Shown here: one piece after another, positions 1 through 64,000 of the stretch | Position numbering within the stretch: the stretch's first letter is position 1 | How the letters are laid out: every line of letters begins with the position of its first letter | Assembly: GCF_011386835.1 (NCBI RefSeq) | Contig: NC_088808.1 | Location: 16,926,001 to 16,990,000, forward strand | Origin: Chrysemys picta bellii | Taxonomy: Eukaryota | Direction of reading: 5' to 3' | Length of the DNA: 64,000 nucleotides | The notes under the pieces: generated by a model | What the model was told of the DNA's origin: nothing | What the model saw: only the letters and a program-made list of their open reading frames with translations | The model's database searches: none | Program-made: the position numbers and the translations under genes

Positions 1-11880: not shown

Positions 11881-12400
11881 TACGTGGGGGTCCGGGATAC
11901 TCACCCCTCCTTCTCTCCAACTCAGCTGTTTACCACTCGGGGCTCCTCTAGCCCACAGGGCGCCGCCATCTTGGCCCTGCCTCCCTCCTCCCCTCTCCAC
12001 CTCCAGTCCAACCAGCGACTCCTCGAATCCCTCCGCTGAAGAAAGTAGTGCGCGGGACCAGCCCCGTCTGCGCGATACGCCGCCGCCTGCCCGCGCCCCG
12101 TCCTCGCTGTTTCCTCTGAGCGGCCTCTGTCTCTCGGCGGTCCGCGTTCCAGGCTTGGGATGCCCCGCGCCGGAGTGGCGCGGAGCTATCTCAAGCGGGA
12201 GCGATGCGGCTCCAGAGCGGTCTCGTGATTCTGGAGAGGGCCGCAAGAAGCGCCGGCTGAGGATCACGTGATTTGGAGTCTCCGGGAGGGAGTGGGCGGG
12301 GCGAGGCAGGCTGGGAGGTAAACAAGGCCTGCTGCCTCTGGGGGCGAGGCAGGCTGGCTCTTGTAGTGGGCCTGGACCTGCTGCAGCCTCAGCGCCTAGC
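11880..12400. promoter_or_regulatory. TSC1: TSC1 CpG-island promoter (YY1 motif, palindromic E-box, GC boxes)
   Basis: CpG-dense; CGCCGCCATCTT 11961-11972; ATCACGTGAT 12263-12272; GGGCGGGG near 12294. Confidence 0.8.
11905..12050 (-). other. TSC1: TSC1 exon 1 (non-coding; 5' end approximate)
   Basis: Minus CCAAGATGGCGGCGCCCTGTGGGCTAGAGG...GTAAACAGCTGAG matches human TSC1 exon 1 as recalled; donor GG|GTGAGTAT with GT at 11904-11903; intron 1 is 9.3 kb. Confidence 0.85.
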
Positions 12401-12820
12401 ACCCCGGGGGAGTCTGAGTGCTGAGCTCAGGCAGCTTCCCAGGCAGGCTGTCTGGCTGTCATGTTACACTGCCAAGGGTGCAGCATGCTGACACACGCAG
12501 CCGCACACAGGAGGTGCCACACAGAGTGGCACTCGGCAGCTGGTTGTGGCACCACCATGGTGACATGCAACGTGATGCCATGGTGGACACACAGTTACTC
12601 CAAGCAACATGCCATGAAGCCACCTTCGCGTTGACATCTGCAATGACAAGCCCCAGCGACACCACGGCAATATTGCAGCACCTCAATGCAATACTCTGAC
12701 ACTATGTTGCCAGGGTGACATAAGATGGTGATGCCACTGAAATCAGTGCAGTTACACTAGATATAAATGTGACCCATGTGGACCTCCCCCTGATCCTCTC
12801 AACCAGGATGTGCTCCTATG

Positions 12821-13116
12821 CAGTGTTGCCAACTCTCAAGATTTTATCACAAGTCTCGCAATATATGTGCTTTTTTGGAAAGCCCCAGCTCCTGGAATCA
12901 ATTGGCTCTCAGACGTCATTTTAAAAAAAGGAAATTTCTAATCCTCGTGCTTGCAGAGGAAAGCTTGAAAACATGAAGCAAGGCTCAGAAACTGAAAAGT
13001 AAATGAAAAGAACCTCAGCACTATTATTTATTTTTAAAAATCTGAAGATTTTTGCCACTTGTGGTTTTAGGGGGCCCTGACTCATGATTTTTGAATGCTT
13101 GAGGTTGGCAGTACTG
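12821..13116. mobile_element. Old hAT-like MITE
   Basis: Imperfect TIR CAGTGTTGCCAAC / GTTGGCAGTACTG; a related copy lies near 48125-48450. Confidence 0.6.
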
Positions 13117-13581
13117 TTTTGGTGAAGTACTGCTCGAACAAGCAGCACATCTCTGAGTTTTCTTGTGTAACGCACCTATGCACTTTCCATTTATCCACAA
13201 ATCATACTGTTACCAGTTTAAAACAGGGATCTAATAGAGCCCCATTTTTGTCCTCCTTTTGTCTTATCTAAGCCATGGTGAACTTCATTTCTGGAAACTC
13301 CTGAAATTTTTTTTAGCCATAGCTAATTAGCTCTGTAATTTTTAATCTTACCATTGCAAATGTACAAAATGGGCTGTCCTAGAATCTATCAGAAAGAGTG
13401 CCATTTCAAATTTACATTATAATGAACAAGCCCCTTAATAGCGCACAAAGAACATAATTACCTTACTTGTAAAAGTACGTGGAAGGTGTAAGAAAGCATA
13501 TGGCTGCATGTCAGAGGGCACTATTGAAAACTGACATACAGCTATCAAAATATTCAGTTCTTTTAGGCTATCGATTGCTGT

Positions 13582-13670
13582 GGTTGTCAGTATCAGAGGG
13601 GTAGCCGTGTTAGTCTGGATCTGTAAAAAGCAAAGAGTCCTGTGGCACCTTATAGACTAAGGTTGTCAGT
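13582..13670. mobile_element. Truncated Penelope-like terminus
   Basis: GTAGCCGTGTTAGTCTGGATCTGTAAAAAG...GTGGCACCTTATAGACTAA; TSD GGTTGTCAGT at 13582-13591 and 13661-13670. Confidence 0.7.
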
Positions 13671-14297
13671 GTACTTTTAACCTGGGACCAAAAATGTGTT
13701 GCAGCACCACCATGTGTAAAAATAATAGTACTGCATATCTGAAAATAAACATCCTTACAAAGCTGGCCAAGTTCCACACTGCTGTAACTCCACTGCCTTC
13801 ACCAGAGTTATACAAGCTCCGGATTTGAATTGCAGGAGGTGGGAACAGTGGTGGTCCCATCAAGTTCTGCCACACCAAGCTCTGCCCACTCAAGATACCA
13901 GAATGAGATTAGACTCATAGCAGATTGTGCAGATGTTCAAAATGTGATCACATGGGTTCAACTGGACTCCTCAAGTTCAGCTCCCCACCAGCAGTGATAC
14001 ATCCTTGCACAGGCCAGATTAAGGCAAAGATACAATAGACACGTGATTAGTGCCACGGTAGCCAGAGTCATGGGATGCTGTGAGAATCTAAGCTTTCATT
14101 TTAAAAAAGTTTCTAGGCTCAGGGTTGTGCCAAACAGCATGAAAAAAATGACTGAGGATAACTGATTTACGTTTATGTGAAATAATATTTACAAGACAGT
14201 ATGGAGGCATGCAGCATTGTTGCAGAAACTTTACAGGAAAACTCTGAAGTCTGGTACACTCAAAATGTGATCTACTTTTTACTTTGAGTTAGCAAAG

Positions 14298-14500
14298 TGT
14301 AACCCACACACCTCTTGGGGGTGGTGTTCTGGCCCATCTAGTGGCACTGAGACCACTTAGAGAGAGAAAATGAGTCAGCTCTCCAGCCTTAGCTAACAGC
14401 CTGGTGGTTTTTTGCTCATGTGGTAGAGGCTCATACACTAAGCTCCAGAGGTCCCAAGTTTGATCCTGCCTGCTGAGGACCAGGGTGTGTGGGTGTTGCA
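14298..14500 (+). mobile_element. Short solo-LTR-like element with tRNA-like interior
   Basis: TG...CA ends, 4-bp TSD AAAG on both sides, degenerate A-box/B-box like stretch at ~14415-14467. Confidence 0.55.
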
Positions 14501-16081
14501 AAAGCTCATGCCATTCTTTATATTTTTAATGATCTATTTATATAGTGATGGATTGCAAAATTCTTCATGAGCTGATGTACAAACCTTGCACAGGGATCAC
14601 TTCACCCCTTGCTGAAATGCAGCAACTGTGGGAAGATGCATAACATTTCACCCCTTTAGGTTTGGAGATTAAGTATATATTAGCCAGTTAAAAGTGCAAG
14701 AAGAATTTGAGGAAGAATGAAAGTATATAAGATGGGGTTCTCCTGCCTTTTAATTTTGTAGACCATTCATGGACCTCTCACCAACCATCTCTTGTTCCCA
14801 CACCCCAGTCTCTATACAGGTTGGTTCTCAAAAATTTTTCATTCTGTGGGCTAGCAGGAAGAGTTCTGTGGCTCTCTGGTGAGCCACAGGCTACAGATTG
14901 TGAACCTCTGACCTGATTCTGCAACTCATACTAATAGTCCCTTTGAAGCTAATGAGAATTTTCTCATAAGGATGGCAAGATAGAGCCTAGGTTCAAAGAA
15001 AATAAAAGCAGGATTAAAATGCTACCAGTGAGGTATCAGTGGCTCTTTAACTACTTCAGCACTAGCTGGCATATGTCACAGCTCTGATCGCTCTCCCTGT
15101 GGAACTGAGATCCCTCAGAGCTTGTTTCCCTTGATGTTGCACCTGTAACAGGTCATCCTATTATAAGGTGAGAAAGAGTTTCTTGATGTGAGCACATCTC
15201 TAGTCCTGCTTTGTGCATTACAATTAATTTTTATTTCAGTCTGGGCTGAGTGGGCTTTTTTTCTCCCTGCTGAGCTGGGGACATGTTTATTTAATCTTCC
15301 TCGAAAAAAGATCTCAAATTAGGCTGAGTTTCAGAAAAGAAATGGAAGCAATTAGTGGTGTTATTCCGCGTTGACTTAATTACCATAGTACTACAAGCAC
15401 AAAAGGAAACCCAGACAAGCTGGGAGGGGTTTGCACATGATTCTTATTGCTGGATAGACACAAAAAGGAAAGAATAGTGCGTAAAAAGTGGCTTTTGTGT
15501 GATATAATTAACCTTGTTTATTCTTATTTACCTACATACTTCAATGATTTATTTAATGAGGCATCTGAGGTGTATTAAGAGCAGGTGGCAATACATGGAA
15601 TTAAATTGTCCTCAGTAGACAGCACAAATAGCTCTGCCTCCAGTATGCTCCCTGTGCACCATGGGTGAAATTCATCCTTGTGCAAGGAGCCAGCACACGC
15701 CTAAGCAGTCCCACTTAAGCCCTCCATGGCAGTCTTTCTTCCTTCCTCCTAGGTCCTGCAGAGGGTGCTCTACTCATCCTGGAAATTTCAAGGGGGAACA
15801 GATGAGATGGGGAGTGAATCAGCTGGAGGCAGGGCCAGACGGATATGTATTGTGCCCACAGCAGCCCAGTGGAGATCAGGGCAGAAAGAAAATACAGCCC
15901 CAACTTGATCCACAGAGGGGATCCCCCGCAAAGGGTGTGTCTCTGGGGCAGCTGCTGCTGTGGGAGCTCTCTCAATGGGCTTCTCTTCACTGCAAGGTTA
16001 ACTGGAGTTATGACAGGAGAGTTGTCCTATCCACGCACAAAATCCTTCAACACAAGTTGTGCAGCCCATCAGGGCATATAG

Positions 16082-16206
16082 TAGGGTGACCAGACAGCAA
16101 ATGTGAAAAATCGGGATGGGAGTGGGGGGGGTAATAGGAGCCTATATAAGAAACAGACCCCAAAATCCAGACTGTCCCTATAAAATCGGGACATCTGGTC
16201 ACCCTA
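16082..16206. mobile_element. hAT MITE
   Basis: TIR TAGGGTGACCAGA / TCTGGTCACCCTA; 8-bp TSD GCATATAG / GCGTATAG. Confidence 0.85.
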
Positions 16207-17672
16207 GCGTATAGGGTAAAACCCAAGTGATCACAACTCGTCAGCTACTGACACAACCACTCTGTAGGATGGACACAGGCTAGTGCCACTTGAGTGCTTC
16301 TCATCTCCCAATGTCTTGCCACAATGCCCTGTGTGTCCAGAAAGGACAGACAACTCTCATACTTCACAAGGAAAGAATTCATAGTGTGCCTCAGCTTAAT
16401 GCAGCACTAAAACCCATGGGATGTGCCCCCTGAACTCTTAGTGCCACACACAAGTGAATTGAGCTCTAGTGTGGACACAGCAGCTCAAGTGTTATTTCAG
16501 CGTGACCGCTCTCACTCAAGGTTGGCTAACTCAGGGGGACTAACGCAAGTGTACATAAACTTGAGTTACTATGCAGTAAAGACAGCTGTGGCTCCATCGA
16601 AGGAAAGGTGGTAATAGTCACGGTCTGATCCTCAACTTCCCATGTGGTGTAATAGGGATAATAATCATCCTTCCTTCCTCCTGCCCTTTGTCTGTGTTGT
16701 CTATTTAGATTGGATGTACCGTGCCTAGCACAATGGGGCCCTGATCTTGGTTGGGGTCTCTAGGCTGTATTGGGCTACAAATAATAATTAATAAAACAAC
16801 TGTACCTATTATGTTAATGATCCGATTGTGTGCAAGGACATCTCTGCTTTGGGAGATTATGGCAAACTGGATATACCAGTGGATTGGCTGGTATAAATGT
16901 CATATTTCCAGCTGTGCTCCTCCCCATTGGTCACTGAGGCCCAGAAATCTAATTGTCATCCTTCTAGTGAGACCTGGGCACTACACCCTTTGGAGCCTGT
17001 GACACCTGATTCAGCCAGCTGGGTTTGGTGAGATTTTATTGAGTACATTGTTGGGTTCCCTACACAGTTTGCCCAGCAAACAAAGCCTAATAGAGTCAGG
17101 CCCAATTGGGTGGCTCTTTTCTCCAACTGCAGTCCCAGAACCAGATTCTGGCCCCAAGTGTTTCATGAAATAACATGTCAGCCCTTTCACTAGCCTGTCA
17201 TCTTTCCCTTTTGTTTAATTTCTGCAATTTTCTTCACATAAAACCCCTGAAGTTCCAGTTCACTTATTGGTTTTCTTTCACAATGCATGTTTGTGTAGGG
17301 GGAAATATAATCCCACAAATGTCTGTGTTTAAGAGGATGCAAATCAGTTTTCCAGCACAATGCTTTGTGAACAGTTTCTTTCATGCAAAACTCTGCTAGA
17401 TAAATAAAAATCAAAGGGGGAATAGGAGGGAGGAGGTAGAGGAGATGCTGCTTCTATAAACAACAAGAGTTAATTATCATTCAACAAAATCACAGATGTG
17501 ACAGAATCAAAAACTTAAGATCTGAACCTTTCGGAACTTTGGAGAAGTCTAGATCTAGAGCTAAATGGTGCAACAAAACCTGTAGCAACGGCCCTAACCT
17601 TGTCTAGTATCGTGGGGAAGTAAGGAGTCTGAAGGGCTGGGGGCTGGCTGTGTATTGTGATTTGAGATAGCA

Positions 17673-17686
17673 CCAGTAGGTGGCAC
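17673..17686 (+). promoter_or_regulatory. CTCF core motif, forward
   Basis: CCAGTAGGTGGCAC fits CCASYAGRKGGCRS with no mismatch. Confidence 0.6.
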
Positions 17687-17724
17687 CATAAACAGAAAAC
17701 CTCACAAGAACTGTCATTACTAAA

Positions 17725-17985
17725 GAGACAAGGTGGATGAGGTTGGCTCTCTATGAGCTAAGATCAAGTGTAGTAGTGACCAGAGGGGTGAAAACATTAT
17801 CTTTCAGTGGAACTTCTGTTGGTGGGAGAGACAAGTTTTCAAGCGACACAGAGCTCTTCCTCTGTGTCGCTTGAAAGTTTGTTTCTCGCACCAACAAAAG
17901 TTGTCCCAATAAAATATATTACTTCACCCATCTTGTCTCTCGAATACCCTGGGACCACTATGGCTATAACAACACTGCATATTAT
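17725..17985. mobile_element. Penelope-like terminus (second family), palindromic, with a ~50-nt insert
   Basis: Arms symmetric around CTCTTC at ~17852-17857; homologous to 47672-48050. Confidence 0.65.
17757..17775 (+). pseudogene. U2 snRNA 5' fragment (nt ~20-38)
   Basis: GCTAAGATCAAGTGTAGTA is identical to U2 nt 20-38; weaker similarity runs upstream to about nt 9; none after nt 38. Confidence 0.6.
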
Positions 17986-19359
17986 GAGTAGAGTATAAAA
18001 TACCTGTCACTTATATGTATGTAGTAGTTTTACTTCTTCAGGATGATTGCAACATTGCAACAGGATCTCATTTAACTGCAAAAGAAATGGTATTGCTTCC
18101 TTATACCTGCACCACAAACTGTATAGGACAAAGGGACAAGTTAATTCCTGGTATAACTCCACTGGTTCTCCAAAAAATAAAGTATATTTGAAAAGGTTCC
18201 TACTGAGCAGCAAAACTCCACTAAGTGAAAGCATTTCTTTGATGGCATCCATGAGCATGTTCTGTACTCCACACATGGCTATGTATCTGATCTAAGATTA
18301 CACTTCTTAAATTGTAAACTCCTTGGGCAGACACCTTGTCTACTCCATGCTCTGTACATTGCTGAGCATGCTGATAGAGCACAACACTTTGCACATGCCA
18401 TAATACGAGTGTGTCTTGGATAGGGAAGATCAGAGAGAACAGGAGAAAGTGGAGGGCAAGTTTTTATTGGCATGTCATTTGGGGAGATCACATTACTATC
18501 AGTGCAGCAAGTGAGAGCACTGTCTAGTGATTATTGCAAGTTGCTGGTGTTCAAAACTCATAGATTCTGTTCCCAGCTCTCTACAGACTCACTGTGGGGT
18601 TTTGGGCAAGTCAGTTTACCTCTATGTGACTAGATTTCCCCATTTGCAAAGTGCCTCACAAAGGTGTTGTGATGTTCAGTTGTTTCATATTGGTAAATTC
18701 CTTTGTGATTCTTGGGTGAAGGAAGCTACAGAAGTATAAATTCTTATCTTTACTCTTGAAAAGCATATTGGAAAGATGTCTATTAATTAACTTGCATTTT
18801 TCTAAATATATATTTATATAATACATACATTAATGATGAAGTCTGTGTACACGCATATACAAAAATCTGCATTTATATACATATTTATAGTTGGACATAC
18901 ATGCAACAAAAATAAATAAGTATATACATTACATGCATACATTTGGCAAAAATACAAGATCATTAACAAGCATCTTTTGCAGCTATTAGATGGAAGTATC
19001 TAATCCTTTTTTCCATGTAGACTGCAGAGGTAAAAATACACTTTGAAATAAAAAAAATCTTGTGTATGTGCATTAAATGGTTTTGTGCATGAGACTGAAG
19101 TGTGTGAGTGTGTGCATGAGAGAGAGTGGTGAGATGTCTGTGAGAGCTGTGATGTGTAAATGAGTGTGTGTACAAATACAGCTTCCTTAACAGCCATTTC
19201 TTTTTTTGTAAAGTCTGTTTGGTACATTATTTCCCTGTGTCATGCACTTTGTCAGTATCACAAAAGACTATTCCAGCAGAAAGCCCCACTGTGTTAAGGG
19301 CACTGCTTCTACGGAGCATAGTTGAGCAACATGAATTCTCTTCAACTTTTCAAAGTCCT

Positions 19360-19510
19360 GGAAAGTTTTGATAAGCAAATACTGTCCAGGCTCTGCTTCT
19401 CCATTGGTTGTTTCTTCACCGCCAGATTTTGACACAAATAATCTGATTGAAAAATCAGGGAGGGGAACAGGGGCAAAAAACAGAAAGAAAAAAGGAGAAG
19501 TATCTATTTC
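19360..19510 (+). promoter_or_regulatory. GFI1B: GFI1B haematopoietic promoter
   Basis: TGATAA 19369-74, reverse CCAAT (ATTGG) 19403-07, AATC/GATT cores at 19425, 19440, 19445 and 19453; CACAAATAATCTGATTGAAAAATCAGGGAGGGGAACAG and AAAGGAGAAGTATCTATTT match the human promoter/TSS region as recalled. Confidence 0.8.
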
Positions 19511-19644
19511 AGAAGACAGCTACCAAGTGAAAAAGTGGAAGAAAGAGCCACAGAAAGAGAAAGAGAAGACCTCTTGCTGGGGGGTTTGTCTGGGGAGATT
19601 TCAAGGCAGAGCTTGATTCCTGCAAACCACAGTCCCCAAAACAG
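19490..19644 (+). other. GFI1B: GFI1B non-coding exon 1 (start approximate)
   Basis: Follows the promoter block, has no ATG, ends CAG|GTGATT. Confidence 0.6.
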
Positions 19645-22600
19645 GTGATTTTTTTTACACATTTACTAACTTTGTTGAATTCATTCCTATGATGTGTCTT
19701 CATAAGCTTTTCTTTTTTCTTTTCTTGCGTTTGCAGATATATTCCACCACACAAGTCAGTTACATGTGCTGGGGATTGTTTTAGTATAATAAGGTGCTTA
19801 GATAAAATGATCAAACCTTTTAAAAACTGTACATTTATTTAACTTAAACACGTGCACACGGGCATGTGCATGCACACACACTAAAGTAAGTAGTAACAGA
19901 GAATGATAACAGCAAAAAAAGGTACAGATAAGATATTACTATGCCCTTCAACACCTAGGTCACAACAAGTACCTATAAGCAGAACTAATTTCCAGATGTG
20001 CCCCTTTGTATCTCGGCAATGAGGACATATTATATTTTTTCTTTTAATTGATATTTTCATGGGGCCAGATCTTCACCTTAAGTACATTTGCAAAGCTCCA
20101 TTCACTTCAATGAAGCAATGCCAGTTTACACCAGTTGAGGATTTGGCCCATATTATTTAGTATTTTTGGCTCCAGTTTATCAGTTGATTTAACTTGTTTT
20201 CCCCCCTCTTAAATATGCTGATTAATGTGGCCTAATTTTTAGCATATGGAATAAGTCTGAACTCCCGCCTGACATACAGCCAGATCGGTTCAATGCACTG
20301 GGCAGGTGAATGGACAAATGACAAGCCCACACGATGGGTGAGCCTGTAAATTAAAGGAATATAGGATTTGTTTTACAGTACCTTGTCAAAGCTATTTATC
20401 CTTTGTCACCCGATCCAGTGCCCATTGAAGTCAATGAATCCGGCTCCTAATGAACAATCCTGAAATCACTTTTTAAATCACTTTATTTTTTAAAAATGTA
20501 TTTATTCCAGATGGGCAAGTATTTCCATCCACATCATGGGCAAAATTATGATAAAAAATTGCCAGCCCTGGCACAACATCCATTTGCCCAACCTTACCAT
20601 GATAATGAAGAACTAATTATATGTTTACCTCTCCACTAAAAACAAGTACAAATTACTTATCCCTGGTGAGTAGAATTTTATAAGGCTGGACTAGTGAGTT
20701 TAAATTTTGGTTTAAAAGACTGAAAGTCTTTTTGAATGCTACTTTAGATCCAGTGTCAGGAGTCTGTAAAACCTCTTATTTTGTTAGCACTCAAAAAAAT
20801 TAAAATACATGCGGATGGTAGTGAGGTTTTTTCATAATGTAGAATCTTCTGTAAGACAGAGAGTTCTTTATTTTTAGAAGGTTTGTGCTTTGGTTTGGTT
20901 TTGATTGTTTGTTTTTTGTTTTTGTTTTGTTTTGCACGGGAATACTGGGAAAAAAATTATAATAGCAAATAAAGTTTGTAGGAAGAAGAAAATATTTCCC
21001 CCTGGCTGAGCCCTCGTACAGTGATCAACCCATCTGAAAATGTATTTTATTTGTAACTCTGAAAGTCTGTTGTGAATTTCCTTCAAACCTAGTGAAAAAA
21101 GCTTCCTTCATCTTGAGAGTTCACTTTCCAAATTCGGAGATAGAGAGATTTGAATTTCAGGAGTTACAAGGGGATGAAAGTCTGTCTTATAATGGAACAT
21201 ATGTTACAAATTTAAGACCTGATTCTGGACGGTGTTCCGGATTAGGTCCGTAGGGTGCAATCCTGCAAACACCTGCTATCAAATATTTGCTTATTGTTGT
21301 GAGTATTCCCATTGAAGTCAATGGAACTACTCACAGATGTAAGTGCTTCACTCGGTAGTAAGTGTTTGCAGGATCAGGGTCTAAGCTATAAAGACTATAT
21401 TCGTCTCTCCATAACAGCAATCTTCTGACAAGCACAGGAGCCCTTTACAGCACCAACAAAGGGCCTGATCCTGCATTTTTTGTGCACTGCAAACTCCCAT
21501 TCATTTCAGTGCATGTCAGGGATGCACAAGGAATGCAGGATCAGGCCCTATGTCTCAGCTCAAACAGAAGCCAGAAACCCCTGAAAATAAGACATTCTAA
21601 TAGAAGTTCTTGTACATTGAGTGTAACAATGTGACTGTAGTACATCTTACACATTTTTGATGAGATGTTCCCTATACATTCTATTGACCTCCTATCAACA
21701 GTGTCCTAAAGGATCTAGGAACCTTTGGGATGGAAGGTGCGCTGCAAAGATATTATTGTGAACATTGGCCTAGATTTTCAAAAGGGGCTAGTAACTTTGG
21801 GTGCCTCAGTTTTGCGGGCACCAAAGATGCATTAACGGGGCCTGATTTTCAGACATTGCTGACCATCCACCCTTTGTAAATCAGGACCTTTAAGGGGTCT
21901 TCAGTTAGGCACCCAAAAATCAAAAAGTCCAAAATCACTACATCACTAGCCACTTTTGAAAAATCTAAGAATATTTTTTCCATGCTGAAAGCCAAAACTG
22001 TAACTTGGCCACTCTCCCTGGGGCTTCCTCTGGCTGCCTGGAAAATATAGTAGCCAGTTGCACGTTCTGTAACTGAGCAGTAAACAAGTAACTCTGATGA
22101 GTCTGACTTTGAATTTTACATTCTCTTTTGAACCAAGAAGAAGCCAAAACAGCCACATTTTGGGTAATCATCCTTGGCTAATCAGTGAAACCTTTCTTAT
22201 ATGATCACCATCCAAGGAAGGGATTGTCACCAAAGAGACCAGCAAAAACCGGCTCCCTAAAAGATGGATTTTAAACTAAAGGTTGAACAAAACTGTCTGG
22301 AAGACTCAGTGGTTGCTTAAGACATAGGGCTGCCAATTTTGGTTGTACATATGCCTGGGGGATTCATCAAATGACAATCTTTAATTAAAAATTAATCTTC
22401 GATTCCTGGCGACTCCAGGACAATCCTGGAGGGCTGGCAATTCTATAAAATAAGACAAGGTGTTGTCTGTTAAAGGTGGGGTCCGTAGTGCTGGTTTCCC
22501 TTGATATCATGGTTAGATATTAGTAGCAGTTGACCGCTTGCTACTGATAATCTCTGTTTCAGAGGGAGATAATATTTTTCTCTCACAATCTGTGCTTCCA

Positions 22601-23534
22601 GCTTTCCTCACATTTGGTCGTGTGAATCACAAATATAATCTGATGCAGTTAATTAACTACACTCTGGGTTCCCAGTTCCTGTTTTCTCTGTAATGTGGGG
22701 TGGGGGGGGGAGGGGGACTTCCTTTTGCAACGTTCAGTAGTGCATCAAAGATCGTTGAACTAGGCACAGGCCATTATCTGCCATAGAGACACGGAGCCAA
22801 ATTTGGCTGTCAGTTATACTGGTGTAAATCTGGAGTAATTCCATTGATTTCTCTGGAGCTATTCCAGATTTACTCTAGTGAACTGAGAGCAGAATTTGGC
22901 CCAGTGTATCTAAATGAAACACTGTGGGCCCAATCCGGCAAACACCCCACCTGGAAACTCCTATTGACTTCAGTGGAAGTTCTACACACACTGACTTGCA
23001 GGATTGGGCCCTGTAACATTGTGGTGCTTAAAAGAAGCCTCAGTAGGGAGTTACGGGAAAGTAAATAGAACTAGGTAATATGGAGTCATTGCTTGCAAAC
23101 ACGCTGTCCATTTTCAGCCCTATATTGGGCCCCCTTCTAACTTTCTAACATAAAAAAAATTCTCTTTGTGACACAAACTTTCACATGTTAATCGCAAGTC
23201 ACTTGCAATTTTCTTGGTAAAATATGAAGAAAACCAGATGAACCTATTTCAGAGTAAAACCTGACTAGGGAGTTCAAGATTTGGCCCAAAGATGGATTAT
23301 CAAGTGATAGGAGCCCTGGGCCAGATTTACAAAGGTATTTAGGTGCCTAAAGATGAGGATGGGGTGACTAATATGATTTACAAAAGCACCTAAACTAGTT
23401 AGGTGCCTAACTCTCATTGACTTAAATGGGACGTAGGCACCTAACCTACATAGGCACTTTTGTAAATCACACTAGACGCTCTATTTGCATCTTCTGGCAC
23501 CTAAATGCTTTTGGAAATCTGTTCCCCTGTCCCT

Positions 23535-23680
23535 TGGGACACTTAAGACAACACTGGACAAAGCACTAGCCTATACAATTGTATTTCGAATACTCAAGGT
23601 CAGTTTCTGCACTGGGCCCTGGAGAATGGACTAGCTGAACTCAGAGATCTTTCCCATCTCTAGTTGCTGTGTTTCCATGA
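23535..23680 (+). mobile_element. Old CR1 LINE 3' end
   Basis: TTAAGACAACACTGGACAAAGCACTAG...GGACTAGCTGAACTCAGAGATCTTTCCCATCTCTAG resembles a CR1 3'UTR. Confidence 0.5.
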
Positions 23681-24559
23681 TCCATTCACAACTTTCCCTG
23701 GCTGCCTTATGCTGCCTCACTGAGACATTTCAGGTCATTCTTGCTCTACAGGTGCTGGGCTTTTTTCTTTTTTTAGTAAATATGTACATTACGCTTCAAC
23801 TGTTCTCCTGCGGGGGTGGGGTGAGAGGGAAAGCGGGAGAGGAACACTTCCCTGTCAACATAGACCCAGGATTTACTACAAGCTTTCCAGGGTAAAATAT
23901 ACCAGGCTTTGCTTTTACTGCCACTGTACTGAACAAGTATAGGGAAAAAATGCAAATGTGCATGCAAATAAGAGATCAGCTGATCTCCTTGTAGTGTCTA
24001 ACGTTGAACACTTTCCCGTGTTCTCTAGCACAAGGCCGGTTATTAGCCCTTGGGAAGTGGGGAGGGAGTAGGCCTGGGTACTAAAGATAACAGATGCATT
24101 GCAAGGGAATTTCATATGATTAAATTTCAGCATTTTATGTTTGTTTCTAACGCATGCATTTCAACAGCCTCATAGTGTTTGTTTCAGAGACAGCGTGTAA
24201 CCCTTTCCCACTCAGCACTTCTGCTATGCCATTGCTTTGACTGTCATTTGTCAGCTAAAAAGCCAAATCATCATGCAGCGCTGTTAAAGAAATTTCATGT
24301 ACATTAAAGAGCTTCACCCCACATCAGATCAAGGCTCCCTCTCTGCCATTATTCATAATGTCTTTCACGTCGTTTTGTTGTTATTATCATCATTAGCGTT
24401 TGTATTGTGGCAGCACCTAGGAGTCCCGTCATGGAATAGGACCCCATTGTGCTAGGCACTGTAGAGACACAGAACAGAAAGCCAGCCCCTGGCCCAAAGA
24501 AATGTTTTCCTGCCAGCTCTCCCACTTCATTGTACATTCAAAAGAATAGAATCAGAGAT

Positions 24560-24770
24560 GCAGCATTGTTTAGTGGCTAGAGCTGGGGAGTAGGAGTTCT
24601 GCGGTCAGTTCCTGACTTTGCCACTGACTCACTGTGTGGCCTTGGGCAAATCATTTAACCTCAACGTTCTCCCTCTGTAAAATAAAGATAACAATATTTC
24701 TTTGCCTTGGGGGGGCGGGGTTGAGGAAGGGGCTTATAAACCTTAAATCTATATTAAAGCACTTTGAGAT
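24560..24770 (+). mobile_element. CORE-SINE (MIR-like)
   Basis: TTGGGCAAATCATTTAACCTC...CTGTAAAA core; similar copies near 27000, 33545, 39300, 42940, 48870, 53135 and 55375. Confidence 0.6.
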
Positions 24771-25127
24771 TTGCTGTCATCTCTGCAGCCAGTGACAAAC
24801 AGTGTCTGAAAATGACATGGTGCTCCTCTTGCCCTGTCCATGGGTTTCAGTCTCCTGCCCTGGAGTTGAGGAATCCATCCCAGCTCCTAATTCCCTGCAG
24901 CCACTCCTCTTTGACTGGCTAGGGATAGGGGGAGCAGAATCTTTCAACCGAATGCTCTGTCTCAGTATAGTTTGCTCATCCATAAACATGACATATGGGT
25001 TTTATTTCTAGTCATCAAAGCACCAGGAGCTGGGGGGTAGTAAAGTGGGGAGTGATAGAAAACATTTCTGTCCCTCACCATTATTTATCCCATCCTTCAG
25101 TGTTTCTGCCCAGGAAGTGCCTGGAAA

Positions 25128-32369
<7,242 letters not shown>

Positions 32370-32527
32370 GAGCACACCCCCAGCTCTGTCCTGGAGCCCC
32401 CACTCCCAGCCACATGGAATCCCACCAGTATTCTGGCCTCGTTTCTCCCTCTGCTTGGCTTGGGGCACCCACTTTGTTAAATGCTTATCTCTGCCCGGAT
32501 TCCCTGTGGGACTGGCACAGCAACGTC

Positions 32528-32674
32528 ATCTTCCCTGCATCCGACGAAGTGGGCATTCACCCACGAAAGCTTATGCTCCAATACATCTGTTAGTCTTAAA
32601 GGTGCCACAGGACTCTCTCTTGCTTTTTACAGATCCAGACTAACACGGCTATCCCTCTGATACTATCTTCCCTG
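32528..32674 (+). mobile_element. Penelope-like terminus in the predicted GFI1B 3'UTR
   Basis: TSD ATCTTCCCTG at 32528-37 and 32665-74; same family as 13592 and 47035. Confidence 0.8.
32537..32576 (+). ncRNA. Minimal type I hammerhead ribozyme fold (Penelope type, variant core)
   Basis: GCAU-CCGACGA-A-GUGGG-CAUUCA-CCCAC-GAAA-GC-UU-AUGC; stems I and II fully paired, palindromic AGCU stem III; U4 is C. Confidence 0.65.
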
Positions 32675-33334
32675 GTGTTACCCCACATCCCCCTGTGCGT
32701 GACCAAGAATGGCACTGCCGGGATCACTCACTGTCTGGTTTTATCACAGGCATTGGGCCAGGCTCTGATCTCAGTTACTCCAGTGTAAATCCCCTGGAGT
32801 TGTCATTACTCTGGATTTACAATGAGTGCAGGATCGGGCTAATCTCATCCCCTGGCGACACAGAGGGACTCCTGGGTTGATGACACCAACTGACTAGCGA
32901 TCTGTGCCAGGCTCCCTAATCACGCTCTACTTCGATGGTTAGGAAGATAAGGCCTGGGCATGCAAATAATTTGCATTCAATGAGCTCCGCTCAGCTAAGA
33001 CAGGGTTCCCATAGAGGGCATAAATTTGGGGCACATACACCTAGACTCACATTCTTTCAACAGGAGTCTTTTTGTTATCAGGTGAAAAATATGTAGCACT
33101 GCACGTTTATCTTACAATAGAGTTGGAGGGCAGGGCAGTAAAAAATCAGACCCTACATGCCCATATTAGTACCACCTGGCTACCTACGTGGACTTCTGAG
33201 CTACGTGGTATTCAGGACCACGGGGAATTTTGTTTCCCTGTCACTCTTATAAAAGAAGAAGCTGATCTATCCATCTTGCACCCATCACATTAGTATGTGA
33301 GTACCCTACAAGTATTAGCAAGGCAAAGTAGCAA

Positions 33335-33526
33335 TACACCTCTACTCCGATATAACGTGACCTGATATAACATGAATTCGGATAGAACGCGGTAAAGCAG
33401 TGCTCCGGGGGGGCGGGGCTGCACACTCCGGCGGATCAAAGCAAGTTCGATATAACGCGGTTTCACCTATAACACAGTAAGATTTTTTGGCTCCCGAGGA
33501 CAGCATTATATCGGGGTAGAGGTGTA
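33335..33526. mobile_element. Tc1/mariner (Tigger-like) MITE
   Basis: TIR CACCTCTACTCCGATATAA / TTATATCGGGGTAGAGGTG flanked by TA. Confidence 0.85.
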
Positions 33527-34223
33527 TTTCCTTCTCTCTCTGGTCAAGCGGTTAAAGCACAGGGCTGAGAACAAGAGCCATGGGTTCTCTCCTTGGTGCT
33601 GCTACATCCTGACTATGTGACCTTAGGCAGGGCACTTCCCCTCCCTCTGACTCAGTTTCCCCATCTGTAAAATGGAGATGATACTTCACCTCACTGGGGT
33701 GTCATAAAGATTAATGTACCAGGTTTGTCAAGTGCTTCGAGATCCTCAGCTGGAAGACACTAGAGAAGGGCAAAGTGCTATGTTAGGGAGAGAAGTGCCT
33801 TTAAATGAGAGGGGCAATGAAGCCCCAACCAAGTCAGCCTCGGACACTGTGTCCAACAGTGACATCACTGTGTTTAGCCTGTCGCTGGGATGCAGCATCG
33901 GTTCCTTTGTCCCTCTCTTTACCCCAGCACTGATGAATGAAACAAAAGCCCTGCAGTGACTCTCCTACAGATAGGAAAGACATGATGCAAGTGGAGAATT
34001 CATTTACTGCCAGGAGGAAAAGGGCCAAATCCTGCTCTCAGTTACCCCAGTGTAAATCCAAATGGCTCTGGCCCAGGATGTGAAGCATAAATGCCTCCGT
34101 GTTTGTGCTGGCTCTAGGCTACTTTCCACTAACATGCAATCTAGTGACTCAAAACACTCTCCCCTCCTTTGCGTGTACATTTACATATGTATTTATACTT
34201 ATTGTAATGTATATTTTTACTGT

Positions 34224-34229
34224 AATAAA
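34224..34229 (+). terminator. GFI1B: Probable GFI1B poly(A) signal
   Basis: First AATAAA I found after the stop codon, preceded by a UA-rich tract. Confidence 0.5.
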
Positions 34230-34463
34230 CCAGACTGTAACAACCTGTACAGGCCTGTTAGATTTCCCAGATAAACGCTATGTTTCTTCTCAGGTAGAGG
34301 TAGACTATCACAACGCTCTGTGAACTAAAGACACCCATTTCAAGAAAGGTTTGGCCATGCCCAGCTCTGGATTTGCAATAGCCTGTCTGATTTACTAGTC
34401 TCTCTCTTAAATATCACAGGGGCCTAGTCCACACCATGGACTGAAGTGTCACTTAGGGGGGAA

Positions 34464-34793
34464 ATTCATAGATTCTAGGACTGGAAGGGACCTCGAGAGG
34501 TCATCGAGACCAGTCCCCTGCCCGCATGGCAGGACCAAATACTGTCTAGACCATCCCGGATAGACATTTATCTAACCTACTCTTAAATATCTCCAGAGAT
34601 GGAGATTCCACAACCTCCCTAGGCAGTTTATTCCAGTGTTTAACCACCCTGACAGTTAGGAACTTTTTCCTAATGTCCAACCTAGACCTCCCTTGCTGTA
34701 GTTTAATCCCATTGCTTCTTGTTCTATCCTTAGAGGCTAAGGTGAACAAGTTTTCTCCCTCCTCCTTAGGACACCCTTTTAGGTACCTGAAAA
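34464..34793 (-). mobile_element. CR1 LINE 3' fragment (ORF2 C-terminus plus tail)
   Basis: RTRSNGIKLQQGRSRLDIRKKFLTVRVVKHWNKLPREVVESPSLEIFKSRLD; tail CTAGAATCTATGAAT. Confidence 0.92.
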
Positions 34794-37700
34794 GTATAAG
34801 TGTGCCTTAGCCAGCATAACCTAGTGGCTAAGACACACTCAGCTGCTACAGAGCGTCCTCTACTCAGAGCCCACACGCAGACCAGCAAAGAACGCTTGGG
34901 TCAGGTTTTGGTCCTGTTCACAGCGTGATACATACAGAGAGCCACATATCGGCAGAGTACAGTTACCATCAGCAGGTAATACACTGAGAGAGACTCGTCA
35001 ACTCTTTTAATAGATCACAGCTCAAGTTAGGATCCAGGTCAATGGCAGGGCTTCAAAGGTTGGGTATAAACAAGTGGGGGGAAATGGGGCTGAGGAATCA
35101 CTCTCAGGATTACGAATGGGACGCACACAAACTCACACATACACAGGGACACACAGCGCGTGCACTCCCCCGCCCCCGCCTCTCTGCAGGGTAAAAAGTC
35201 ATTTTAATATTACTAGAAGTGCTGCCAAGAATCCAAATATTGATTGTGATTTGTTTGTTTATTTTGCACCCCTAAAATCAATAAAAAAATATGTAACGAG
35301 TTCCCAGGTATCTGAACCTCTCAACTGCTTCCCACTCCCAACTTCCCGTCCTTATGCTCTGTGGCAGCAGGTGTTTAGGACTGAGTTACGGGCAGAGCTG
35401 GTCACTGCAATGCTGGCGTGGCCTGAATAGAAGCTACACCAAGAGCACCTGTAAAACCACTCATAAAAACAAATCAGACAGCTGGTTCTTCCAAGCGCTA
35501 GCAAACAACAGCTGCTGTGTCTGGGACATTTCCATTGTTATCACTGATTTCCATGGGATGGCAGAGTCGCTGCTTGGGGGAGGGGGCCGGTATCTCCTCT
35601 CCTGAATCCCTGCCTCTGCAGACAACTTCTTTCCTTCGAACCAAAGAGCCACTCACCCGCTTCAGTCATTTCTTTTGCCTTGTACCCTAGGGTACATGGT
35701 GACGGCAGGAGCCCTGGGATCACTGAGCTGACTGGATAACTGAAGAGTTGTTAGACTGGAGTAAGCAATGGCAGCCCTACATTTATGCTAATTATGTGGT
35801 CACATGAGCCCTGTATATCTTAGAGTCTCATATCATACAAGGCTGACTTAGGCACAGGCTGGACAGGCAGCCTCTAGAGAAACACCTTTTAGGGGTACTA
35901 TGACACTCAGGGGTTCCACTACTGAAAGCAGCAATGTGGCCAGAAGATTCCACTTCTGTTCCTTTACTCACTGCAGAAAGATGCACTGAGAGCTCAGCTG
36001 CAGATCAAATGCAACAGGAGAAGGGTCCGCCTCACCCAGAAGCCTCCCCATGCCCAGAAGTCTCGGAGCACATCTCTAGGAGCATGGGTGGTGGAATGAG
36101 GCCAGCTGGCAGAAACGGAAGGGAAGAAATGGAAGGTGACCTGGGAAAGGGGGAGGAGATAGAACTTGTTGGGTTGGGGGCTGAGATACCACAGCTATTC
36201 TTCACCTAGGGTAACAGTATACCTGGGGTAGGGCCAGGCACTGCTCCCTGTCGCCAAACAGTAGACAGCTCTAATGACACTGACCATTTCCTCCGTATCC
36301 TGCATTCCCTGATTCCTGTTCGGCCTCCATTCCATGCAATGAGTGCAGGGGACCTTTTCCAAACTGGTTCCCATCCCCGCTTTGCGTGTTGTGCTCCTGG
36401 CTTCTACACTTCCCTAAAGCCTTTGTTCTTGGGTGGAGGCCAAGGAGGTTTCATAGGTATGTGGAGTTTGAGGGGAGAGCTTAATCACAGGCCTGGAGGA
36501 AACTGGGCAGAGCCCTGCAGGTCTTTCCTCACAAGATCCCTGAGAATCTAGGCTCATCCCTGTGAGAAGGGGTCTGAGAGGCCCCAGACTGGGGTCAACA
36601 TGTAAGTTGCTCTTATCTCATAACATGGCTCCTCTTGAGGAAGGGATCCAGTTACCCAACCAGGTCTCCAAACTGCATGGGGTTATGAGATCAGGGGGAC
36701 GGGGGTGGGGAATCTTGAGTCACAGCTACAACGAAATAACCAGCGTTCTAAGCACAGCCGTGCGTTTCAGGCCAACCCACCGGGCTTCACAGCACATCCA
36801 AGACCTGAGTGTGGGGCATAGCCCTACGCACCCTGTCACGTTACACTGCTTGTTCAGAAGTCACAGTTCTGTTGTCCTCGTCTTTCCCATCACAAAAAGG
36901 CTCCTCTGTCCAGTGGGAGCCCTGTTACACTTCCCACACACCTGAGCTGACTATGTCAGTGCACTCTACAGAGCTTTTTGCATTTCATTTCCCTGGGGTT
37001 TTTTTGAAAGGGAAAGGAGGAAAAAAAGCAAAAGGGCCATAGCTGCAGCACTATGGAGCTAAGTGATTCTCCTTTGCACAATTCCACACTTTAATCTGCA
37101 CGCCTGAAACTTTTGAAATTCACCTGAAGGAGGGAGGGAGGGAGGGAGGAAGGAAGCAGTTGTGCCTACACACACACCACACTGCACAGGGCTGGTGGAA
37201 GAGCCTTCAGGTCAGAATTCTGGAGGGAGACCGGTCAGCAGAGAACAGATCATGGGCAAAAGACAGGGAGGAGGCCTGTAGGCGGAATACAGCCTCTTTC
37301 GAGAAGTCAGTTAGCCTATGGGCTAGGCTTTGTTGTAAAGGGCTTCCCTTTGGCTCATGCTTAATCCAAACCTGGGAGTGCTGAGCTGACTTAGCGAGTA
37401 GTTGGTGATGCTGAGTACCCTACAGGATCCGGCCACTTGTGTCATCAGATTCGGACACACTTGCCCCCTTGTTCCCCAAACATGCAAATCCTTCCCAATT
37501 TTGACGGCTCTGAACATAGCCCCCTTCCCACCATCTATCCCAGCATCAAAACATTCTGGGCAGTCAATCAAGAAACCAGATAACAAAACAAAAAAATCTC
37601 AACTAATCTTTGTGGCTGAAGAAAGAGCTGATTGTTTTTGCTCCTCACTGAGCCCTTCCTCCCTCCCTCCCACGTCTCTCCCCCAACACCTTAATTCCTT

Positions 37701-38143
37701 TATTGGAGGAAAAAATCTTGGTATTTGGACTGTTTTGTTTAGCAAATGAGGGCCATGCAAAGTGATCCCCCCAGGCAGCTGCCAGAAGGAGAGAGGGGTG
37801 TGTGTATGCTCCCAGCAGCCTTCAGGCATAGAGGGCTCCACCCCAGCAACATGCTATTGATCATGGATCTATCTGGACATAGCCTGGACCCGGAATGATC
37901 AAAACTGGGAAGAGCTGGGGGGAGGGGAAGGGGAGAGGAATGCTCTCCCAGGGGAGTGCCAGCAAAAAAAAAAAAAAGCTTTAGTAAGTGGGGTTGGAGG
38001 GTGTTGATGAGAACCAAAATCTGTGCCGATTTCAGGACAGCAGCTCTGTTCAGGACAGCAGATTAGTGTTGCTATGAATAGAAAGAGACTTGCTTAAGTC
38101 CTCTCCTGAATCAGAGCCTCTTGAAAGACTATGGGGAGGCCTA

Positions 38144-38435
38144 GGCCAGGTCTACATTACAGACCTATATCGGTGTAACTACGTCCCTCAGGGGTGTAAA
38201 AATCCACATACCCTGAGCAAGGTAGTTATACTGACCTAACCCCCCCGTGTAGACAATGCTATGTTGAGGGGAGAGCTTCTCCTGTCGACATAGCTACCGC
38301 CTCTCGCAGAGGTGGATTAACTACGCTGAGGAGAGACGCTTTCCTGTCAGCGTAGGAGCATCTTCACTTAAGTGCTACAGCAGCGCAGCTGCACTCATGC
38401 AGCTGTACCGATGCAGTATTTTACGTGTAAAAAAG
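38144..38435. mobile_element. PIF/Harbinger-type MITE
   Basis: GGCCAGGTCTACA start, internal GTGTAGAC motifs; right end degenerate. Confidence 0.55.
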
Positions 38436-38982
38436 CTGCCCCATGTCTTTAACCTGATTTATGCTAACTCAGGTGAAAACTACAAGATGCCTTATCTCTA
38501 CTAGGATTTTACTCGTATTGGTTATCACATGTTCTAGCACCATCTGTTCTCCTAGTGCAGGTGAGGCCTCTGAGTAGCAGACAGACACTCACTAAGCAAA
38601 ATGGCTGCTTCTGGGGCAGGGCAGGGCAGGGCAGAAGCAAGCCACACACTCTTCAGAAACAGCCTAAGCATGTCCAGCAAGCGCAGCTTTCAGAGGAGTT
38701 TGTTTGCCAAGTGCTGTCGTCTCCCTTCTGAACTGTGGTTAGGAGAAAGTGTTTTCATTGAAAGGGAAAACAAATAAGCCCAATTTCCCAGCCCCTATCC
38801 CTACCTCTCTGCAAGTGCTGCATCCCTTGGGAGCATCTCTCAGCTCTGGGGATCAGCATGTCACCGCTCTACCCTCTAAGCAGAGGACACAAATGGAAGC
38901 CTCAGGACATTAGTCAGTCTCACAATACAGCTGCAGAAACATGTTCTCCGTTACTTTAATAAAGATTCCTTCCTATTATTAA

Positions 38983-39251
38983 GGCCTTGACTACAGAGGG
39001 GAAGTTGACCAGCATATCTGTGAATAAACTATTCCAGAAAAGCTATTCAGGTATAATTTAGCTATTCCACAATAGCTCCACATATGGACACTCTATTCCA
39101 AAATAAGAGTGTCTTTCATTCAGAAATAATTACTCCACTCACAGAGTAATTACTTTTATTCTGGAACAGATTCCACAAGGGAGAATTATTGTGGAATAGT
39201 TAAATTATACCAGAATAGCTATGATGGTCAATTTACTGTGTAGACAAGGCC
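38983..39251. mobile_element. PIF/Harbinger-type MITE
   Basis: GGCCTTGACTACA / TGTAGACAAGGCC ends with TAA / TGA flanks. Confidence 0.6.
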
Positions 39252-39567
39252 TGAGACCACAGCAGAGTTACTGAACAAGGGCACTCTAACATCTCATGAG
39301 TCAGTGTATTCAGAAAGATTGGTCTTGTGCCCAGGCTGGGGCTCAGGAGTTCTGGCACTGATTTCCTATGTGTCCTTGGGCAAATCACTTAGTTCACATT
39401 TTCATAATTGCTCAGCACCCACATTTTAAAACCTGTCCCTTAATCCTTGAGCCTCAGTTCTCCATCTGTAAAATGGAGAGAATACTTCCTTTCTCCGATC
39501 TTTTGTCTGCTCTATCTACTTAGATTGTAAGATCTTCAGGGCAGACACTGACTCTCATTATTTATAT

Positions 39568-39841
39568 CAGTGGTCCCCAACCTTTTTCGTCTGGCGGGTG
39601 CCAGACGACGAGCCACCGCGGACCGTGGCCGGTGGACGAGCATCCACCGAAATGCCGCCGAGAAGCATCGCCGACAAGCAGCGTCATCCAGTTTTCGGCA
39701 GCATTTTGGCGGTGATGCCTCTGGATGACGCTGCTTGTCGGCGGCATTTCGACAGATGCGCGTCCGCCGGCCAGTATGCGGGCGCACATAGATGCCCCAG
39801 TGGGCGCCATGGCGCCCCAGGCACCACGTTGGGGACCACTG
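39568..39841. mobile_element. Young hAT MITE nested in an older SINE
   Basis: Perfect TIR CAGTGGTCCCCAAC / GTTGGGGACCACTG; perfect TSD ATTTATAT; CpG-rich. Confidence 0.92.
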
Positions 39842-40074
39842 ATTTATATAAAAGCGCCCCACACAATGAGTCTCTGATCTCAGTTGTGCCCTCTAGGCAT
39901 TACTGGAATACAAATAGTTAATTAGAAAAATAACTCTGCAAAGCAATCTAATTCCAGAACAATCAGAGGATGAAAGAGAATATCATCCTAAACAGACACA
40001 CAAATCCCAGCACTATAATAACCCCCCAACACACCCAAGAGACAGGAAGAATAAAGAGAAAGGACAAACCAGAC

Positions 40075-40385
40075 CAGGGGTCGGCAACCTTTCAGAAGTG
40101 GTGTGCCGAGTCTTCATTTATTCACTCTGATTTAAGGTTTCGCATGCCAGTAATACATTTTAATGTTTTTAGAAGGTCTCTTTCTATAAGTCTATAATAG
40201 ATAACTAAACTATTGTTGTATGTAAAGTAAATTAGGTTTTTAAAATGTTTAAGAAGCTTCATTTAAAATTAAATTAAAATGCAGAGCCCCCCGGACCGGT
40301 GGTCGGGACCCGGGCAGTGTGAGTGCCACTGAAAATCAGCACATGTGCCGCCTGCGGCACGCGTACCATAGGTTGCCTACCCCTG
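40075..40385. mobile_element. Young hAT MITE
   Basis: TIR CAGGGGTCGGCAACCT / AGGTTGCCTACCCCTG; perfect TSD AACCAGAC. Confidence 0.92.
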
Positions 40386-40689
40386 AACCAGACCATCAAC
40401 GGTATGTGCAACTGTGAATAACATCCCAAGGACAGATACCAAGCTGGACATTAAACCTAAGAATCATCCTGCCACAGTCTGGTTTCACTGACGATTTCAT
40501 TTTCAAGGAGCAGTTTAAAGGCAAATATCTGCTATTCTGGCCCTGAGGCTGGTTTTGAACTGGTGACCTAGAAGCATTCATCTTGCCAATCAGGAAGGGC
40601 AAGAGAGCAAGAGAAGCAAGCATAGGGAGAGCGGGAGTGGGGAAATCTGAGGCTGGGGAGGAGCTTAGCATGCATCGAGCTCAGCTTTT

Positions 40690-40935
40690 GTCTGATAAGT
40701 TTATCAAGCACTGCCGGCTGCTAACTGTCAGCCAGCAAAGCGGGCCTGTTAGGGAGGAGGAACAGCTCCTGGTGTGAGATAGGACAGCCCATGCCTTATC
40801 AGAGCGTCTGAACGAAAGAGAGCTGGAGAAAGAGCGTGCTTTCCAACCACTTCATCTGAACAACAGACAGATTGGCAGGAAAAGACTGTCAAGCCCAAAC
40901 AGGCCTCAACAGACAGACCTATTCCATGCAAATAA
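40690..40935. promoter_or_regulatory. Candidate GFI1B downstream enhancer (4 GATA sites + octamer)
   Basis: TGATAA-GT-TTATCA 40693-40706, AGATAG 40777, TTATCA 40796, ATGCAAAT 40926. Confidence 0.5.
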
Positions 40936-43118
40936 CTATGTTAAATGCAACAGGAAAGTTGCAAATTTGAGCATGAAATCTCCAGGAAATGCAAAGGTTA
41001 AGGCTCTAACAGGAGCCTTGCCAGCAGTGTACATTCAGATTTCCAGCATATAGCCCAGCCAGTTATTGAGCACACTACTTATGCAATGTGGCTGAGAAAA
41101 CATTTGTTTTGGGACATTAGCTTTCCTGCCATTTTGTGGGTCAAATCTGAGACTTCAATGCAGCATTAATGTGGGGTTTTGCGTATAATTTCCTTGGGAG
41201 GTGGGGAGGGACTTATAAAAGAAGAAAATAAGGGAGGGGAATCAGAGAGAAACAAAAAGCCCCCAGCTGAGCAATTGGGCCAGATACCCCTTTACACCAC
41301 TGTAGCAGTATAAAGGCGCCTGAGTTTAGGAGTAGATGGCACCTATAGCCAGCAAAGCCAAAGGCCCAATAAGCAATTACATTGCCACTCATTTTACACT
41401 CCCAGCACAGTGTAAAGAGGGCTGAGTGAATGCAAAATCTGGCCCATTGTGGGGTTTGTATTGAACAGAAGTAATAATATGTGCCACACACAGATAAGCA
41501 CCATTGTGGCCCCTTTGATGGTGGCAGCCTCAGCAGAGAGGCCATGGACTGAAAGAACTATTATAACCCCTCCTCACCTCCTTCGGGGTGCTGTACAGCA
41601 CTGGGGCAAGCACCTAGAAGAAGCACTCCCATTTTGGGGGACTGGAGTACAGAGGATGGATCACTCTATTTTATTCTGTTCACTCCCTCTGACGCATCTA
41701 CTGTTGGAAGAGAGGATACTGGGCTGCATTGACCGTTGGTCTGACCAAGTATGGCCATTCTTATGTTCTTATATATTTCTGCCAGGATTGTGATTGTGAC
41801 AGAGCCTTGCATACCTGCAGGCCCTCACCCTGCATCAGAACCAGCCATGCTCTGGCTCTTAAGCTGCATTCAAACTGATGATCTCGGGCTTGTCCAGACT
41901 CCACTAGAAAGTTTTACTGGCAATAGTTCTGCAGGCGTAGTGCTGCCAGCATAATGCTACTTATAAAACTTTTTTGGCAAAGTGCAGTCACACTCGGTTG
42001 CTTCTGTCCATGCACCGCGTCCACGCAGCATGAGATTGTATCAGCAAAAGAAGTGTTGCACCATGAATGTATCACGATCAGTGAAACTGGAGTCTGAGGG
42101 CCTATGTTTCCTGGAGGGACTGACTGGAATGGAATGGGTTAGGTTAGACTGGAAGCACCTCAGTCACATGGACAGAGCAGTGCACAGGGTTTAATAAAGT
42201 TCCATTTGTTCAACTTAACCTGCATTCAGCTTCACTCTTTGCTAATGAAACAGTGGGTAGGCATCCCAGTGTCCTCTGTGCCACCATCTGCCATGCGGCT
42301 GCCACTTTGGGGGAAGGATACCCTCACTCCTCTCGGGGAACTAAGAGACTTTGGGATCAAATTCCCACAGCCCTCTTTATTCCATCCCATAATCTACTGC
42401 TCTCCAGCCCGTTACCAGCCCCCTGCACTGTCCAATCCCTTCATGCCTCTAGAAGGCTGAGGCTGGTTCTAAAGCACCTCAGATCCATTCCCAACTTCTG
42501 TCAATGCCCTTCTGAGTTTCAAAGGCTTCATCAATGAAAATGACAAAAAACAAACAAATAAACAACCCCCCCCCCCCCCTTGGTTTGGCTCCCTACTGGA
42601 TCATTTAAAAACAGGACTTATCTCGCTTCCCAGGTCCTTCTATATTAGGAACTTTAACAGGATTTTTGGCAGTGGCGAAGCCTGCTGGTTTCTTCCCTTT
42701 ATAAAATAGAAGCTATCTTTTGCCTCACATGGGGACTAGGAAGTCAAGAGACTGGAGCATACTATTCCTGAAGGGGCCACATCCTGAAAGGCGGGGGGCC
42801 TGGTGAGTCAGCATGTCAATCATCCTCTGCTGCAGCCGGCCATTTATTTTGATCCAGCCTGACTGCAAGTCAGTCAGGTTCAAGAGCTGCCATTCAATAA
42901 CCCTTGAAAGCGGGAGTTACAAGAACTTCAGCTGCATTCAGAGGCAGTACAGCCTAGTCCACAGAGCACAGGCCCGGCACTCAAGAAACATAGGTTCTAT
43001 TCCTGGCTCTACCATTGGCCTCCTGAGTGACCTTGGGCAAATCACTTCCCCACTGTGCCTCAGTTTCCCCATCTGTAAAATCAGGACAATGATACTCCTT
43101 TGTAGAGTGCTCTGAGAT

Positions 43119-43595
43119 TGTAACTTGGCAACTGTCTCCCAAGCATCCCCTGGCGGCCTGAGGTAGCTCTGCAGTGCCCTGCCTCAGTTTCCCTCCCTAT
43201 AAAGTTCCACAAGAACTCCACTTCACAGTCCAATGGCAATTAAAACTCTCCCCTTCTCAGGTCCAGTTTATTTAGCCCTTAACACACTAACTCTCCAGGA
43301 CCCAACACCAGATTGCAGTTTTTCCTCCCCTTGAGTCAGGCGTCCCAACCCTCCTTCCCAGAACAGGGTTCTGTTCCTTTACTCACTGCAGAAAGCAGTC
43401 TTGTTCCCTCAATACTCATCTGCAGCTCCAGGCTTCTGTCCTTCCTATCACTCCCTAGCTGGAGTCTCGATGGCACTTACATGAGCTCCTTTTAAGTCCC
43501 ACTCCCAATGCAGATGTAGCAGGGCAGGGTGAATGGGACAGGACTGGCAGACCCAAGACCTGCTGGCCCTTACAGGGGCAGGCCACCCTGTTACA
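43119..43595. mobile_element. Solo LTR inserted in a CORE-SINE
   Basis: TGTAAC...GTTACA ends; 5-bp TSD GAGAT at 43114-18 and 43596-600. Confidence 0.85.
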
Positions 43596-44889
43596 GAGAT
43601 CTCTGGGTGAAAAACGCTATATAAGACTAGATACTATTATTTCACTATTATTTCATGTTGAGATAGCACCTGGCATCACAAAGGATCCCAAAGAGCTTCC
43701 CAAATTCTTTCTTGCTTTTGAAATTGCAGGCAGCACCACTGAAATGCAGCCACACTTGGTGTGTCATGTGCTCAGCACCTCTAGAACTCAGGCCACTTAT
43801 TTCAGTGCCCAACTTTAGCCAGCCAGGTTTGAATTTTTGGCCCTAAGTTACTCGCCCAAGGACATATAGGAACTCTGCTGCAGAGCTAAGACTAGACCTC
43901 AGATCTGGTGACTTCTAGTCTTGCATACTGATCAGATGATCATCTTTCCTCCCAGAGGGATTTTTGGCTAAGAACCCCAATGTAAAACCCTTACATAGCA
44001 CCTTCTAACTGAAGATCTCAAAGTACTTTACAAAGATAGATGCATTTTATTAGTCCCATTTTACAGACAAGGAAAGTGAGGCACAGATAAATGAAGTGAC
44101 TTGTCCAATCTAAGTAACACAGCTGAACAGCGAACCCAGGCATCCGACCTCCCAGACCCTGGTAATCACCATTAGACATTCTAGGACGCATTCAGGCTTG
44201 TTGTAATGTGAGCATGTGCAACGCTCTTCAGGTCAGTGGAGTTGCATCACCTGAGTTTGGTGCATTCTCTCAAAATACAAGATTAAAATAAGCAGAAACA
44301 TGAATGTCTGGAAGTCTCAGCACATGATAAGCCTAGCCACTGTATTGTCTAAAAACAGCTATTTGACATCTTTAAAAATTTTAAGCTACATCCTGTCTGC
44401 CTTACACAAGTAACCCCACTGAAATCAATGGGACCACCCATGTTAGTAAGCACGAGTTAGCCTTTAATGGCAATCCATCCTCACCTTGTCATAGGAATCA
44501 TTGTAAGCTTCAAGGAGAGGTAACATGAGGCCTCCTGGTTGTTTTGTGTTTGTACAGTGCTAGCACAATGGGGTCCTGGTCCATGTCTGGGATTCTTAGG
44601 CGCTTCGGCCCAGATACTCAAAAGTGATTTAGGTGCTTAAGTTCCATTGATTTCAATGGGAACTAGGTGCCTCAATACCTTTGGGGCTCTGGGCCCCGGT
44701 AATAAAAATACAAATTATTATTATTAATAACAATAATAAATAATAGCTGTCAAAGTCAACCATTTAAATTTGGGGGAATTTCTTCCTTTGCCCCACTCCT
44801 TCAATCCCAGTGTCCCCAGCAATCTTAGCTCAGAAATTGAATGTGACTCAGGCCTTAAACTGACGGGTTGTCACTGGCAAAACCTAGAG

Positions 44890-45100
44890 GCTGGATGTGG
44901 CCGCGGTTTTATCACTGCCTGCCAGCTGCCTCCTGTGCCCCTGCCTCCTCCCCGATGATTCAGCAAATCTTCTTACAGGAGAAAAACAAGCATATAAGTG
45001 AACAAATCAAAATGTCAGATTACAAAGATGAGCGGGGGAAAGTGTGGCACAAAGAGGGAGATAAAGGGCGGCAGAGTCACGTGGCCCGCGACTGGCAGGA
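44890..45100. promoter_or_regulatory. Candidate GFI1B enhancer with E-box/GATA composite
   Basis: Minus strand CAGCTG-N8-TGATAA (44928-44909), AGATAA 45059, CACGTG 45078, retained CpGs. Confidence 0.5.
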
Positions 45101-45861
45101 CTTACGAAGAATTTCTTTTTTTATTTTGTTTTTGTCTAATAAAAAACCACATGAAAACACGCTAAGAACTTAAACTGATAATACCTTCAAATGCTGAGCT
45201 TGCTAGCAATAAAATACAATGCAGAAGTGTGGGAGGAAATGGGGCACATGGTGCTCTCAGTTGTGCTGGTGTAACTGCTGGGGTCAATGGGGTTACTCTC
45301 GATTGTCATGACTGTACGTGAGAGCAGCATTTGGTCCAATCTGTTTAATATTATAATATGATACCCATTCTATCATGCAAGCTATTTTCAAAAGTACTTT
45401 CTGTTGTTAATACTAATAAAAAAATACTGGCCATGATTTTCAAAAGTCTGAGTGCCCAAGGTGAGACACCAAAAATGGGCTGGGTTTCCAGAAAGTGTTG
45501 AGCAGCTGTTCTTGGAAAATCAGCCACCTCAAGTTGGGCACCGAGCATCACTATTTACTTTACAAAAATCTTGTTCAGCAACCCATTTCACCCTCCACTA
45601 AAAGGCAGCCACCTCTGGAGTGGAATGTGGCAGCTGCTTAACAATTCAAAGCAATACTACACAACAGAAGAGAAAATGAAAAAGAAACCGCAATAGGAGT
45701 TTAGATAGAAAAAATGTAACTTCCAAAACTGGAATTTGACCAGGACATAACTGTTAAAGACCCCCTACTTTTACAGAAAATCCCATGGAATCTTAATGAC
45801 CCAGTTGGATAGTGCCTTTTATAGGAAGAGATCTATATTGCCCATATTTGATGATCTAGGA

Positions 45862-46051
45862 CAGGGATCGGCAACCTTTGGCACGCGGCCCGTCAGGGAT
45901 ATCCGCTGGGGGGCCGAGACTGTTTGTTTACCTGCAGCATCCGCAGGTTCAGCCAATTGCAGCTCCCACTGGCCGCGGTTCATCATTCCAGGCCAATGGG
46001 GGCTGCGGGAAGTGGCGTGGGCCGAGGGATGTGCTGGTTTCCCAGTTCATA
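45862..46051. mobile_element. Half copy of the fold-back hAT MITE seen at 51325
   Basis: CAGGGATCGGCAACCTTTGGCACG... collinear with the left arm of 51325-51657. Confidence 0.8.
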
Positions 46052-46187
46052 TTTAGTATTCACAAGTCCCTCCTTTCCTGCAGCATGGGCAAGTCTCCCT
46101 GAGGTCTGCCACACTCCAAGATATAGCTATACACAAGACCGAAACACAAACACAAAATGAAGACATAGCAGGAAAGCCAGAAAGCCA

Positions 46188-46360
46188 GGTTTGAGCACTG
46201 GCCTGCTAAACCCAGGGTTGTGAGTTCAATCCTTGAGGGGGCCACTTGGGGATCTGGGGCAAAATCAGTACTTGGTCCTGCTAGTGAAGGCAGGGGGCTG
46301 GACTCGATGACCTTTCAAGGTCCCTTCCACTTCTAGGAGATGGGATATCTCCATTAATTC
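46188..46360 (+). mobile_element. Tortoise Pol III SINE (tRNA head, CR1 tail), 5'-truncated
   Basis: GGTTTGAGCACTGGCCTGCTAAACCCAGGGTTGTGAGTTCAATCC B-box head; GGACTCGATGACCTTTCAAGGTCCCTTCCA CR1-like tail. Confidence 0.85.
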
Positions 46361-47023
46361 ATTAATATTAATTTAAAAAAAGTTGCTCAAGAATTTGTGA
46401 TGTCATGTTGTGAGTGTGTGTGTTTGTGTATCCTGGAGGATGAAAACTGTGAACGTTAATTCTGCTCTCACACCAGTTTCACACCAACATAACTCTTCTT
46501 ATTTACACCAGTGTAAGCAAGAGGAAACCCAAGATCTGTGTACTGGTCATGGGGTACTGCTGATCGGAACAACTGACCTAACTTGCCATAGTCCTATCCA
46601 CTCCATACCTCACCTGTACACCAGCGCATATTAGAAACCTGTTAAAGTCACACATTGCCTTAGAGCTTGGAAATGTATTATTGTGGCAAGTATTCATTCT
46701 TCAACACTATAGCCTGGGTGACTGTTAATGAGATAAGAACAGGGCTGAACATTAGTGTAACTGACTAGTGGGAATCTAAGTATCTCATACCCATGTGTAC
46801 AAAAGAAAATAAGTCACCCATATGAGACTGCTGATCCAGCTCACAATATTTGAACTGGGTACTTCATGCAACAAGCTCTTCACCCCCACAGCTAGCAGAG
46901 AACTGACACATCTGTACTTGCCCTACCTCGGGTTGGAGGAGCAGAGGAAATGTGGGATAGAGAGGTGGGGAAACACCAATGCTCCTTGAGTCTCTTTTAC
47001 TGGCTGTCACATCAACAGCATCT

Positions 47024-47164
47024 TTGGTATTCTTAGAGGGTCCTGTGGCACCTATGAGACTAACAGACTTTCTGTTAGTCTCAAAGGTGCCACAGGACCC
47101 TCTGTTGCTTTTTACAGATTCAGACTAACACGGCTACCCCTCTGATACTTGGTATTCTTAGAGG
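47024..47164. mobile_element. Penelope-like terminus, hairpin copy
   Basis: 33-bp inverted arms around CTT; direct repeat TTGGTATTCTTAGAGG at 47024-39 and 47149-64. Confidence 0.75.
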
Positions 47165-47610
47165 AGATACTCAGCCCTGACATAAGTGGTTGCAGCTCCC
47201 ACTGACCTGAAAGGATCAGAGTCATGGTCCACCCATGTGTTTTTCCTTCAAATGGAGTGAAAGCCACCATGCTAATAGATAGGGAGAGCTGGCATAAGAG
47301 TGAAGGATGGAAAAGTGGATAGGTGGCAAATACCAAACCTAGCCACAGGGCTGCAAGTTCTTCCATGTCTCCAGGTATCTGAATCAGTGCAGATGATGAG
47401 ACTCCGGGGCAACTCAAGAGTATTTTATTTTTGAAAGATGTTAATTCTTTCTGAAATATTCACTTAAAAACAGGTGTCTCTATCATGGCGAACGCTGAAT
47501 TCTTATTGTGCCCAGGTAATTATTGACATATAAATCTTATTCTAAATGATCACAACACCCTGTTGGATTAACAAACCATAGTGCTGCTGTCAGCTGAATT
47601 CTGTCCCAGT

Positions 47611-47624
47611 GCGCCCCCTGCTGT
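47611..47624 (-). promoter_or_regulatory. CTCF core motif, reverse
   Basis: Minus strand ACAGCAGGGGGCGC, one mismatch to CCASYAGRKGGCRS. Confidence 0.6.
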
Positions 47625-47671
47625 AGGTCAGATGAATATCAGCAACAATTGTATGCAATGGTGTTGCCCTG

Positions 47672-48050
47672 TCGATCCCAGGATACTGGAGAGACAAGGT
47701 AGGTGAGGTAATAACTTTTATTGGAACCAACTTCTTTTGGTGAGAGAGACAAGCTTTCGAGCTTACACAGAGCTCTTCTTCAGCTCTGGGAAATCGACAC
47801 AGAGCGTCACAGCTAAATACAGGGTGGCACAGATTGTTTATCATAAGTAATTAACACGTATTACTAGGGACCATTAACCTTGAACCCTACTTATGCTAAA
47901 CAATCTGTTCCACCTCTTATTTAGCTGTGACATTCTGTGTACATTTCCCAGAGCTGAAGAAGAGCTCTGTGTAAGCTCGAAAGTTTGTCTCTCTCACCAA
48001 CAGAAGTCGGCCCAGTAAAAGATATTACCTCACCCACCTTGCTTCTCTAA
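47672..48050. mobile_element. Penelope-like inverted duplication with two hammerhead folds
   Basis: ~380-bp quasi-palindrome; CUGAAGA-A-GAGC..GCUC-GAAAG on both strands (47747-47787 minus, 47950-47990 plus). Confidence 0.75.
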
Positions 48051-49439
48051 TCGGCAACTATTGCAAGAACTCTTTCAATACATAATGTGTAATAGGAAAT
48101 GATGATTGTTTTATTTATCAGTTGCCATGTTGCCAACTTGCACGATACTATCTTGAGTTTCACGATAATTAGTGTACTCCTTAAAGCCCCAGTTCCCAGA
48201 AACAAGGGACTATTTCAAATCTGAGCTTTCATTTAAAAAAAAAAAAAAAAAGCCAGTTTCTAACCTTAATGGTTGCAGAGAAAAGCTTAGAAATGTGATG
48301 CTGGAATATCCTGAAAGCTCAAAACACAGAAAGTATATAAAAACAACCCCAAATTAATTATTTATTATAAATCTCATGATTTGTAAAATAATCTCATGAT
48401 TTTGGGTGTCCTGATTCATGACTTTTGAACATTTGGAATCGGCTATACTACTTCCACCCTCTACCAAGGTTCTCTGGGCGTAGCACAAAACAATTAACTA
48501 CAGCTGCAACAACAAAAAAGCAAACAATTAAAAAAACAACAAAATAAATTTAAGAAGTGTAAAACAATGAAACACTAGATATAAATTAAAATAGAATCGG
48601 CTTGATTCTGCTGTCATGTACATCTGTCTTATGTGTAACTCCACTCACTGCTGTGGAGTTACTTCTGATTTAAATCAGCAAAAACAGAGTAAAATCAGGC
48701 CCAATGATTCTATAAGAACATTTTTTTAAATGATAGGTTCTATCTACCTGTGTACCTTAGGCTTTCTCCATAATTTACACCAGTACACCCCCCCCAAAAA
48801 AAGCCAACAACAACAACAAAACAACAGATATCCAGGTTCATTATCAATACTAAAAGGAAAACAAAGGAGGACAATGTGGTACAATAAATGGGGCACTGAC
48901 CTGATAGCCAGAAGACACAGGTTCTGTTCTGTCCTCTACCATGGATCTGCTGTGTGACCTGGGGCAAGTTACTCCATTGCTCTGTGCCTCTTTCCCGCTC
49001 CTGGATCCTTGGAGAAGGAACTACACGGAAGGCTAGCCATGTTACTCAGTGCATCATTGGAAGGCACCCAGATACCGCAATAATAGAGATGGAATAAGAA
49101 CCTGAATGGAAGAGCAGCGAATGAGTTGTAAAATGTACAGGTTTGGGGGATGCCACACAAGGGCGTGGAGGCTACAGGCTGAGGTGCGCCTGTGGGAGCC
49201 GCACGCAGGACTTCAGGCAACGGGCTGAGGATTTGAGGGTGAAAGCAAGGGCACTGTGGGAGGGAAGCTAGTTAATGGTCTCAAAGCTGTGGAGAAGTGG
49301 AAGAGGCACAATGAAGGGGCTGGAGCAGGAGGACTCACACAAACCTGGTGGCGTGATGGGCTGATTTGGGTGGGAGCCACAGAAAGGCTGTCAGGCCTTG
49401 TTGGAGCCACAAAGCCCTTGGGAGAGGGGGCTGGGAAGC

Positions 49440-49830
49440 TATTGAATGTCAAGAGGCAGGTTGTTCGAGGGGGCGCTGTTCCCCACCTCGCCCCCTCGCA
49501 GTCTGGCTGGGGACAGGTTGTTGTGACAGGAACCGTTCTTCCCCGGAACCTTGGCGCTGCAGCGGCTGGGGGAGCGTATTGGGGAGCGGACCCCGAGGGG
49601 GTCGCAGAATCAGGCGGCGGAGGCGCGGCCGGGCGGGGGGAGATGGCGGCCGGGGGAGGCGGGGAGCAGGGCTCGGCCGTGCTGGAGCTGCCTCGCGGCC
49701 CGCGGCTGGTGTGCGTGGAGTACCCGGGCCTGGTGCGCGACGTGGGCAAGATGCTGCAGACTCTGGGAGGAGAAGAGGGGGTGTCCCGGGTAAGGGGGCC
49801 CCCGGGGGAGGGCGAGCTCCGGGTAACCAG
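49440..49830. promoter_or_regulatory. GTF3C5: GTF3C5 CpG-island promoter / exon 1
   Basis: CpG-dense; GGGCGGGG boxes; AGATGGCGGC over the start codon. Confidence 0.75.
49643..49789 (+). CDS. GTF3C5: GTF3C5 exon 1
   Basis: MAAGG...GGEEGVSR|GTAAGG. Confidence 0.93.
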
Positions 49831-52800
49831 GCTTCCTGGGTAAAAGATGCCTGTGGGGAGGGGGCTTTCCTAGCGGGTTGCAGGCGGGTTTCCTCGGTGA
49901 GGGGTTCCCTGGGTACGGGTCATCTGGGGTAAAGTGGGGATGGATCTAAGGGCTTCCCGGGGGAGGGATTGTCCCAGTAAATCCCAGGGAGGGGGTTGGG
50001 GTGGGCAGGGGAGCGGGGTGTTCTTGGTAAGAGTTATCTGGGTTACAGTGAGAAGCGCCTAGGATTTCTTAGAAGGTGGGAGGTGTCCTGGTTAAAGGGA
50101 CCTCAAGGGGAAGGAGGCTGGGGGCTATCCAAGGGATGCTCTAATAAATTTGTTAGTCTCTAAGGTGCCACAAGTACTCCTGTTCTTTTTTAGAGGGATA
50201 GAGGGAGATGTTGGAGATGTTAACTTCGGGGCGGGGGGGCTGAAGGTGTCTGTCGTGGATAAAGGGAGCCCTGAGAAGAGGGTCTAGAGTTCTGAGTAAG
50301 GGTGGATGATCCAGTTCAGCGAGCTCTCTTGCTGTGGGTGATCCCATAAGGTGTGTGTTGGGATTAGAGTGAGGCGCAGCTAGGGGGTACTTAGATAGAC
50401 TGTAATTGGAGGGAAATGCCCTAAATAAGAGGGTGAGAATCTATGGTTCTCTGGGGTAAAGAGACTTGCTCTGGGCTGGTGCCCCATGAAAAGGAGGTGA
50501 TGGTCACTAAGGGATAGCATTTTGGTTTGGAGGTGGATGGGGAGGGCATGATGCAGAGGAAAATTCAGTTGGTTTTTTTGGAGGGACAAATTTGATGTTG
50601 AAAAGTGCTTATGCTCTTCGTAATGTAGATATATGCTGACCCTGGAAAAAGGCTCGAGTTGTACTTCCGCCCCAAGGATCCCTACTGCCATCCTGTGTGT
50701 GCCAACCGCTTCCCTACCTCTTCCATGCTGTTCAAGGTAAAGAGGAAGATTAGGAGGAAGCAGCTGGAAGCTGAAGGAGAAACCCAACAGGAAGTCAAGT
50801 TTGAAATGGAAGTTCTTGGGGTTGTCTCCACTGTTTACAAATTTCAAGGTAGTAATTTGATCTGCCTATGTGTGTGGAGTAGTGACTAGCAGTTCTGGTG
50901 GGAAAAGGGCAGTGCTCCCTCTTGCTTGAGTCCAACAAACTGTGTGTTCAGAAAACCGTGCATGTCAACCGTACAACATTGGTATCTAGGGAACTCAATG
51001 TGTGACCTGGATTTGATACCATCCCGCTTCTGTATTGTGACTTAATAACACATTGTCCTCTCTGGTGTTGTATTAGATTATACTATAATCCAACATGTTT
51101 TATAATGGATGCACCTATGCAGGATAAAGGGGAAAAGTTGTATTTTCATGGACAGTAATGTATTATTGTTTTTAACCTTTAGTTAACTGCTTGGCAGGTG
51201 TTTAAGATAGGGAAATATAAAGTATTATGCTTGAAAAATGAAAGTAGGACAAGGTTTCCAGAGTGCTTTTATGAATGCACTATCACCAGGGTGCAGCTTC
51301 CCGAATGTGAATTAATACCTGGCCGAGGAATCAGCAACCTTTGGCACGCAGCCCATCAGGGAAATCCGCTGGTGGGCCGGGACAGTTTGTTTACCTGCAG
51401 CGTACGTAGGTTCGTCTGATTGCAGCTCCCACTGTTCATGGTTTGCCGTTCCAGGCCAATGGGGGCTGCGGGAAGCGGCGCAGGCCGAGGGATGTGCTGG
51501 CCACCGCTTCCCGCAGCCCCCATTGGCCTGGAACAGCAAACCGCGGCCAGTGGGAGCTGCAATTGGCTAAACCTGCAGACGCTGCAGATAAACAAATCGT
51601 CCCAGCCTGCCAGCGGATTTCCCTGACGAGCCGTGTGCCAAAGGTTGCTGATTCCTGACCTAGCCCATTTAACTCAGTGCAGGAAACAGCATCTTCCCAG
51701 AGGTGTCTGAGGAAAGGAGAACTGGGTATTGTGCAGCATATTATTGTCTCTGATACACACCTTTTTATCTTGACTTTTCCCTCCTCATAGGAATGTCTGA
51801 TTTCCAGTACCTGGCAATGCATTCTGGACCTGAAAGCAAACAGATCTCTATGTATGACAAGATCTTGATGCTCAAACCAGAAAAGGAGGAATTCTTCAAT
51901 AGGGAATTACCCCTCTACATCCCCCCACCTATTTTTTCACGTCTGGATACCCCTATAGACTATTTCTATCGGCCAGATGTACAACACCGGTCAGTGCCTT
52001 TTCTTGTGATGTAGTAAATAGTTACATTGTCTCTTGAATGAATAGATAATAGAAACCTTTTACTGGGCCAGCATATCACTTATAAAATCTGAATTTTCAA
52101 GTTCACTGGGAGGATATCCCTGCTTCATTACCTGAAGAAACCTCTTGTAGTATAACAGACATGGTTTGGTAGTAAAGGATCTTTCAAAATGGCGTATAAG
52201 AAAAATTGAAGGGGTTAGATGATCTTGGGGGGTCATGTTGTTTGTATCAGGCAGTGATCATGACCAAAGCATAGGATGCTTTTGTTTTGTTTCTTTGTCC
52301 AGAGTCTATCTGTGTAATTGAAATGAGAAAAAAATAGATTTAAAATAACCAATATCCCACTGAGCGAATGTTTTTTTAATGTGGAATCTGTGCTCTTTCA
52401 GAACAGCATTTTAAAATATTTCAGTCATATGCCTCATCAGGGCAAACTGCTATAACCGATACATGCCTTTGTTATCTCTCTTTCCATGTTAGCTTTGTTT
52501 ATTTCAATACAATCTGGACAAAAATACTTGGAAGGTAGCATGGGCTAAATGGAGCTCTGCAAGTCAAGAGCTCTTCCACTAGCAAGCTTGTGGTCTTGGG
52601 CAAGTCACTTCTTTCTGTTTCCTTATTTTTGTTCTGAAATAACTGAGATGATAATTATAGTCACCTGCACAAAATAGGTCTTACCAGAGTGGAGATAAGG
52701 GGTTGCTTAGTTGGGGCTTGTGGCCTATTAAGTTGTTTCTGGTTTGAGTTTCGTGGACTTCCTTTGAATTCGGAAAAAAAATGCCATTGTCACAGAGATT

Positions 52801-55800
52801 TAAAAAAAAAAGGAAGAAATGGGTAGAAAGTATACTGTGGGGAAATAATCCTGCACTAGCCTACTGGGGATTGAACAAAGGAGCCCCGTGGAGAAACCTT
52901 GCACTGTGTAAGAGAGAGCCATTGATGGGATCATGTTTTGGGAAATAGCACGGGTGGATAGCACTGCAATCTCGCCTCACTTTGCTTTCAGGCAGTCTCA
53001 AAACAAACATCAAGAATAGTCTGCAGTATCCTAGAGAATTGTATGTAAATGTGGTTCTTACTGGAAAAGTATTAATATGATTTCAAATCTTATTGCGGCA
53101 GAGGACTTCCATCTTGTGGCATTCAAGGTTTTGAGAAAAAGGAAGGATAGCCTCATAGTCAAGGTTGTGGACTAAGACTCCAGAGACCTGGGTTAATTTC
53201 TCACTCTGGCACAGACATCCTATGAGATCTGGGCAAATCACTTGTCTGTGTGTTTCAGTTTCCAATCTGTAAAAGGGGGATAATAGCACTTCCCTACTTC
53301 ACAGATGTTTGTGAGGGAAAAATACATTACCAACTGTGAGGTGCTCTGTCACTACATTGATGAATGCCATATAAGTACCTTAGATGGGTTTTTCCCTCAG
53401 AACTATAAAGAATTATGATCTCACCCGGGTTTACATTTTCCATCCCGTGCATTCTCTTCCCTAAAAGCCTTCTGTCCACTTTAAACCCAAACTAAAACTA
53501 TAACAAAAGAAATCTTTTAGGGTTTTTTTGTTTGTTTGTTTGTTTTAAATTTCCACTCTTCTCCCACTGTTGACATGCAGCTTGAGGTGATTTGGCAGCT
53601 TCTTTCTCTCTCTTCCCCGCCATAGAAATCTTGGTGGGTGAACTGAGAAATCCCATTTTAATAGCTGCTTTAAAGCTTTTTGTTTCATCAAACACCCTTG
53701 GAGGGCTCCCAAATGAAACTTTGGGTTGAAGGTCTGTTGCATCTAGACACAAGACAAAATTCCCATTTCTCCCACTCCTAGGACTGGGAGTTGGACCCTG
53801 CATGGTAATGTGAAGTTGTACTGGTTAGGCCTTTTGGCTGGCTTCCATGTGTTTCCAGTGGACTGGAGGTTGATGGAGAGTGGTGCAAGTGCACATGCCA
53901 AGGGTTGCTGAGGTGGCATTCACTGGAACTGTTTGCTTCTGTTACTTTGTTTGTTTTGCCATCAATAACAATGAAATCTGTGATGTCTCCCACGAAAAAC
54001 AGCTTTATTTTTCTCACTGTTGTCCTTCATTTGGGCTAAAAAGTGCAAATAAATATGATCGGACTCCGGGATTGCATTTTTAACTGCTCCATTGCCTCAC
54101 CTCTCTGTTTCTCTGTACTCTTGATGACTGTAGCAATGGGAACATAGAGACCCGTGGAGGCTAAGCCTGCCTTTGTGGATTGAAAATTCTGATTGAGTGA
54201 CTAACATGTAATGCAGAGGTCCCCAAACTCTGGGGCATGCACCCCTGGGGGGCATGGAGGAACATTCAGAGGGGCACAGCGGGCTCGTGCAGCCCCCATG
54301 GCGGGGAGCGGGTAAGAAGTGCCACCCAGCCCCACCCCGCCCCCAGCTCTGCTCCGGTCCTGCCCCCAGCTGTGGCCCCGGCTCCTGGCCCCGTCCCCAG
54401 CCTCAGTGTGGCTCTGCACCAGCCGCAGGCGCGCCTGTGGCTCCATTCCCACCCCCAGCCATGGCCCCTGGTTGTGGCTTTGTTCCCAGCCCCAGCCTCG
54501 GTCCCCTGTGGGGCGGCGGCTCGGGGGAGGGGGAATGCAGACCCTCAAAAGTTTGGGGACCACTGGTGTAAGGTTTGTTTCAGTTAAAATAAATACATGG
54601 AAGCTCTGTCCTAGGGGTATTGGACATGGATCATAGTTTTCTCATTGGAAAAGTGATTCTCAATTTTTTCACTCTGGACCACTCCATAAGGGAGTCTTTA
54701 ATGGTGACCTGGCTTGGACTACCCAAATCCACATTTACTTGGGACCCAAATATCTTCCTACCCTAGATCTTGAGCGGCAAAGGGCTAGTTCAGAAACCTA
54801 GTTCAGCAATTCCACCTAATGTCATTCCCCAGCACCAGTTTTTCTAAGACCAGAAAATAAACTTAATTTCCACGTTTCAGTGGAAGCTACTAAGTGTAAA
54901 AGAGAAGGAGGAAGAAAGTATGACTAATACTTTGCATTGCTTCTTAGGGACGGCTACAACAATCCCCAGGTGTCTTGTGAGAACCTGATCGGCCTCAGCA
55001 GGGCCCGTCGACCACACAATGCCATCTTTGTGAACTTCGATGATGATGACATCCCGACTAAGCCGCTAGAGCCTGCAGTGCAGACCTGGAAGAAAGTGTG
55101 CACCAATCCTGTGGATAAAAAAGTGGAGGAAGAGCTGAGAAAGGTACAGGCCAAATCTCGGGGGAAGGGACTGGTCCAAAAGCAACTCCAGTGCACAGTG
55201 TGTGGGAGAAACTTCACAGGCTGCCTTCAGTGAATTTTTTGGCTTCCCGGAAAATTGCTGTCTACAAGGATTTATTTTATAGATCTGTGTTTAACATTAT
55301 TTACAGACCTCCACAAAGGATTCTCAAGACTGATCAAGGTGCCGTATCATAAATGTGATGGTGAATGATACAGTGTGGTCTGATCATTAGAGCAGGGAAC
55401 TGAAAGCCAGAACTCATGGGTTCTGTTTCTATTTCTGCTTCATATGTGCTGTGTAATTTTGTCAGTGTTTTATCCCCCTCTCTGTTTCTTGATTTGTAAA
55501 ATGGGAATGATAACACGGACGTACCTGGTGATAATATTAAATGTTTGCCAAGTACTTGGAAATCTTGAGGTGTAAGGTGCTACAGAAATATTAGATCCCC
55601 AGGATGCTTACAGTTCTCATTGCCAAGAGTTTTAGGGTTCTTCGTGGTTTTATGAAAATTCTATTGGAGGCAGAAGTAAATGCACTGAAGGATAGGGCAT
55701 GGCTTAAACCATCAAGGAGAAGCTATAGTTATTCTAAGTTACTTGAAACCCGAACAGCCAGGTGGTACATCCGTTACCGTCTTCCACTTCCCCACATATT

Positions 55801-58800
55801 TTAAACTTTGAGTTAATTAAGTGATCATAAATGTGAGATGTATGGAATAAAAGTTTGTCAGGAGCAACTCTGTTAAAGGCAGTGGATGTCATGTGTCTGA
55901 AACTCTACCCATAGTTCTGAAAATGTATCCTTTTCATGTGGGCATCTCTTGTGAAACCATATCTTTCAGTTTGCCTGAGCCTGACCAGCTCTCAGGCCAT
56001 TCAGGAGCAGAGCCCATTTATTGTACTGAATTTTCTGGTGTGTTTTTGTTGATGGGACAGGTCACTGCCTAGGGACTAAGCTGAGACCACTGTTCATTTC
56101 GTGTGCTACCCAAGTCAGTATTTGAGCCTGTCTCTTTAGAGATGAAAGGCAAGCTTGTTCCCTCACTGTGCCAACAGCCCTTAAATAAGGCCTATTTTTA
56201 CCTTTCTCTCCATTGCCATCATGCTGCGCTGTAGAAATGTTGCTGACCGCTTTTAGTCTGCGCCAGAGGCTATAATAAAAAGCAGATTCCAATTAGGAAA
56301 TCAAAATTGGCATTAGTAACCCTTACTCTCCACTTTGTGCGTTTCTTTAGCTGTTTGAGATTCGTCCTGTCTGGTCTCGGAATGCTGTAAAGGCCAATAT
56401 CAGTGTTCATCCGGACAAGCTTAAACTTCTGCTACCGTATTTGGCCTATTATATGGTGAGTTTCTTTGTATACCTGCTGTGTAGCTTGTTCTTATTTGAG
56501 TCAGGCTTGGGGGCAAAGGGATGAGAGGACCAGCTGGATGTCTATGGACAATTCCTAGTTATCTACTGTTCAGATTCCACTGTCTGGTACCCAAAGCTTT
56601 GCATTAAATATCCTTAAGGAGGAGTTCCAACCTTTTTTGGGAGGGGAGGAGAGAGGAGGAAAATCTTGCTTCCAAATGTAACCCACACATAGTTGCCAAT
56701 TAAAGCAATGAGCGATGCAGTGGCTTTGTGCTTCTATTGGTTCTGGTCTGCCTTGCAGTTATAGTAACAAATGGTCAAATTGACTGTCCATTTGGAAATG
56801 CTAGCAGGAGCCTTCAAAAAAAAGTCTGCTGTGAGCTTTGGACTTCATTTCTGAAATCCCAACTATTTGCAGCATGTAGCCTTCCTTTGCCCAAGGTTAG
56901 ATGTGAAATGAATGTGTTGGAAGGGGGAAAAGAGGGAGGGAGAATCTGTAAAATAAATAGTTTGGGGAAACATTGTAGTGCTCATTAATACACTGCATCT
57001 CTGTACTGTCCCTTGTAACCATTCATACTGTATCCGTGCAGCTCACAGGTCCCTGGAGAAGCCTGTGGGTTCGATTTGGGTATGACCCCAGGAAACATCC
57101 CGAAGCAAAGATTTATCAAGTTCTGGACTTCAGAATTCGCTGTGGAATGAAATATGGTAAAATGGCCCAAGCAAGACAGACTCTCTCTCTGTCTCCTCGT
57201 CAGTCTGTCTCTGCAGCTCTTCTGTCATCTCTTTCCATTTGTTTTTAAACCCTCAGAGCCTCTTTCCTCAAGCTTTTTGTTTGAAGGAAGGTGCAGGAGT
57301 GGAGGCCATATTGGTCATTGTGTCCTTCCCTAGAATCTATGGGGGCATCCAATAACCCAAGTTAGAGGAGCAGAAGGGACGTTTATTTGGCCACTGGGCA
57401 TATTCCAGTCCTAACAAAAAGCTACTCAACTTCCTTCCTCCATATGTTCAAAACACAAATGCACCTCAATGGGATATCTTGCTATCTTCCCTCCCACTCC
57501 AGGACTGTTACAATTTCAGAAGGGGGAGACATTTAAAATGCCACCAAAGCGTTCATTTCTTTGTCATTTCTTCCATTTCCAGAAGGGACAAATTGGGTGA
57601 CTGTTACAAGGATGACTTGTCCATCTGGCCAACTAATGCTGGAGAAGCAATTTCTTTTAAAACAAAACAACAAAAGATTTAGTGCCACCAGCTGGGAAAG
57701 CACATAAGCCTTGTGCAAAATGGAGGAATGTGCATTATGAACTCAAGAATGCATTTGCCTCTTACCCATTCTCATCCGCCCTGCAAAAAAAAAAAACCCA
57801 TAGTACCCTATCAGATGCTATAGACAACACAGTGAGGGTTTATGATTTTTTAGCTTATGCCATTGCATGAGTTTTTGGTTTATGCCATTGTAACACATCT
57901 GGGGTATGTTGTTTTTACCAATTCATTTGGCCTATTTAAGTTTAGTGCAGTGCTCAGCTCTGTACAAAACACCTCATTATATTGCTTTTTGGTACATTAG
58001 TTTCATACGTTCCCTGCCATAGTTTTAGATCTGAGATGCAAATTTAGGTCTCTCTTTTTGTGTGTGGGGGGGTTTCAATACAATAATGATAGTGCCTGTT
58101 CTTCAAGGATCGCAGAGCTCTTCACAAACTACTAAATCTCTAAGTATTATTATCCCTATTTTACAAAGGGGGAAATTGAGGTTAAGTGACCATGCAGTAA
58201 GTCAGTGACAGGGCACATCTTCCCACTTTTTCATGTTAAATAGCTTTATTTCCCTGATCTTTCTCTCTCTCTCCGTCCCATTAAAATCAACATATGCTAT
58301 TGGTTGGCTCTCCTTTCAAACCCCAATCCAATATCCCCTGTTATAAAAGCTGGAATATTCTACGGGATGCTGGTCTCTGTTCAAAGACTGTTTTCTTTCT
58401 TGGCCTCCAGGTTACGCCCCTAGCGACATGCCCGTGAAAGCAAAACGCAGCACATACAATTACAGTCTGCCCATCACTATCAAAAAACCAGGTATGCTGA
58501 ACAGGCAAAGGGGTTGAAAAGGGTGCACAGCTTAACTTGGCTTCTTCATTTCATCCTTTTGTTGCTGTTGATGCAGCTTATTTCAGTTGATTATTGGGGT
58601 TTCCTTTATCTCAGATTGCGCTACGTATGTCCTATTAAAACCCGTGGAAGTGTTGCTCTTTGAGGGATGTCTTAACACGTGTCTGGCTGATGGAGCCAGG
58701 GGTAATAATGGGAGGTGAGAGATCAGAAATTAGAAAGGAGTCTAGTTGAATGAGGCCATATCAGAAATACTTCCCAGTAGCTGCAGAAATGGTCTGCCTG

Positions 58801-61800
58801 CCACTACAGCTGCCAAAAAACGGGGTAGAGGGAACGAAAAATGAACATTTACAGTAACATTTGCTATGCTGGCTATTTTTCTGCTGCCAACAAAGTTGAA
58901 GTGAAGTAGAGAAGCCGCTAAAACCCTGTACTATGCCATGAAGTGCAAAATATTGTGCAGTTCAGGAATCTTCTTCCTTTATGTCTTTCAGTAAGTCACA
59001 CAGTCAGTGTACAGGACCTAAAACATGGGCTGGACTCATCGAGTACATCCAGGGCAAAAAAACCTGCTTCCAGCAGGTACAAACTTAAAGTAGGTATTAC
59101 TCTCTCCTACCAAGAGCTTGGAATGGTATAATAGGAGGGGGATCTGTTATGGTTTGTCACTCTTTTGGGGGCAGCGTTGACTCAGATGGACTGTGGACAT
59201 TGATACAGATACAGATTTTACTTGGAGCTGCAAGTGACTAGCTAAAAAGAACTCTCCGTAAGCCTGAAAGCTTCTCTCTCTCACCAACAGAAGTTGGTCC
59301 AGTAAAAGATATTGCCTCTCTAGCTATCCTTATGGTATACTGGGTTTTCCTGGAAAGCCAGTAGTCATCCACATCACTGCAAAGTTTGCTGTTGTTTTTG
59401 TGTCTTTTCTAAGTATGGAAAGTCATACATTCAGCCCTTACCTTGAATGTGACTTACATTGCATTTCAGGAAGCAGATTGTGGAGTGCTATGAATAGCAA
59501 AGGCTTAGGCCCATTATGGTGCATTTTCAGATTGCTCTGTAGAATCCAGTAACGCAAAGGAAATAAGGAAACGGGATAGTCTATACTTTCGCCATTCTCC
59601 ATTTTCCTGTTATGGCAATTTCTCCCCCCCCCCCCCACTGTTTTGAAGTAACAAAGTATGAGTGATCGTGTAACTGTTAATAGGTGTGAATGCTTTTCTC
59701 CACAGAACTTTGCTGTGTTAGTTCTGATTGCTGTGGCCGGCAGGTTGCAGTGCAATTCTGCTGCATCCATACTCTGACTTTGTCCTCTACTGCACACAGA
59801 CTCACACGCTCTCTCACACTCTTCCTGTCAGGGAACTGAACTCGTATAGGAAATGCCTGGATCCTGAAATAGCTCTTAAGGAAGGATCTCTACTGTGTGG
59901 CTATGCTGTACTGTTGCCCCATGTCTTGGGCGTGGAAATGATTTGCAATGCCCATTGAATCTTTGTCTTTGTCTCCTGCTAGGACTCCATCTATATCTTC
60001 CAGGAAGGAGATCTGCCTCCATATCGACAGATGTTCTATCAGCTCTGTGACTTGAACGTGGACAGGTACTTCACCTGGATAGCTGGATCTTTTGACCAAA
60101 GGAGATTTTGCAGATGCTCAGAGGATTGATTGCAAAGGCTGCCGTTTGTACCCAACCTCCTATCTTTCTCCTTGACCCTGATACTTAGGAGATTCCTAGT
60201 TTCTCAACAGACTGTATGTACATTGGAAATTCCTTCCCAGTAAAGTTGTATGAGCTACCAAAATATACTTTCCCAACATGTGTTTTGGGAAACCATTGAA
60301 ATCAATGGGAAAAGTCCTATTGACTTCAACAGGAGTAGGTTAGGCCTTACTCCCATTGGATAAATATTTAACCCGCAGAAGGAAAAACACATTGTCACAT
60401 AATTCTGGGGAAATGCATTGTTACTTTAGTTTGGATTTTCATGTACACACATATACCCCGATAGGTTTAAAAATATACACTTAATGTAACCAACAACTCG
60501 CCATCACATTTAGAAAAGCACATTTTACAGTCTTATCATTCCCCTCTGCATTCATAAGCTGCTTATAATGCTACAGAGGGATAGGGTAGAGCTAGTTGAG
60601 GTACGATAGACAAGTAGAACAAAGCAGCCAGAGAAACCTACCTGGGAGAAAAAGCATGATCTAGTGATTGAAGCACAGGCCTGGGACTCTTATTGGTTCT
60701 GCAACTGATCATGCAATCTGTCTGTGCCTTAGTCTTTCCTTCTGTACATTGGAAATAACTTTCTTACCTTACAGCGGGCTAGCGAGTAGAGCTGAGCGAA
60801 ATTCGGCATTTTTGCCTTGTGGGAAATTCCGATATTTAACAAGTGTTTTCATCTCAGTCCGGGACAAAATGTTGAAATACTGAATTTTTTTCACAGAACA
60901 AAATATTCTGAAAAATGTTGATTCTCTATTGTCTAAACCATTTGAACAATCGAACTGATTTGAAACAAAATGTTTTGGGTCATTTCACCAAAATGAAATA
61001 TTCTAACTTGGATTGAATCAACCTGAAAAGAAATATTTGGTTTGATTTTTTTTTTCACAATAAAAAACTGAAAAACTTTGGCAAAATTTAAATTTTCCAA
61101 TGAAAAATTTCAGTTTTGCAGAAACTGCCTTTTTCTATTGGAAAATTCCCAATGAACTTTACAATAGAGGTCTTATGTTCGTGACATGCTACGAGATCCT
61201 TGAAGGGAAGCACTACAGACTTTATTACTTAATCTGTTTCATGAATGCAACCCTGAATCACTCTGACTTTTCTGGTTGCAGGCCTTCCAGTGAAAACTAT
61301 AGCAGGAGGAATTTTAACTCCTGCTAGGGCCACTCATGCTGGACAGGTCATAGAGCAGAGACCAGATGAAGAGCAGTCCACTGACCCTCAGGTTGGGGAT
61401 TGAGTAATAGGCCAACAACATAGCCTCGTAAAAAGTTGAGTTATGGAAACACAGCAATGTGGTCGTTCAGGCAAACAGCACAATTCATTGGGATGACGGA
61501 GCTTTGTTCGTGCCCTACGTGATGTTTGATGGCATAGGAAGGATTCAGATCTGGTTGCAGGAGGCTGACTCTTTTCTTGCCTGCTATTTAGCTTACAGAA
61601 AATCATCCATCGGAATGATGGCATGGAGACAGAATGCACAGAACGGGATGGGTGGTGCCTTCAAAAGACCAATGATGATCTGAGGGATACCATGTCTCTG
61701 ATGATAAAGCAGATCATCAGATCCACAAGACCCGGTAAGGATGGCTCTGGGGTTTTGAGCATTGGAGGGTATGTTATAAAAAACAGTTCCAGACACTATG

Positions 61801-62771
61801 GGGCATGTTGTTGGGAGCAGTTGAGTCACAATGTTGCACTTTGCAGTGGAGCAATGAACTTATCTGTTCATTTCCTGCTGTAGATCCCCTTCTCTTGTGG
61901 TAGGAGACTCAGTCTGCCTGGTTAGATGTAGGTGCTAGATCCCCTGGTTCTTCACATGTAATGTTATTGTGATGTCATCAACCTGGATACCTGCAGGACA
62001 CCTGCTCTTCTTAAAGCAGCACGTGTTAGGCCATTGGAAAAAGACCTAAAACTCTGTGGGACTGGGGAAAATGTAACTAGATTTTGCCATTTGAACACCA
62101 GCAAAGTGATTGGAGGCATGTGAGTATGAAATAGTTGGGGGTAAGAACCTCTCAGCTTTGCCTTCCCAGTGGCATAGTTTCTAGGTTTTAAATGTCTTCG
62201 TTCCATGATACTCTTGCTCATGTTTTTATAGTTGTTCAAATTGGTGGCATCTGGATCTTTTCGTTAATGTGTTTAATTTAATAGCATACTGTAATAGAGC
62301 AAGGACAGGAGAGGAAATTCTCTTGTCATGGTCCTGGGCCAAACCAATATCCCAAGGAATTAGGTTAGTCTCAGTTGGAATGAGATGCACGATCGCTCTA
62401 AATGCAAAACCTCCTGGCCTTGTTCCGTTAGAATTCCTGGCACAGGAAAACTGCTTTTGTTTGATTTTTGATTTGGTTTCATTAAGGTGCCTGACTGTAA
62501 CTATGATCAGCACTTTTACATCTTCTGGCTGGCTCTGTTAATCTTATCTGCAAACACATCCTCTGTTTTAGTGAGGAGGGAAGTAATGTTGACATCTTTT
62601 CTTCTCTCTCTTTCTGACTAAGCTCTGTTTTCGAGTACGTCGAATGCTGAAGATGGCAAAGAACAGCTGACGTACGACTCTGGGGAGGAGGAGGAGGATG
62701 AAGAGGAGGACTTCAAGCCTTCTGATGGGAGCGAGAATGAAATGGAAACAGAGATCCTGGACTATGTGTGA
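49643..62771 (+). CDS. GTF3C5: GTF3C5 (TFIIIC 63 kDa subunit), 11 exons, 511 aa
   Basis: VCVEYPG..., LELYFRP.DPYCHP, TGPWRSLW.RFGYDPR, acidic tail ending ENEMETEILDYV*; phases consistent (1536 nt). Confidence 0.97.
50136..50191. mobile_element. Penelope-like terminus fragment
   Basis: ATGCTCTAATAAATTTGTTAGTCTCTAAGGTGCCACAAGTACTCCTGTTCTTTTTT, nearly identical to the 7068-7121 arm. Confidence 0.7.
50629..50848 (+). CDS. GTF3C5: GTF3C5 exon 2
   Basis: IYADPGKRLELYFRPK...VYKFQ; 220 nt. Confidence 0.95.
51325..51657. mobile_element. Fold-back hAT MITE (near-perfect palindrome)
   Basis: ~150-bp inverted arms; TSD ACCTGGCC / ACCTAGCC. Confidence 0.9.
51791..51989 (+). CDS. GTF3C5: GTF3C5 exon 3
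   Basis: MSDFQYLAMH...PLYIPPPIFSRLD...; 199 nt. Confidence 0.95.
54214..54565. mobile_element. hAT MITE
   Basis: TIR CAGAGGTCCCCAAACT / AGTTTGGGGACCACTG; degenerate TSD ATGTAATG / GTGTAAGG. Confidence 0.8.
54948..55143 (+). CDS. GTF3C5: GTF3C5 exon 4
   Basis: DGYNNPQVSCENLIGLSRARRPHNAIFVNF...EEELRK. Confidence 0.95.
56351..56455 (+). CDS. GTF3C5: GTF3C5 exon 5
   Basis: LFEIRPVWSRNAVKANISVHPDKLKLLLPYLAYYM. Confidence 0.95.
57042..57156 (+). CDS. GTF3C5: GTF3C5 exon 6
   Basis: LTGPWRSLWVRFGYDPRKHPEAKIYQVLDFRIRCGMKY. Confidence 0.95.
58411..58491 (+). CDS. GTF3C5: GTF3C5 exon 7
   Basis: YAPSDMPVKAKRSTYNYSLPITIKKP. Confidence 0.95.
58992..59089 (+). CDS. GTF3C5: GTF3C5 exon 8
   Basis: VSHTVSVQDLKHGLDSSSTSRAKKPASSRYKLK. 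Confidence 0.9.
59983..60065 (+). CDS. GTF3C5: GTF3C5 exon 9
   Basis: DSIYIFQEGDLPPYRQMFYQLCDLNVD. Confidence 0.95.
61592..61734 (+). CDS. GTF3C5: GTF3C5 exon 10
   Basis: LQKIIHRNDG...ERDGWC...LRDTMSLMIKQIIRSTRP. Confidence 0.95.
62623..62771 (+). CDS. GTF3C5: GTF3C5 exon 11
   Basis: ALFSS...SGEEEEDEEEDFKPSDGSENEMETEILDYV*; AAG acceptor. Confidence 0.93.
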
Positions 62772-63651
62772 CACAGTGAGCGAGCAGGATGAGGCTGCAT
62801 GGGACTTTTGTTCCTTGAGCCCTGGGGGCTATGGAATCATGACCAGGCTTTCGGGAAGATGCTAACCAGACACATGGCACTGGATATGGTGCTAGCAGTT
62901 GTGCTAAGTGCTCTGAAGGTGCAGGCGCTAAAGATCACGTTTTCACAGTGTTGGTGTGACAGGCATTTGTAAAGATGCCATTGTGGGGATGCTGGCCCAT
63001 GGCCAATCCCAGGCAACATGCATGGCCGGCATTTACTGTGGCCATTTTTCTGGTCAGAGTGGAGCTAGATGGGATTTCACTTGCTTTAATTTCCCTTCTC
63101 GCCCTGCGCTTACAAACTGCAACATCTGATCCCATCATCAAAGGGATCTATACTTCCCTTTGAGACAATATAGATGTTCCTACGACAGCCACTGTGGCGG
63201 AATGTTAGTGTACTGTCTCCTCTTACCAGAAATTGAGAGTCTCTTCATCCTTGCTAGCTCAGATATGTCAGAGACTTCAACAAGTGCTGAATCCAACCCA
63301 GATCACAGGTGTTCCACTGGCCTCTTGAGCCCAAAGTGTTAACCTTTAATTAGAACCATTCAGGGAATGTGTGGAGGTCACACAATTCTAAACCTGGCGT
63401 CTGGGTCAGTGGGAAAAACTTCAAACAAAATTAATTCTGTATCGAGAACTGCACGAACAAGGTCATTGCTGATTCTTAATCGAGAGACTCTGTAGAGTAT
63501 CATTCTGGCTGGCTTAAATCAAATGTGGAGTCTATCCAATGGGACATGTGCAGGTATCTGTAATAATTTTGTATATGCATGAGAAGCAAACAATAATTTC
63601 CCTCGGGGAAAGTCCAGGTCCCCATGAAACATAACACCTTGTCTATTTTTC

Positions 63652-63657
63652 AATAAA
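63652..63657 (+). terminator. GTF3C5: Probable GTF3C5 poly(A) signal
   Basis: AATAAA ~880 nt after the stop, with a U-rich stretch downstream. Confidence 0.55.
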
Positions 63658-64000
63658 ACTCTTCCTTTTTCCAGTAACACATTCTTCCATGGATTTCTGT
63701 GTAGATATACGTAGTACAGCCAATATCCTCAAAATGATTTTGAGTCAACAGAAACATGTTGGTAAACTGGACATTCATTAGGTAAGTGATTCTGATTTGA
63801 GAATTTTAACTAAGAATTGGATTAAAAGAGTTCATCTAAACTGACTTTTACTTGGTGGTCAGATATAAACTGAGACAAAGATCTAGGTCAGACTGGGAAT
63901 TCACTTGAAGTAAGGAGAAAAACCTGAACTGGATTTCTGTGTTTGTTCTTCCCCGTAAAATGCACTGAGTGGGTTCACATCCTCGGCTCGATGGGTAAAG

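What the first reader, a model, noticed from the sequence alone, without database searches (positions are those of the whole stretch)
32537..32576. Penelope hammerhead ribozyme fold in sense orientation in the GFI1B 3'UTR
Seen: a complete minimal type I fold 168 nt after the stop and before the first AATAAA (34224): stem I GCAU/AUGC, core CCGACGA plus an extra A, 5-bp stem II, GAAA, palindromic AGCU, predicted cut after U32572; the insertion has a 10-bp TSD. Established: Penelope-like elements carry minimal hammerheads whose palindromic stem III requires dimerisation. Inference: if active, cleavage needs two RNA copies and would remove the poly(A) tail, giving concentration-dependent self-limiting of a dosage-sensitive repressor. 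Caveats: U4 is C, the CUU site is a weak triplet, and the UTR extent is unproven.
Basis: partly seen in the sequence, partly recalled or inferred. Interest (0 to 1): 0.75.

Follow-up and report, generated by a model that had tools for sequence, protein, structure and literature searches.

The report
Retrotransposon hammerhead relic after GFI1B
The 40-base hammerhead-shaped motif is real, but it is the inherited motif of a short, dead fragment of a common Penelope-like retrotransposon that landed just after the GFI1B stop codon, and nothing indicates that it cuts the GFI1B mRNA.

Summary
Observation confirmed. Window 32537-32576 reads GCAU|CCGACGA|A|GUGGG-CAUUCA-CCCAC|GAAA|GCU-U^AUGC. It starts 168 nt after the TGA of a GFI1-family last exon. 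It heads a 127-128-bp insert that is flanked by the direct repeat ATCTTCCCTG.

The insert belongs to a repeat family with at least five other copies in the window. These have 8-15-bp duplications, a shared 3' tail and fold-back 5' ends, as in Penelope-like elements. The motif has every hallmark of the published Penelope minimal hammerhead. The "extra A" is a family feature, not a defect.

The C at core position 4 is probably not a private mutation. The only other complete motif in the window, from a subfamily about 19% diverged, has it too.

The proposed self-limiting switch is not supported:
- There is one copy only, so helix III cannot form in cis.
- The calculated affinity for pairing in trans is negligible at mRNA concentrations.
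- The core is non-canonical.
- Published Penelope hammerheads cleave poorly even as dimers.
- A competing pairing with host UTR sequence is predicted.
- Rfam finds no hammerhead.

Inclusion in the mRNA is likely, because no poly(A) signal precedes the motif.

The scan has noted this motif family 183 times in this genome. Verdict: ordinary.

The parts
32191..32369 (+). Last coding exon of the GFI1-family (GFI1B-like) gene: two C2H2 fingers and stop TGA at 32367-32369
   Evidence: The SNAG start MPRSFLVK is at 25128.
32528..32537 (.). Left copy of the target-site duplication ATCTTCCCTG; its last G overlaps the first base of helix I
32537..32664 (+). 5'-truncated terminal fragment of a Penelope-like element, 127-128 bp, ending in the family tail ...CAGACTAACACGGCTATCCCTCTGATACT
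   Evidence: Blastn against the window found 92-94% identical copies at 47071-47149 and 13589-13660(-), and about 81% identical copies at 7055-7157 and 8953-9042(-). Tail matches.
32537..32576 (+). Minimal type I hammerhead-shaped motif. Helix I 32537-40/32573-76; core CCGACGA 32541-47 (C at position 4); unpaired A 32548; helix II 32549-53/32560-64; GAAA 32565-68; palindrome AGCU 32568-71; H17 U32572.
32588..32645 (+). Predicted tail hairpin of the element (UGUUAGUCU 32588-96 pairing with AGACUAACA 32637-45)
   Evidence: prediction only
32665..32674 (.). Right copy of the target-site duplication ATCTTCCCTG
32467..32477 (+). Host UTR stretch CCCACUUUGUU, predicted to pair with 32543-32553 (core plus the 5' strand of helix II) and compete with the hammerhead fold
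   Evidence: Forcing the hammerhead fold costs 4.6-5.6 kcal/mol with flanks of 80-150 nt.
34224..34229 (+). First canonical AATAAA after the stop; likely poly(A) signal of a UTR of about 1.9 kb
   Evidence: No PAS-like hexamer lies in 32370-32536.

Best explanation
A short, 5'-truncated terminal fragment of a Penelope-like retrotransposon was inserted by target-primed reverse transcription. It created a 9-10-bp duplication in what is now most probably the 3'UTR of the turtle GFI1B-like gene.

The fragment carries the element's own minimal hammerhead motif. That motif belongs to the retrotransposon's life cycle, where tandem copies and the element's protein are available. In the GFI1B mRNA it is a lone passenger copy with no partner for helix III, a C at core position 4 and a competing local fold. 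It most likely does not cleave and has no designed regulatory role.

Shown here: the motif, the insertion, family membership and the absence of an earlier poly(A) signal. Inferred: transcription through the element and catalytic silence.
For: - The sequence and fold are as described.
- The flanking repeat is exact.
- At least five other family copies lie in the window, with 8-15-bp duplications, a common tail and fold-back arms.
[quoted passage not shown] That paper reports such motifs in turtle (PMC4209133).
- The window holds only two complete motifs, and the other is on the opposite strand at 9005-9044, upstream of the coding start at 25128. No second sense copy is therefore seen in the pre-mRNA.
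- The double-hammerhead homodimer is +2.7 kcal/mol relative to two folded monomers. Kd for any dimer is about 0.08 M in the nearest-neighbour model.
- The UTR context disfavours the fold by about 5 kcal/mol.
- The literature reports a single motif as inactive and dimers as weakly active (PMC4209133).
- The Anolis element's hammerhead needs its protein, and no RNA-seq ends were seen at its site (PMC11167929).
- U4C 'considerably decreases activity in vitro' (PMC3088659).
- Rfam gives no hammerhead hit.
Against:
- C4 appears to be conserved in two diverged subfamilies with structure-compatible substitutions.
- One fold-back copy has an arm that starts exactly at the predicted cleavage site. The C4 motif may therefore be cleavage-competent in the element's own setting.
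- A U4C viroid hammerhead still works in vivo (PMC3088659).
- Other Penelope transcripts could in principle act as partners in trans.
- The nearest-neighbour model ignores tertiary contacts and Mg2+.
Confidence: 0.85

Rival explanations
1. Two GFI1B mRNAs pair through the palindromic AGCU and helix I, form a double hammerhead, cut after U32572 and lose their poly(A) tails. This would give dosage-dependent self-limitation.
For: The motif geometry allows a nested double-hammerhead pairing. Penelope hammerheads are thought to act as dimers (PMC4209133). The motif is in the sense orientation and probably within the UTR.
Against: - The calculated dimer fraction is below 1e-6 even at 10 nM. A transcription-factor mRNA at 10-100 copies per picolitre is only about 17-170 pM (my arithmetic).
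- The core has C4.
- Published dimers cleave weakly and mostly at non-physiological Mg2+ (PMC4209133).
- A competing UTR fold is predicted.
Confidence: 0.01
2. Cleavage in trans. Abundant transcripts of other Penelope copies, possibly with the element's protein as a chaperone, pair with the GFI1B copy and cut it at a low rate. This would tie GFI1B mRNA stability to retrotransposon expression.
For: - In a double hammerhead the cut strand and the catalytic strand come from different molecules (geometry worked out from the motif).
- Helix I and the AGCU palindrome are identical in both subfamilies.
- The Anolis hammerhead is protein-assisted (PMC11167929).
- A fold-back arm starts at the predicted cleavage site, which suggests the lineage's motif cleaves in vivo.
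Against: - There is no evidence of active elements or of their expression in GFI1B-expressing cells.
- The intermolecular arms are only 4 bp each.
- No RNA-seq ends were found at the site even for the active Anolis element (PMC11167929).
- The breakpoint evidence rests on one copy.
Confidence: 0.03
3. The insert matters to the mRNA for reasons other than catalysis. For example, its stable hairpins or sequence could serve as binding sites for proteins or microRNAs.
For: Helix II and the tail hairpin are stable predicted structures. Retrozyme-like sequences that overlap exons in Xenopus tend to sit in 3'UTRs (preprint 10.64898/2026.07.22.740005).
Against: - No conservation data could be obtained.
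- The whole 128-nt element folds no better than shuffles (z -0.39).
- The copy is 6-8% diverged from its closest relatives, as expected for neutral decay.
Confidence: 0.06
4. The element is not in the mature mRNA, because the transcript ends before 32537.
For: No reads could be laid. No sequencing run is on record as RNA.
Against: - None of 22 poly(A)-signal hexamers occurs in 32370-32536, and there is no A-run there.
- The first canonical signal is at 34224.
- Fourteen small, transcriptome-sized contig sets hold 70-88% of the sampled words of 32370-34400. Their labelling as RNA is only the tool's guess.
Confidence: 0.05

Closest known systems
Minimal hammerhead motifs of Penelope-like elements (Cervera & De la Pena 2014, PMC4209133; Lunse, Weinberg & Breaker 2017, cited from reference lists, text not held)
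   Same: - Type I topology.
- 4-bp helix I and 5-bp helix II with G10.1-C11.1.
- An unpaired nucleotide between A9 and G10.1.
- No helix III, only a palindromic AGCU.
- Carried in the terminal part of a truncated element with a target-site duplication.
- Dispersed mostly as single dead copies; already reported in turtles.
   Different: Core position 4 is C rather than the invariant U. The same is true of the only other complete copy in the window. The published descriptor required canonical catalytic boxes, so such a lineage would have been missed. No reverse-transcriptase ORF lies in this window to tie the family to a Penelope clade directly.
Hammerhead of the Anolis Poseidon element PAc (Frangieh et al. 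2024, PMC11167929)
   Same: A reptile Penelope-like element with a hammerhead a short distance upstream of the internal 'tail' site where reverse transcription starts. Here the insert likewise ends in a fixed tail about 90 nt after the motif.
   Different: PAc has a canonical C3/G8 core and was shown to cleave, though only with its protein present. Nothing has been tested for the turtle copy.
Discontinuous hammerhead in mammalian Clec2 3'UTRs (Martick et al. 2008, cited in PMC4209133; details from my own knowledge)
   Same: A hammerhead embedded in the sense orientation in a 3'UTR, where cleavage would separate the coding part from the poly(A) tail.
   Different: The Clec2 ribozyme has a canonical core, three stable helices and tertiary contacts. 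It cleaves efficiently as one molecule and is conserved among species. The turtle motif lacks helix III and U4, has no partner and is a recent repeat copy.
Natural U4C hammerhead variant of a viroid (Ambros & Flores 1998, as summarised in PMC3088659)
   Same: The same core substitution. It shows that C4 is not absolutely lethal in vivo.
   Different: That ribozyme is a full hammerhead with a helix III and loop-loop contacts, in a replicating RNA present at high copy number.

Membership tests
Hammerhead ribozyme (catalytic consensus) | Core box C3-U4-G5-A6-N7-G8-A9 | tested here: not met
   The box reads CCGACGA, with C at position 4. The other six positions fit.
Hammerhead ribozyme (catalytic consensus) | G12-A13-A14, an A15.1-U16.1 pair, and H17 not G | tested here: met
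   GAAA is at 32565-68, U16.1 at 32571 and H17 is U32572. The A15.1-U16.1 pair can form only between two molecules.
Hammerhead ribozyme (catalytic consensus) | Three helices around the core | tested here: not met
   Helices I and II form. Helix III is absent in a monomer, where there is only the 4-nt palindrome.
Hammerhead ribozyme (catalytic consensus) | Match to an Rfam hammerhead covariance model | tested here: not met
   There is no hit at gathering score on the window and no hammerhead hit at E<=10 on 32400-32750.
Hammerhead ribozyme (catalytic consensus) | Site-specific self-cleavage | not testable with these tools
   This needs an in vitro assay or RNA-end mapping.
Penelope-like element minimal hammerhead | Unpaired nucleotide between 9 and 10.1; G10.1-C11.1; long helix II; short helix I; palindromic 15.2-16.2 | tested here: met
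   A32548; G32549-C32564; 5-bp helix II; 4-bp helix I; AGCU. Criteria are from PMC4209133.
Penelope-like element minimal hammerhead | Lies in the terminal repeat of a Penelope-like element or a truncated copy of one | tested here: inconclusive
   It is a repeat family with variable duplications, a fixed 3' tail and fold-back 5' arms, as described for these elements. No RT/GIY-YIG ORF of the family lies in this window, so the link rests on architecture.
Penelope-like element minimal hammerhead | Family-level conservation with structure-compatible variation | tested here: met
   Two copies from subfamilies about 19% apart differ at 7 of 40 positions. Five are at N7 or in loop 2, and two preserve pairing as wobbles (hypergeometric P=0.0015). 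The sample is only two copies.
Regulatory 3'UTR hammerhead (Clec2 type) | Located within the mature 3'UTR | tested here: inconclusive
   No poly(A) signal precedes it and the first AATAAA is at 34224. No reads could be laid.
Regulatory 3'UTR hammerhead (Clec2 type) | Able to fold into an active form within one mRNA | tested here: not met
   There is no helix III and no second sense copy in the window. The context fold competes. Dimer affinity is negligible.
Regulatory 3'UTR hammerhead (Clec2 type) | Conserved at the orthologous site across species | not tested
   Runs from three organism labels hold most words of the 2-kb stretch. Presence of the insert itself could not be resolved.

The most novel reading that the evidence does not exclude
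The C4 minimal hammerhead of this turtle Penelope lineage is cleavage-competent in vivo. This is hinted at by its structure-compatible conservation in two subfamilies and by a fold-back arm that starts exactly at the predicted cut. On this reading, the sense copy in the GFI1B 3'UTR is cut at a low rate when it pairs in trans with other Penelope RNAs, perhaps helped by the element's protein. Retrotransposon activity would then be coupled to the level of a haematopoietic repressor.
Probability: 0.03. Interest if true: 0.6.

Novelty: new member of a known kind. Interest (0 to 1): 0.12.

Why it matters
It matters little as it stands. It is one of very many dead Penelope fragments in this genome, and the kind was described in 2014, turtles included.

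Two small points are worth keeping:
- The lineage seems to carry C at the normally invariant core position 4 while keeping the rest of the fold. Searches that require canonical catalytic boxes would miss such a lineage.
- Breakpoints of fold-back copies at the predicted cleavage site offer a cheap genomic read-out of whether such motifs cleave in vivo.

A self-cleaving switch in the mRNA of a dosage-sensitive blood-cell regulator would be interesting, but the evidence speaks against it.

Tried and rejected
- **Rfam.** A scan at gathering score and a permissive scan of 351 nt found no hammerhead. The only hits were two chance lncRNA matches at E>1.
- **RNA evidence.** The look-up of sequencing runs returned 20 holders, none on record as RNA. 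No coverage, ends or presence/absence across species could therefore be read.
- **More copies of the family, to settle C4 versus U4.** Exact-pattern scans of metagenome contigs and prokaryotic genome contigs found nothing. This is unsurprising for reptile DNA.
- **Papers.** The supplement of PMC4209133 that shows the turtle motifs is not held. The Lunse et al. paper is not held.
- **A register giving a canonical CUGANGA box.** None exists in the sequence.
- **A chance origin of the motif.** Rejected by the shuffles and by repeat-family membership.
- **GFI1B versus GFI1.** This was not separately tested. The call rests on the SNAG start, the finger exons and the TSC1 exon noted on the same window (s1-320868). 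TSC1 and GFI1B are neighbours in human, from my own knowledge.

Full report
**1. The observation**

The sequence at 32537-32576 is GCAUCCGACGAAGUGGGCAUUCACCCACGAAAGCUUAUGC. It can be drawn as a type I hammerhead without helix III:
- helix I, GCAU/AUGC (32537-40 with 32573-76)
- core box CCGACGA (32541-47)
- one unpaired A (32548)
- helix II, GUGGG/CCCAC (32549-53 with 32560-64) closing a 6-nt loop
- GAAA (32565-68)
- the palindrome AGCU (32568-71)
- U32572 as H17

Alone, the 40-mer folds into helices I and II, with pair probabilities of 0.91 or more.

The stop codon TGA is at 32367-69, and the motif starts 168 nt after it. The first AATAAA is at 34224.

One correction is needed. The left copy of the repeat ATCTTCCCTG is 32528-32537, and the right copy is 32665-32674. 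G32537 is therefore shared between the duplication and helix I. The duplication is 9-10 bp and the insert 127-128 bp.

A structural descriptor allowed C or U at position 4. It required G10.1-C11.1, GAAA, a palindrome, a non-G H17 and a helix I of at least 4 bp. It found two motifs in the 64 kb and none in 100 shuffles. Rfam finds no hammerhead at gathering score, nor at E<=10 on the local 351 nt.

**2. What it is**

The 128 bp belong to a dispersed repeat:
- Copies at 47071-47149 and 13589-13660(-) are 92-94% identical.
- Copies of a sister subfamily at 7055-7157 and 8953-9042(-) are about 81% identical.
- A fragment lies at 50136-50195.

All end in the same tail (...CAGACTAACACGGCT...CTCTGA...). 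They have duplications of 8-15 bp, and several have an inverted 5' arm. This is the architecture described for truncated Penelope-like elements.

The motif meets each hallmark that Cervera and De la Pena list for Penelope minimal hammerheads (PMC4209133):
- G10.1-C11.1
- a long helix II and a short helix I
- a palindromic 15.2-16.2

That paper also reports such motifs in turtle.

The scan's notebook holds 183 notes on this motif family in this genome. Follow-ups there called the copies ordinary dead fragments. I treated those notes as leads only.

**3. The C at position 4**

The only other complete motif in the window is at 9005-9044 on the minus strand, in the sister subfamily. It also reads CCGANGA.

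The two motifs differ at 7 of 40 positions. Five differences are at N7 or in loop 2, and the other two turn a G-C pair into a G-U pair. None touches a conserved core position (hypergeometric P=0.0015).

C4-G5 is a CpG, which decays towards TG. Two independent T-to-C changes are therefore unlikely. C4 is most simply the state of the lineage's source elements, in agreement with note s1-318384. This rests on two copies. Attempts to fetch more from public collections found nothing.

The literature says that most core mutations cause drastic loss of activity. It also says that a natural U4C viroid hammerhead 'considerably decreases activity in vitro' yet suffices in vivo (PMC3088659).

**4. A hint that the lineage's motif does cleave in its own setting**

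In the fold-back copy at 6996-7156, the inverted arm 6996-7044 is the reverse complement of 7068-7116, with one mismatch. It starts exactly at the A that follows the predicted cut, GAAAGCUU^AUGC. An arm of that kind is expected if reverse transcriptase jumped onto a run-off cDNA of an RNA whose 5' end was the cleavage product. That mechanism is my inference.

Taking the unit as about 128 nt, the chance of hitting that one position is about 1 in 100. This is one case, and note s1-329924 reports a similar one elsewhere.

By contrast, two other ends fall at the 5' edge of helix I, not at the cut. These are the 5' end of the GFI1B copy and the inner end of the arm of the 9-kb copy (compare s1-322506).

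**5. Is it in the mRNA?**

The gene has a SNAG start (MPRSFLVK) at 25128 and C2H2 finger exons at about 30190, 31226-31372 and 32191-32369. That fits a GFI1-family repressor. A TSC1 exon noted on the same window (s1-320868) fits GFI1B by synteny, which I know from human and did not test.

None of 22 poly(A)-signal hexamers and no A-run lies between the stop and the element. Any usable signal is downstream.

Fourteen small contig sets (37-226 million letters) hold 70-88% of the sampled words of 32370-34400. Genome-sized sets of about 2000 million letters hold 91-94%. This is what transcriptomes expressing a long UTR would give, but the tool marks their RNA nature as a guess.

Inclusion is therefore probable, about 0.9 in my estimate, but not shown. 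I worked beside those places afterwards.

**6. Would it cut the mRNA?**

Several independent points say no.

(a) A monomer cannot form helix III. Single Penelope motifs showed no detectable cleavage, and dimers or trimers showed only low activity, mostly at non-physiological Mg2+ (PMC4209133).

(b) No second sense copy lies in the window. Pairing would therefore have to be between separate mRNAs. In a double hammerhead, helix I and helix III are both intermolecular and 4 bp each.
- The nearest-neighbour energy of that structure is -19.9 kcal/mol, against -22.6 kcal/mol for two folded monomers.
- The Kd for any dimer is about 0.08 M.
- The dimer fraction is below 1e-6 at 10 nM.

The model ignores tertiary contacts. 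The gap to picomolar mRNA levels is nonetheless many orders of magnitude.

(c) The core has C4.

(d) With 80-150 nt of flanks, the minimum-energy fold pairs host 32467-32477 with 32543-32553. Forcing the hammerhead shape costs 4.6-5.6 kcal/mol.

(e) The one reptile Penelope hammerhead tested needed the element's protein, and no RNA-seq ends were seen at its site (PMC11167929).

**7. Comparison and verdict**

The motif works like, and by architecture belongs with, the Penelope minimal hammerheads. It fails the strict hammerhead consensus at U4 and at helix III.

It resembles the Clec2 3'UTR hammerhead only in location.

Retrozyme-like sequences that overlap exons in Xenopus also tend to sit in 3'UTRs (preprint 10.64898/2026.07.22.740005). 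The location is therefore not unusual for tolerated insertions.

The best reading is a neutral passenger insertion. The residual novel reading, trans-assisted cleavage of the GFI1B mRNA, gets about 3%.

Noticed in passing
window 6996-7156: This is a fold-back copy of the sister subfamily, flanked by a 12-bp duplication CTTTCACAAAAG. Its inverted arm 6996-7044 is the reverse complement of 7068-7116 and starts exactly at the nucleotide after the predicted hammerhead cut. That suggests a template RNA whose 5' end was the cleavage product.
   Followed up: partly
window 8964-9070: This fold-back copy carries a complete C4 motif on the minus strand (9005-9044). The inner end of its inverted arm falls at the 5' edge of helix I, the same point as the 5' end of the GFI1B insert. 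C9044 is shared with the tail as 1-nt microhomology. The recurrent end hints at a discrete RNA 5' end, or the start of a unit, at that position.
   Followed up: partly
window 47035-47149 and 13589-13660(-): Two younger-looking copies of the same subfamily as the GFI1B insert, 92-94% identical to it. Both are truncated downstream of the hammerhead. The first has a short hairpin arm and a 15-bp duplication TGGTATTCTTAGAGG; the second has an 8-10-bp duplication.
   Followed up: partly
window 32467-32477 with 32543-32553: Host UTR sequence upstream of the insert is complementary over 10-11 nt to the hammerhead core plus the 5' strand of helix II. It dominates the predicted fold once flanks of 80 nt or more are included.
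   Followed up: partly
window 25128-32369: The coding part of the GFI1-family gene runs from the SNAG start at 25128 through finger exons near 30190, 31226-31372 and 32191-32369. The exon model was not completed, and the GFI1B versus GFI1 call rests on synteny with TSC1.
   Followed up: partly
It lies inside the presumed 3'UTR and blocked the only reads call.
   Followed up: no
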